A stretch of 63,016 nucleotides of DNA, counting the filler, from Lenisia limosa (taxonomy: Eukaryota > Protista > Breviatea): the NCBI GenBank assembly GCA_001655205.1. It is 17 parts of 17 records of this genome, joined end to end, with 100 filler letters (N's around TTAATTAATTAA, not from the genome) between each part and the next. Parts side by side here need not be neighbours in the genome. Positions count along the whole stretch, not along the records: positions 1 to 2,845 come from LPNZ01002760.1; 16 more parts are not named here. One strand, given 5' to 3'. Numbering within the stretch: position 1 is the stretch's first letter; the number at the start of each line of letters is the position of its first letter. Of this stretch, positions 1 through 63,016 are shown one piece after another. The notes under the pieces were generated by a model that worked only from the letters and a program-made list of their open reading frames with translations, searched no databases and was not told the origin of the DNA. The position numbers and the translations under genes were made by a program.

Positions 1-87
1 TGGAGAGGGGAGGGGAGTAAAACGAAGGAAATTTCGATGAAGAATATTGGCGCAAAGGTACTAATCACAGTTTGATTGATTCTTCAG

Positions 88-144
88 GATGTGCTGAGTC
101 ACTTCGGCGCACCACAGAATAAGGAAGAGCCCAAGAAAGACTAG
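88..144 (+). CDS. Terminal exon of an upstream gene (DVLSHFGAPQNKEEPKKD*)
   Basis: Acceptor ttcttcag at 80-87 followed by 18 codons and TAG; other frames are closed. Positions 1-87 look like the preceding intron with a G-rich 5' end. Confidence 0.5.
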   Translation, partial: DVLSHFGAPQNKEEPKKD

Positions 145-651
145 AGCCGTGTTTGTTTCTTTATGCATCTTGTTTCCCCTGATACAGCTGTTGAAATAAA
201 TGGTAATCAACATCTGCAAAACACAAGCTTTGCCAACGCGACATTGAAAAATAGTGTGTGGAAATGAGATAGAAATGATTCCACAAACATTATTAGTAGG
301 TTTATTATAATATTGCTCAGCTCACATAGTGTAGCAAATATCATATGGTTACAACTCTGTGTACAGCTTTCTGCGTGGCTCCTTAATGACAAAAGTGTTT
401 CCACACATTATTAGTAGCCATACCTCTCAATCGGTGCAAATTCAGCATCCACTCTACCGGGTGTTTCTGTGCAATCGGTTTGTCATAGTATATAGACTAT
501 CAGAAAACAAAAAATAGTACATATATTATACTGTTATATGATACTGTATGATATATGATATAGCATGATACATAAGTGTGGTAGACAGTTTGTGTTTTCT
601 AATGTCACCCAATTAATGTGATGAACGATTTGTTTTATTTCCACACATTAT

Positions 652-2820
652 TCATAATGTCCTCAGCTCAAGGCTTTTGACGAAGAAATCGAAGGCTTCC
701 ACCAGCGGATCATGTACTACGAAAAGGCAATGATCAATGAACTGAGGGTCAATTGCATCCTCTTCCTCCTTTTATCGGAAAATACGATTGACAGCATTGG
801 GACTCTATTTGACTCTTGTCTATGAAGTGATACATTATAATGAGAAAACGACGAATAAAACAAGTAAAATTCGGACATTTCTTTTTGAACAAAGTTGAGA
901 GTCCGTATAAGTTTGCTCAAACATAATGGAAAGCGGAAATGGAATTCAGAACCTCAGGGCATTTCATGAAGATCCATTGACAGACCTGACTTCAGGAGAA
1001 AGGTAGTAGCCTAGAGCAAGATAAGACAAGCTAAACTAGTCACCCAAACAATTTCTTAAGTCCTCCCCACCTCTTTCATATCTTCAAAACCGTAGGTTGC
1101 TGAAAGGCGTCAGAAAGAATAATGAAATATAACGAGTAGGGTTTCACTTCGGTTCGAAAAATCAAGGTAAAATATCGATAGCTTCGAAGATTTATCGAAA
1201 AATTCAGTCTTTTTTCGAACCGAAGTGAAGTCCTAATAATGAGTCAGAGCGAAAGGTTCCTCAAGCCCCTCCTCCCTACCTTCAAAGAGAACCTCATAAT
1301 CAATCTTGGGATGGTCTTTCATTTCATCACTCTCGGCTACCTCAGCAAAGAGCGAGTTGCCAAGATCACCGCCGCTATGTCGTCATAATTGCACTCCAGC
1401 AAAGGCCACGTTCAAGCTCTTGTCCCACTACCAGTTGGGTCTATTTGAGCCCATCTGTCACCACACCCACCAACTGGTCAGGATAGATCCAAAACTGGTG
1501 GTCCTCCATTGTAAAGTCCGTCTCAAGGCCAAATATGAACTATGGTGTCAAAATGGCGTCAGCGCATAACAATTTGGCATAAGATGGACGTAAGACCTAC
1601 GTCACGGAAGACTGGGCATTGGCCGAGTTGGATGGAGTGATCCGCAACTATCGCATCCAGGACCTGAAAATGTCAAAATACCACATTCTGCTGCACTCCC
1701 CACAGCGAACCTTCTGCTGCACTCCCCACCACAACGCACCTTCTGCTGCACTCCCCACAACTCACCTTCTGCTGCCCACTCCCCACAACGAACCTTCTTG
1801 TTCTCACTAATGAACCGAGCTCCNNNNNNNNNNNNNNNNNNNNNNNNNNNNNNNNNNNNNNNNNNNNNNNNNNNNNNNNNNNNNNNNNNNNNNNNNNNNN
1901 NNNNNNNNNNNNAGCAAAAGCATATACTTACATTGTTGGATCAAGATTTACACTAGCTAGCTAGGCCAGTCGTTACTCGCTCATATGACCATTAACACTG
2001 TTATCCACTTGCTATGCTTGACTACTGCGATGAATCGAGAGTATTAGGATCCATACAAGTGTATAAGAAAGAGATTTGTTGGCCATTTACCAGCCACCTT
2101 TTTAAGGTTTGAAGCAATGAACTCCAACAGAGTGGGTTCTAGATTTTGGAAGTCATTCGATCGGTCATGACTATCTCCAGGCTCTTTAATTTCTTCGAAA
2201 CTAAACGTATTGCCTTGAAATGTCAAACGATCAACCAAAAATTATCCAAGTACCCCCCCCCACTATGAAGTGCGAGGGTCTCGAGGTTTGTAGCGTTGAT
2301 TCCGAGGTTCTTGATGTCCTACTACATGAAAACTACTTTTATGTTGATGCAACAAGATTAATTATGTTTTTAACTCTATTATTCGATCATATCATATCAT
2401 TTTCTCACCAATTTAGAATATTATAATACTTGTATCTATGATATAGTATTATATTATATCATATCATATTAATAAAAATGCAACACTGAGTATTAAGGCC
2501 AAAGTCACACTCCCCAATACATTATATCATACTATAGTACAATATCATATATTATTAGATACTCTCTATACGGAAGAAAATGAAAAAAGTGTCATACTTG
2601 GACGTTTATCATGTCAACAACATCGTCGGCGTTAGTCAGGCGAAGCTCTAGAAGCTTATCACTTGCAAGGAGAATGGGTCCTGGGGAACAGGCAATTCTA
2701 GAGGGTCAAGATCAACAGTCAATCATCGATCCCGGTATCACTCATTATCCTGATATCATCACCATCACCATAATCATCTTCCTTAAGTCCACCTACTCGG
2801 AGGGGTATTTGTTGAGAAAA
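652..2820 (-). CDS. Uncharacterised multi-exon protein, 3' part
   Basis: GT-AG bounded exons read FLNKYPSE, GPILLASDKLLELRLTNADDVVDMINVQ, DIKNLGINATNLETLALH, KEPGDSHDRSNDFQNLEPTLLEFIASNLKK, VLDAIVADHSIQLGQCPVFRD, FIFGLETDFTMEDHQFWIYPDQL and a terminal EEEDAIDPQFIDHCLFVVHDPLVEAFDFFVKSLELRTL*. May or may not continue the RRM gene across the linker. Confidence 0.6.
1137..1235. mobile_element. MITE family M, subfamily a (~100 bp)
   Basis: TIR ggg(c/t)ttcacttcggttcgaaaaa...tttttcgaaccgaagtgaag(c/t)cc, TA on both sides. Further full or partial copies near 8883, 15998, 22995, 29640, 29745, 43425, 43960, 46262, 48030, 58670 and 62870. Confidence 0.85.
1685..1805. repeat. Tandem ~27-bp repeat (CTTCTGCTGCACTCCCCACAAC...) x4-5
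   Basis: Directly visible imperfect tandem units. Confidence 0.85.
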
Positions 2821-3024
2821 CTGCAAATGATAGCCATCATTGTATNNNNNNNNNNNNNNNNNNNNNNNNNNNNNNNNNNNNNNNNNNNNTTAATTAATTA
2901 ANNNNNNNNNNNNNNNNNNNNNNNNNNNNNNNNNNNNNNNNNNNNGGGGGGGGGGGGGGGGTTAATAAAGATAAAAAAACACCCACTCAAAATCGAGATT
3001 ACGTAACAATGAATATCCCCCCAC

Positions 3025-6000
3025 CCGAAAGCCTTGCAGTGAGAGAGATTCGGCCGATATCGCCAAGGGCTACTCCACCCTTCCCTTCGTCCAACAGATC
3101 TGAGGTCTTTTCCGAGGCTACTAACAAATCGTGCTGCTCCACTAGCTCAACCTGAAATGTAACTCATTTGTGAAAATGAGATAGCGGAGTAACAGCCTTC
3201 AAATACTGAAACTCAAAATAGGAGGGGTCACCGGTTGACCAGGGGGAATAACAGTCAAATAAAATACCAAAACCGTCATGAAAAACCCATTTAACATCCT
3301 ATGTAACGCATACTTGGATTGCGTCGTCCATAAATTTGATTTGGTGCAAGCTTTTGACCGCATTTGCTATAACGATAAGAGAAGTAGGTGGGTGGGGGCT
3401 TCGTTTTATTTTGCCCAAAAAGCCCCATCTCGGTTTGAACCGGAGCATAGTAGACTAAGCATCATTTTACCAGTCTTGTTTGTAATATAATATAAGACAA
3501 AAGGTACAGCTACGTCAAGGCCCGAACCAAATAGTATGAATCAGTTGCCAGCAATTATACAATGTGCACAAACAACAAAACATTCTCATAGCGCTAATAG
3601 TCCAAAACTGACACCAGCGTGAAGCCCCTCAAACAGGCATCGTACGGGTTAGTGTACTGGATATAGGCCCAACTGGACGCCTGACCTGGGGGGTCAGAAA
3701 AAAGGAAGAAAACTGCCTTCAATCGCAAGTGAGACGTATTCGAAATCCAAGAGCCCCCCCCCCCCCCAACCCCGGNNNNNNNNNNNNNNNNNNNNNNNNN
3801 NNNNNNNNNNNNNNNNNNNNNNNNNNNNNNNNNNNNNNNNNNNNNNNNNNNNNNNNNNTGTAAGATGGAAAAATTATGAAACAAAAGACCCAAAATCAAC
3901 TCGCTGGCAACACACAAGAGTTGATAACAACAAAACAAACAAAGCCAGGCTGCAACACCGCATCCCATCACTCCAGCGTACGTAAAATAGAAAAATTTAT
4001 GAAACAAAAAAGCCCAAAATCAATGAAACGAGGGAAATTTCAATAAGAATACGGCGTAAAGGTATTAATCATGAAGCAAAAAAATCTGTAACACCAAGCA
4101 AAAGCACCACATGAAAACTAGACTTGAAAACAAGATGACACAAACACANNNNNNNNNNNNNNNNNNNNNNNNNNNNNNNNNNNNNNNNNNNNNNNNNNNN
4201 NNNNNNNNNNNNNNNNNNNNNNNNNNNNNNNNNNNNNNNNNNNTAAACCTGGGGGAGCAAGGAACTATTCTGGAGTCATCCTGAGGAAGGAATAATACCC
4301 CACCACTCCCAACCGATCTGTTTTGCCTCAATTTGTCCATATTGACCTCGAGGGATTTCACTGACACTAAAGGATCAGATGTGAACCGAAGAGGATCACG
4401 TGCTAAAGACCAACCAGATCGGAAGATCAGGAAGACAGTTTTAAGGATTATTTGCTCTTTTTGACCAAAATCCTTTGGCTCGGAGGCCAGCTCCACCCAC
4501 CAGTGCGGTTGCCGATTCTCGAGCCAGTCACAGCCACTGCGCGCAACGCAATATCCATGTCGTCAAAGGACACGAATCCAATTTCTGGGGGAGGGGGGGT
4601 GAATTGCTAGGGNNNNNNNNNNNNNNNNNNNNNNNNNNNNNNNNNNNNNNNNNNNNNNNNNNNNNNNNNNNNNNNNNNNNNNNNNNNNNNAAAAGCACAC
4701 AAACGACCCTCTCCACCTTTGGAATATCCTTTGGAGTTAACAGGAATTCGGACATCAGTGATATGGCCAGGGTAGCATCTGTTAAAGTACCTGGGGGAGA
4801 AAATAGGTAAAACGAAGGAAACATGGTCACTGATTACAACCAATATCAAGGAATCGCGAAGTAAACAATCCAAGAGGTATCGAATAGAACCATATCACTC
4901 CTCACTTATAAAGGTCATCCTCAGTCAGCTCCTCGTCCAGGTTCAAAACACGGACCGTGCACAGGTCCCGCCTGTATAACTCCTGGAGGCGAACTATCGG
5001 GTTAGAAAATTATTAAACAAAAATAAACCCCAAAATCAATTCTGCTGCTAAGCACCTGAGAGAGAGCACATGATGGTTGAAAACAACAAAAAAGCCTTGA
5101 CCAGTCGCGGAACAAAATACACAGATCAGATAATCGATTTTGCATCTCTGCATCCCAAAAAAAGACTTCAAATAAAAACTACGTCCTCATCACCAGTCCC
5201 CTGCCCACTTTCTTCAATTTCCTGACCGGACATTGCTGGTGGTGATCTTTGCCGTTCCTCTTCATACTGTTCTCGGGGTATGGGACTGGGGGATCTGGGG
5301 GGGTATGAAATAATCAGCTCTGTTGTCAAAGCATTTGAGAACACAGATGGTTTAACATGATATTAAAAAAACAAGAAAGCAAACTCCACCTGCACTTACT
5401 ACCCCATATGCTTGCTTGTCTGAGATTGCAGATGATATATTGATAAAGTTTCAAAATGTTATTCTGTTTCAGGGTAACAAAAGACGCTTAAACAATACCG
5501 CCCCTTTTTAGATGTTCGCACCTGCTACTATCCGATTCCGACTCGGCCACGCGGTGACCGGCCTGCTTGTGTCGCCGCGAGAACGTCATTTCCCTCTGTC
5601 CAGCCGCATCCTCCACCTAGGGTGTCAATCTGAGGAGCAGGAGAAAGTGAATAGATTGTGGGTGCTCCTGATCCAAATGACCAAAATTTCCAAACATAGC
5701 AAAAAAAACCCAAGAAGGGGTGAAGATGAGTAAATGGTGGGAGGAAGGAGCGAGGAAGATATTTTGCAACTATGTTAGCAGTTATTGCATAAAGCCTAAG
5801 AAGTCACCCTGAGTGGTCTTGACTGGCCACTGAAGTACATATCATGAATCTGACCATTGTAGGAGAACATATGGTATGCTACGCCCAAGCTGCATTATAA
5901 GCGTGATGGTGACATAACCTTGTATTATTTCTCATATCACCCGTGTTAGAATGGCAGCCAGTATTTAATACTCTCTAATAATCGATCCCAATAAATGACT

Positions 6001-6859
6001 GAACTCGATAAGCTCTCGAATATCCCGATTAATCACCCTTAAATGTTGACATTTTTCGATCTATTTCCTTAGTTCTCAGTTATTGTTGCGTATGAAAATG
6101 ACGTCTTGTAAATGTATAATATGAGCCAAATAACTGTTCACAACATTTTGCGTATATCGATAACATACATAAAAATATATGAAATTTATGCAGCATAATG
6201 AGTGACGCATATTCAAGACGATTCATCAAAACATACTACAAACTCTGATTGGGAAATTAATGGACCCTACAGCTCAATATGCTGTTGTGTTCTTCTGTGT
6301 ATACTAAGGCTTGGAAGAGAGGAAGAAGAATAAGAGGAAATGAGGAATAGCTATGTAGCAAAGAAAATGAGTGAGGTGAAACTTTGCTCTATGTTATAAA
6401 GAGGAATCATCAATTTCCCTCTTAAAACTTGAGCCAAGGGTTACAAGACCAGAAGATTAAATAGAAGAGTATTTTTAAGGAAATAATTCATTGAAAGGTC
6501 CCGCAGACACTTCACCCAGATCTGAACCCAGTAATACTCCAACATCAATCATCCACGCTTACCAGTTCACTATCATCAGGGTTGCGTCGTCTCTTCTGTG
6601 CTTTCAGCTTCCTCTCCAAAGCTTGAGCCTGGAGAAGCTCCCTCAGATCAGATTTCCTGAGAAGGTAAAGTCTGCAGGATATTTAATAGTTACCTACTTC
6701 ATTGTATATCAGAAATACGTCTTAAGTGAAAGAAGGTAGGGTTAGAGATCTAAAGCAGCATTTGCAACTTAGAAAACAGTTCCCCTTTTTGCTTATAAAA
6801 GGCCTATTTTTATTTAAATTTCAATTATTGCTGTACTCCTTCAGTAAAACTCTGCTCAT
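3025..6859 (-). CDS. RRM-domain RNA-binding protein (5' part; at least one full and one partial RRM)
   Basis: Joined exons give LCTVRVLNLDEELTEDDLYKYFNRCYPGHITDVRIPVNSKGYSK-IGFVSFDDMDIALRAVAVTGSRIGNRTVSVKSL, with RNP2-like TVRVLNL and RNP1-like IGFVSF. A second RNP1-like WAYIQY lies at about 3610-3685. Proposed start MSRVLLKE/LYLLRKSDLRELL is phase-compatible. Confidence 0.8.
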
Positions 6860-7313
6860 CTGTTTTTGAGCCAATTGTGAGCACCATAAAAACAATTTCT
6901 TTATATAGTTACGGATTTAGTAATAGACTGGATTTCCTATTGATGGTTTGCAACCCCAGGTCATTTTTTAATAATCCTTCAAATTTTCCCCATCCGCCGC
7001 CGGGTCCTCCTCTCTGGTTCCAGATAAGAAGATGAAATCGGAGTTAGACCCGCCGGCGAACAGGAAATTCAAATTTTCATTTGAAATTTGAAATTTTCCC
7101 GCACCCAGCCACAATACCAGGACTAAACTTAACGTTATTCAGCTATTGTATGCAAAGGAAAGAGGATAAAAAGAACTTGCAGCAAAGATATCACAGACAA
7201 CAATTCCGAATCACGGAAGTCCTCCTCTTTTTTGTATATAGCAACAGAAGCTGAATCGCGCAGAGACTGCACAAAGGAAGCAAATACACTCAATTTGAGT
7301 GGAACAGGCCACA

Positions 7314-7523
7314 ATGGTAAGGACGGTCTCCCTCCTCTTTCTCACTTCTGCTTGTTTGAGTGTGAAGACCCGTTGTCCTCTTCTGCTTGTTTTAGTGTCC
7401 AGACCCATTGTCCCCAATCTCACAGTCTTTAGGAGCTCTTCAGCCCGGCAGAGTTCGGCCAAATAGACCGGCTCCATGAACTGCTTAAAACACACGCTGA
7501 CATTTCGATCAAGAACTTTGTGG
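7314..7523 (+). CDS. Ankyrin-repeat protein, 5' end (truncated by linker gap)
   Basis: ATG then gtaagg; exon 7433-7523 reads ELFSPAEFGQIDRLHELLKTHADISIKNFV(G), which fits the ankyrin consensus (A..G.ID.+..LL...ADI..KN..G). Confidence 0.6.
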
Positions 7524-7949
7524 GTATCTGCTTGTGTATTCATATTTAAAGTTCCAAGGTATTCTGATGCTAATGATAGCTTCTTCTCGTTTTATTTGTG
7601 GTNNNNNNNNNNNNNNNNNNNNNNNNNNNNNNNNNNNNNNNNNNNNTTAATTAATTAANNNNNNNNNNNNNNNNNNNNNNNNNNNNNNNNNNNNNNNNNN
7701 NNGGGGGGGGGGGGTAAAATTAGAAAGTTTATGAAACAAAAACCCCAGAATCAACTTCAATGTGGTAGTTAGAGTGCGTGCGTAGGTAATAAAAAATACC
7801 CTGTAAAAATTTGAGTTCAAGCCGGTCGATATGATGTTGCTGTTAACACTCTTTTAATCATTTCAGTCTTAAATTCCATCATGTAACAAAAAGCCCTTTG
7901 TGAATGAGTAAATGACAGCACTGGCTAAAACTACAAATGTACTGATCTC

Positions 7950-9340
7950 ACCTCTTGGCCCAAAGCCTCCCATCCTGCTTTTGATGATGCTGGTTCGACT
8001 TCATCGCCCTGGATGGATAAAGATTCGTCACAATTCAAATATTTGCACAATAGAAATGAAATATGAAAGATATATCACGTCAAATTAGCCCACAGTATCA
8101 CAATTAGATACTACAAGCAGATCACCCCAAACATGTACCTTACAACAAATTCCAGATAGTTTTCTGCTTGCCCCCCCNNNNNNNNNNNNNNNNNNNNNNN
8201 NNNNNNNNNNNNNNNNNNNNNNNNNNNNNNNNNNNNNNNNNNNNNNNNNNNNNNNNNNNNNNNNNNNNNNNNNNNNNNNNNNNNNNNNNNNNNNNNNNNN
8301 NTTTGTGAGTTTGGTAGGCTGAAAGAGGCTATACAGACCGCGATAAGTCCTGATTCGATAGACTAGCGATAAAGCTCAATATCCGCGTCAGGACTATCGC
8401 GGTCAGTGATTGTCCCAAAACTCTTGATCTCGACATTGAGATGCCCCCCCCCAATCCTCGATATTTAACTTGTAGATGCTAGACCCTCACATCTTCTGCT
8501 TGAGTAGCCTGCCTCTTTGGCTAAATCCTTGTGAGAACATGTGNNNNNNNNNNNNNNNNNNNNNNNNNNNNNNNNNNNNNNNNNNNNNNNNNNNNNNNNN
8601 NNNNNNNNNNNNNNNNNNNNNNNNNNNNNNNNNNNNNNNNNNNNNNNNNNNNNNNNNNNNNNNNNNNNNNNNNNNNNNNNNNNNNNNNNNTCATATAGCC
8701 CAATTAGATATAAAAAAAACATATAATGGTGGATATATACATACAAAACAAAACAATCATGAACCCATCAAAATGAAAACCAAGTTTTATTTCAAGAGGA
8801 ATAGTCCGCACTTTCCCCTGCCTTCAGGTCTTTACCATCGTTTTCCCAGCAGTCATGCCTCATCAACTCGTATGGTAATAATTAGGGCTTCACTTCGGTT
8901 CGAAAAAGACCGGTAAAATATCGATAGTTTTTGACAATTTATCGAGAAATTCAGTCTTTTTTCGAACCGAACTGAAGCTCTAGTAATAATTGACCAACAT
9001 GTCCCAAGGTCCCATTTCTTGTCCCCCATCTCTCTCTCACCTCTGGTTCCTGTGAAGCAACGTGTCTCTTGGCCTGGAGGAGTCAGAGTTCGTTTTAAGC
9101 GTATTTCATATTCCTGATATTCTTCCGATATCGCTTATAAGTGTGATGTGGACAGCTTCGGTCACATTATTTGAATTGAAGAGGGCGCGAATGGGATGAA
9201 TGATGAAATGTTATGATAGAAATAAATCTATAAGGAGAAATAGAAAGACAAATCTGATGGCCATATTGGTATCACATTCATGTAAAAAATGCCAGCAGAG
9301 TCTATCGAAGCTAATTGGCAAAAATCAAAACCGTCTAGCA
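7950..9340 (-). CDS. Uncharacterised multi-exon protein, 5' part
   Basis: Phase-compatible exons AKRHVASQEPE / LMRHDCWENDGKDLKAGE / RFSQRGRLLKQK, later GDEVEPASSKAGWEALGQE. Start codon uncertain. Confidence 0.5.
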
Positions 9341-9692
9341 TCAACTTGATAGTACAAGAACAGGAGCAGGCAAGAGCCGAGCTCAAGTTCTGTATTTCTA
9401 TCCCACCATTGTAGAATTGAGATGGAGGGTTGTGGGACTGTTGAGATGGGTGAGCTTGCAACGAAAAGGCGCGCTCTATAAAATGTAGCGTTCTCCAAGG
9501 AATTTGCCGATATATTTGTCCACAAAATATATAAAAAAATAAGAAGAGAAAGAGGAAAAGAAAAGGGAAACGCAAGAGAAACTAGAGAAACGAAAAGAGA
9601 AAAGGAGGAGAATATATAACTGATGTAACTAATGTAAAGCTTTTTGTTCACTTCATTTTTCTCTTTCGTTAAAGTATGGTTTGATGGGCGGA

Positions 9693-12086
9693 ATGAACGC
9701 ATTCTGGCTTCTGCTGCTCGTAACCACAGGGGTGATAGCGTCCACCTACAGTAAGCACGGCTTTGGGTTCCGACAGATTGGTTCTCGCGTCCTTTTCAGT
9801 TTTACCCCTAGATTGCGGCACAAACTACTATGTAAACCCCAGTTTTGAGGACGGAACGAGCTATTGGTTTGGTCTTCCGGTGGTCTCATCAAATTCCCTC
9901 TATGTAAGCGGAGGTTCTGGCGTTCCTCTCCCTGATTTTCTGTCAATATTGACAGTGTAATACTGTGGAACTGGTAATTCCCATCCTGCCTTCTAATGCT
10001 GCTCTTACCGCTTCAGACAACTCTCACTGGCAAGTATGCCACCCAAACCCGGATTTTCAACTTGGAGTGTAAGCTGGAGTGAATAAGAAGGGTTACATGG
10101 AGTATTTTATGGCCAATCAAGCAGTTGACCTGTTTCGGGGTGCTATGATGTCTCTTGGCAAAATGAATGTTTGGTCTTGATTAGATGTTTGATTGTCGTC
10201 TTTATTCTCAATGGCATCATTTTCGAAATGAAAGAAGCAGAATTTTGGTTTTTCAATCCCAACATGAGGAGGAAGGCCATGAAATCACAGAATTTAGCTG
10301 AAACCACTATGACTCTTGAGTTGGACTACTATCTCTACACGTCATCTGTCACAACTAATAAGGTGGGGGTCTTAAGCATGGCTTTGTGCAGAGGGGGGAA
10401 AAGCTGTCTCAGATTTTGTATTAGAGGCGTCATTAATGAAAGGGGTATTGTTGATGGAGGGACATATACTTTGATTCATGTATAATATATACCCTTAGGG
10501 ATTCCATAATTACTAATTAACTTGATGCTCTTCCACTCCTGATAACTCTAATCGGTATAACGTACACAAACGATGGCCTGACCCCTTACCTGGTTCTCTA
10601 ATTTGGTTTTGGAAGTTTTCAAATCCATGATTTCGTCTGAAATTCGAAATTTAGCTTTCATTGTCAAAAATGAAATTCGAATCCGAGCTTACCCATAGGT
10701 TACTTACGAGTTCTGTAAGGACGGCGATGCCTGTTACTATAGGTACGGCTACCTCACAACCTTGTACCGCAATTTGGTGAGGGGGTTCCAAGTGGGGTTC
10801 AAGTGGGGTTCAAGTTCTGCAGTGGGTACTAAGTGTCCAACCTAAAAGCCCTCCCCCCTGTAAGTTTGGTTGGTTGTTGTGGGAGTAAGGTCTTCCTGAG
10901 TTATGGGGGGCTTGGAGTATTCTGTATGATGTATGAAAAATTTGGGGAGGCAAAACTGTGTGCAGAGAGTTGTAAGGCAAATGATTGGGTGAATTAGTAT
11001 AATTCAATATCTTTTATAAGCGTGGTGGTGTGGACGGCTTCGGNNNNNNNNNNNNNNNNNNNNNNNNNNNNNNNNNNNNNNNNNNNNNNNNNNNNNNNNN
11101 NNNNNNGTTCCCCACTTAGAGTAATCTGGTGTAGTACAAGCGAACAGAAACCCTCACTCCCGGTAACTGGCGCATCAATACACGAATTGACTTTCGAAGC
11201 ATCCGAATCTATGACGTGTCAATGGAACTGAATTGTCTGCTGGGTGAACTGGATTCTCCCCTTCACCCCATTTCCCTTCCTATGAATGGGATGGTGCCGA
11301 ACGTGCAATATGATTGGGGCTCACTTCGGTATGATACTTAACACATATTTTTGAAGTAGAGCAATTTGGCTAGAAATTAGTTTTTGAACCTTACCCATAT
11401 CATGTCAAGGCAGTTGATATGATCTCAGATTTATTGAAGATTGATCGGGGTTTCTTATAACCTTGGTTTGGTTTATTGTTGTGGGTTGTATTTAGGTGTC
11501 CTGTGTGATTTCTCATTCGGTGGGTGTCGGTGTTTCACATTTCTTTTTCTTATCGGAGGGAAGTACTAATGAGGCGATCAGAAATTGAAACACATTACAT
11601 GTCTCATTTCAATTTCCGTCATCTAGATTAGGTTGTTCATCTCCGCCCGTTGTCCCGGCAAGTACCTTAAAATACGCTATGCCAGGAGACCGGGTGACTG
11701 TATACGGCGAGTTTCAAATCTTCGCAAGTGCTTTGGTGAGTACTTTTCTTCTTGTTCTTATTAATCACATCATCATTCTTATCATCATTTCTTCTTCATC
11801 TTCGTCATCTCCATCATCATCTCCATCATCATCATCATCATCATTAATCAGCAACATCTTCTATTTGTACCTATCTTGTTTGAACCTCACCGTTTAGGCC
11901 AAAATGGTGATTGTGGACCCCAATGCTCCTGCATTCACCTACACTGTCTCCATATCACGAGCCAAGCCCAACTCCCTCACTTTCGTCCTTCCCACAACCT
12001 TTATGGCCGACATGGGCAAGTCTGGAGTGACTGCCACCACTTACTTCGACGTCATCCCAGTGGTATCGACGTGGGATGGGTTGTGA
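9693..12086 (+). CDS. Secreted protein with NPSFE (CBM-like) N-terminus and IPT/TIG-like C-terminus
   Basis: Signal peptide MNAFWLLLLVTTGVIAS; exons CGTNYYVNPSFEDGTSYW, VTYEFCKDGDACYYRYGYL, RTETLTPGNWRINTRIDFRSIRIYD, YAMPGDRVTVYGEF, and terminal ...SRAKPNSLTFVLPTTF...STWDGL*. Confidence 0.7.
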
Positions 12087-12439
12087 TGTTAGGACTTCCC
12101 TATGGTCCGAAAAGACCTTCAAAATATCTGTCTAGATATTCTGTCTTTTCTGACTGAAGTGAAGCCCAAGATGCGTGATATGATAATATGTCCGACTTTC
12201 AAGCTTATATTTACGAGTGATCATATGACAGACATCCCAAGTACCATAGTATAATTGAGACTTGTCGGTCAATAATCATACGAGTGGACAGTACTATGTT
12301 NNNNNNNNNNNNNNNNNNNNNNNNNNNNNNNNNNNNNNNNNNNNTTAATTAATTAANNNNNNNNNNNNNNNNNNNNNNNNNNNNNNNNNNNNNNNNNNNN
12401 ATACACACACCACACAGCAGCCGAGGCCAAACACGTCAC

Positions 12440-14229
12440 ACACTAATCAATCTGAGCCACCCGCCCAAATTCCGAGGCCAACACTCCAATCCGGGCCGAA
12501 AAAAGCTCCACCCGCCGCCGCCGCCGCCGTCAGTGTGATCAGTCCAGAAGAAGGCAAGAAGTCCTTCCTGCGTCGGAAGCCGGACGTGATTAGCTTTCCA
12601 AAGGGGCCTACTAAACTGCCGGACTTCTCTAATGTCAAAACCAAAGTGGGGAGGGGGCCGTTTCTTGGACAAACACACTTGTACANNNNNNNNNNNNNNN
12701 NNNNNNNNNNNNNNNNNNNNNNNNNNNNNNNNNNNNNNNNNNNNNNNNNNNNNNNNNNNNNNNNNNNNNNTAATATACATGTACTTGTATTTATGATGAT
12801 TGTTTGAAAAGGAAAGCTATTGATGACCCAAGGCTCTTGTGTATCCTTTGTCAAAGCTTGCTCTCTTTATTCCTTGTTTCTACTAAATTTTTGCAAATAA
12901 AGCTCCCTTTACACGGATTCTACTGATGAGAGTACGGTGTAATTTCGTAGATCCAAGCGGGCCGGGCGTCTAAGTCCGAAAACGCCAAAGCTGCATCAGC
13001 AGGTTTGGTACCCCGGACCGCTTCAAAGGTTGGGACTCGTGATAGTTTAATCAGATAATTCACTCTGGGGTTGTTAGGCAAATGGTTTTTTTCAATGCGT
13101 AGTGATATACTGTCCTCGGTATCATGGCATATGCATAGCTTTGGAGAGACACAACCTTGATTATTCTGGTAAAGAGATTCTACATTCTTCATTGTCATTT
13201 CCTTTGTTTCACGTACATGTACGCTGGCCTGGGCTTTGTTTATTTTGTTGTTTTCAACCCTCTTGTGTTGTCAGCCAACAGAGTTGATTTTGGGCCCTTT
13301 TTAGTTTCATGTATTTTCCAATTTACCCCCCCCCCCAGGTTGAAAGCAAACGGCCGTCCACAGCAGGCCCGCGTGCACGGTCTCAGTCGGCTTGTGTGCC
13401 GAAATCTATGCAGTTCGTGGGGATATGCTTGGTCATTTTGATACAACAACCTAAGATCACCCATTTCTACACACTGTTATCCAATTTCCTGTATTAGCGT
13501 GATAATGTGGACGGCTTTGGCCAGGTGCTCCCTTCTTGTGTTTCTCATTTCTAAATACTTGTATTTTTCAGTCTTGATCTTAACTATGCTCTATCATAGT
13601 TTCACTAGCTTTCTCTAGTCAAACTCTACATTTCTGAGATTGTAGGGTGACAAGGCCCCAAACAGCTTCTGCTTCATCATCGGCACTGTAAAGGGGTGGA
13701 CATCAAGGCGCTTGGTTTACATTTTGACGTGAAATGTTCAACAGAGTTGTTTTTGTTTTGTTTGTCCACGTTTCAGATGATTCGGTTTGGGATAAATACC
13801 TTTACCTCACGGCAGAGTCGATTTTGGTTTTGAATCAGATTTCCAAATTGACTTCTCAAGAGTTGATTCTGGATTATTGTTTTGTTTCATAAGTTTTTTA
13901 TTTTCACCAGTTACCTTCATGCCAATACTCTTCATCGAGATTTCCTTCATTTTACCTCCCTCCCCAAAAGAGTTTATTTTGGGCCTTTTTGCTTCGTAAA
14001 TTTCCTTCGTTTTACTCCCCCCTCAGACCTAAGCCCCAACCCACGCAATCCGCCCGGCCCGCAACGTCGTCAGGCTCCCAGCCGCGTCTGAGTGCGGCAA
14101 CTGCGGCCAGGGTTCTGAACTCCCGGAATGGCCTCCGTCCGGCATCGGGTCGGATGTCAGAAGGTTCAGTTCGTTCCGGTTCCGACACGGCTGCCACGGT
14201 TATTCCGACTGAAAAGCCGATTGTGGCTC
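12440..14229 (+). CDS. Low-complexity Ser/Pro/Arg-rich protein fragment with RPxTA motifs
   Basis: Exons ...KLPDFSNVKTK / IQAGRASKSENAK... / VESKRPSTAGPRARSQSA / VTRPQTASASSSA / RPKPQPTQSARPATSSG...RPASGR; good splice sites; both ends lie at gaps. Confidence 0.65.
13219..13338 (+). mobile_element. Introner-like element A, internally deleted copy ending at acceptor
   Basis: GTACGCTGG-CCTGGGCTTTG...AGCCAACAGAGTTGATTTTGGG...CCCCCCCCCAG followed by the coding exon VESKRPSTA. Confidence 0.7.
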
Positions 14230-14334
14230 NNNNNNNNNNNNNNNNNNNNNNNNNNNNNNNNNNNNNNNNNNNNTTAATTAATTAANNNNNNNNNNNNNNN
14301 NNNNNNNNNNNNNNNNNNNNNNNNNNNNNCCCCC

Positions 14335-16669
14335 TGCAAACCTGAAAGTCCACCAGTTCCTGACAGATTCATATCCGGAGTAAGATTAAGAAGTTTGCCG
14401 TGATATGCTGCCTTGATTCGACTCTGAGGAGGGGGAGTGAAAAGGGTGAAATTGGAAAATTTATGAAACAAAATTCTGTTGGCTGACAACACTCAAGGGT
14501 TGATAGCAGCAAAACAAACAAAGTCCAGGCCAGTCGCTTCTGCAGCACTAGTATAAAGTAGCATAAAACAGGTAATCATCATACTCACCGATCGTGAGAA
14601 GTGCACGTCTTCCCTTGTCGTTTGCAGGTTATCTTCCTCAGACGAGTGGACCTAATAAGGTCACCAAATATATGCGGAGGAGACCATGTCGATTTACCAA
14701 AGGCTTATCAAGAATATGGAGGAAAATTGATGATTTATCAAGGAGTTATCAAGGAGTTATCAAGGATTTATCAAGGATTTATTAAGGATTTATCAAGGAT
14801 TTATCAAGGATTTATCAAGGATTTATCGGGGATTTATCGGGAATTTGGAGAAATTCCAATTTTCTTTCGAAGCACTCGCTAAATAAATACACGTTGGGCA
14901 AACCCTGGAGGTAAGCACGATTTTCTTAGTCACGTTTGGGGCACTGGAGGGGCGGGAGGTGGTTGCGGCTTGGTTCTGGTCCTGGGGGAGTAACGGAGGG
15001 AATTTAAGTGTCCTGGGGAGAGAGAAATAGAAATTCACAAAATAAAAAGTCCAAAATTAAAGAAAAGGGTTGAAAACAAGTAGTAACAGACTCGGGGAAA
15101 TATATTTATCCCATGAGGTAGTAGATATAATACATAATAGTATTATTCGCCCGCTCTGTTTATAATACTGAAGGATATGGCATACCGAGGGTTCTTGGGG
15201 CACCCTTCGACGACCTCGTGAGAGCAGGGGATTCTCAGGGTTGGTGGATATGGGGGGCTGGGGGATGGACGGGAATTACGAGATGTGCGTTTGTGTGTGT
15301 GTGTGTGAGTGACAGTGAGGTGGGTGGTCAACTTTGGTTGAACATTGGAAAATTCATGAAACAAAACCCAACATCAACTCTAATGGCTACATTATACATA
15401 TAATATACACTGACCCTTTTGACCGATTGTCTGAGGGAAAATTTGTTGCATATGGCAAGATTTACTGAAAAAAACACACCCAGCGTACTCTCGAGGATTC
15501 GATCAGGGGGTTGTTCGGATTGGGGCGATTGGAGGGCGGTTCCCCAGACTGGGCTGGGAGAGTCGTCATTATTCCCTTTCCTCCGCGCCTGGGTGCTAAG
15601 AAGTCAGGGGGGTATCTCGAAACTCAATTTATGATACCTAGGGACGATATTATATCATTTGTATTGGGTGAATAAAAATTATACTATATTCTCCAATATC
15701 TCTGATAAGCGTGACAGTGTGTGGCGAGATACAACCTTTTTATTTCTCAACTGTACATACACATATATTTCGCCTGATATTATGGAATATACATGTATAT
15801 GCTGCAATATTGCAGGGAAGATATAAATATCTATACGACAGGAAAGATATAGCTCATATCTAAACTGATCACCCCCTCTCACGTAGACTGCCGAGAGCGT
15901 TCACTAAACGGACGCCTTTGGCCACTGTTTTGAGGGTGTGAGGGCCTTGGTGCGCTCGTCGTCTGAATTCATTAGGAAGTTTGGGTGGGCTTGAGGAACC
16001 TCACTCCGATACGAAAAAAACTGAATATGTCGATATATACTATTGATGATATATCGTAGTTTGGTCATTTTTAGAACCGAAGTGAAGCCCCGAGTGGAAA
16101 GACGTTTGTTGCAAGTAGGTCTTCCTAATGGCCAAAAAAGGCTGACTTTCCCGAAAAATCCTCGATAAATATCGATATTTTGACGGTCTTTTCGGACCGT
16201 AGGGAAGCCCAAATTACACTGGTTTCGAGAACACTAAAGGTGATTTGATTATTCTCTGATGATTGGCTTAAGTGGTGATTCATAAATACCCCTTCAAAGA
16301 AAGCCCCACATACGGTGGCGGTGGTGGCCTGACCGGTTCAAGGCCATGCACAATCATTCGGTGCGCGACTGAGTCTCTATAGAGCTGGTCTAGGGGGGCT
16401 AGAAGGGGTAACAAAAACGTGGAGGAAACTCTGCGGGAGGGGTGTGTGCTCTTCAAAGACAGCAGATTATTATGTTTAGAGAACAACGGGAAGGTGATTT
16501 ATTAACCCCTTTCCTATCCCAAATGATGCCAGAGCTTCACTTTCGGTTATACTGAATACACCGTCTCATTTAATCCCAAACCCGCATCCAATCATAAAAG
16601 GTTTAATCTGATCAAAGCCCCCATCCCGTCAGAAGTGCGTACCATCTCTGTTTGCCTCTTCCTTGTCAT
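14335..16669 (-). CDS. Low-complexity protein fragment, 5' part
   Basis: Proposed start MTRKRQTEM then gtacgc; exons DQLYRDSVAHRMIVHGLEPVRPPPPP, TTSAPRPSHPQNSGQRRPFSERSRQST, DQNQAATTSRPSSAPNVTKKIVLTSR. Some exon frames are ambiguous. Confidence 0.55.
14424..14550 (-). mobile_element. Element A copy supplying acceptor
   Basis: Minus strand: gtgctgcagaagcgactggcctgg...gtcagccaacagaattttgtttcataaattttcc...cctcctcag then exon. Confidence 0.7.
14730..14845. repeat. 10-bp minisatellite (GGATTTATCA)n
   Basis: About 10 tandem units, some imperfect, within an intron. Confidence 0.9.
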
Positions 16670-17019
16670 TTTCAGTGGAGTTAGTTCCGCTCTACGTGTT
16701 GTTAATACAATGAAAAATAATAACTATCAGTGCAGTTAATTGAGAAATTTTAAAATTGGAAGTGGTTAGTCTAAAAACCGGAATTATATTTCAGGCACTT
16801 TAATTTCTAATCTTTTCAATCATTTCCTTAAATAATTAATTACACGGAGCTGAGCCACTGAATCATTCGAAAGAGGAGAATGACATTAGAATACTTGCAT
16901 TCCTCACCCCCCCCCCCCCNNNNNNNNNNNNNNNNNNNNNNNNNNNNNNNNNNNNNNNNNNNNTTAATTAATTAANNNNNNNNNNNNNNNNNNNNNNNNN
17001 NNNNNNNNNNNNNNNNNNN

Positions 17020-17499
17020 AAGAAGTGCAGTTTCTCAAAAAGCAAAGCAAGTTGTTGTTGAATTCTGGAATCTGGTGAAAATTTGGCTCCTGACCAAGCG
17101 ATTGCACTACAGGCCAAAGCAATGGTTCTGAACGATGAAAGAGGAGATGCTTTCAGTGATATTGAAAAAGGATTCCTTCAGGGAGCCGCAGCCTCTTTAG
17201 CGGTGCTCCAGTGTCAACAGTTAAGTCTCTGTACCAAATTGGTCCTTCGACCGATATAGTACTAAAGCCAGTTAAATTCTTTGTTTTAGAGCGTGGTGAG
17301 CAAGTCACAACCATCAGACCAGGACAGGTAAAGTGACCTTCATCAGTTTTTGACTGATTATGTATAGGTTATTGCAACGAAGGATGAGCTCAAGATCGAC
17401 AGAAAAAAGGCTCCGACAAACAAAGGTGGCATTCTTGGTCCCAGAGAAAGCACGGTTAAAAAGCTTAAGGAAAAGAAGAAAAAGAAGGCTAAGAAGTAA
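17020..17499 (+). pseudogene. Family-X ORF, copy 1 (frameshifted, internally deleted)
   Basis: ESGENLAPDQAIALQAKA...FLQGAAASLAV...IGPSTDIVLKPVKFFVLERGEQVTTIRPGQ / VIATKDELKIDRKK...KKAKK*. Homologous to 52322-52930; carries a frameshift near 17065 and lacks roughly 25-30 codons. Confidence 0.75.
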
Positions 17500-17899
17500 T
17501 TTTTTTGAATGTATTGTTTTAAGTTAAAAAACTGGCTTGCATTTTTCCTTTATTACATCTCTAAAATTCATTCCAAAAAAACATCAAAAATAAAAAATGA
17601 CACGATATCGCAAAAATGACACGGTTTCTGCGCTGCTGCATTTCAATTTTTGTAATTTCGCCCAAAAATCCCCAGAATTTGATGAAAATAAAATATTTCC
17701 CCTGTTTTTCAGTCTGGAAAAGATTTCCACAGTAAAATAGCTATATTTTACTGTTTTCGTGGTTTATAGTAGACAAAATTGTGCTTTATATGACCACTAC
17801 CAAAAAGTGACATCTTGAAAAAAGGGCTCGGGCCCCAAGGGGATTATATTAATTCCCCCAATCATTTGACTTACAACTCTGTGCACACAGCTTTCTGCG

Positions 17900-20231
17900 T
17901 GCCTCCCCATCATACTAAAAAGGAGGACAACATCCATTCTTAATCTGATAAAGGCAAATTCAAATAAGTCAATTATTGTTTCCCCTTCATACCCTTTGTT
18001 TAAGGCAAAAGCGCCATGGTAGGCTCGGGCTTTTGGTAAGTCCACCGAAGTCACTCTCGTCCACACCATGTGATCTAATAGGAAAAGTGAAATACGGTGT
18101 CTTTTTTACTATCTCAGTGGGAAAACGTAGTACAATCCGTGAACCAATACAGGTAACATTTATCAGTTCACTTGATAAAAATTTGTACACACTATAATTC
18201 TCATAATCATATGAATCAAAATCGTCATTTCCAGCTGTCTATTCCATTATCACGAATTCAGCAAGTACTCACTCACCGAGTGAAAATATCCAGAGATCTG
18301 AAGAGTAACTTGCAACAGACTCTTTTCCTAATTGGGTTAAAGGGAGTAAATAATCCTCTATCATCATCACTATCATCACCACTATCATCACATCATCACC
18401 ATCATCACATCACCACCATCAACCATCATCACATCATCACCATCATCACCATCATCATCACCATCATCATCACCACCACATCATCACCATCACCACCACC
18501 ATTATTATCATTATCATCACCATTATCACCACCTTCTTCTACATCATCATCATCATCATCACCATCATCATCATCATCGCCATCATCATCACCACCATCA
18601 TCACCATTATCATCACCATCATCACCATCATCACCAACTTCTTCTACATCATCATCATCACCACCATCACCACCATCATCACCACCATCATCACCACCAT
18701 CATCATCATTATCATCACCATCATCACCATCTTCTTCTACATCATCGTCATCATCACCAATATCATCATCATCATCATCATCGCCACCAACTGTATTTTC
18801 CGCCAAAAATAGTGAGAACATTACTTCGGGTGAAGCAGGATGTGTGCCCAAAAATGTTCGGAGGGCCTCCCATGTTATTAATAGCGTGCCACTGGAGGAG
18901 TGAAAAAAGAGCACGATAACGTCCATGTTAATTGAGAAACTCAAGCCTTAAGCCACCCCCATGTTATCAATATCATTAAATAAAAGCAGTGAAACAGACC
19001 CTTGATTAGGGCTTCCCTACGGTCCGAAAAAGACCATTAAAATAACGATATTTATCTAGGATTTATCGAGAAATTCATTCTTTTTTGGGATCGTAGGGAA
19101 GCTGTACCCTAGATAATTAACATACGAGCCCATCATGTTATAAATAGCGTTCCATTAGCATTGAACAAACTAGAAGAACTAACCGTCCCCAGATACCAAG
19201 CCAAATAATTAAATCAGGGAAAATAGCATTTAAAGTACAATAACCCGGCTCCAATAAAAAGGTTCAAAGCCCCCCCCCCCCCCCNNNNNNNNNNNNNNNN
19301 NNNNNNNNNNNNNNNNNNNNNNNNNNNNNNNNNNNNNNNNNNNNNNNNNNNNNNNNNNNNNNNNNNNNNNNNNNNNNNNNNNTGCTAAAATCGTTAGAAA
19401 TGTCATGTGAAAATGATCCAAAAAGTGAGATGATTCTGATGGTATTCTAGCCAATTCCTTGATGCTGATGGTATTTTAGCCATTTCCTTGATAGTAATGG
19501 TAGTGTGGCCATTTTCTTGAAAATGATGGTAGATTGTCCTTTTTCTTGCACTCTAGAAAGAAAACAGGTGAGCACCTCCTCCCATTTTGGTAGTAGTAAC
19601 AAATATACCCCCACTCCCCATACGATACCGCATGTTAACAACCCCACCTGTTTGTGTTTCTGTGAGATTCCTCCAATAAGAATGACGTTTGAGTGATCCA
19701 AAGTCACTGAGAAGGAGTGTAACGGCGGCGGCGACCCATGCTTGCCTATCATTTCGAGGGAACGCACGCGGCTCCNNNNNNNNNNNNNNNNNNNNNNNNN
19801 NNNNNNNNNNNNNNNNNNNNNNNNNNNNNNNNNNNNNNNNNNNNNNNNNNNCAACACACGAGAGTTGAAAACAACAAAACAAACAAAGCACAGGCCAGTC
19901 GCTTCTGCAGCTCCGCATCCCATCGGTAAAAATGAAAGTGCCTAGCATATTGATCCCTAATTACTAGGGCTTCCCTACAGTCCGCAAAGCACCGGTCAAA
20001 TATCGATATTTATCCAGGATTAATCGAGAAATTCAGTCTTTTTTTAACTGTAGGGAAGCCCTACTAATTACCATCATTCAGGGTTTGATGAAGTTAGTAT
20101 GGAATATTTTTGGATTTATCCTGCAAGCTCCAAAAAGACCGGAAATTCACGTAACACAGAATCCCCTGCCAACCTATTGAAAAGGAGTACACATCTGAGA
20201 GCGTTTTCTTCCCCGAAAAGCCTCCAAAAAT
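17900..20231 (-). CDS. Kelch-repeat protein (partial)
   Basis: IFGGFSGKKTLSDVYSFSI; GKHGSPPPLHSFSVTLDHSNVILIGG; WHAINNMGGPPNIFGHTSCFTRSNVLTIFGGKY; SDLWIFSLDHMVWTRVTSVDLPKARAYHGAFAL. These show the GG dipeptide, H..C and W hallmarks of Kelch blades. Confidence 0.85.
18355..18785. repeat. Degenerate (CAT/CAC)n microsatellite in a Kelch-gene intron
   Basis: Lies between phase-compatible Kelch exons. Similar tracts at 11790, 40580 and 55805; (AAC/AAT)n at 32250; (GAAG)n at 23530. Confidence 0.9.
19966..20064. mobile_element. MITE family M, subfamily b
   Basis: TIR gggcttccctac(a/g)gtcc...ctgtagggaagccc with the same core (aaatatcgatatttatcgag...aattcagtc). Other copies near 16116, 19007, 21373, 23075, 30705, 47363 and 53855; apparent a/b hybrids at 12090 and 44390. 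Confidence 0.85.
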
Positions 20232-20579
20232 CTATGAAATGATGAGACTCTGAAGAGAACCAGAAAATCTAAAAACAAAATCATTTACTTCAGAAGAAAA
20301 GAAATATGAGATGATATTGAATTAACTCAATGGAGTAATAATATGTCAGGGTTTTTGTCGCTTTTGATAAGGGTTTAGACTTGCATTCACTCTCAGCGTT
20401 TCATAATTTAATACCACTTACCCTCCCACCACAGTCCCACAGTCCTCCATCCTCCCACCACAGTCCTCCATCCTCCCACNNNNNNNNNNNNNNNNNNNNN
20501 NNNNNNNNNNNNNNNNNNNNNNNTTAATTAATTAANNNNNNNNNNNNNNNNNNNNNNNNNNNNNNNNNNNNNNNNNNNN

Positions 20580-23495
20580 TCAATATTAGTAGCGGAGGTG
20601 AGAGAGACACTGTTTGCCGGGCAGTCTTTACAAACTGATTGGCCAGTCTCATCGTTATACCTGGGGGGGGGTGAAAAAGTATATACAATAGTATACGATC
20701 CATATATCATATAAACTTTTGATCAAAAAAAAATAAATATATTATGCATACATGGGGAAGAATGAATAGGTACATATATGTATATGTACTATGTTGTACC
20801 TGTGTGTGTATGTGTGTGAAAATTTATAAAATACAATATAGTATACTATATACTGTATATTATGCAAGGACAAGATATTATTGTACTTGGGGTGGGGGTG
20901 GGGGCTTGAGTTATTGTCACACCTTTCTTCAGATAGCACGTCACCCGCGCAAATTCTATCTACTACACAATCTCACTCCCACTGGTTCGATACCGTATCT
21001 CAGGGCTTTATTTCTCTCTTGTATACCATTTTTTTTCAAAAATAAAGTTATCGACACACTTCCTCCCCTCCTCTAGCTTTGCTTTCTTTCTTTCAATTTT
21101 TCCAATTTCACCGTCCTCTCCTCACGTTGTATCCGAGCACGCTTTGCATTCAGACGACCCCGCAGTGTCCTGGTAGAATCCGACCAGACAGTCGTCGCAT
21201 TTCGTCCCTCCAATAACGCTACTGTAGGTACCTGGGGGTGGGGGTAAATTGGAAAATTTATGAGAAAAAAAAATGCCCAAAATCAATTCTGCTGGCTGAC
21301 AACAAATGAGGGATGAGAACACAGCCAAGGTCAGACACTCTGATAAAAAATAGTGGGGTATTTAGTGTTAATTAGGGCTTCCATAAGGTCCCAAAAAGAC
21401 AGAAATTTCCGATAAATTCTCGATAAATATTGACATTTTACCAGTCTTTTTCCAGACCTTAGGAAAGCCTTAGTGATAATATTAGGGATAGGCGTGTTAG
21501 AAACATGCAGCTTTGATGAAGAAAACTGGACAAAGGTACTGATTATGAACTAGAATATATGAAATTAAGACAACAAAAACAACTACAATAATAATCAGAA
21601 CAGACAAAAAACAAACAAATAGAGGGAAGAGTGGGAACTTGGAATTGGGAAAATTGTAGTTCACTTTGCCAATAGTTGCCCCAATACCAGGGGCACAAGC
21701 CAGGCATGTTTCACTCGAAGTTGCTGCGACCGTTGCACTGTGTGTTCCACCTATGAATTAAGAGGGAATTAGAAAGGAAGCTATTGTTGAAACTGTTGAT
21801 TGTAGGGTGCCAATTGAATGCACTCGAGGAAGGTAGATAGAAATTATTGACCTACAATATTGTATTACCCTCGTCTGTTTAAAAAACAAGGAAGAACATT
21901 GATAATGCACCCCCAGCCCCTCCGCTATCACTAAAAACAAGATACCTAAAAAAAAAAAAGAATTATAAAAAAAAAATACAACAAAGACAAGATACCCCCC
22001 TCACTAGGGCATGATGTGCAGGAAGTTGCAGCAATGCTGTGCGTATACGTTCCGGCTGGACAGTCCTAAGTAATTCTGGTTAAAATTGGTCAAAATTGGG
22101 AGAAATATGGACTAATTGGAGAAGCACCTAGTGTGTCTCGGGGAGGAGGGCGCCGAGGAGCGTGGGCGCAGAAGCATGGTAATATATTAATGGTATCCCT
22201 ATGTATTTTTTTTTCTCCCTAGATTTTGTATAATAAATATAATCAAGGTCAAAATCAGAGGAAATTTTTTATATTATAAAAGGCAAGAAAATATGTGAAA
22301 GAAGGTAAACTATGTTAACAGAAAGAAACTTGAAACTGGGTAATTTGCCACCCCCACCCAATCTCACCTGACAGTCCACAGACCCGGCAACGGAACTGAA
22401 CCTTCCCTCAGGACACTGTTGGCAGTAACTGGCTTTCTTCACATTCTGCATAGCGGAGTGAGATGACTATTCGAACAGCGGAAGAAATAATATAGTGTAA
22501 ATAGCAGCAATAAGAATTAAAAAAGAATAAAAGTTGTATCTGGCCGAAGCCGACCACACCATCACATCACGCTGAGAGAAATATTAGATTATGTATCATA
22601 CCAATCATTTATAGCGGGTGTGACAGGACTATGCTATGGCGGTGTTATAGGACTATGCTATGGCGAATTTTAGGGTCATCATCATTTACATATGAAATGA
22701 ATAACTATACGTAAGACATACTGTAGTACATACATATATTATGATATTGATATATATACATAAGAAATTATGTTTAATATTATACTTATCATAAGTACAC
22801 AGATAAGCGATCATACACTGTAGTACCCAGGGTTGCAGAGATTGCAGAGGGGGGAGTCGCTATACTCATCTCGATACCTGGGGGTGGGGGTGAGTAAAAA
22901 TGAAAATTGTATGACGGGTGGGGGGCTATTTCTCATTCCTACAGGAGATATTTAAACTTATTAGTCCAGCAAATATGTACGATGTATATCGGCAAGGGCT
23001 TTACTTCGGTACCAAAAGACCAGTAAAATATCGATATTTGTCAAGGATTTGTCGAGAATTCAGTCTTATAGCTCCTCTACATTCCGAAAAAGACCATGAA
23101 AATTTCGATATTTATCGAGGTTATCAAGAAATTCAGTCTTCTTTGGGACTGTAGGGAAGCCCTACATACTGCCCCCCCTCTCCAACCTTCCCCATACAAA
23201 CGTCTTTTAAAACAATCATTATAATATCCCTTTTCATATATAATATGCAAATAATTGTTTGTCTCAAAAGATTAAGTATTCGGAAATATTTCAGAAAAAC
23301 AAATCCATTTGATTATCATTTTGTACTTCAATCTGTTTTTGTTTGTGATATTCAACAAGTTTTCTGTCACATATTATTGCTCCCAAACCCCCCATTACCT
23401 TCCCTCCGAGCACTCGTTGCAGGGTTCAAGGGAGCCTGTGTCAATGGGAAACTCCCAGGACGAAAGCGTCTCATAGCCGGAAGGGCAGGATTTGA
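20580..23495 (-). CDS. Cysteine-rich repeat (GCC2/GCC3, ephrin-receptor-like) surface protein fragment
   Basis: Repeats of CxxCxxGxY/F: CQQCPEGRFSSVAGSVDC, DCPAGTYTHSIAATSCTSCP, CDDCLVGFYQDTAGSSECKAC, RYNDETGQSVCKDCPANS. Confidence 0.85.
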
Positions 23496-23866
23496 CTGCG
23501 GGTTTAGGGATTGCGGATGAATGAATAAAAGAAAGAAGGAAGGAAAGAAAGAAAGTAAAAATGAAAGAAAGAAGGAAAGAAGGAAAGAAGGAAAGAAGGA
23601 AAGAAGGAAAGAAGGAAAGAAGGAAANNNNNNNNNNNNNNNNNNNNNNNNNNNNNNNNNNNNNNNNNNNNTTAATTAATTAANNNNNNNNNNNNNNNNNN
23701 NNNNNNNNNNNNNNNNNNNNNNNNNNATCATAAATGACACGGTTTCTCATAAATGACACGGTTTCCGTGCAGCAGCATATATATATCAAATTTGTGTGTG
23801 TGTGTTATAAGTATTTTTATGTCCATATCGTATGTATTGACACACATAATATGTATATATGTATAG

Positions 23867-24461
23867 TCAAAGCTCCGGACATCATTCAAAACTCCCGGAC
23901 AGCTTGAGTTTTCCATACAAAATCACCATAAACCACCCAAAAACCCTATTTCCCTTTTTGTTTTCGAAGTAATCTCAATCTTAATTAAAGAATGGAACCC
24001 CAATTTAACAGATTGTCAGGTCAAAACCAAATTAAGTCCCTTAGCTCTCTATTTACGGTCCAAATACTGTCAAAAACANNNNNNNNNNCTGTGCTATTTT
24101 GAGTATTTTTCGCTCAAAATTCACCATTACATAGCCAAAGCAAAGGGGAACCCGAAACCAATTACTCCGAGGGGTGCAAATTTTTGTTTCTTAACACTCA
24201 AAGAGGGTAAGATTCAGAAAAAAATCCTGTGAAAAGGCAAAAAGGGGACCCCCGGGAGACCAAATTCACGGATTTTTCACATTTGTTCAAAATTGAAACA
24301 AAAAAGTTAGGGAACATAAGGAGGGCCATTTCTCTATATATCTGTCGAAGCAGTTTTTAAAAAAACACTGACAATGGCTCAGACAAGGCGTCAACATCAA
24401 GCTGTCCGGGAGTTTTGATGTGTCCGGGAATTTTGAATGATGTCCGGAGCTTTGAGGACCC
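23867..24461. mobile_element. Non-autonomous TIR DNA element (~590 bp)
   Basis: tcaaagctccggacatcattcaaaactccccggacagcttga at 23867 is inverted as tcaagctgtccggggagtttt...aatgatgtccggagctttga ending near 24455; internal CCGGACA repeats; TA-rich flanks. Confidence 0.75.
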
Positions 24462-24736
24462 ATATATATATATATATATATATATACAGTGTATATATAT
24501 TGAGATCAGAAATATAACCAGGTTGTATCACACTAACACGCTGATACGAGATATTGGATTACTATTAATTCAACTGAGTATGGATAATATCAACTTACAT
24601 ATATCACATCATATTATATGATATAAATGTAGAGGATATAGTGCTGAAGTAATAGTCAGTATCATACTTGCTTAGACGCATTGCAGAAGCCTTGCCTTCT
24701 GTTCCATCAACAAACACACNNNNNNNNNNNNNNNNA

Positions 24737-27020
24737 CTCATATCGGATAAGCCCTATTGAGTCCCCAATAAAGGGGACATCTTTCCCACATCCTTTNNNN
24801 NNNNNNAATAAACAAACATGATGATGGTGTAAGGAGGGCCGTGCTCTGCGCACTTGGTACATTTAAGGGCGTCAATATTGGAGCGTGCTCGTTTCTTGAC
24901 CCAAGTGTTTTGAAGAGACTTGAAGGTAAAGTGTAAAACTACAAAAGAGCCGCTTAGAATCAGCCCCAATCTGACATGTAGGGACGATACACTCTTCCCT
25001 GTCCAGTTGCGGATACGGGACACAGCCTTCTTATGGAGCGGGCGAAGGTCAGAAATGGAGAGAGCGAGGGAATAGGTTGCAACATGGGTTGGCTCATATC
25101 GGATATGCCCTATTGAGTCCCCAATAAAGGGGACATCTTTCCCACATCCTTTACACACACTATCAATGATTAAGGAATGTTATACGCCAAAAACACCAAC
25201 AACTTGTGACATGGCGTGTAGAGAGGCTAGCAGTGAATAGAAACCCCTTTCGTCCACAATTGTTTTCAAGCTAGATATATAAGTCACTTTCTATCTTTGT
25301 ATTTTCCTTGGCATACCTCTTCTGAGTGGCACCAATGGCACTCACTCTCAGCCAATGTGGCATTATCTCGAGGTGGATCTAAATTTACAGTTAAACCGTT
25401 TGAGTTGTACAGCAACCCATATCGAGTTTACCCTTTTCAGCTTCTGAAAGGGTGGTATCAACAGAAAGACCAAAATAGCCATGATTGTCTACACCATAAG
25501 TTAATACAGAACCAAACCCTTATCATTGCCATCATTGTCGTCATCAGATCCAGAATCCGACCCTGAGCTGGACTCGTCATCNNNNNNNNNNCGGATCTAA
25601 AATTACAGTTAAACCGTTTGAGCTGTAAAGCACCAACCCATATCGAGTCTCCCCTTTTCAGCTTCTGAAAGGGTGGCACCAACAGAAAGACCAAAATAGC
25701 CATGATTGTCTACACAATAAGTTAATACAGAACCAAACCCTCATCATTGCCATCATTGTCATCATCAGATCCAGAATCCGACCCTGAGCTGGACTCGTCA
25801 TCTGCCAGGATCTAGTTGGCGTAAGGATGGCTTTATGACTGCAGCAGAGTTCACGGCAACTGCATGAGTGATGACCTGGATAGATCAGTCAAGCACTTTT
25901 AAAACCATTTGTAGTAGTCTAAGTCGCATTAGGCAAGGAAGTTGGGAGATTAGTTAACGAAAGAAAATGGATAATTATTGGGAAACTACCTGTGTGTGGA
26001 AATGAAATGAAAAATCTGTCCAGAAAACTCCTTAAAATCATCACAAAAAAAACACTTCCAGGAAAACGGTGACGTGAGAATTAACGTTCAACTCAGCGGT
26101 GTTACAATATCACAGAATATATGGATTTTATTTGGTCAGTAAAAATAGCCAACCTGATTTCGATTTTCGGACGATGACAGGAAGGGCGGGTTCTACGGAG
26201 CCTGTTTGATAAAATATAAATCAACTCTATTGCGTCAACATTATGAAGGGGTTGAATAAGAATAAAAAAGTGACGTAGCAGAAATACGTTTATGTGTGTG
26301 TAGTTATTTCGTTTTCAGACACATATGTTATGTTGACATCCAAATAAGGGGGTATATATATGTCTATAGATGATATTATGAACTGCAACTCACAAACCTG
26401 GTGCAGGGAAAAAGACAACTACCTCGACTAACTGTTTCACTTCTGAGATCTAACCTTGTTAAAAAGACAAGAGGTTTTNNNNNNNNNNACCAGGATATAG
26501 TTGGCATTGTGCTCAACAAGGATGGCTTTGTTACTGCAGCAGAGTTCACGGCAACTTCATGAGTGATGACCTGGATAGATCAGTCAAGTACTTTTAGAAC
26601 TATTTGCATGAGTCTTAGTCGCATTAGGCAAGGAACTCCTTAAAATCATAAAAAAAAAAACACTCCCAGGAAAACGATAACTGAGCGGTGTTGCAATATC
26701 ACATATGAATTTTATTTGGTCAGTAAAAACAGCCAACCTGATTTCGATTTTCGGACGATGACAGGAAGGGCGTTCTACGGAGCCTGTTTGATAAAAGATT
26801 AATCAACTCTATTGGGTCAACTTTATAAAGGGGTTGAATAAGAATAAAAAGTGACGTGAAATACGTTTATTTGTTTAGTTATTTCGTTTTGTTGACATCC
26901 AAATAAGGGTATATATATTATGAACTGCAACTCACAAACCTGGTGCAGGGAAGAAGGCAGCTACCTCGACTAACTGTTTCACTTCTGAGATCTAACCTTG
27001 TTAAAAAGACAAGAGGTTTT
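24737..27020. repeat. Tandem diverged duplications separated by 10-N gaps
   Basis: 24737-24796 matches 25092-25151; 25370-25581 matches 25592-25803; 25803-26478 matches 26489-27020, with substitutions and indels. Confidence 0.8.
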
Positions 27021-27279
27021 TACATCAATATGATGGACTCACCACAACACGCCTTGACGCAGGCTCTTCAGCCAATGAAGGGTTATGGGTGAAACCGGTT
27101 GAGCCTAGCAGATCACGTAGCAAACGCTAAGACCAATGGTGTTCGTCCTTTGTCGCGATTGTCCTTGATTTAGACTTTTTGACAACAAATGCCAGATTTG
27201 GATCTTTTCCAATGAGAGGGTTGCCGCTCATGGTAGTGTATCGGGGTTCTCAAAGTACCATTTTTTCTCCTCATCAGTT

Positions 27280-27760
27280 GCGAATAGAAGCAATTTGCTG
27301 CCATGCTGCTTTGACGTCACTCTTCTCAGCGTCGGGGTCCTTGGCGATCTTGAACTGAGCCAGCAACTCTGGGGTATTCACAACACATGAGTAGAGAGGG
27401 ATGCTCGGTCGTACGGTTCGATTCAGCACGAAGCTCGGTCTTCAGAAGACCGAATATGACCAAATCTAGAAGTTGTGTGCATTGGGATGTCTGGGAGGGT
27501 AAAGCGTATATTACGATATTGTGATGTATAAGGGTCTCCAAAAAAAGCAAGACCAAAATGAGAAGGGTGTCCAATCAAGCATGCTCGATCCTCCCGAGTG
27601 AGTCCCTAGTCTCGCCCTGTCTTCTTCAACTTCCTTCACAAAATGATCGCACCCCCACTCCGTACATGAACGCATTGTCTGAAGATTGTCGTCTTCAATC
27701 TCTTCTTTCTCCTTCTAGACCTTTTTTTGAAAATAGTTTTAGAAGTTAGAGAAGTGAAAT
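27280..27760 (-). pseudogene. Decayed pogo/Tigger-type DDE_1 transposase
   Basis: With frameshifts reads EW..HFVKEVEEDRARLG...MLD/GHPSH...FLETLIHHNIVIYALPSQTSQCTQLLDLVIFGLLKTEL...KAAWQQI. This matches the pogo motifs LDGHxSH and LPxxTSxxxQPLD. Confidence 0.8.
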
Positions 27761-28047
27761 CTGTTATTGGGCCGAAGTGATTGCTATTATGATAAGGATT
27801 TTGATTAAGATTATGTTTCAGTATCGTCTCTTTATACCATTGCCTCTTTGTAAAATTGGGTCTTTTTTGTTCTGTCTGAGTAGATTGTATTTTAATGAAT
27901 TATTTTTGTTTTCAAAAAGAATCCAACTTGAAATTCCGTGTTCTATTTTATCATGTTTTTAACTGCTGTTTGTTTTTCTGAATATACAATGTCTAATATT
28001 ATATTTATGGATTATGAGAAATTCCGTCTTTTTTTTTGGAGTTTCAG

Positions 28048-29963
28048 GAAACCCCTCCCACCCCGATCGATTTACTGACAAGTGTAGCATCTACTGGATT
28101 CACGTCAATTCACCCCCGCGAAAACTACAATCACATTTGGACCCCCGAGGCAAATATTAATGATCTTGCACAGAAGGTTTGCTTACGCTTCATGTTTAGA
28201 TGTTGGTGGATTGTTTTGTACATGCGGATTGTTTTAAAAATATATTTTGACTCTTTGTTGAGTGTTCCGTGCAATTAATTGAAAATTTAATTTCAAAAAT
28301 AATTAATTGCACGGAAATCTAATGGGATATGGTAGCCCTTGTTATGACTTCTTCAGCATTCGTCTGTTGAAGCGGAAGAGAAGTTTTTGCAGTCTTTCTC
28401 CATTCCCCCTCTCAACTGTGCCAACTATGTAGGCTACACTTTTTTTGGGTGTTTCTTTTTTTGTTGTTCAGTTAGCGCCGAATCTCTATGATCCTTATTA
28501 TTCTTATTATTTATGTATTTATTATTATTTTTGTTTTTTATTGATTTCTTCTTTTTTATTTTGGTATTATTAGTATTATTAGTATTATTAGTATTATTAG
28601 TATTATTATTAGGATGAGGATGATGATGAAGAAGATGATGATTATAATCAAAAGAATAGTGATATAAAAAATAGAGAATACAGTAAATTATTTATTGAAA
28701 CTAAGAAAAAATTTGAACAAGGAAGGTGATGATGATAATCATCAACAAAACACAACCCCCACATATCATCATTGTTCAAATTTTATCTTCTTTTACAGGT
28801 TGATTTACGCCCGCTCCTCCCCATTCTCTTGCTGTTGTTTTATTTTTAAAAAATTTCCACTCCACTCGCCGCCACCCTACCTCTGTTTTCTATTTTTATA
28901 CGATAGTGGCCTTCTTTTACTGTGGTATTAAACAGTGATTGAAGTATACCTGCTTTGGTTATTGTACCCAGATAGATTTTATCTAACCTCTTCAGGTACG
29001 CTGGAATGATGGGATGTGGGGCTACAGAAGCGGCTTTGTTTGTTTTTGTTATCAACCCTCGAATGTTGATCTGGGCTTTTTTGTTTCATAAATTTTTCTA
29101 TTTTACTTCATCGAAATTTCCTTCGTTTTNNNNNNNNNNNNNNNNNNNNNNNNNNNNNNNNNNNNNNNNNNNNNNNNNNNNNNNNNNNNNNNNNNNNNNN
29201 NNNNNNNNNNNNNNNNNNNNNNNNNNNNNNNNNNNNNNNNNNNNNNNNNNNNNNNNNNNNNNNNNNNNNNNNNNNNNNNNNNNNNNNNNNNNNNNNNNNN
29301 NNNNNNNNNNNNNNNNNNNNNNNNNNNNNNNNNNNNNGATGGGGAATATGTCAATAGTAAAGCTGTTATGAAGTGAGTCAAAGGGGGATTTGCGAAAGTG
29401 ATTACCTACTTATAATAAACAGTGGAACTCACCCCAAATTGCGAGATTTTCTGAAATTGATAAGTATGGTGAAAATTTTATACTTATTAAGGTATAATAC
29501 AACAAATGGTGCTTTTCCGTATTATGAATGTTTTTTATTTTTTTGACTGGTATGATATTTATTCCTGGGATAGGTGACGGGAGGTTAGATATGTTTGTTT
29601 TTTATTTTGTTAGTGTTGATTGTTTGAATGATTTCTGTCTGTAGTATATTTTTCGAGAATTTTTCGGTTGTTTCGTGGGTATTTTCGAGGATTATCATCT
29701 ATTTTCGTACGAATTGAAGCCCTGCCATTACCCTACCAGACATAGCGCTCATCTTCGGTTCAAATAACGAATAGTTTCTCGATAACTTCTCGCAAACTGA
29801 CGATATTTTACCATTTCACGATCTTGAACCAACCGAAGTGAAGCCTTGCCATTACCCACCAGGCAAGCAGTGAACCTCGGCGCATCAGGCGTGTCTGTAA
29901 CTCCCTGGGACTCCGTATTGGTTGTTGCTACGACTTCAGCTGTTATGACTGTTAATCCGGATG
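28048..29963 (+). CDS. Uncharacterised multi-exon protein fragment (possibly beta-propeller)
   Basis: Exons ETPPTPIDLLTSVASTGFTSIHPRENYNHIWTPEANINDLAQK, DGEYVNSKAVMK, WNSPQIARFSEIDKYGENFILIK, QAVNLGASGVSVTPWDSVLVVATTSAVMTVNPD. Confidence 0.55.
28996..29130 (+). mobile_element. Introner-like element A starting exactly at a 5' splice site
   Basis: cttcag then GTACGCTGGAATGATGGGATGTGGGGCTACAGAAGCGG...GGGCTTTTTTGTTTCATAAATTTT, running into an N gap. Confidence 0.65.
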
Positions 29964-30225
29964 GTGGGAGAGGGGGCTAATGGGTAGTATTAACAGTATT
30001 ATCAAATCTTGTGACACTNNNNNNNNNNNNNNNNNNNNNNNNNNNNNNNNNNNNNNNNNNNNTTAATTAATTAANNNNNNNNNNNNNNNNNNNNNNNNNN
30101 NNNNNNNNNNNNNNNNNNTACTATCATTATAATTATCAGCAGACTTGGGTAGAGGCTTTCTTCATATTATACCCCTTAAAATCCCTCATAGAGTGCTACA
30201 ATATAATTAGACCCCCCTCCCCCGT

Positions 30226-32251
30226 ACTTAAGCAGGGAGGCCCAGGCGTCACCAAAATCGGGGTCAAGCTTGACTGTCCTGTTGAACCATGTACGCGCCT
30301 TATCAACCTGTGGGGTGGAGTAAAATTGGTAAATTTATGAAACATAAAGCCCAAAATCAACTCTGTTGGCTAACAACACACGATTGAAAACAACAACAAC
30401 AAAAAAAAAAAGCCCAGNNNNNNNNNNNNNNNNNNNNNNNNNNNNNNNNNNNNNNNNNNNNNNNNNNNNNNNNNNNNNNNNNNNNNNNNNNNNNNNNNNN
30501 NNNNNNNNNNNNNNNNNNNNNNNNNNNNNNNNNNNNNNNNNNNTTATGCCTGTCCCAGGAATTATATTTGATAGCCCCCACACCTTTCTGTCGGTACAGA
30601 AGAGTCGAGCAATGGCAAGAAAGACGAAAGGATCATGGTTACATCTAGAGAGTGAATGGCTATTATACATAGTAGTGTAATATGATACATAACACAGAAT
30701 GCCTACGGCTTCTCTACGGTCCCAAAAAAAAAGATCTCAAAACTTCAATAATGCAAAACATTGGATTTGGGATTTTCCCATTATTCCTACAGTTTTCCAG
30801 GAATAATACCGTTTTCTGCAAACATTTGTATGTATGAATTCTTACATAATAATAGCTAAATGTATGTCCACTGCCCGAAAACAAAGTCGGGAGCCTACTT
30901 TTTCAAAGCGTCTACAGAGCGGGTCTTCTGCTTGGCACGAGGCGCCATTTCAACTGCAAGAGCCCAGAGCATGCCTGGAATCGTGATTTTCTTGGGGTAA
31001 TTGTGTTTATGATATTGATGGAGTAAAATGGAAAATTGATGAAAGAAAAGAAGCCTAATTTCAACTCGGTTGGCTCTAATCCACCCCCCCCCCCNNNNNN
31101 NNNNNNNNNNNNNNNNNNNNNNNNNNNNNNNNNNNNNNNNNNNNNNNNNNNNNNNNNNNNNNNNNNNNNNNNNNNCTCTCTCCTTACGCCCGGCCTGGAG
31201 TTCAACCTTAATTGACTCCACCCAAAGCGCCGGGGTTCCGGGGATCCTGTTCCGAGCCTTCTCCATCACAGACCTGAAAATGTCACAACTATCGTGGCGA
31301 CATGCCCTATAAGGAAACTCTCTTTTCAACTTGCCTTATTAGGAAACTATCAAGACATTGGAATCCGAGAATTTAAGCCATACCTGGCCTTGGGGAAGTC
31401 TTCAAGCGAACACTCCAGTGATGAAACAGCAAGCCACAGGTTGATGGATTTGGGGATGTTACGCAGGCCGTTTCTATAGACCTCACCTAAATTGTCATTC
31501 GAGTGACGTTTTCATCTAATTTTCCATCTAATTTCCCATCTTTTTTGTTTTTGCTTTCAATTTAGAAATGAAAGAACCATGTAGTAATCAAACAATTCTA
31601 ATGAACATTCCCCCCCCCCCCCCCNNNNNNNNNNNNNNNNNNNNNNNNNNNNNNNNNNNNNNNNNNNNNNNNNNNNNNNNNNNNNNNNNNNNNNNNNNNN
31701 NNNNNNNNNNNNNNNNNNNNNNNNNNNNNNNNNNNNNNNNNNNNNNNNNNNNNNNNNNNNNNNNNNNNNNNNNNNNNNNNNNNNNNNNNNNNNNNNNNNN
31801 NNNNNAGGGGGGGGGGGTGAAAATAGAACTTAGACAATAGGAATTATAGCACAATGAGGGGGGTGAAAATTGGACGAAAAAAAAAAGGAAAGGAAAGCTG
31901 TGGTAATATAGTGATAACATGTTATTTGTGACAATTAGAGGATTGAATGTACTATTCTCAGCCCTGATTTACCCACCAAAATGGCACTCTTCATCCAGAC
32001 ACGCTTGCTGGAAGTCTTGGAACGAGCTCTCTCAAAGATCTAAAACGAATGAGCTTGTTTATTAACTGTATTTATCGAAGATTTATAGAGAATTAAGTCT
32101 TTTTGGAATCGAGTAAATAAGCAACAACAAAACATGCCTGTCGCCATACCTTGCGTGCGCGCTCAATGTTTCCTGTTTCCATTTCTAACTCAGCCGCCGC
32201 GAGCCAAATCTAATTAATTAGCAATCAGTTATTTTGGGAGCAGAAACATCC

Positions 32252-32284
<33 letters not shown>

Positions 32285-32543
32285 AATAACAACATCAACA
32301 ACAACAATAATAATAACAACATCAACAATAATAATAATAATAATACCAACAATAATAATACAGCAATAAAAAAGAAGAAGACAATGAAGCTCACCGCGTC
32401 GGAATCGGGGTTGGCAGCAAAGGCATTGGAAAGGGTCTCGCGAGCGTCGTCGATCTTGCCCGCCTCCCACTTCGACTTGGTCCACAACAGCCACAATGAA
32501 TCCTCTTTAGGACAGCACTCCACCGCCTTGCGAAGAACCAGAT
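30226..32543 (-). CDS. PRPF6: Pre-mRNA processing factor 6 (U5-102K), C-terminal HAT/TPR region
   Basis: AVECCPKEDSLWLLWTKSKWEAGKIDDARETLSNAFAANPDSDA / IWLAAAELEMETGNIERARK; RVWMKSA; LWALAVEMAPRAKQKTRSVDALKK; HDPFVFLAIARLFCTDRK / VDKARTWFNRTVKLDPDFGDAWASLLK. Collinear with PRPF6 as recalled. Confidence 0.95.
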
Positions 32544-32685
32544 CTATGGGATCATTTTTGTTTTGGAAAAAAATAAGCTTAAGCNNNNNNNNNNNNNNNN
32601 NNNNNNNNNNNNNNNNNNNNNNNNNNNNTTAATTAATTAANNNNNNNNNNNNNNNNNNNNNNNNNNNNNNNNNNNNNNNNNNNNG

Positions 32686-32798
32686 GTAGCCGTTATCCGT
32701 CCAGGACAGGTTAGTTATAACTTGGTAGAGATTATAATCTTCAGTTGATTGCGAGTGAAAGCGAGCTTAAGGCAAATCGCAAGAACCAACGCATGTGA
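32686..32798 (+). CDS. Family-X ORF, copy 2 (3' end only, at contig edge)
   Basis: VAVIRPGQ / 35-nt intron / LIASESELKANRKNQRM*; the intron position matches copies 1 and 3. Confidence 0.7.
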
Positions 32799-33217
32799 TT
32801 GCAAAGATGATGAAGAAAAAGGCCAGCAAGACGTAATTGTCTCTGTAATATTGTATTTTTGACTCTAATAATGTGTGATTTAATAATTTTGAAAGTATTG
32901 ATCAATTTTTCCCAACATTTGTTTACAGAAAGTGATTTGTTTGCAGGCTGGAATAACATTTTCGATAATGGAATTAGGAAACAAAGAAATAATCATAACC
33001 GTCACAGTTTTTCAAAACCGTCACAGTTTTTGTTCGGGAGCATATATGAACAACCCCTTTCTCCACACCTCTTCCTCAGCCTTCTGTGCTTCTTGTAACT
33101 GTAGACGTTCACGTTGTGCCTGAAGAGTAAGAAGTGATAGTAATACCATAAAATGTAGCAGATACATATGAAGTTCGACAAGAGATTCTCAACAACTACC
33201 AAACAAGTCTCATGCAA

Positions 33218-34716
33218 TTAAACAAATTGCAAGCAGTTCATTAAAGTAAAATCAGGGTGGGCTTCCCAAACCTTCTCAGCACGTTCCTTTTTGATCTTCT
33301 CAGCTCTCTCAAGGGACTTCTTTTTGTCGTAAATCACTCGATACTACATGGTGAGCAACAGAAACAATAGAATAACTGATCACCTAATCACTTCAGTATT
33401 CATGCTAGAAGAGTATGAACTTAGTCAGAATAAATATGATAGCAGTATTTTCCTATTGAGTATTGAATATATTTTATGTTGAAGTGTTTTATGAATGAAC
33501 TAGGAGCAGGAAATTAACCCAAAAGCCACCATGGTTCATAACCCACATCTGCAAGGCAATGGTCGATTTCAGCCATTCTGATGGTGAGGAGGTTGCTGTT
33601 TTCGGGGGAGCACTCGCCCATATCGGCCATGTCTCGGAAGCTGAACATGTCACGCAAATTAGATGTACTGCTTGATATGTTGAATACCGGAGAGACACGG
33701 AGTAAATAAAGAGCAATAGTACCCTGAAAGGCAAGAGGTACAACCAGGGGGGGGGGCTCACTATCTTTTATCTTGGTGGGGTTGTGGCAGCTCAAGCATT
33801 GTCTTGCTTTCCATGTTGCGAATACCCTGAGTTGTTAAAACAGCAAACATGACGATATAGCAATCTGATATTTCTTACTTGCAATTCTTACGGTCTAAAA
33901 AGTCCAAAAATGGTGGCATTAAAAAAAAGAAGTTTGGAAATATGCAGTCTTTGTGAGGCAGAAGGGAAGCTCAGATCCGCATTTGGCAACAGCAGACCTT
34001 GGCAAGATGGGCATAGGACTGGTGGCTGAGCTGGTTGCCATCAATGAACAACGACTCAAGGAGAGGGGCCTTTTCAACAGCCTTGGCCAGATGTTCACCA
34101 ATCTCATCCTAGAAGATAAACGGCGAGGTAACAACAACGGGGAAACCAAGAGTGGAAACCACAAAAGACTCGCACCCCCTCCCCCACAGTAGCGTTATTG
34201 TCGGAAATGTCAAGAACAGTGAGCTTGGACCTGGGGATGGCTTCGAGGAGTTTTGTGATGGCAGGGCCTGAAACCAGGTCTTTGCCATCGCCGCTGATTC
34301 CGAGCCATTTGATGCTGAATGGTCAGCGTTGAAATCAAAACGAGTGCTGTTGAAGGCCAACTCAAACGGCAATTACTCAACTCAAAAGGCAATGGGCAAT
34401 TACTCGAGATATTTTACCGTCGTGTGAATATACATATGTCCAAAAAATCCCGTTAAAAGACCCGCAACAAGAGCCGTACGCTAAACATACTCATTTTTCG
34501 AACTCAACAAGTCAGCGAGAAGACTGCACGCCTTTTCGATTTCGGTCCTACAGAGGGTAACTCCAAGCCCCAAGAAAGAGCAAAGAAAGAGCAACCTGCC
34601 CCAGATGCCACCTCACCTTGCCTCCGCAGGGGTACAGTCGAAGAAGCCGTGACGGTGCAAGTTCTTTCCAACTTCCAAACGCTCAATTTTGGGGCAAGTC
34701 GCCTTCAGAGCCGAGA
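33218..34716 (-). CDS. Leucine-rich repeat (RI-like) protein, 3' part
   Basis: IKWLGISGDGKDLVSGPAITKLLEAIPRSKLTVLDISDNNAT / DEIGEHLAKAVEKAPLLESLFIDGNQLSHQSYAHLAK; terminal exon ...KKSLERAEKIKKERAEKVWEAHPDFTLMNCLQFV*. Confidence 0.8.
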
Positions 34717-34853
34717 NNNNNNNNNNNNNNNNNNNNNNNNNNNNNNNNNNNNNNNNNNNNTTAATTAATTAANNNNNNNNNNNNNNNNNNNNNNNNNNNN
34801 NNNNNNNNNNNNNNNNATCATATAGTATCTAATACTATATGAATAATAAACTG

Positions 34854-36842
34854 TCAATCTCTTTGGGGAGGAGGGGGGTTTGGCAATTTAGGACTTTCAA
34901 ACGGAGAAAGAATATTCCTCAAACATGATGGCTCAGCCTCGGTGAATCGCCATGCTGTCTCAGCTCCTCGTCCGCTACTTCCTCCTGTGATGTGAGTGGA
35001 CTGGTGCTTCTTTTTTTTTTTTATCAAATGTAATCTGATTGTATTCATGGGGAGGGGGACCATCCCAATGAACCTCCCAAGAAAAGACATTTTCTATTAA
35101 ACTAAGCAAACCGCTATAAATCAAAGCTAGCCACGCCCCCGCCCCAAACCTGGAAATCAGCCGCCTCATGCTTCCATCTTGGTTCGCCCTGCGGGGATGA
35201 GTTAAAGCTTCCATTTCAAAAAAGAAGAATGGTGGGACTGTCAAACAATAATCGAAAAAATAACAATCAGGTTAAAAAAAACAAAGCGAAATACACCCCC
35301 CAACAGTAGCGCCTTCAAAAGCAAAGTATGAGAAATGTGTTTCAAGGGCTTCCTCCTCCTCAGTGTGCTAAACCATGAGCGGAAGTACAAGTGGTATTAC
35401 GCAGAAATAAGAAATGAATTGCAGCTTACCTTCATTTGTCTTTCATTTTCAACATGTTCGTGCCTGAAAAAGATCATTGTAAATGGGTAGGAAAAAAACA
35501 AAAAAAGCAAACACTAATTGCACATAATATTATATGATAATACATACAATCAAAGTGTATGTACATGTAGCTGAAACCACCCCTCCCCTCACGCCAGAAT
35601 GTTTTGGAGTGTTGCAGGGTGGAGCTTCGCAGCGACAATGACGGCTCCATGGTCCCCCTTGAACATTGCTTTGTCGGTGATCGTGATGGCTATCTCCCTG
35701 GGGGAGTGAGCGGCCACAAAAGTAAATACAAACGAAGAAAATAAAATAGCGAATGTATTGCAATTATGAATGTCGTTTCATGAACTTATTAATGGCCAAG
35801 TCAAACTAGAACTATGTTTCAAAACCGTTATAATTATTTTTATATCTACGACTCTTTGTTCAAAACATAACACGCCACTTCACTTTAAAAAGACGCCATT
35901 TGGAAGGGTTTCCTCAATGTTGCTCTCCCATAACAAATGGAGATCGGCATCATAGCATTGAACAAGAAGGCTCTACGGACATTAACATGAAAGAGTTCTA
36001 TTTACAAGATACAAAAAAAAAAAGCTACAGTGATTGTCAGATTATGTTTAACTGAAAAAATCATTTTAAAACAGTACTACCACCCGTATGACTGTGGCTA
36101 TTGAAGTAATTTGGTAGATTTGAATCCTCCCACCTGGGTAACAATGACGATAACTGGTTTCATATCATTTTTGTCAAGCTTTCTGAAGAATCAATCTCAC
36201 AAACAATTAAGACTAATTCAAGAAACTTATACAGTATGGTCACTGTCAATAATTTTAGAATCAGTATCATAGAATCCGTGTTAGTAATTATACATGTATA
36301 TATGATAAGAAAGCGCTTCACGGACTTCAAAAACAATGACCATATTTACGGATTCAGATTATTCGGTTCGTTATTAGTACCTTTACACCAATATTCTTCA
36401 TCTAAATCGTTTTACTCTCTCCCCCCCACCCGATTTGAATGGCCCCCGGGTATCTCCCCGGTCCGTGTTCATGGCCAATAACGGTGCGAGCCTAATAGAT
36501 TAGTAATCGACATTTGCTGCTGCTATAGGATAGTACCAATGACACCCCATTTCTGACCTTCTCACGGGCTACATAGCCAGAGGGTGCTAAACTGTCATAT
36601 AGATATCAATTTTGGGAAAAGAAGAGGCCCAAGAAACAATGCCAAAATAATACGACAGACAAACATAAGACACACTGCCAAACAATAATAAGACAGACTA
36701 AAAATGAATAAGACAGACAAACAAACGAAACAATAAGACAGCCAACCGGTGAGGGGCATGGTGTCAAGAATGACAATTGCAGGTTCGCGGGTGACTAGGA
36801 TGACTTCAGTGTGTCCGTCACCATCGATATCATAGGATACTG
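34854..36842 (-). CDS. FG-GAP repeat protein resembling plant NERD1 (partial)
   Basis: YDIDGDGHTEVILVT (FG-GAP); KPVIVIVTQ; VQCYDADLHLLWESNIEETLPNGVFLK / EIAITITDKAMFKGDHGAVIVAAKL; ETHFSYFAFEG; GEPRWKHE. The blocks recall Arabidopsis NERD1 in the same order (from memory, not searched). Confidence 0.7.
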
Positions 36843-37129
36843 NNNNNNNNNNNNNNNNNNNNNNNNNNNNNNNNNNNNNNNNNNNNTTAATTAATTAANN
36901 NNNNNNNNNNNNNNNNNNNNNNNNNNNNNNNNNNNNNNNNNNAAAAATTAACGATAAAAATTAATAAAACTGGAAAAATAAACAATAAAACTGGGAAAAC
37001 CAACAAAATACGAGAAACTGTAAAATTAACAATATGAGACAAACTGTTAAAATTAATAAAACAAGAGACACTGAAAAAATTTACAAAATAAAAGACAAAA
37101 TGCAACGTGGTAAATGCGAGAACAAGCAT

Positions 37130-40100
37130 GGGGCTTACTCTTTCATGTCCTCCGGGGATATCTCCTCAGTTTGGGGCGGAGGCAGGCTGAAAGCAAATCT
37201 GGGGGGAGGTGAGTTGAAATGGGGATCCAATTTCCAAGATTAAAAAAAAACAAAGTTGTACCTATCATATGAAAGTTAACAATCACTTGCCTTTCCCACC
37301 ATTTGAAAGTTAACCCGCATATGAAAGTTAACACAATCATGAAATTTACAAAATTCCCAAACAAAAGCTAATAATCTTGCTATCCACCCCTATCGCCAAC
37401 ACAAGACCCCCAGCCCACCCCGGGAAAGGACTATCACCAAGAGCCGAGTTCATGGGTGAGTAGTCCTGGGGGTCCACGCACAACGCCATCATTCCCGGGC
37501 TGGCGCGATGGTTGGTCTTTTGCTGCATAGGGCTGTTGAGTGGACTGAAAGTGTTCTGCGGAAGTGTTATTATAAAGAGTAACCGGGATACCGGGAGAAG
37601 TCTTGACCAATTATCCTTGATATAGCAAATCGGTCAAGACTTCTCCCGGTTAAGCCTTATCGAAAGTTATCTATGATTGTCTTTTGTTGTAACTGAAGTG
37701 AAGGCCTACTGGTCACACTTCTGAAAATGACCAAAAGAGTGACACGATTGAAAGAGCTTCCAAAGCCTACCATGTGCTGCGACTGCGGGGGGAGATGTCC
37801 GGATAGAGGTCCTGAAGGGGGGCGTGCGGGGGGTTGCTGCTGCTGTGGAAAATCAAAACTGCTTTTAGCGCTGAAATTGCTGCAATGACTAAAAATATAT
37901 CCAGATTTTACATTATTATTTATCATAACGCTACTACAGTGTAGAATAGCCCATTAATGTCTGCATTTTCCAATTTATTAAACATCTCATTTTTGGATAT
38001 GTTTTTACAATTATTAATCTCCACACATTTTAGACATTGACTGTGCTAAGTTCTGACACGGGTCAAGACTTATCGCGACCAGTGTATACAAAGGTGTGAT
38101 ATGAAATTCAATAAACTGAAAATCATATTCAAAGGGGTGATGTATGTTCAATATTAGAAAATCGCAGACATGACATAACGGACTAAAAGTTGTTTTAGTA
38201 GCATGAAAGTAGCAACAAGGTTCTGTGAGACAGCAAATCTGAATATTTTGCAATTTATTGTATCAATATGCCACCTTTGGACGGTAGTGCTTTGGCGGTC
38301 CTGCAGAGAGGAGCTGGTTGAGTGACGGAGGAGGGTGGCGCTCCATCATTCCATATGCTCGTCTAGGGTAGAGTGAAAATGAGACATTTAAGTAACAAAA
38401 CAGCCCAATTCTGTTGGCTAACAATAAGGGGAGAGTTAATGAATGAGGGCATGTACTCCATAACCCATCGTTTTTGGGATATCACCTGTCCTACCTGACT
38501 TCCCACGACAGCTGCTGGACAATATTGTCGTAGTACTTAATGTCCTCTTGCAACTCGATAATTTCCTGCTGCATCTCACTCGTGGTCTTCTGGAGGCTTA
38601 AACGGGTCGAGTGCTCGCGTTGGAGGGCCATGTTCATAGCAAGTACCTCCTGGTCTCTGAAATCGTTAATAATGAGAAGTATGAAATTATTAATGATGAT
38701 GAAAAGTGTGAAATTATTAATAGCTCCTTCTTGGTTTCTGAAATAGTTGATAATGTTAGGACTTTATGGAATTAATTAGAGAGGTCATGATATGTTCAAT
38801 AACAGGGAAATTAATTTAGTTAATGTGACTTGTATATTTTTCTTATATGACATTCAGTTTCAAACAATGGTCAAATTATGGCAACTTAATTGCTTGCAAT
38901 GTGACTTTTATTTCGGAAAATTGATCTCAAAAAAGGTTAACCCCTTTTCAGTAACGTCAGTAATTTGTCAATTTGTCTCAAAGGGGGATAATATAAGTTA
39001 TAATGTTTTAAATAAAACCCCAAGCACCTGTTCATCTTGTCAAAGGAGTAGAGGCTGTCATCACCGTTGCTACTTCCCATACTGTTACTGAGAATGGGAC
39101 TGTTGACGCCTTGTAGCGGCATGCCTGTTTTGTCAGGTATTTTCAGGGTAAAAGCATAATTGTTTTTGTTTTGTATGGCAATTTGATTGATGACTGTTTT
39201 GTAAGAGATTATCAAGAGACATGATGGTCCCTATGGGCTCAACTTTCATCACTCTATAGTACAACTTAACTCACAAAGCTATGATTCCCCCAAGAGTATA
39301 CTACGGCGCTTTGACTTGGTTTCTTGTGAAAACGTTGGGATTTCCATATTTCACATGGGAATTCCATGTCATTTTATAGAAATTTGAAGAAATTTATGGG
39401 ATTCCCAAAGAATACAAGGGAATTCCAAGTCCATGCGCCGTAGAGTACAATTCAAGTCACAGAGTTATGATTCCCTCAAGAGTACAATTCAATTCACAGA
39501 GTTATGATTCCCATTACTCTATAACTCCATCATGATTCTAGTCACACAGGTATTATTACCTCCGTAGTACAAGTCAAGTCACAAAGATATTATTCCCTTC
39601 ACTTCTCTATCCCATCATTACTATTATCCCTGTCACAACATTCTATAAAGCTAACTGTGAAAGTAGTTCTTTGCCAGAAAATGAAATCCAAACATCTTCA
39701 CTTCACTTCCCGTAACAGGTGTATGCTAGGTAGGACTAGTACTAACACACTATTGTAGCACTAGGATTCATCCAGATTTGAATTCCCATCCCCTACTGCT
39801 CATACTGTAAAATGATTAGCAGTCTTACAATACTATTACCACCCAGTTCTAACCTGGGCTTGTTCTTTGCCAGATACTGGGTCCCTGAAGAAGGGGGCTT
39901 TGCTGGGGGGACTGCGGCGGCTGAAGTATCAGATATAGGGCTCCGTGAAATTAATTGACAAATTAGTTTCAAAATTTGACGTGGGACATAATGTAACAAG
40001 AGCCCCATTTTAAATTAATTTCACAGAGCCTTAATTAGTTGTTGATTAGTTGTATAAGGGAGGTTTGACTTGAGTTTCCAATAGGCTTATACCGGAAGTG

Positions 40101-42204
40101 GACTTCTAAATTGAATTATGCCCTCAATTCTAAATGAACTCTGGGTGAGTTTGAAAATGGGAACTTTGATACTCTCAACTTTCAGACGTTTTGACTTGGG
40201 TTTACACCACCACCATTTTCTTTCACCCCATTCCTATTTGCCATCTAGTCCCCCTATCATTTTTCCAGTCATCCCCCACCCACCAAGGGACCATTATGTA
40301 TCATGGGTCGGAAGGGCTTCGGAGAGACAAATGCCGGGCCGGGACTATCAGACTCGGACAGTGCAGGGAACTGGGGGGTTAATATTGGTTGTTGCAACTC
40401 TCTCTCTTTTGTTGTTTTCTACCGCAATCCCACCAACCTGTTGTTGGTTGCCACAATCCTCGATCTGCTCAACTTCGTTATCGGCGTTATCGTCGTTGAT
40501 CCGGCTGTCTCGAATGTCTCGGAAGAGCATCAGCATATGACGGCACTAAGATGTTAGAACTGGTTGGAAAGACAATGTACTCATGATGGTGATGATGATG
40601 ATGATGGTAATGTTGATGATGATGATGGTGATGATGATAATGATGGTGATGATGATCATTGTGAATGATGATGTTGATGGCGATGTTATTGTTATATCTC
40701 AGTAATGTACACAGGTACTAATTTTAATATTCATATTTTCACTTAGAACGGTCATATTAAGAGGCAGTAGCCAACCTTTGTAATCTGCTTCTCGGCGAAG
40801 GTCTCCCTGGATAAGGCCTGTTCCAACAGTTTTACGATATTAGCAACAGTCGGGACGTTAGCAGGGGTGGCTTCGGCAGTCACGCCGTTGAGAGCAAGTT
40901 GGTGTAGGTGGTAGCAACGGTCAACAACCTGCAAGAGATAAACCGGGTTGTCAAGAATGCTGGTGGAGTGACCGCGATAAGTCCTGACACGATTGACTCA
41001 GATAAAGATCATATATCAGTGTCATGACTTATCGCAGTCAGTGTAGTTGACGAAAGTGGTAGCATTTAGCAATTACCAAGATATTCCCTCTTCTAGATAA
41101 AGGAGAGGTTACTACCAATTTGTGGTTTGTTGACAAAATACACAAATCATGAGTTTTCAATGAGGCATAAGTCGTAATAAGCAAGAAATTTGAAACAGAG
41201 AAGTCAAAAAATGTAATTTTTTTCATTCTAAGAAGAACATTTTTCACATACATATGATATCGTGAGATAGAGTTGGTGAAGGTGGAATTCGAATCATCCT
41301 TCAAGAATGGTATTGAGGGCCACCACCAAAAATAGAAAACTCTTGAACATGACCACCATCAAACCTTCATTAGCGTTGTGAAGAGCATGTTTTTGATGTG
41401 AAGAGGGAGTTTCGAAGGGAAGTCCCTGATGATTTGATAAAGCTCCTGAAAACTCTTGTCAGAGTCGAAGCAGTCTTGTTCAACCTAAATCACGTGAAAT
41501 TACACGTGGTCTTCCAGAAAGATTAGTTCCATCATAAGCTGTCATTCCCACTTTTGACAACAGCTGTGGTGTAATTTGTTGGCATCGATGAGTGCGACGA
41601 TGACTTTCATACTCGGCATTTGCCATATCGTCTCCTGAACTTGCCCAAACGACAATGTAGCGTTTACCGATGTGCATGTTGGAAAACCGCAACGCTTTGC
41701 GCGCATCTTCCTCATTACAGAATTCCTAAATTAATAAGGCAAGAAGGGTAGAAGAAAGCGCAAAGGAAGAGCAAATTTTAAGAAGGAAAATTTAGTGAAT
41801 AGGATTTAAAGCACTTAACCAACCACAAAAGCGTCTCCTGATGAATTATTAACCAAATGAATACCGCGCTTTTCGATCTTCAGCCCTAAAAATATAAGAG
41901 TGATTTTGTGAAGGAAGAGTATGAAATAAAACCCTTCAAACCTCTGAAAAAGTTCACAATATCAGATTCACTAACGTCAAAGGGGAGACCACGCAGTTGA
42001 ACAACGTTATTTGTTCGTCTAGTTATTCACCAAATAAAAAACCTTTTTAGTGAATCATAACCTCCGCTTAAAGGGGCTACTAAGCCGCCAATAGAGTTAC
42101 TAAATTGTGGAGTAAAGCATGGACTGGCTGGATTGAGAGTTAGCGACGAAAGATGACGACTTTGTTCAACTCCAATCTTGTTAGGGAAATAAGAAACATA
42201 CCAT
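37130..42204 (-). CDS. hnRNP F/H/ESRP-type quasi-RRM protein with long Pro/Ser-rich and coiled-coil C-terminus
   Basis: NVVQLRGLPFDVSESDIVNFFR / GLKIEKRGIHLVNNSSGDAFV / EFCNEEDARKALRFSNMHIGKRYIVVWASS is a classic qRRM. Downstream minus-strand exons on the same contig include the coiled coil QKTTSEMQQEIIELQEDIKYYDNIVQQL. Whether all exons form one gene is inferred. Confidence 0.8.
39301..39443. mobile_element. MITE family V
   Basis: ctacggcgc..gacttgg...ccaagtc..gcgccgtag; a second copy in reverse at about 56095-56238 shares the internal aaatttgaagaaatttatg segment. Confidence 0.7.
39440..39610. repeat. Degenerate ~30-bp tandem repeat (tacaattcaagtcacagagttatgattccc)
   Basis: About 5 imperfect units; similar units also at about 39255-39300, on the other side of MITE V. 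Confidence 0.65.
39938..40030. mobile_element. MITE family W
   Basis: ta-gggctccgtgaaattaatt...aattaatttcacagagcc; related inverted pairs at 28262-28320 and 16733-16852. Confidence 0.65.
40968..41044. mobile_element. MITE family T2 (CACTG-type TIR)
   Basis: tgaccgcgataagtcctgacacg...gtgtcatgacttatcgcagtcagtgta; relatives at 8335-8407, 38040-38090, 43722-43760 and 45490-45565. Confidence 0.8.
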
Positions 42205-42438
42205 TATAACAATCAAGTTAAAATTAGAGTATTAGTCACAGCTCAGTAGCGCAGTCTTCTTCGATAAAAGAGGATTGAATTTGGTGAACTAAATAGAAGA
42301 TCTGAGGATCGAGCCACCTTTTCACGAAAAATCAAAAGCTGTGATGAAAGCCCTTAATTCCCGCCTCCTGTTCTCCTGTTTTAATTCATTTGTTTATAGT
42401 GCTCAATACAACCCTTTTGACTGCATAAGGAGCCATAG

Positions 42439-45400
42439 ATGGGAGGGGATTTTGTTTCACAAACCTCAATCCACCCTCGCCCCCCTGACAACGCCCAAAG
42501 GTGAAATATTCACAAATAAAGACCAATATCTAACCGCCTAGCAGACAGGTGGTCTTCCGCACAGGCTTCCGTAACACTGTTCTGGACGTTTTTCGCTTCC
42601 GGCAATGGAAGGACACTGAGGTGGAGAACGGATGGGACATCAACTGGACTGATGTTGGCTATATGAGAGAGCATTTTGATCACATTCGCTTCGCCAACCA
42701 CCAGAGGATCAATCACTTCAAAAATCACTACGAGGTCGGTTATAACGCCTGTCTGTGTAATTCTAAGATGTTATTATAATTCGCTAAGGACCGATTTTAA
42801 TCCTCCCCCCCCCACCCCCCATTGCTTTTTAGTTATTTTATTGGTTTTTGTTTCATAAGATTTCCATTTTTACTCCCCCTTCTCTTCCCAACCTGAAATA
42901 TCAAGGCTCCTTACAATGAATTTGAAAATTAATTATAAAATTTGAAGTGAGACTTATTGTCTTGGGAACTCTATTTCAGAGATTCCATTTTAAATTGTGT
43001 CAATTAATTTCCTCAAAAAATCAATTCCACAGAGTCCCATATCAATAAAAACTGTCTAGATATTAAAATCCGTATCAAAACCCTTAGAAAATATTATAGT
43101 GCTCAAAATAGGTAGTATCTGGTCCATACCATCCCACCATCACGCTTATAAGAGATATTGGAGTGTAGTATAATATTAATTCACCCAATCATTTGCCTTT
43201 CTGGAGAGACCCATCATAACCTTACCTTCCACCCAACAAAGAATGATCTATCATAACCATTATGCCCATTAAAATATCACGTTCTAGCTAACACTAAAAG
43301 ATCTTTCATACATAATCCCTATCCCTATTATAATCTTACATTCCAGCTAACAAGGAAAGATCTATTGATCAAAAACGTCAAGCGTGTTAGACGGTTGGCT
43401 GGGTGTTTGGGAGGGGGGTATAACTAGGGCTTCACTTCGGTTCGAAAAAAGACGGAATTTCTCTATAGATCCTTGAACATTATCGATATTTTACCGGTAT
43501 TTTTCGAACTGAAGTGAAGCCATGGTTATAACGGGTTAGGAGGGGGGGGGGGNNNNNNNNNNNNNNNNNNNNNNNNNNNNNNNNNNNNNNNNNNNNNNNN
43601 NNNNNNNNNNNNNNNNNNNNNNNNNNNNNNNNNNNNNNNNNNNNNNNNNNNNNNNNNNNNNGCTATGGGTTGAGTGTTTAGGGAAAGGGCTGCACGTGTT
43701 GATTCATGTGGTGTCTATATACTGACCGCGATAATTCCTAGTCGTGTCGGGACTTAGGGTAGTTAGTACCTCTTTCACGGTAAAAAAAACCATTTTCACG
43801 AAACAGAGCGCTTGAAAGGGAAAGAAGAGTTGTTGAAGCGGAAGCCATGAATTTCGTTCCGGCCACTTTTAATTTGCCTTCTGGTAAGATGAGGGTACCT
43901 TTAAGTGGCGTGGTGGTGGTGGTGGTGTTTTTCAATTTGGGGGGGGGGGGNNNNNNNNNNATAGCGATAGTTTTTTAAGATTTATCGAGAAATCCAGTCC
44001 TTTTTCGAACCGAAGTGAATCCCTATTTGTATTGGTTCACATTTCTACTCAAATATTCAGCCAAAAGTACAGCTTTTTATTATTATTTTTTTCTCAAAAT
44101 TCCATTTTAACTTCCATTTTACCCCCCCCCCCCCCANNNNNNNNNNNNNNNNNNNNNNNNNNNNNNNNNNNNNNNNNNNNNNNNNNNNNNNNNNNNNNNN
44201 NNNNNNNNNNNNNNNNNNNNNNNNNNNNNNNNNNNNNNNNNNNNNNNNNNNNNNNNNNNNNNNNNNNNNNNNNNNNNNNNNNNNNNNNNNNNNNNNNNNN
44301 NNNNNNNNTTCGGCAATAGTTTTCCAAAGCATAATGTTTTGAATAGCTTCGACTCAGTAGTCTTTTTTATTTCACATTTCTGCGTAACTAAGACTTCACT
44401 AAGGTCCGAAAAAGACGGTTTAAATATCGATATTTATCGAATGTACATATATCGAGAGATTCAGTCTTTTTTTGGTACCGTCGGGAACCCGGGCTTCAAC
44501 TCTATTTTGTAACTATCATATCATATCATATGGAAATATATAGCAATGAGAAATATAAAAACAGGGTAGTATCTGACTGAAGCCGTCCACACCATCACGA
44601 TTATAAGAGATATTGGATTATAGTATAATATTAATTCACCCAATCATTTGCCTTACAACTCATTCACACCAGCTTTCTGCGTGCCTCCTCAGCGTACATA
44701 TGGATAATAATACTGGGGATATATTTGATTTGAGATTCTGATGAAAAAGTTGCGGTTCAATGTAGTAATTATGCGGGTCACCCCATGAATTCATAAACTA
44801 TAATCCAATATCTCTTATAAGCGTGATGGTGTGGGCCAGATACATCTTTATTTTTTATTTCTCATTGCTATATATATAATTATTTGATAGTATAGTATGG
44901 AAATCTGAAGAAAATTATTAAATGGCACGGTAATCCCTAGTCGATGCACAGTAGTGACAATACCAAGTAAATACGCTGTAGTGTATACTACATGAAAATC
45001 CCAATTCAATGCGTTACTGTGTCATATACCCCTGCATTGACATTCCAGGTTGGAAGAGCGCAAGGCAAAGGTATTTTTCTTTTCACCAAGCTGTCCCAAA
45101 TTGCAGAATGGAAGAAGGTACGGACCTCTGGGTGGTCTTTTATCCTGGAAAGTGGACCTCTTTTTGAGTCAATAGCGGTGTAGTGCAGGCCACTATTTTT
45201 TCCCAAGCCATCATATTAGAATGAATTAGTGCGGAATTCATCATTGTTAATTTTTCAAAATTTCAGTATCTAGAATGGCGCTCTTGAAATACATACATAT
45301 GTTACTCAACAACGTTCTTGATATTTTGATTTGTTCTTTGAACTACTCTAATATATTGTATTAATGTGCTATCCTAAAAATGTATATGTATTGATGTTAT

Positions 45401-45984
45401 ATAATATATCATATCAAAAAATATATATATATATATGTACATGTATATGTATAATAAACGTATCGGTAATATATGTATACATACACCCATAGGCCGCGTT
45501 AAGTTCTGACGCTGATATTGAGCTTTGTCTTTTGTCAATCGTGTCAGGACTTATCGCGGTCATGTATTATAATACCCAAATATTTGTGACATTGCAGGAT
45601 ACACGCTGGCGCTCCGATGCTGCTCATGTCGAGGCTTATGTTGTTCAACGCTATATTGAAAACCCCTATTTAATTGGAGGTATGAGGCCTTATTGGGAAT
45701 CCCTAATTGGTTGTATGGTGTTATGTGTCAGGAAAACCCCTATTTACTTGGCTTATCTAAAAAGGGGATGAACAAAAAAAGGTTTATTTTGGCAACTACT
45801 GACGTTTTTTTAAAGAGCCACCCCATTTTTGGACAAGCCATTTAATTGGTGTATGGTGATACGATTACCTGAACATACCAAAAAACACCAAACAGATAGT
45901 GACAAACAAGAGAACTTACGTGGTTTAGGCAAGAAGTTCGATTTGAGGATCTATGTTATGGTTTCGTCTTACTCCCCCCTAAAA
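42439..45984 (+). CDS. TTLL9: Tubulin polyglutamylase TTLL9-like, 5' part
   Basis: FRTGFRNTVLDVFRFRQWKDTEVENGWDINWTDVGYMREHFDH...RINHFKNHYE / LTRKDLLIKNVKR; MNFVPATFNLP; GRAQGKGIFLF; AYVVQRYIENPYLIG / GKKFDLRIYVMVSSYSPLK. Confidence 0.92.
44541..44870. mobile_element. Long-TIR foldback element, family S (~330 bp)
   Basis: tagcaatgagaaat...ccacaccatcacg.ttataagagatattggattatag is inverted at 44790-44870 (ccaatatctcttataagcgtgatggtgtgg...atttctcattgcta), within TA runs. Solo pieces near 350, 5895, 9130, 10945, 13495, 15670, 17845, 22520, 43105 and 54375-54490. Confidence 0.8.
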
Positions 45985-46559
45985 GTTGGTGTTGGGTTTA
46001 AGGCCTGGGCTTTGTTTGTTGGAGTGATGGGATGCGGTGCTGCNNNNNNNNNNNNNNNNNNNNNNNNNNNNNNNNNNNNNNNNNNNNNNNNNNNNNNNNN
46101 NNNNNNNNNNNNNNNNNNNNNNNNNNNNNNNNNNNNNNNNNNNNNNNNNNNNNNNNNNNNNNNNNNNNNNNNNNNNNNNNNNNNNNNNNNNNNNNNNNNN
46201 NNNNNNNNNNNNNNNNNNNNNNNNNNNNNNNNNNNNNNNNNNNNNNNNNNNNNNNNNNNNNNGGGAAAATATCGATAGTTTTCGAGGATTTATAGAGAAA
46301 TTCTGTCTTTTTTCGAACCGAAGTGAAGTCCTAGCTGTTAGATTGTGTGTTTTAGCGATATAGTGATAAGAAATAAAACAAGGTATTATCCGGCCAGTAT
46401 GTCATTNNNNNNNNNNNNNNNNNNNNNNNNNNNNNNNNNNNNNNNNNNNNTTAATTAATTAANNNNNNNNNNNNNNNNNNNNNNNNNNNNNNNNNNNNNN
46501 NNNNNNCTTTGGTTGCACCCGCCCCACGTTAAGTTATTCAATAATCCCTGACCTGATTG

Positions 46560-46672
46560 GATGCATGCGGCAGAAGCGACTGTGTGGTTTGTTGTTATCA
46601 ACCCGGGTTGTCAGCCAACAGAGTTTATTTTGGGCTTTTTTGACAATTTTCCAATTTTACCCCCCCCCCCAG
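46560..46672 (+). mobile_element. Element A copy supplying acceptor
   Basis: gcagaagcgactg...gtcagccaacagagtttattttgggc...aattttacccccccccccag then exon. Confidence 0.7.
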
Positions 46673-48787
46673 GAAGGGAATGTTGGTGCGCATATATGGC
46701 GAAGTCCGTGAATACCTGAGACGCCCTTCGGTCACTATTTACCCTGACGCTGGAGTCCAACTCGCGTCTCCCAACGAAATAGCCCTCCATATGGCAACGG
46801 TGGTCAGTGACTTCCATTTGGTCAACGATAAGACCGTTGCAATGCAGAACGTTGGGGGCATGTGTGCTTTAGTGGCTCCATTTGTGTTGCGAATAAAGAA
46901 CTTAAATACTCGATAAATCCTCGATTTATTACCAATCTTTTTCTGGAGAGAGGTGATTCACTAGTTTGAGGTTTCACCTTAGGTACAAAATGTCGTTCCC
47001 GTGATTTTGATGTGAACCTACTGTGACTTTTATTTGAGGAGGATGTGATGTAATATTGATGATACAAATGAGAATAGTGCTGTTAAGGATAAACTAATTA
47101 GTATATTGTATAGTTTTATTTACAAGCATCAACAAATAAAAAAAAAACAATCCCAGCATGCCTGACAACATTCTAATTCTCTTGTCTGAATATTTCCCCT
47201 TTTGAATTTACTTAAACTCCTTTTATTTTTACCATTTTTTTTTTTTTGTATTTTTGTTGTTGTTCTTCACTTTTCAGAGGGCAATTCGACATCACAACAC
47301 CTACGAGGATATCTATGACGAAATGATGGAAGGTTTGGGGGGAGAGGTAATTACGACATAATTAGGACTTCCCTGCGATCCCGAAAATGACTGAACTACT
47401 CGATAAATCATCGATATTCAGTAACCAGGTTGTGTCTTGGCCGATTTGCTATGCTATATACAGTGACCAGGATAAGTCTTGACCAATTTGCTATGCGAGA
47501 TACAGTCAGTGTATTTCGATAGTTTTCCGATCTTTTTCGTACCTGAGTGAGTTCGTAGTCATATTGAATGATGCCATGGTTAGGGTGTGGGTGTGTACAC
47601 CAATAGTATTCTAACATAAAATTCAGAGAGGAAAATCTTGGTGTTTAAGTAGACTTCATGATGCTCAGTGATTTAGATCTTTTCATTGAAGAAGAGGCCA
47701 CGACAGCTTTTGACGCGTATCAGCGGGACATCCACTTGTTATTCGAGTATGTTTCGGGGTTATTTACTATCAATGGCCTCGAGTTGGGCTATCTCGTCTC
47801 CGGTGCCGATTATGAGATTTCATCTTTTTGTTTTGTCTTGGCGATATATGGATTCAACAAAAATACGTTTACCTGGGGGTGGGGGGGGGGCACTGACCAA
47901 TGGATAGTTCTGACCGGTCCAGTAATGAGAAGCAGCGCCTCTACCAGATGACTGAGGTTGAACTACAGGCCGTGCCAGCAATGTACCAACACGGCAATGG
48001 TTACGACAGGTTGGCAGGCGTCGCTTTCCCGCATTTAGCGAGGGTTTATCAAGAATTCAGTCTTTTTGGAACCGAAAGTGAAGGGATGAAATGAGAAATT
48101 CCCCTGTGCGAAATTTGACGATACGGATTATACATAGTATATAAAAAAAACAAGGTTAATGAGTCATGCTGATATTTTAGTAAACCCTCGTCAAGTTGGC
48201 TTCAAACTACAGCCACAACCGCGCCAATCCAACACCAGGCCTTTAATGGGGGAAATGCTGAGCCCTCACATTACCCTACCCCTGCTCTTCACCAACAGTC
48301 CACAAATCCACTTGCCGAAGCCCACAGAACTGACTCCCATACTTCGCATCACCACGTGCCACAAGTGCCCCCTTTACAACACACTAATTCATCATCCTCA
48401 TCCCACCCCATGCCAGCCTTCCATAATACCCATTCAAATCAGCCCATACACCACTCCACCATCCCCCCTCCTTCTCAGATCAAATATCCTGATCCCCCCT
48501 ACAATAGTAGTTTCAAACCCCAACCCAGACTCCATCTCGATAGTCAGTGCTTTCCTACAAATACGTCCCAGAGCCCTTCAATCCCACTCCCCAGACAGCC
48601 ACAACCCTCTTTTACCCAGTTTTCCTGTCAGTATCCCCATCGGCATCAAAATCCCCCTATATCGCAACAGGGAATCCCCACGAACGTTGCGTTTGAACCG
48701 ATGAGGACATTACCAGGTTGGAGAGGGATACTATTCTGCCAGTATTATTTGTTGTTTTGTCCATTTCTTCAACTTAACACCTCTTAA
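46673..48787 (+). CDS. Uncharacterised protein, 3' part with Pro/Gln/His-rich tail
   Basis: GMLVRIYGEVREYLRRPSVTIYPDAG...AMQN / RAIRHHNTYEDIYDEMME / VDFMMLSDLDLFIEEEATTAFDAYQRDIHLLFE; NEKQRLYQMTEVELQAVP; long low-complexity exon from about 48181. Confidence 0.6.
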
Positions 48788-50876
48788 GAAATAGAATTGC
48801 ACTTTTAGACCAATGTAAATTTTGATAAAATTCTTCCGTTTTGTTCAGTTGTCTGTTTTGACACATACGATTTTCAAGATGCTTGTTAAGTGCATACAAA
48901 GTGTGATAATAAATGAATTTTGGTGCACCTCTCAGTTGACCAATTCATTTCATCACCACGTTTTGTACAAGTTACATCATAACAAACGTCGCGTCAGCAC
49001 GTTTTCAGATATAGTGTGTCTCAAAACAGACAATTGACATCCAAACATAATAGTAGCCATTTCATCAAATATGCTTCAACATAACTTCATATAAGCTTAA
49101 TAAAATTGGCCAAAGCATATCGATGTATCTCATGATAACCAAACACAGCGTTCAATGACGATGATTGCAAGCTAAAGGTGACCTTTTCCGAACCCTCACG
49201 GAACTGGGGATGGCAGCCTTTTGATCACTCAACTTGGGGGACTTTCTCGTAGCGCAGAAATGATTTTCAAAATTGAAGGTGTGTGCTTTTACCCGTGTTT
49301 TATCATGTGGTCAAATTAAAAAATCTCGATTCACATCATTAAAATATTTGAGAGCTTCATGATTATCCAATGTATCAAGCACCTTACGTTTAATTCTCTC
49401 TCTCTCTCCCTCCCTCCCCGCCGCGGTATTCGACTTACTTCGCTGCAGGTATCCCGTTGAACTGGTTTTACAGGGTGCGAATATACCACGCTCCGGCTTT
49501 TCTATTGATGTAGATTATTTATTAATTTCATTTACTGTTTCAGTTGATATTTTTGTAAGTGGCAATTTTATTGATTTTGTTGTAAATTACTTGGTGTAGC
49601 TTACATCTGCGTTTGTTTCTGATTAAAGAAGACCATGTGTTTTTGTTTAAAATTCGACCGCGTGTTCACTGGTTGGTACAGGACACTAGCTAAAAACCTC
49701 GTATGACGTCGACCATGAAAAGTTCCACAATAGACGCTCCTCACGAGAGATGCGAAAAAAATGTTCTGCCGATCTCTGCTGTTTTTTAACGACACGTTTT
49801 TTTTACTTGGACGGTTTTTGGTTTCCTTTTGTGAAATTCGTGCCATTTATACATGTATATTTACTTTGATAACTTGGGGTAAACTTGGATTGAAACACAT
49901 TTTTGAAAAACTATTAATGTTTTTTACTAAACGAAAATTGAGTGTTGTTTTTAAGCCACCGCTGAAACAAAAAAGAATCTATAGAATGGAACATCAAGAA
50001 AGAGGGGAATAACTGAGGGAGCGGCATCTAGGCTTTGTGATTGCACTGAATAGTGAATGATGGTAAGAAAATACAAATTGTAAGAGAAAAAAAAAAATGA
50101 AAATATAAAACACTTAACACCCTGTGATCCCTCCCTCTCCCGCCCGTGTTTTGCTCTTATCAACCCATTGTGTGTTGTTAGCCAACAGAGTTGATTTCGG
50201 TATTTTTTTGTTTAATAAATTATCCGATTGTACTCCCCCCCCCCCCNNNNNNNNNNNNNNNNNNNNNNNNNNNNNNNNNNNNNNNNNNNNNNNNNNNNNN
50301 NNNNNGGGAAACAGAAGGGCAGCACGCAGACGAAGCTTCCTTCTTCCTGATCCTCTTGGCAACACAGCGGTAGATTGTCAGAGTCAGGAGAGCTCCAATT
50401 GCAAGAACCTGGAAGACGTAAATATGATATGTGCATGGTCTTGACCCATTATTTTGAAGATAAATATGATTATGTTGAACATGACGACTTACCACCGCCT
50501 CATATGTATATCCTAAGAAGAAAACATTAAAGGCCTTTCCCCCATTCACACATTTTTTAAAAATGTTTGTTGAAACTTCTACCCATTTTATAGCCGTAAA
50601 AGCCATGGAAAGCACCTTCATGTCCACATGTCATTAAACTCCTTCAAGTGCTAATTCCTCCAACAATTCCCTCATAGTTCCCACAAGACCTTCCCATCCA
50701 AGTCACCCCCCCCCCTCCCACAATGTTTATAGCCGCAAAAGCCAAAAAAAGCTCTCTTGCGCTAAGGGCGAAAGCGNNNNNNNNNNNNNNNNNNNNNNNN
50801 NNNNNNNNNNNNNNNNNNNNTTAATTAATTAANNNNNNNNNNNNNNNNNNNNNNNNNNNNNNNNNNNNNNNNNNNN

Positions 50877-51712
50877 TGGTGGAGAACATCAACAATCTCG
50901 TAGAAGATGAAAATGCGATCAATAGGATTATCCAAAATCTAATGCAAGGTGTGTTTTCGTTGGTGGGGGTACTTGGAGGAGAGTGAGTGAGTATTTTTAG
51001 AAAAAACAGTAGACATAAAATATATCCTCCTAGATCCAGATTCACATCTATCCAAGGGGTATAAATATAAACAAGGTTTTTAGGTTTANNNNNNNNNNNN
51101 NNNNNNNNNNNNNNNNNNNNNNNNNNNNNNNNNNNNNNNNNNNNNNNNNNNNNNNNNNNNNNNNNNNNNNNNNNNNNNNNNNNNNNNNNNNGGAAAGGAA
51201 GAACTTTTCAACGGAGACCCGGTGCGTGCCGGGAAGTTTACATATTTTGTGTCACATGTCACATTAGCTTTTTTCAGTCTCTCTTCTTCGTGTCTCGTCT
51301 TTTGATTTATGCAAGTAGAGGTCGCTCCTGAAATATACGGTGGTGCAGAACCGCGCGATGATTTGTTTTCCGATGAAGAGGTAGTAGTGCCGAATCAGGT
51401 ATGAGTTATGAATGGCGGATATGGTGTGAATCTAGAAATGTGAGACGAAGTTCATCCCATCAAAATCTTCTTCTCTTTATCCTTTTTAAGCCTGTATTGC
51501 CCCCCATTGATGATCCTGAGATAGCAATTCCTGAAATGGTGACTATCGATTTGCCACCTGGTTTGTCCACTCGAGCCTTTGTCCAATCTTTTCGGGTATG
51601 TGCCGCCCAGTATCCCTCAAAGGCCATTGCCGTGCTGCCAATGAGTGTTGTATCTCAGATTACAAGCGCGCTTGATGCAATTTTCACACTTACTTCGTTT
51701 ATATTCTGCTGA
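50877..51712 (+). CDS. Uncharacterised protein, 3' part
   Basis: VENINNLVEDENAINRIIQNLMQ; EVAPEIYGGAEPRDDLFSDEEVVVPNQ / PVLPPIDDPEIAIPEMVTIDLPPGLSTRAFVQSFR. Confidence 0.55.
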
Positions 51713-52321
51713 TAAATAATATAGGTCACTTAACACAACCGCGAACACTCACATAACCGCGAACGCTTTTTTAAATATTTGATTTTTAAGGGCTACATAC
51801 ATACAGCAAAACAGAAAGGTGTTCGAGCGAGTGTCATGTCAAGTTTTCTCTGTTTTCTTTCCCCTTTCCCCTTTACCTTCTTTCTNNNNNNNNNNNNNNN
51901 NNNNNNNNNNNNNNNNNNNNNNNNNNNNNNNNNNNNNNNNNNNNNNNNNNNNNNNNNNNNNNNNNNNNNNNNNNNNNNNNNNNNNNNNNNNNNNNNNNNN
52001 NNNNNNNNNNNNNNNNNNNNNNNNNNNNNNNNNNNNNNNNNNNNNNNNNNNNNNNNNNNNNNNNNNNNNNNNNNNNNNNNNNNNNNNNNNNNNNNNNNNN
52101 NNNNNNNNNNNNNNNNNNNNNNNNNNNNNNNNNNNNNNNNNNNNNNNNNNNNNNNNNNNNNNNNNNNNNNNNNNNNNNNNNNNNNNNTCTTTTTGTATTC
52201 CACCGGAAGTATGAAATCGGTGGGTATTAATCTACTAGTGAGAATAAATCAGAATATTTTTGCGTTAAAAGAAAAAAAGCTGAAAAAAAGAATGAATTTA
52301 TAAATTGTGAACCAGTTCAGT

Positions 52322-53185
52322 TCAGAAATGAACTGAACTAGTTAACCGTTTTTTTTGGTGCAAGGTGGTGCGGCCATTTCCTCTTTCACCTTGATTTTGA
52401 CATTTGTTCCTTGCCCGATCCACCTTGATCTCACTTTCACTTGCAATTACCTGAACATATGATTTTTCATATACATCAACCAACCTGTCCTGGTCGAATC
52501 ACAGCTACTTGTTCACCACGCTCAAGTACAAAGAAACGTACCGGCTTCAATACCAAATCTGAAGCCGGCCCAATTAAAAAGACGTGCTTGATTGCATCCT
52601 CCACTACATTGAAGTATTCATCGGTTAGGGCCCTTGCCAGAAGTGGGAGTTTATCCATCTGAGATTGGTTTTGTAATAGAGAAACAGCAAGTCCTGCAGC
52701 TGCACCTTCAAGATAAGATCGTTCCGGATGTTCAATCCTTGAATCCATTTTGACCGCAGCTCTTGCTTGAAGTCCAATTGCTTGATCGGGTGCCAAGTCT
52801 TCTCCTGATTTTAGTAACTGGATTGATTTCCTAAACTCAATAGTATCAGAAAGAGATGGCTTTTCCATGAATTTTGGAAGGCCTGGCACCGCCAAATAGA
52901 GATTTGGCGCTTCTGTAGGTGCATACTGCTCTACAAGAATTTAACTCAGATTTTAGTCATGATCAAACTGCTGTTTTCTTATGTCAATAAAAATTACTGT
53001 CCAAATCATGCAAGTTACGCTCGTTCATGTTATCCTGCCCTTCGACCGAGCCAGGTTTTGGAACTATAACCTGGATTTGTTTCTGCAGCACCGCATCCAA
53101 TCACTGTAGCCTACCGCCAATGAGAGGCAGGTCGAAGCTGTTTACATTAGTTGCAGTGTTGCCGCATTCCGCACGACTGAAGCCT
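52322..53185 (-). CDS. Family-X ORF, copy 3 (longest, apparently intact 3' exons)
   Basis: GFSRAECGNTATNVNSFDLPLIG / EQYAPTEAPNLYLAVPGLPKF...KSGEDLAPDQAIGLQARA...YLEGAAAGLAV...IGPASDLVLKPVRFFVLERGEQVAVIRPGQ / VIASESEIKVDRARNK...*. Confidence 0.75.
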
Positions 53186-53725
53186 ATGGCCAAGGAAACA
53201 GGCAAATAAACTTATCAAACAATCTGTCGACCGTTTATCTGAGTCAGTTCCTGATTTCGTCATTGATAATAACAAGGTAACAATGTTCGACGAAATTGCA
53301 TTTATGTCTGGTAAATGGGAAGGTGTCAGGAATAAACCCCTAGCGTCAGCAGTGTCCATTTCTCCTATGACAGGTCAAGTTGTCGGTTCCCCCATTTCAT
53401 CGGAGGAGATTACTGCCTCTCAAAGGCTGAAAATCGTGGGCCCGTAGTAGTTAATCCCCCTGCTATTCCGCAATGCTTTGGATTAAATCCTCTGATGAAG
53501 GAAATGATTAAGATGATCAATGAAACTGACCANNNNNNNNNNNNNNNNNNNNNNNNNNNNNNNNNNNNNNNNNNNNTTAATTAATTAANNNNNNNNNNNN
53601 NNNNNNNNNNNNNNNNNNNNNNNNNNNNNNNNGTTTGGAGTTTTAGATTATTCAGTTGGTGATTGGTTCCTCTACGCCAATATTCTTTATCGAAAATTCC
53701 TTCGTTTTACTCCCCCCCTCCCCAG

Positions 53726-55816
53726 GTTCTTATATTTCAGATCTAAACGCCGCTCCAATGGTGACGTCAGGAGTTGCCAAAAAGCTACTGACTTATGCTA
53801 CTTTGGTTTGGGGGAGGGTTCGGTTTATTTGATTTCGGGGGTTGTATTGAAATGATTAGCGCTTCCCTACAGTCCCAAAAAAGACTGGATGTCTCGATAT
53901 ATCCTCGACAAATATCGATTTTTTTTCCATCTTTCTGATTGATACGATCATTTGATTATACAAGTGTTCAAACTAAAGGGGTGCCTTGGATTTATTGATA
54001 TTGATGCGGAGTGTTTAATACCAGGAAATTCTGATATTTCAGACTGAAGAGGAGGAAGATGAAGATGACCCCGCCAAATTTGCAGTACAAGCACTCGGAG
54101 TAATCTTTGAAGATGGTAACGCGCGGGGGGGGGGGGGGNNNNNNNNNNNNNNNNNNNNNNNNNNNNNNNNNNNNNNNNNNNNNNNNNNNNNNNNNNNNNN
54201 NNNNNNNNNNNNNNNNNNNNNNNNNNNNNNNNCAATAATTTTGGGTTTTTTTTGTGGCCTTCTGCTATTGACATAATAACTTTTTAAAAGCAGGTTGCTA
54301 AACCAGTATGAAACCTCTTAGTGTAAGGAGACCCCCTTGGATTTGGGCAACATATTTTGGCGCATATAGATTTGGGGCTGGACGGCTTTGTCCAGATACT
54401 CACTCGTCTTATTTCTCATTTCTACATACTATGATAATGATTATGATGATATCTCTTATATGCGATGGTGTGAGCCCCCATACAACCTTGTTTTATTTGC
54501 ATATCTTTAACATTGACATATTTTTAGATGTTGCACTGAAAGAGCTCAGAAAAGATACGGAACTCCCGTCTTGGCTTATTGAGGTGGGCGGAGAGAGTCA
54601 GAGTATCGTTTGTTTCTCTTTTTGCTACAATAAAGTCTCTATTGATACTATGATCTGTTTTGGTTATAAATGATATGATATGAATTTAGTAGAACTAATA
54701 GGTACATTCATATGAAGCTCATTTATTATAATTTAATCGTTCATCTCAGCAATCTAATCTTCATCATTTGTAGCAAATCAAACGCTTCCTTCCAACCATG
54801 CACATCACGGCAACTGCACTATTTAGCAAATGCCTGGCCTATCTTTGTTTAATTGGTAGGTTTGGCTGCAGGTAGAAATGGCTAAATGGGAGGGAGTCCT
54901 TGTCTAAATCCGAGCTGTTTTTGCTTGTTGCACTTATACAATTGAAATTGATATTAAAAACAGTGAGGTTCTACCCTTACACAATTGAAAGGCTTTCACC
55001 CTTACACAATTCTGATCATTTTCCATTTCACAACTCAGATACAACCCTCTCGAGAGAGCTCTTTGTGGTTTGGAAGGAATTCCTCGCTACCCCAGGTGGG
55101 TTCATTGATACCAACTTTTCCATTTGACCCAGCTTTTTGCATCGGATATCCGAAGCACGCAGTATTGTGCGTCATATTAAACGGGAATCACGCAACTTTT
55201 TGACTCTGTTACTCCTTTCTCAAAATTGACTTAAGGGTCCTTATCAGTTACTCCAAGGAAGGCCTACTATTCGATAGATAATCTAATATAATGTCATATA
55301 ATTTGATGATATATTGTCTTTTTCATGACGTAGAAACGGTGAGAGCAGGCCATATGATCAGACAATTCGCTCTAATGGCCCTCGGCAATATCGCCGATTC
55401 TGGTTCGGGGGGTGGGGGTGTATTTNNNNNNNNNNNNNNNNNNNNNNNNNNNNNNNNNNNNNNNNNNNNNNNNNNNNNNNNNNNNNNNNNNNNNNNNNNN
55501 NNNNNNNNNNNNNNNNNNNNNNNNNNNNNNNNNNNNNNNNNNNNNNNNNNNNNNNNNNNNNGCAAACGGTCAAGACTTATCCTGGTCACTGTATATCACA
55601 GCAAATCGGTCAAGACCTATCCCTCTTTGGGTGGAATTTACATGCCCTTGCAAGAGGGGGTTGAGACCTCTAGCGTACGTTGAAGTTGCTCGAAGACGGC
55701 TGGACAACTTGTACTTGCTCTTTAACTTTGTAGATACCTCAGCTCTGATGCTAGCCAAAGACTTGGATATTGTGCGACAAGTGGGTCGGGGGTAGAGTCC
55801 TATACAATGATGATCT

Positions 55817-55850
<34 letters not shown>

Positions 55851-56432
55851 GGTGGTGATGATGATGATGATGTGATGATGATGTGATGATGATGGATGGT
55901 GATGATGATAGTGATGATGGTGGTGATGATGATGGTGATGGTGATGGTGGTAGTGTTTGTGGTCGTAATATACACGTATTATGTGTGGTCTGTTGTAATT
56001 GCATTGACCCCTTAGATAGCCAAAGAAGTTGATGAGTCATCTCTCCAGTCCTCTCACTTTGCAACTGGTATGCTTGTGTGTGACTATTACTTCGGTGAAT
56101 CGACTTGGGATTCCCATGGATTATTGAGAATCCCATCATAAATTTCTTCAAATTTCCATCGAATTCCTTGGAATTCCCATGTAAAATATGGGAATTACCA
56201 AGTTTTTTCACAAGAATTCCAAGTCGATGCGCTGTGGTGTATGTTTAATATTTGTTTGTATACCTATTTTTTTAAAAAAAATTTCTTGCTCTCACTCAAG
56301 ATAAATTTCATTTTTCACTCCCCTCCCCCCACAGGAACCCTGCGTAACTTCACTCTTAGCGAGGCTGGTTGTGAGTCTGTTTTGGCTGTTGAAGGGCTTG
56401 ATGCCCTTTTCGAAGGGCTGAAGCTTCAACAT
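53726..56432 (+). CDS. Armadillo-repeat protein fragment
   Basis: MVTSGVAKKLL; AKFAVQALGVIFED; MIRQFALMALGNIADS; GTLRNFTLSEAGCESVLAVEGLDALFEGL. These are ARM-type LxNxA helices; possibly SmgGDS/RAP1GDS1-like (weak). Confidence 0.75.
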
Positions 56433-56771
56433 GTGTGGGCGGGGTTGGGGGTCTTGTGTTGTGAGGTAATTAAGGGGGAGGGGGANNNNNNNNNNNNNNN
56501 NNNNNNNNNNNNNNNNNNNNNNNNNNNNNTTAATTAATTAANNNNNNNNNNNNNNNNNNNNNNNNNNNNNNNNNNNNNNNNNNNNACTGGAGGGGTGTGA
56601 GTGTGAAAATGAAACAGTTATGAAACATTATCGACGCGAGATGTTCTTGGCTATGAAGATAGAATAAACCCTTTTCAATTGTACGCCCTTTTATTGTGTC
56701 CCCATGTTTTTTTTTGGAAATATATCCTTTGTTTAGTATATATTCTCTTGCACTTGAAACAAACCACTTAC

Positions 56772-59643
56772 CTTGAAGTACTTAGAGTAGAGATACTTCT
56801 CAACCTTTGAGTGGTAGTTGTGGGGGAGGGCCAGGAGAGCCAGGCGGACAAAGCGGTTCAGTTTTGCGGTGTTCTGCGTCGTGAGAGGGGGGAGTAAAAT
56901 TGGAATATTTATGAAAAAAAAAGCCCAAATCAACCCTGTTGGCTGACAACACACGAGGGTTGATAAAAACAAAACAAACAAAGNNNNNNNNNNNNNNNNN
57001 NNNNNNNNNNNNNNNNNNNNNNNNNNNNNNNNNNNNNNNNNNNNNNNNNNNNNNNNNNNNNNNNNNNNNNNNNNNNNNNNNNNNNNNNNNNNNNNNNNNN
57101 NNNNNNNNNNNNNNNNNNNNNNNNNNNNNNNNNNNNNNNNNNNNNNNNNNNNNNNNNNNNNNNNNNNNNNNAGCCAGGCCGTGTTCGTTCACAAAGTAGG
57201 CCTTTTGCACTTGCTGGGAGAGGGGTGAATGATGAATACTCTTCGTGAAAAGGTACTGAGTAATCTAAAATTCCAGCGCAATCAAAAAAAAAAGACCATG
57301 AACATTCATCAAAAACAAATGACCAAAACAAATAAATAGCCCAAGCCTGTCTGGCAAAGAACTAGTAAAGAGAAGTGAAAAGCCCAGCCTACCTCCAGCG
57401 TGCGGCCGAGGGAGTAAAGGCCTCCAGTGGACTTGAGGGAGGTCTGGGCGGTCTTCTGGTCCGCTACATACTCCGACATCAGAGAGTAGATCTAGGGGGG
57501 GGGGGGGTAAANNNNNNNNNNNNNNNNNNNNNNNNNNNNNNNNNNNNNNNNNNNNNNNNNNNNNNNNNNNNNNNNNNNNNNNNNNNNNNNNNNNNTTTGA
57601 AACTCCAAACAAAAACAAAAAACACACACAAAAAAACAAAAACAAAATAATAGGAATTTCATGAAACAACAAAACCCAAAATCAACTCAGGGACAGTGAC
57701 CAGTCTTGACTGATAATCTGAAACAGTCACTCGTTCTGCTTACCTTGTTGGTGACTACGGGGGTCTTGTACTTGGTAGAAAGGTCCGTAAAGGTTGCCTG
57801 GAGGAATAACTGGATGTACCATACAATGCATTAGTATATTAAACAGATATTCTCAATGCTACAGGTATTTACAGTGTTCAGCTTGAAAGACAAGAGCCCT
57901 CCTTCAACAGGTACTATTTTCACCCCTCAACTGGCTGGGATATCCATTTCTATGAAGACCAACCTCCTCAGGCAGCGTGAAGGTGCCGGCAGGAGAGGTC
58001 CAGGTCTTGGCATTGAAAGTGAACTCGTAAACTGGGGGGGGGGGNNNNNNNNNNNNNNNNNNNNNNNNNNNNNNNNNNNNNNNNNNNNNNNNNNNNNNNN
58101 NNNNNNNNNNNNNNNNNNNNNNNNNNNNNNNNNNNNNNNNNNNNNNNNNNNNNTACAATTTGAGATCATAAAAGGTTGTTTGTTTGCGAGAAGAAAAAAG
58201 CATATTCAAAGGCCCTCACCTGGCAGTTTGAGAAGGTTGGCTACGGCATCGTATCCGAATCCGGCCAAAAGAGGAAGGTGGGGTGGCTTCTTCTGAAAGC
58301 GGTCAATCTAAGTTGTATTTCGTACATGGCGGGTTGCCTTGTTGTTATTGAAGCGATACAATATCATACAGATTGTTACAATACCCAATAAAATACATTG
58401 TATATTACGTTAGACACCCCTTCCATACGCTATTTTCGTAGGCAACCTGGGCGTTTTTGGCGTTCAATTCAAGGTAGGCGTCAACCTAAGAATAAATGAG
58501 AACCAAATCTTGAGAAAGTACGAGGGGGAGTATGAAACTACTGATAGGCTAAAAAAATGGTTCATTATTTGCCTCNNNNNNNNNNNNNNNNNNNNNNNNN
58601 NNNNNNNNNNNNNNNNNNNNNNNNNNNNNNNNNNNNNNNNNNNNNNNNNNNNNNNNNNNNNNNNNNNNNNNAAGACCGGTAAAATATCGAAGATTTATTG
58701 AAAAATTTAACCGAAGTGAAGTCCTAGTTAGAGAACTGGGTCATGAAGGCCATACCTCGTCCTTGGCTCCGTCTCCCTTCCACTGATCACAGAAAGCACC
58801 GGTCCAGCCTTGGAAGATAAGGTCAAGAACTGTACATATTCTCCATCAAATTTCCCCGCAGCTAGAACACAATTATTTACCCTCACCTCCCCAAACATTT
58901 TGGTTTTTTGTTTCATAAACTGTCCGTTTTTACCCCCCAACCAGGAACACAGTTGTCACAGCCAGAGCAGTCTGCCTTCAGAACACCACCATGCTGGCAG
59001 GCCTTGGCTGAGGGGGTGAGTGCCTTTTTGTCAACAATACAGTATCAATGTTTTATTTGAAAGCTAAGAGGGGAAATACAATTCTTTGTATCATGGGAAG
59101 AATGTCGGATTTATGCCCAATTCAGAATGCTAATTAGCAAGCCAGGTCTGACCGCAGATATATCGGTATTCCAGTGCTGTGGTAAAATTGTTGCTTTAGG
59201 AACTTATTTCAATGAATAATCTTCATGAACGGCATAACTATTCACTCAAAAATGATGATCGGATCAATCACCCGACTTACGGCAATTGAGGAGTGCAGTA
59301 ATGATATATCCGAACTTGTTTTCATCAAGCCTATTAGATATTAATGCAATTGCAAGGGAAGCGCAGTGGAGAACGCCCATGTGTAAAGAAATAGCGGAAT
59401 ATGAGCTTACCCGAGAGAGATCCAATCTTGAACTGATACTTTCTTAAGTTCCTCTTCGTCAGTAACACCAATAGTCGCAAGCTGGTTGATTTCCTCGCTT
59501 GTAATGTCAACCTTAGAAAGTTGTGAGACCTAATTCGTTAGTCCTGTCTTAATAATGAATTTGGTTACCTTAGATTGACTTAATGAGGCAAGCGCGACGC
59601 TGAAAACGAAGGCAAGGGCAAGAAGTGCCGAAGAAAACCGCAT
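56772..59643 (-). CDS. Secreted MACPF (perforin-like) protein with SAM-like and EGF-like N-terminal modules, 5' part
   Basis: Signal peptide MRFSSALLALAFVFSVALAS; EINQLATIGVTDEEELKKVSVQDWISLG/LDENKFGYIITALL; CPKACQHGGVLKADCSGCDNCVP/GWTGAFCD; GFGYDAVANLLKLP/VYEFTFNAKTWTSPAGTFTLPEEV; IYSLMSEY...KSTGGLYS; KLNRFVRLALLALPHNYHSKVEKYLYSKYFK. The expected GTHY exon would fall in the gap. Confidence 0.75.
56878..56983 (-). mobile_element. Element A copy supplying acceptor in the MACPF gene
   Basis: Minus strand: ctttgtttgttttgtttttatcaaccctcgtgtgttgtcagccaacagggttgatttgggc...ttcataaatattccaattttactccccc...gcag then exon. Confidence 0.7.
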
Positions 59644-60429
59644 TGTTCCAGTGTCTTCTCTTATAATAAATAATATTTTTCTATTGCTTAGTGCTTCAGA
59701 GGTTGCGTTGAAAGTGCGACGAGTTTTCAACATTAAAGCTAAATTACCCTGGGGAGGATAACCTCCATTTTTTACTACTTAAATCAAAAAATACCGATTG
59801 AATTACCGAGAACTCAAAAACTTAATTGTCATTGATAAGAGAAATACACATACACCTGATTAAAGTTGAGATATCTGGGAAATCCCGTTGATCCTTCTTG
59901 TTATGAGCGTAGTACACTTTTAACTGCCCCTACTAGAATTATATAGTCATATATGGGGTGTTAGAGTAGTTTTCTAAAACCAAATTCCAAAAGTAAGAGG
60001 TTCAGTTTGAAGTAACTGTATGGCGGTGTTGCTGTTTTCTTCTTCCTCTTCACCAATGGATTCATATCTGTGTTCTTATATCACATTGCTTGTGTTTTTT
60101 TTGTTTTATTGTAAACAAGGTTAATTTGTAAGCAAGGGGATACGTTTTTTGTTTTAACCGATTATTTTTTTTCATCGTTTCCTCAATAGTCTTCAGTTGA
60201 ATGTAACCTTTTATCCCCTAAAATCCTCAGATAGAAGGCATTTTTGACAAAAATCCCAGAAAGGTTTTCTTAGAATCTATGTGAAACCCAGAATGATCAG
60301 ATATATAATACATCTAGTAAATATATATATATATACTATATATATTATATAGTATATAGTATATCATATAATATGATATATTCTATTATGATAAATGATA
60401 TATTACATATATACTAGTATACCTATTCT

Positions 60430-61400
60430 CCAATAAAACATGAGAGTCCCCCTGTATTCTCAAATATCCCCAGATGGAGGTGGAGTCCCCTGATGCTCTT
60501 TCCCTTTCGCCAATTCAAGGTCGCCCAGCCCCTCGAGAGTTCCAGTATTCTTTGGTATGATTAAGGGAATAGCATTCTGAGGTATGGTTAATAACGGTCA
60601 ATTTATATTATTCTATGAGGGAATGAAGAAGCGAATAGGAGCAACAGTTCTCTCTCTTTAAATTAAGAATATTATGAAATTGAAGATGATCAGACAACGA
60701 GCAACCTGTTTTTGTAGACATGCCCTTTCGGCCAAGCAGACAATCCTGAGAGAGTTGTTGAGATAGATTAGCGCGGTCCGTTGATATTGATTAGAATGAC
60801 TCCCTGACCTCGCCCATTGTTTTGCCCCCTTGGACACCCGGAACTGCCGACGTCACTCCCCCGCCAGCTGACAGGGTGGGCCTCTTTTGTCCTTTTTTTA
60901 TCCCGTTCGTATCGCTAAATATCATTCTATACTGTTCTTGGCGTGTTCTTCTCCTAAATTGCTAATAGTTTTAATTGTTAATGGTATAAATGTTGCACTT
61001 GGTTTGTTCATCTTCTAAATGCAATATTAGCAAGACACATGCTGTCTTACAGTTCTTGAAAGGATCACATTTGTTATACCGGTATCAAGAGTAATTGTGT
61101 AGAAAACTGCCCAGGACTCGTCATTCACACATATGGTCCCTCAGAGGACTTCGAATTTGTTTTCGGCTCCTCCGGGCCTAATTAAACAGGTAGTATGATT
61201 TCTATGCTTTATTATTAACGCTCGTAAGATTAAGGGATATATTCGATATTCCCCTCACACCTGACACCATCCAGGGAGAAAGAAACCCGACAGCTGCGGC
61301 GCCATTCTCGTTCACATCCGAGGCTCCCAAGGCTTACGATACTGCGCCGCCGGACTGGGTGGGTAAGGGCTGCTTGTGCTGCATCATGCCAGTGCAGAAA
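60430..61400 (-). CDS. Possible multi-exon gene fragment; strand and frames ambiguous
   Basis: GC-richer blocks with candidate splice sites (e.g. RRTRQEQYRMIFSDTNG..., DCLLGRKGMSTKT), but no coherent domain. Confidence 0.3.
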
Positions 61401-61571
61401 ATCTACCATATGATGGGAGCATATGATAACACATGATAAAATTATATATATCACACCGTCCATATATCTGTNNNNNNNNNNNNNNNNNNNNNNNNNNNNN
61501 NNNNNNNNNNNNNNNTTAATTAATTAANNNNNNNNNNNNNNNNNNNNNNNNNNNNNNNNNNNNNNNNNNNN

Positions 61572-62131
61572 ACCGAAGAAGCCCTCGGTAAAAAGAAGAC
61601 CAGCAAGGGCCTCTGTATAGAGCCCTATATTGAAAAGATGCTTCTCTCCACTGAGTATGGCAATGACGTCACGCCTCATGTCCAGTCAATGGGAGTGGTA
61701 AGGTGGAGGGAGTGTAATATGCATTCTTTACTTTACAGTGACTGGGATAAGTCTTGACCGATTTTCATTGGGGAAATCATAGAACAAATCGGTCAAGACT
61801 TACCCCGGTCACTTTAGAAGTGCGTCTAAAACAGCATTTCATACAACCAAATCAAATCTCTTCATTTGAATTATCGATTCACTGCTTAGCCTGAACAAAT
61901 CGCTCATGACGCCCTTCCTGCCGTTTCCCTCACTGTAGGCTTTTGGTGAGAGTCTAATCAGTTGTAATTATCTCAATAATCATAAATCATTATTGCTTAT
62001 TCTTCAGGTAGTATGAAATTTCTTATTTGTTTTCAGGAGAAAGTCTCAACCGGATCTTATGTCCTCACTCATTCCGGCCTTTTCCTGGCTGACAAGTTCG
62101 ATGAGGGCTTCAAAGTTGCTCGCTTTCTGAG
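61572..62131 (+). CDS. Uncharacterised protein fragment
   Basis: TEEALGKKKTSKGLCIEPYIEKMLLSTEYGNDVTPHVQSMGV then gtaagg; tttcag then EKVSTGSYVLTHSGLFLADKFDEGFKVARFLR then gtacga. Confidence 0.55.
61736..61814. mobile_element. MITE family T (CAGTG-type TIR, TA-flanked)
   Basis: ta-cagtgactgggataagtcttgaccgat...atcggtcaagacttaccccggtcact; relatives at 37580-37655, 47459-47510, 55563-55625 and 57690. Confidence 0.8.
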
Positions 62132-63016
62132 GTACGAGGTGTAATGTGTTTGCAGAGTATTAGGTAACCGATGCTATGCTATTTCCTGACTGGCCCGAAT
62201 CAGACATACCTATTCAATAATAATATCAGAGGAATTTTTTTTCAAATTTTGTATTAAATCTCAGATGAACTGAATAAGTCTCTTAAAATGTTTATTACAA
62301 TTGGGTACTTTTGTTGTTATCTTTGTTTACGTACCTCTTTTCCTGAAAAACAAAAAACTGTCGTTAAACACACTACTGCAATTAAGATTATTGAATAACA
62401 TTCAGTATTTTTAGCATGGGTTTTTTTTTTGAGATTCCCACAAGTATGATAGTAGAGATTATTATTTCCACCAATAGTTATGATGAGAGATTGCCATTTC
62501 AGTAGTGAGTACAATTCGTTAATATAAGGGAGTACTTCTCTTCTGGTTATTATTTGGGATGATTTTCTCCTCCGTTGGTTTATGTTACTTTGTCAGTTAT
62601 GTCATTGTTTGATCAATAGAATAGAGAAGGTTGGGAAATAAGGATAAACAATATACATTCATATTCAGCAAGGACAACAAACAAATAAGGGAAACCAGAA
62701 AGACAAATTATACTTCCGCACCGCACACGATACTTGGGGCCCCCTTTCGTGTTCCATCCTTGAAAATCACGCTTTTAGAGATTCGCTTGGGCTCAACGGT
62801 GTTCAGTGCAGTGTAAGGGGGGTTAATATTCTGGCAGATTTTGTTATGCTCTGTGCGTGCTCTTTTTTCTAGAGCTTCACTTTCGGTTCCAAAAAAGACT
62901 GAATTCTTGATAACTCGTCGATATTGTAAATGTCTTTCGGAACCGAAAGTTGCTTAGTTTATAATTTCATTTCATTTGTGTGTTCCATAAATTTTCCGAT
63001 TTTACCCCCCCCCCCC

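Follow-up and report, generated by a model that had tools for sequence, protein, structure and literature searches.

Can a single end of a repeated element supply a 3' splice site in one orientation and a 5' splice site in the other? The question is raised by positions 1 to 87 of a 63,016-nucleotide stretch of DNA from Lenisia limosa (assembly GCA_001655205.1; the whole stretch is called the window here). A preliminary description of this DNA had placed an antisense copy of a repeat, cassette B, at 1-55 in a plus-strand gene, and had proposed that cassettes A and B give acceptors when they lie sense to the host gene and donors when they lie antisense, the C-run end being then read as GT-GGGG. 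The locus and the copies of both families in the 49 Mb, 11,727-contig assembly were analyzed. The RNA evidence at the locus is one unstranded Logan contig from a small polyA "metatranscriptomic" library; a DNA-like run of the same study was also used, and both were used as contigs.

An antisense cassette B copy beside a plus-strand exon

Position 1 of the window is the first base of contig C2760. The features read from this position onward are the following.

1 to 17, minus strand: irregular A-G(n) run, cut by the contig edge; in reverse complement it is the B copy's C(n)T tail (in sense, ...TTTTAC TCCCCTCCCCTCTCCA), and most family copies end in such tails.
12 to 68, minus strand: body of cassette B, comprising the last ~52-57 nt at the family's 3' end.
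59 to 65, plus strand: TACTAAT, a branch-point-like motif ~23 nt 5' of the acceptor AG, read from the sequence and of presumed function.
69 to 80, plus strand: 12-nt filler that separates the repeated 7-mer from the truncated end of the element and matches neither the cassette B family nor the RNA.
81 to 87, plus strand: TCTTCAG, a polypyrimidine intron end with the acceptor AG at 86-87; a putative copy of a target-site duplication, identical to the 7 nt that precede GATGTG in the RNA.
88 to 144, plus strand: last coding exon piece, ...DVLSHFGAPQNKEEPKKD, with the stop TAG at 142-144 (RNA contig and hand translation).
145 to 190, plus strand: 3' untranslated region, from the coverage by the RNA contig.

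The antisense copy is real, and it is longer than first described. The reverse complement of 7-52 is identical to cassette B through ...cgttttactcccc, and the homology to the family spans ~7 to 68, reaching 68 and not 55, with 92-98% identity at more than 40 scored places (1,355 candidates). The copy is truncated on its 5' side at reference position 295 (sense GTGATTAGTACC...). On the plus strand, a pyrimidine-rich tract ending in AG occupies 71-87, and the part of the intron 3' of the element, on the side of 81-87, amounts to only 19 nt. Folding of 1-87 as RNA gave no structure above that of shuffled sequences (z = 0.26), and an Rfam search returned 0 matches.

The RNA contig supports a plus-strand terminal exon that starts at 88 or just before, with its acceptor at 86-87, in agreement with the plus-strand host gene proposed earlier. 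The contig covers 81 to ~190, with a depth of 68.9 in the bin 96-190 and of 0 in the bin 191-285, and AAATAAA is found at 194-200 on the plus strand. It departs from contig C2760 at 81 (loose end ...GATGACCAAAC, then 81 onward), joins ...CCAAAC-TCTTCAG to GATGTG at 88, and runs at least 255 nt 5' of 81 as ...CCTCCCCGGCGTGGATTCCGATGACCAAAC, a sequence foreign to the window. The plus-strand frame is open across the 30 upstream nt of the RNA and 88-141. Since the RNA carries TCTTCAG before GATGTG, either the acceptor is non-canonical, ...GAT/T at 80/81, or the upstream exon ends in the last 7 nt of the intron. The latter arrangement, with TCTTCAG at the end of both, has the look of a target-site duplication. 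At the filler's inner end, AGTTTGA (69-75) resembles the reverse complement of the upstream exon end CCAAACT at 6 of 7 positions, which could reflect microhomology, a small inversion at the insertion joint, or chance.

The copy would have a different meaning in a gene on the minus strand, where it would be an ordinary sense copy: the missing base would be C on the plus strand, the acceptor would read ...CTCTCCAG, and the exon would lie off the contig. About 75% of the family ends are followed by G, ends in ...CTCCAG are common, and a minus-strand open frame across 81-166 resembles a signal peptide. Read on the minus strand, however, the RNA junction at 81 has no GT, and positions 69-80, which would be obligatory in a minus-strand exon ending at GTGATTAG, are missing from the RNA. 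These two observations argue for the plus-strand gene, and the minus-strand arrangement is very improbable.

It is also conceivable, though unlikely, that the source of the RNA contig is an allele or paralogue free of the insertion, with an uninterrupted CCAAACTCTTCAGGATGTG, the copy being then a recent exon insertion that is perhaps never spliced. The spliced form and the empty site would be identical in sequence, other B copies look unspliced in RNA contigs (records 9 and 10), and the upstream exon is missing from the assembly, where neither a 30-mer (≤2 mismatches) nor 17/18-mers (≤1 mismatch) found a match. A 20-mer of this exon met a single unrelated chance match among the metagenome contigs (L116), and none of the other contigs that share the unique flank overlaps the left edge of C2760. 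Against such an origin, no joint, skip joint or loose end at 81 was found among the DNA contigs listed, where an empty allele is not evident; the DNA depth of ~36 in the unique region is the same as that of its neighbours, and the plus-strand splice signals are canonical.

Contig C2760 (~40% GC) also holds other features. A gene on the minus strand at 811-1539 is supported by an RNA contig in the pieces 1475-1539, 1280-1374 and 811-1009, with an intron at 1375-1474 that reads CT..AC on the plus strand; 30 RNA letters between the pieces ending at 1280 and 1009 are unaligned. This RNA contig departs from the genome at 1280, at a minus-strand GTAGGGAGGAGGGG, an RNA-supported G-rich GT leader. A minus-strand intron contains, at 1137-1235, an element of 99 nt whose terminal inverted repeats are 25 nt long (TAGGGTTTCACTTCGGTTCGAAAAA and its inverse). 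The summed depth of this element in the contigs of the DNA run is ~183,000, compared with ~36 for the unique flanks, copies are present in many of the fetched loci, and it has the appearance of a miniature inverted-repeat transposon of very high abundance. At 1682-1798, beside an N gap at 1824-1912, a unit of 26-29 nt (CACTCCCCACAACGAACCTTCTGCTG) is repeated in tandem about four times, and a diverged RNA contig skips 1662-1791. Two AT-rich stretches, at 520-570 and 2376-2560, are built of ATATCATAT-like units in direct and inverted orientation; they are probably located in intergenic or intronic DNA.

Copy number and structure of the cassette families

Cassette B is a repeat far beyond chance. 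Its 36-nt core gave 619 matches with ≤3 mismatches (294 forward and 325 reverse), where the reversed-pattern control gave 0, and its 14-nt core gave 935 matches versus 15 in the control. Cassette A (TTTTCCAATTTTAC followed by a C-run) was matched 1,616 times genome-wide, with a control near zero.

The structure of cassette B was established from 122 copies at 110 loci, oriented by the conserved end ...TTCCTTCGTTTTAC and the C-rich run that follows it. The 3' end is common to all 122 copies, and the sense-strand terminus consists of TTTTAC, an irregular C(n)T run and then A. The 5' breakpoints, scored in 119 copies, are spread almost continuously over positions 1-316 of a reference copy 346 nt long; a few copies are as long as ~520 nt. 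At many 5' junctions the copy directly adjoins another cassette's C-run tail, so that head-to-tail chains are formed. Non-LTR retroposons and SINEs are marked by a simple-repeat tail, by a 3' end that stays constant and by truncation of the 5' side at variable points. Cassette B shows all of these traits, its tail being C(n)T; the family thus appears to be retroposon-like and has presumably spread by reverse transcription. The traits of introners derived from inverted-repeat DNA transposons were not found: the one long copy tested (L005, ~520 nt) has no terminal inverted repeats, the 5' ends are variable, and flanking direct repeats at 87 copies show no consistent duplication and no excess over shuffled pairs. 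Clear flanking repeats were seen at two B loci, of 13 nt at L014 and of 9 nt at L048, where they span the intron-exon junction. Together with the 7-nt repeat at 81-87, known through one RNA contig, these are possible signs, at single loci, that an insertion created the intron.

In other respects the cassettes behave as introners do. Many near-identical copies are located in introns of unrelated genes, two of which could be identified with Pfam as encoding a dynein heavy chain (L007) and a WD40 protein (L117), and the 3' end of the element coincides with a splice site, the exact 3' boundary being verified in L007. The 5' ends of cassette B do not coincide with splice sites, because they are truncated at variable points.

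Contig ends or N gaps fall inside cassette C/G runs in 12 of the 122 copies, among them L012, L046, L051, L071, L107, L112, L115, L100 and the copy at position 1. The assembly thus breaks systematically at cassette tails, so that many intron-exon junctions are missing from it, and the tail of the copy studied here may extend to the left of position 1.

Splice sites at cassette ends across the genome

The ends of both families were sorted by the bases that follow the C-run, in three samples.

Cassette B, fetched loci, 110 ends read: run plus AG or near-AG, 79; run plus AC without AG, 3; chain or internal, 10; other or unreadable, 18.
Cassette A, first 100 listed, 100 ends read by eye: run plus AG or near-AG, ~68; run plus AC, 3-4; chain or internal, 8; other, ~21 (AA 7, AT 5).
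Cassette B, first 100 listed, read by eye and partly overlapping the fetched loci: run plus AG or near-AG, ~58; run plus AC, 3; chain or internal, 9; other, 21, plus 9 unresolved.

Among the 79 AG ends of the fetched B loci, 59 have AG directly after the run and 20 have it after a further 1-3 nt (mostly ACAG or GCAG). Two of the three run-plus-AC ends lie in chains and the third in a TG microsatellite; further B candidates with AC after the C-run are present on contigs C5582, C6020 and C6179. The base after the run is usually A, followed overwhelmingly by G, with the remainder divided about evenly among A, T and C. The acceptor state is therefore hugely enriched, whereas the donor-compatible state is not enriched relative to the other non-G states. 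Overall, AG or near-AG follows the C-run at ~58-72% of the cassette ends and AC at ~3%. When terminal AG and AC are tabulated in this way, AC is no more frequent than AA or AT in either family.

The terminus thus works mainly as a ready-made 3' splice signal, and the proposal that sense copies give acceptors is well supported by the AG or near-AG ends in all three samples and by a verified example, L007. A 219-nt intron, running from GTATGGGGG... through a B copy to ...CTCTCCCAG, splits the P-loop of the dynein at this locus, and the exons joined by its removal match adjacent positions of the AAA_6 profile, 20-41 (weak, E 0.18) and 43-69 (35.3 bits, above the cutoff).

The converse proposal, that antisense copies give donors, holds for cassette A, where two such donors are verified or plausible. 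In L117, a 50-residue WD40 exon (PF00400, 32 bits; PF24105, E 3e-10) ends in ...CAAG; GT comes immediately after it, then a G-run, then an A cassette in antisense. In L065, a 44-codon exon with the end ...TCTCC precedes GT, twelve G's and an A copy that is again antisense; an open frame resumes beyond ...CCCTTAG, and the same-strand intron that comes next has an A copy in sense at its end. Such cases are rare, with the donor state found in ~3% of the copies, which corresponds to a penalty of about 20:1. A penalty of this size fits an element that carries the complex 3' signals only in the sense direction. Cassette B was said to behave like cassette A, which is correct for its acceptor ends, but no B copy was verified as a donor, except possibly the one at 1-68. 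Both states of a single terminus exist, as had been suggested, but with a strong bias towards AG. Dual polarity does occur, but seldom and very unevenly; the element is of a known kind, and this is a minor by-product of it.

Two other candidates for antisense donors were rejected: L045 proved to be a sense acceptor of a terminal exon, and the real donor of L124 lies ~110 nt upstream. Pfam searches with the exons of L065, L119, L122 and L045 returned 0 matches. An open frame 5' of GT was dropped as evidence for an exon, given that 37 or more open codons precede the GT at 46% of random GT sites.

The strand asymmetry of GTGGGG and CCCCAG around sense copies is only ~1.5-fold and not decisive. 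In the sampled loci, GT followed after 0-2 nt by GGGG occurs 340 times in 193 kb, both strands counted, and donor-like sites in which GT precedes a G-rich run mostly have no recognisable cassette after the run. Since such sites are common, reading GT-GGGG is by itself weak evidence for a cassette-made donor. The interruptions in donor G-runs were compared with those in cassette tails, in small numbers. Many introns consist of GT with an A-G(n) run, a truncated cassette and a C(n)T run with AG, and little else (L062, L061, L016 and L067). The complement of the C(n)T tails resembles the A-G(1-8) telomere repeats of Dictyostelium.

A broader idea is that one C(n)T-tailed retroposon terminus seeds both splice sites, giving branch site, pyrimidine tract and AG when a G follows and, when reversed and preceded by G, GT with an A-G(n) leader of the kind found at many donor-like sites of the sampled loci; introns of the form GT-G-run ... 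C-run-AG would then be largely footprints of tails. We consider this extension rather unlikely. If it were true, a large share of the introns would have been born from one retroposon lineage that inserts either way round.

Origin of the intron and comparison with known introners

For positions 1-68 we lean towards one 5'-truncated antisense copy of cassette B, an abundant, retroposon-like introner family, lying in a short plus-strand intron. The introner-like insertion would be removed with a donor at the end of its tail and an acceptor taken from a target-site duplicate. According to this reading, the copy inserted antisense into the region of the last coding exon and is now spliced out. The 7-mer TCTTCAG would be the target-site duplication, the intron comprising the inserted fragment and one duplicate, which would supply the acceptor AG in the canonical context TTCTTCAG/G at 86-87. 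Given GT-AG splicing with an AG derived from the duplicate, the donor must directly follow the upstream duplicate. It would lie where the antisense tail ends on its outer side, at position 1 or a few bases past it, and the expected left junction reads ...CCAAACTCTTCAG, directly followed by GT and by the A-G(n) tail into position 1.

The RNA junction with its 7-nt repeat makes such a donor plausible. Family precedent speaks against it: the base after ...CTCTCCA is G in ~75% of the copies, so that, by this precedent alone, the plus strand would read CT and not GT. Duplication as a general model is disfavoured by the 87 copies whose flanking repeats do not exceed shuffled pairs, and L065 has no such repeat at all. 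Where a copy lies in sense, as is usual, and a G comes after this terminus, the terminus would provide branch site, pyrimidine tract and AG, which would account for most copies. The antisense, donor-forming state would be an occasional survivor and not a designed second function.

The main competitor is a passenger: an antisense B fragment inside a longer and older plus-strand intron whose donor lies further upstream, with a coincidental 7-nt identity and with no splice site made by the cassette. Other antisense copies are indeed located 20-110 nt 3' of ordinary donors (L036, with GTAAGT, L043, L124 and L132), flanking repeats are not a general feature of B copies, and the G-run may extend past the contig edge. 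A chance match of 7 nt is, however, improbable, very roughly 1 in several hundred even when the CAG consensus is allowed for, and the intron continues for a mere 19 nt beyond the element on its 3' side. A passenger is thus possible but doubtful.

If the tail-end donor is real, an asymmetric retroposon-like introner would have made a spliceable intron in its unfavourable orientation, with GT from the element and AG from the duplicate. The genome would then give a measured orientation penalty of ~20:1 and a mechanistic case for how transposons turn into introns, and its thousands of young copies would be a system for direct tests of splice-site recruitment. If this donor is not real, the locus holds just an ordinary passenger repeat in an intron.

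Several parts of this picture are known from other organisms. In Aureococcus anophagefferens and in classes 6, 8 and 10 of Polarella glacialis, introners create introns either way round (bioRxiv 10.1101/2020.10.14.339549). The cassettes share with them a high copy number in introns of unrelated genes and the use of both orientations with one favoured, and would also share the provision of one splice site by the element and of the other by a target-site duplication. In our reading, the end of an Aureococcus-type element supplies the same kind of site in either orientation, whereas here a single asymmetric terminus would give AG in sense and GT in antisense, with a bias of ~20:1 or more. The introners of Aureococcus and Symbiodinium are described as resembling inverted-repeat DNA transposons with duplications of fixed length, unlike cassette B with its variable 5' ends, its C(n)T tail and its lack of inverted repeats.

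Symbiodinium introners carry the 3' site and Chrysochromulina introners the 5' site, the other site being co-opted from the duplication (PMC9860276). Sense cassette copies correspond to the Symbiodinium mode, and the intron proposed at 1-87, with a 5' site at the element end and AG from the 7-nt duplicate, would correspond to that of Chrysochromulina. Each of those families has one fixed mode, whereas here both modes would share one terminus on opposite strands; the evidence for the duplication here also comes, indirectly, from a single locus. Introners derived from non-LTR retrotransposons make up ~5% of the classified families, e.g., in Amoebophrya A120 (PMC12130899). Cassette B shares with these the truncation on the 5' side, the 3' end that stays constant, a tail of simple repeats and the arrangement in head-to-tail chains, and differs in having C(n)T, not poly(A), as its tail.

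In primates, exonisation of Alu relies on a retroposon tail that acts as a polypyrimidine tract when read on the opposite strand. There too, a homopolymer-like tail supplies a splice signal and orientation decides which one, but Alu makes alternative exons within existing introns, whereas the cassette tail is found at the ends of constitutive introns and on a genome scale. Introners that act in either orientation, families that carry one splice site and introners derived from non-LTR elements are therefore already known. What appears to set the Lenisia cassettes apart is the combination of 5' truncation and a C(n)T tail with no inverted repeats, together with the idea that one terminus may yield AG or GT depending on the strand and on one flanking G.

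Follow-up and report, generated by a model that had tools for sequence, protein, structure and literature searches.

An introner-like intronic repeat of Lenisia limosa associated mainly with 3′ splice sites

For bursts of intron gain, introners provide the leading explanation, and, to our knowledge, the way in which individual families move has been clarified for few of them. They have been reported in 5% of surveyed genomes by a pipeline that demands similarity near both intron boundaries, and families without target site duplications (TSDs) or terminal inverted repeats (TIRs) are on record (PMC9860276). Introners derive from many kinds of transposons, with about 5% of the classified ones coming from non-LTR retrotransposons (PMC12130899), and the introner elements (IEs) of Micromonas carry 3-nt TSDs as well as TIRs (PMC11282704).

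Here, we describe a repeat family of Lenisia limosa, termed A repeat. Like the introners of Micromonas pusilla and Aureococcus, it is found near-identically in the introns of unrelated genes, in sense orientation and carrying splice signals, and at least one copy appears to make up a complete intron inside an open reading frame (ORF). In contrast to introners, its similarity mostly reaches the 3′ splice boundary and almost never the 5′ boundary, most copies lack the two-sided similarity on which the survey pipeline relies, and most are 5′-truncated or form stacks at the 3′ ends of longer introns. The A repeat thus differs from known introners in that only the 3′ splice site serves as its anchor and, unlike the IEs of Micromonas, has neither TSDs nor TIRs (PMC11282704). 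The genomic scale of repeat-derived intron sequence is shared with the nonconventional introns of euglenids and the MITE-derived introns of Fritillaria borealis, and, as in introns with complementary ends, many introns here run from GT and a G run to a C run and AG, so that their ends could pair (PMC11282704). Unlike the introns described in that work, those found here are canonical GT-AG introns with G and C runs that occur independently of each other, and the A repeat has neither a TIR nor a significant fold. Another likeness is that to fungal introner-like elements, hundreds of similar introns with a tendency to degenerate in sequence and length (PMC3609843); in contrast to the stable predicted secondary structure described for these, the RNA fold of the copy studied most closely here was no better than that of shuffled sequence (z = 0.5). 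The A repeat is dense enough for a direct study of how an introner-like family moves, and its anatomy is unusual, with a fixed 3′ end made up of a putative branch point, a C tract and AG, with abrupt 5′ truncations and stacking into older copies, but no TSD or TIR.

Family size, orientation and 3′ end

The window, i.e. the whole stretch of DNA analysed, comprises 63,016 nt, of which positions 23727-30018 are part of an AT-rich, gappy eukaryotic scaffold with 27-47% GC. Exact protein look-ups with 12 ORFs of the window gave no match, Pfam searches of the window ORFs gave none either, and the exon-like stretch 28048-28176 had no homologue among 1.84 billion representatives, its sole match being a spurious repeat protein. 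An unrelated ORF at 24808-25158 had one protein match in ENA, leading to a contig of 9,146 nt (L016). This contig is a gap-free version of the locus in reverse orientation, 99.96% identical over 26489-29129 and 100% identical over 29339-30018, and it spans a gap of 208 N in the window. Since one gene call on L016 sits within another copy of the A repeat, the translated ORF of the consensus (46 aa) was used as query, yielding 40 ORFs, each on a contig of its own, from one ENA assembly. Ten contigs of the same organism, all from the single ENA assembly ERZ3820729 and together 108,779 nt long, were analysed; nine of them were picked for holding a copy, whereby copy density is biased upward.

As proposed in the earlier note, a profile HMM was built and the ten contigs, L016 included, were scanned iteratively with nhmmer. 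This resulted in 78 matches in 108,779 nt, 66 of them in the first nine contigs, and 64 matches remained in ~99.6 kb when the nine index copies and L016 were left out. The density amounts to about one copy per 1.5 kb of sampled genic DNA in this upward-biased sample. Identity to the consensus was 85-98% for most copies. The consensus assembled earlier by eye agreed up to the tail with the independent HMM consensus, save one substitution and one 1-nt indel. Its description as a dispersed, high-copy family in unrelated genes was also supported, with copies in genes for an inner-arm dynein heavy chain, an RTEL1-like helicase and others.

The copies are found in the AT-rich DNA that separates coding-like segments in several genes. 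Among 68 orientable copies, 63 were located on the T-rich strand of the masked flanks, taken to be the sense strand (p = 8e-14), and on contig L024 all 18 copies were on the strand of the inner-arm dynein heavy chain gene. Exons of this gene lying directly behind C-run tails match solved dynein heavy chains; two of its exons are supported by homology, and the protein is closest to inner-arm dyneins of Chlamydomonas. As a separate observation, the V-ATPase c of the sampled contigs was closest to plant-type sequences. Manual reading of the dynein gene gave roughly 21 introns in 9.4 kb, and roughly 15 of the 21 introns of this gene segment carry the A repeat. Exons other than the two homology-supported ones were assigned by GC content, ORF length and a small, crude codon log-likelihood score trained on other contigs, for which the best frame was taken (0.35±0.11 for exon-like, -0.28±0.16 for intron-like segments). 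In the one listed RNA run, the fraction of sampled words present was 0.00-0.02.

Most copies (64 of 78) extend to the 3′ end, where ...CCAATTTTAC passes into a run of 5-16 C, so that TTTTAC, the C run and an AG within a few bases follow each other. Among the 39 measurable copies, AG was found right behind the C run in 11 and within 8 nt in 26. The open frame past the tail AG had a median of 54 codons compared to 34 after random AGs (p = 2e-6), and the 60 nt past this AG mostly had a GC fraction of 0.5-0.6 versus 0.41 for the contigs overall. When exon-like segments were delimited by GC segmentation and oriented by T/A skew alone, a run of at least five C was present 5′ of 22/78 segments, while the reverse arrangement was seen in 2/78. 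The branch-point consensus is yUnAy, which TTTTAC fits. From these features, the 3′ end can be regarded as a putative cassette of branch-point-like TTTTAC, C pyrimidine tract and AG. The spacing of the AG and the open frames behind it (p = 2e-6) statistically bear out the earlier statement that the 3′ end lies at or near the acceptor. Accordingly worded for the family, the A repeat usually appears to be the last stretch of an intron, where it would supply the acceptor splice signals.

A second intronic repeat family, V, ends with TTCATCGAAATTTCCTTCGTTTTAC and a C run. It occupies the same place in introns as the A repeat and shares with it the end consisting of TTTTAC and a C run. Runs of at least six G (87) and at least six C (101) are similarly over-represented compared to about 8 expected per strand, and many of the G runs follow directly behind exon-like sequence as GT(N0-3)G6-16. 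In 76 intron-like segments, a run of at least five C was found at the end of 35 and a run of at least five G at the start of 23, with reverse placements in 8 and 2 segments, respectively. G-run starts and C-run ends were independent of each other in these 76 segments (Fisher p = 0.62), and a role of both as inverted termini of one transposon was therefore rejected. Most donors read GTAAGA, GTAGGT or GT plus a G run, and what follows them is not element sequence. Because the G-run and C-run ends are also seen in introns that lack an A or V body, the C tract either serves this organism as a general splicing signal or target or is what remains of older copies.

The copy at 28996

The following features of the window are relevant for this copy:

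28989-28995, plus strand: TCTTCAG directly 5′ of the element; the 7-mer is repeated 6 nt past the C16-AAG end (L016 1042-1036)
28996-29001, plus strand: GTACGC after CAG, a donor-like motif and candidate donor by its sequence
28996-29129, plus strand: visible part of the A repeat copy, 134 nt, corresponding to positions 1 to ~125 of the family model with ~93% identity over aligned columns
29106-29129, plus strand: 3′ module TCATCGAAATTTCCTTCGTTTT, common to the A copy and the V repeat family, 96% over 24 nt
29130-29337, no strand: assembly gap of 208 N, in reality 158 nt according to L016 1065-908, minus strand

The presence of a copy of the ~150-nt repeat at this site was confirmed, as 28996-29129 agrees with the earlier consensus and its 5′ 21-mer is found with one mismatch at zero expected occurrences. 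The copy starts with GTACGCTGGAATGATGGG, contains the exact consensus 24-mer GGGCTTTTTTGTTTCATAAATTTT and has two internal deletions when aligned by eye. A search of positions 23727-30018 revealed no second copy; three consensus segments missing from the copy at 28996 were not found anywhere in this part either and must have come from copies outside it. Because its last 24 visible bases are the 3′ module of family V, the copy is a composite in which an A body is joined to a V-type end.

According to L016, the gap at 29130-29337 begins with A, C16, AAG, GTT and TCTTCAG and thereby contains the C-run tail as well as two AGs that are candidate acceptors. The seeming absence of a C-run and AG end in this copy is an assembly artefact. 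In window orientation, the completed locus reads ...AACCTCTTCAG / GTACGCTGG ... ATTTTACT TCATCGAAATTTCCTTCGTTTTAC C16 AAG GTT TCTTCAG / TGATAGTAACC..., with slashes at both ends of the stretch from GT to TCTTCAG. Excising this stretch fuses two short open frames. The fused stretch has a codon score of -0.17, like introns, the fused peptide had no match in Pfam and PDB, and a protein search with the copy's own ORF also gave no match. Splitting of a coding exon by this copy was consequently rejected, given the score of -0.17 versus 0.35 for exons and the lack of matches in Pfam and PDB. The surrounding region is T-rich on the plus strand. Because its flanks score as non-coding and consist of AT-rich DNA with this strand bias, the copy, which is nearly full-length, probably lies in sense orientation within a UTR or a long intron; it cannot count as a demonstrated intron. 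The earlier note had it start exactly at a donor: the motif CAG/GTACGC is indeed there, whereas use of a donor at 28995/28996 finds no backing in the flanks, which are non-coding and have no homologue.

The flanking repeat TCTTCAG may be a target duplication or due to chance. It is the only repeat of at least 6 nt among 34 copies, at a control rate of 0.6-1.6% per pair, and was rejected as firm proof of transposition, such a single case in 34 copies having a chance probability of roughly 18%. Duplications of at least 5 nt flanked 4/34 copies with 1.7 expected (5% in mismatched-flank controls), and these were tail motifs. Thus, the lack of TIRs and TSDs noted before holds for the family, with one 7-nt flanking repeat at the copy at 28996 itself. 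At this copy no inverted repeats were detected (DNA fold z = 0.59), tRNA searches were negative, and Rfam gave no match at threshold, apart from a sub-threshold match of a snoRNA model at the first bases. An RNA gene or structured element was rejected on the basis of Rfam and the fold z-score of 0.5. A TIR DNA transposon or MITE does not fit with the missing inverted repeat, TSDs at chance level and the independence of G-run and C-run ends. A Helitron was also discarded, as the ends are GTACGC and ...TTTTAC-Cn-AG rather than TC and CTRR, and there is no hairpin.

A metagenome scan with the 20-mer GGGCTTTTTTGTTTCATAAA gave only bacterial terminator-like sites, and scans of viral and prokaryote genomes with the 5′ 21-mer gave no match. 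In full-text and supplement literature searches, including the supplement text of PMC9860276, the element sequence was not found, and literature searches on poly-C features of introners yielded nothing useful.

Truncated, stacked and whole-intron copies

The majority of copies (57/78) begin after model position 10. Truncation is abrupt: the part kept is 86-96% identical to the consensus, and upstream of the truncation points there is no residual similarity, with a median z of 0.4 and 16 of 19 values below 3. The 5′ flank is often the tail of another copy, either as TTTTAC(C)/GTACGC, as a C run with a truncated copy behind it, or as GTAC followed by an internal position. Read in this way, the copies are stacked head-to-tail behind the TTTTAC of what appear to be older copies. 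Among the 21 copies aligned to the 5′ end, with a model start of at most 8, 14 have GT at the first base of the element, and for most of these 14 the sequence in front is another copy's TTTTAC(C) tail rather than an exon. AG precedes three 5′-complete copies only, namely those at window 28996, L019:8947 and L020:7576, the last of which comes behind another tail. The two solo copies of the form AG/GTACGC...C-run AG, 28996 and L019:8947, are both located in DNA scoring as non-coding. Within the dynein gene, the copy at 6730-6875 is full-length and sits ~118 nt inside the intron between the two homology-supported exons.

The clearest case of a whole intron is L017:10001-10159, an apparent GT...AG intron of 159 nt that consists of a single element and is flanked, in the same frame, by 56 and 84 open codons. 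It reads GT, G12, AGGTAATT, A body, ...CCCACCTAG and thus begins with GT and G12 upstream of the earlier consensus start. Its flanks score 0.32 and are coding-like; a Pfam match was not obtained. The earlier note had taken the family as a repeat that is itself an intron. The intronic location, sense orientation and splice signals stand; a whole intron is convincing in L017:10001-10159 only, i.e. in 1 of 78 copies, and whole introns are a rare, minority form of the A repeat. Of the features by which introners are recognized, groups of similar introns were found (78 copies, mostly with 85-98% identity), similarity at both intron boundaries is seen for few copies and not for the family as a whole, and intron creation by insertion into an exon may have taken place in this one coding-flanked case; the flanks of 28996 and L019:8947 are non-coding-like.

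Truncation and stacking are also known from another kind of element. Alu SINEs, mobilised by a LINE reverse transcriptase, insert into the tails of older Alus, and SINE families can share the 3′ end of one partner. Like SINEs, the A repeat is non-autonomous, ~150 nt long and has a 3′ tail that is a homopolymer varying in length; further similarities are that copies are often truncated abruptly at the 5′ end and stack head-to-tail in the tails of resident copies, and that A and V have their 3′ end in common. Unlike SINEs, its tail is poly-C instead of poly-A, TSDs are absent, a tRNA-, 7SL- or 5S-like head was not found in the searches with the copy at 28996, and its copies are near-exclusively in sense and at acceptor sites. 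Hence, of the SINE hallmarks, 5′ truncation, a 3′ homopolymer tail and insertion into tails were observed, and flanking TSDs were not.

Mode of spread

We favor, with moderate confidence, the reading of the A repeat as an abundant non-autonomous intronic repeat in sense orientation that would be copied 3′ end first, would act as an acceptor cassette and would form whole introns as a minority outcome. New copies would be laid down from the 3′ end and extend a variable distance in 5′ direction, which would lead to mostly abrupt 5′ truncations. They would land repeatedly in introns already present or in resident copies, namely at the C tract or 3′ end of these; landing in resident tails would generate the head-to-tail stacks joined as ...TTTTAC(C)/GTACGC..., with the youngest copy adjoining the exon and supplying the acceptor. 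Copying could proceed through RNA, e.g. by target-primed reverse transcription. The 3′ end ...CCCAG might pair with C-rich, acceptor-like targets, which would account for the sense orientation as well as for copies adjoining exons exactly. As a full-length copy starts with GT, landing in an exon could create a whole new intron, the introner behaviour that would be the minority outcome.

Copying 3′ end first is suggested because the 3′ end is fixed while 5′ ends are abrupt and variable, the homopolymer tail varies in length, copies stack in tails, and V shares the same 3′ end. Target-primed reverse transcription is, as we infer, the most likely mechanism. Counting against retroposition, TSDs do not exceed chance, which is unusual for target-primed retroposition, no recognisable SINE or RNA polymerase III head was found, nor was a partner enzyme: neither the few ORFs scanned nor the precomputed Pfam labels on the called genes of the contigs included a reverse transcriptase. 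Against a tail borne by the element itself counts that runs of at least five C also end introns without a recognisable A or V body.

More tentatively, the A repeat might, instead of a classical introner, be a mobile acceptor cassette homing to the 3′ ends of existing introns or to acceptor-like C-rich sites, where it would repeatedly replace and extend acceptor regions genome-wide, with whole introns as a by-product. About half of the intron-like segments in the sampled DNA end in a C tract of the A type. If 3′-first copying and acceptor homing are true, retroposon-style insertion would be tied to splice-site turnover, and many introns could be rebuilt from their 3′ end with their position unchanged, which bears on intron-gain counts in comparative studies. 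Also, this would represent intron remodelling by a copied splice-site module, largely missed by introner surveys based on similarity at both ends.

A spread on the DNA level without transposition is unlikely in our view. Here, fragile C tracts would break, and synthesis-dependent or microhomology-mediated repair would copy other C-tract introns, leaving tracts of variable length anchored at the C run. The anchoring of copies at this run, their variable 5′ extent and abrupt junctions, the absence of TSDs and the kept orientation agree with such repair, as do introns ending in at least five C without the repeat and the short shared bases common at junctions (TAC/GTAC). However, repair copying leaves the solo C16-tailed copies in non-genic-looking DNA (28996, L019:8947) unexplained and hardly accounts for 85-98% identity over dozens of unlinked loci or for the defined 5′ terminus GTACGC in 14 copies.

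We consider it similarly improbable that the A repeat is a classical introner, in which case a DNA transposon inserted into exons would have formed complete GT-AG introns, with truncations and stacks resulting from later decay. Such an origin would be in line with a consensus starting with GT and ending with AG, with the one-element intron L017:10001-10159 in a coding-like ORF, with one dynein intron that begins with a diverged 5′ end of the element, GTAAGAGGGGTGTGATGAGAT, and with the high intron density of the dynein gene. Yet the whole-intron case is single among the 78 copies, most donors (GTAAGA, GTAGGT or GT plus G run) lack element sequence, truncation is abrupt rather than gradual, TIRs and TSDs are absent, and the independence of G-run and C-run intron ends means that these are not paired inverted termini.

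An ordinary SINE or MITE residing in introns merely as these make up most of the gene space, unrelated to splice sites, is highly improbable and largely refuted, since the copies at 28996 and L019:8947 in non-coding-like DNA and the unrelated MITE families in the same introns are outweighed by the strong sense bias, by 3′ ends adjoining AG and coding-like sequence far above chance, and by C runs 5′ of exon-like segments in 22/78 versus 2/78 in reverse.

As a minor observation on the assembly, near-identical tandem blocks flank 10-N gaps in window 23727-30018. Because the gap-free contig L016 collapses these blocks into one, they probably represent two haplotypes, with a divergence of roughly 8%, assembled consecutively.

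G-runs at intron starts

Many introns in ten contigs of one ENA assembly (L016-L025; 108,779 nt, nine of them chosen for holding a copy of the ~150-nt intronic A-family repeat) start with GT(N0-3)G6-16. Examples are the introns at the following positions:
L024:4971
L018:3697
L018:9171
L022:1476
L023:8551

Of the 76 intron-like segments in these contigs, which were delimited mainly by GC content, ORF length, and codon score, 23 carry a run of at least five G at the 5′ end, as compared to two at the 3′ end. Runs of six or more G were about tenfold over-represented. The G-runs at intron starts were independent of the C-runs at intron 3′ ends. They may act as a splicing enhancer, be a scar left by an insertion, or represent the end of another element. 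In L021, three 25-nt units (GCATCATGCGTGGGGGGTATATRGA) are arranged in tandem (8172-8246), each of them containing a GT + G6 motif.

Further intronic repeats and distribution of A-family copies

A second intronic repeat, the V family (...GTTTGGAGTTTCAGATTATTCGGTTCGTGATTAGTACCTTTACGCCAATATTCTTCATCGAAATTTCCTTCGTTTTAC followed by a C-run), is located at intron 3′ ends like the A family. Also, a palindromic MITE family of ~95 nt (TAGGGCTTCACTTCGGTTCGAAAAAGAC...GTCTTTTTCGAACCGAAGTGAAGCCCTA) is frequent in introns which also contain the A family, and a 15-nt piece of its terminus is present at window 29831-29845. Copies were found at the following positions:
L021:8860-9001, V family
L023:3403-3502, V family
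L023:6359-6443, V family
L024:6400-6473, V family
L024:7993-8117, V family
L021:2137-2226, palindromic MITE
L017:6583-6679, palindromic MITE
L023:8168-8260, palindromic MITE
about 30 other sites, palindromic MITE

Two 5′-truncated A-family copies are present in opposite orientation in L025:
L025:4060-4170, plus strand
L025:4257-4330, minus strand

The 23-nt flank upstream of both is identical, which suggests that they arose by local inverted duplication and not by independent insertions. In L019, ~100 residues of a V-ATPase proteolipid gene are encoded by one unbroken exon (4269-4580), and only one A-family copy was found in 12.7 kb; therefore, the element load varies strongly from gene to gene.

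Tandem blocks and inverted repeats in the window

Gaps of 10 N in the window are flanked by tandem blocks with 92-98% identity between partners:
25375-25581 and 25593-25802
25823-26478 and 26489-27020
24737-24796 and 25093-25152

Each block is single in the gap-free contig L016 of the same locus, the remaining window copy being ~8% diverged. The pairs are probably two haplotypes assembled consecutively, in which case either heterozygosity is very high or the population is mixed.

At window 28698-28794, a GTGATGA/ATGATGA box is located between 26-nt inverted arms. Several C/D-box snoRNA models matched its minus strand weakly (best 24.4 bits vs. a gathering score of 36). As no clear D box was seen in this region, it is probably only a hairpin. 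A 53-nt inverted repeat (23849-23901 and 24421-24473; arms 89% complementary, 519 nt between them) adjoins TA-rich runs with (TA)n at one side, and looks like a MITE that is unrelated to the A family.
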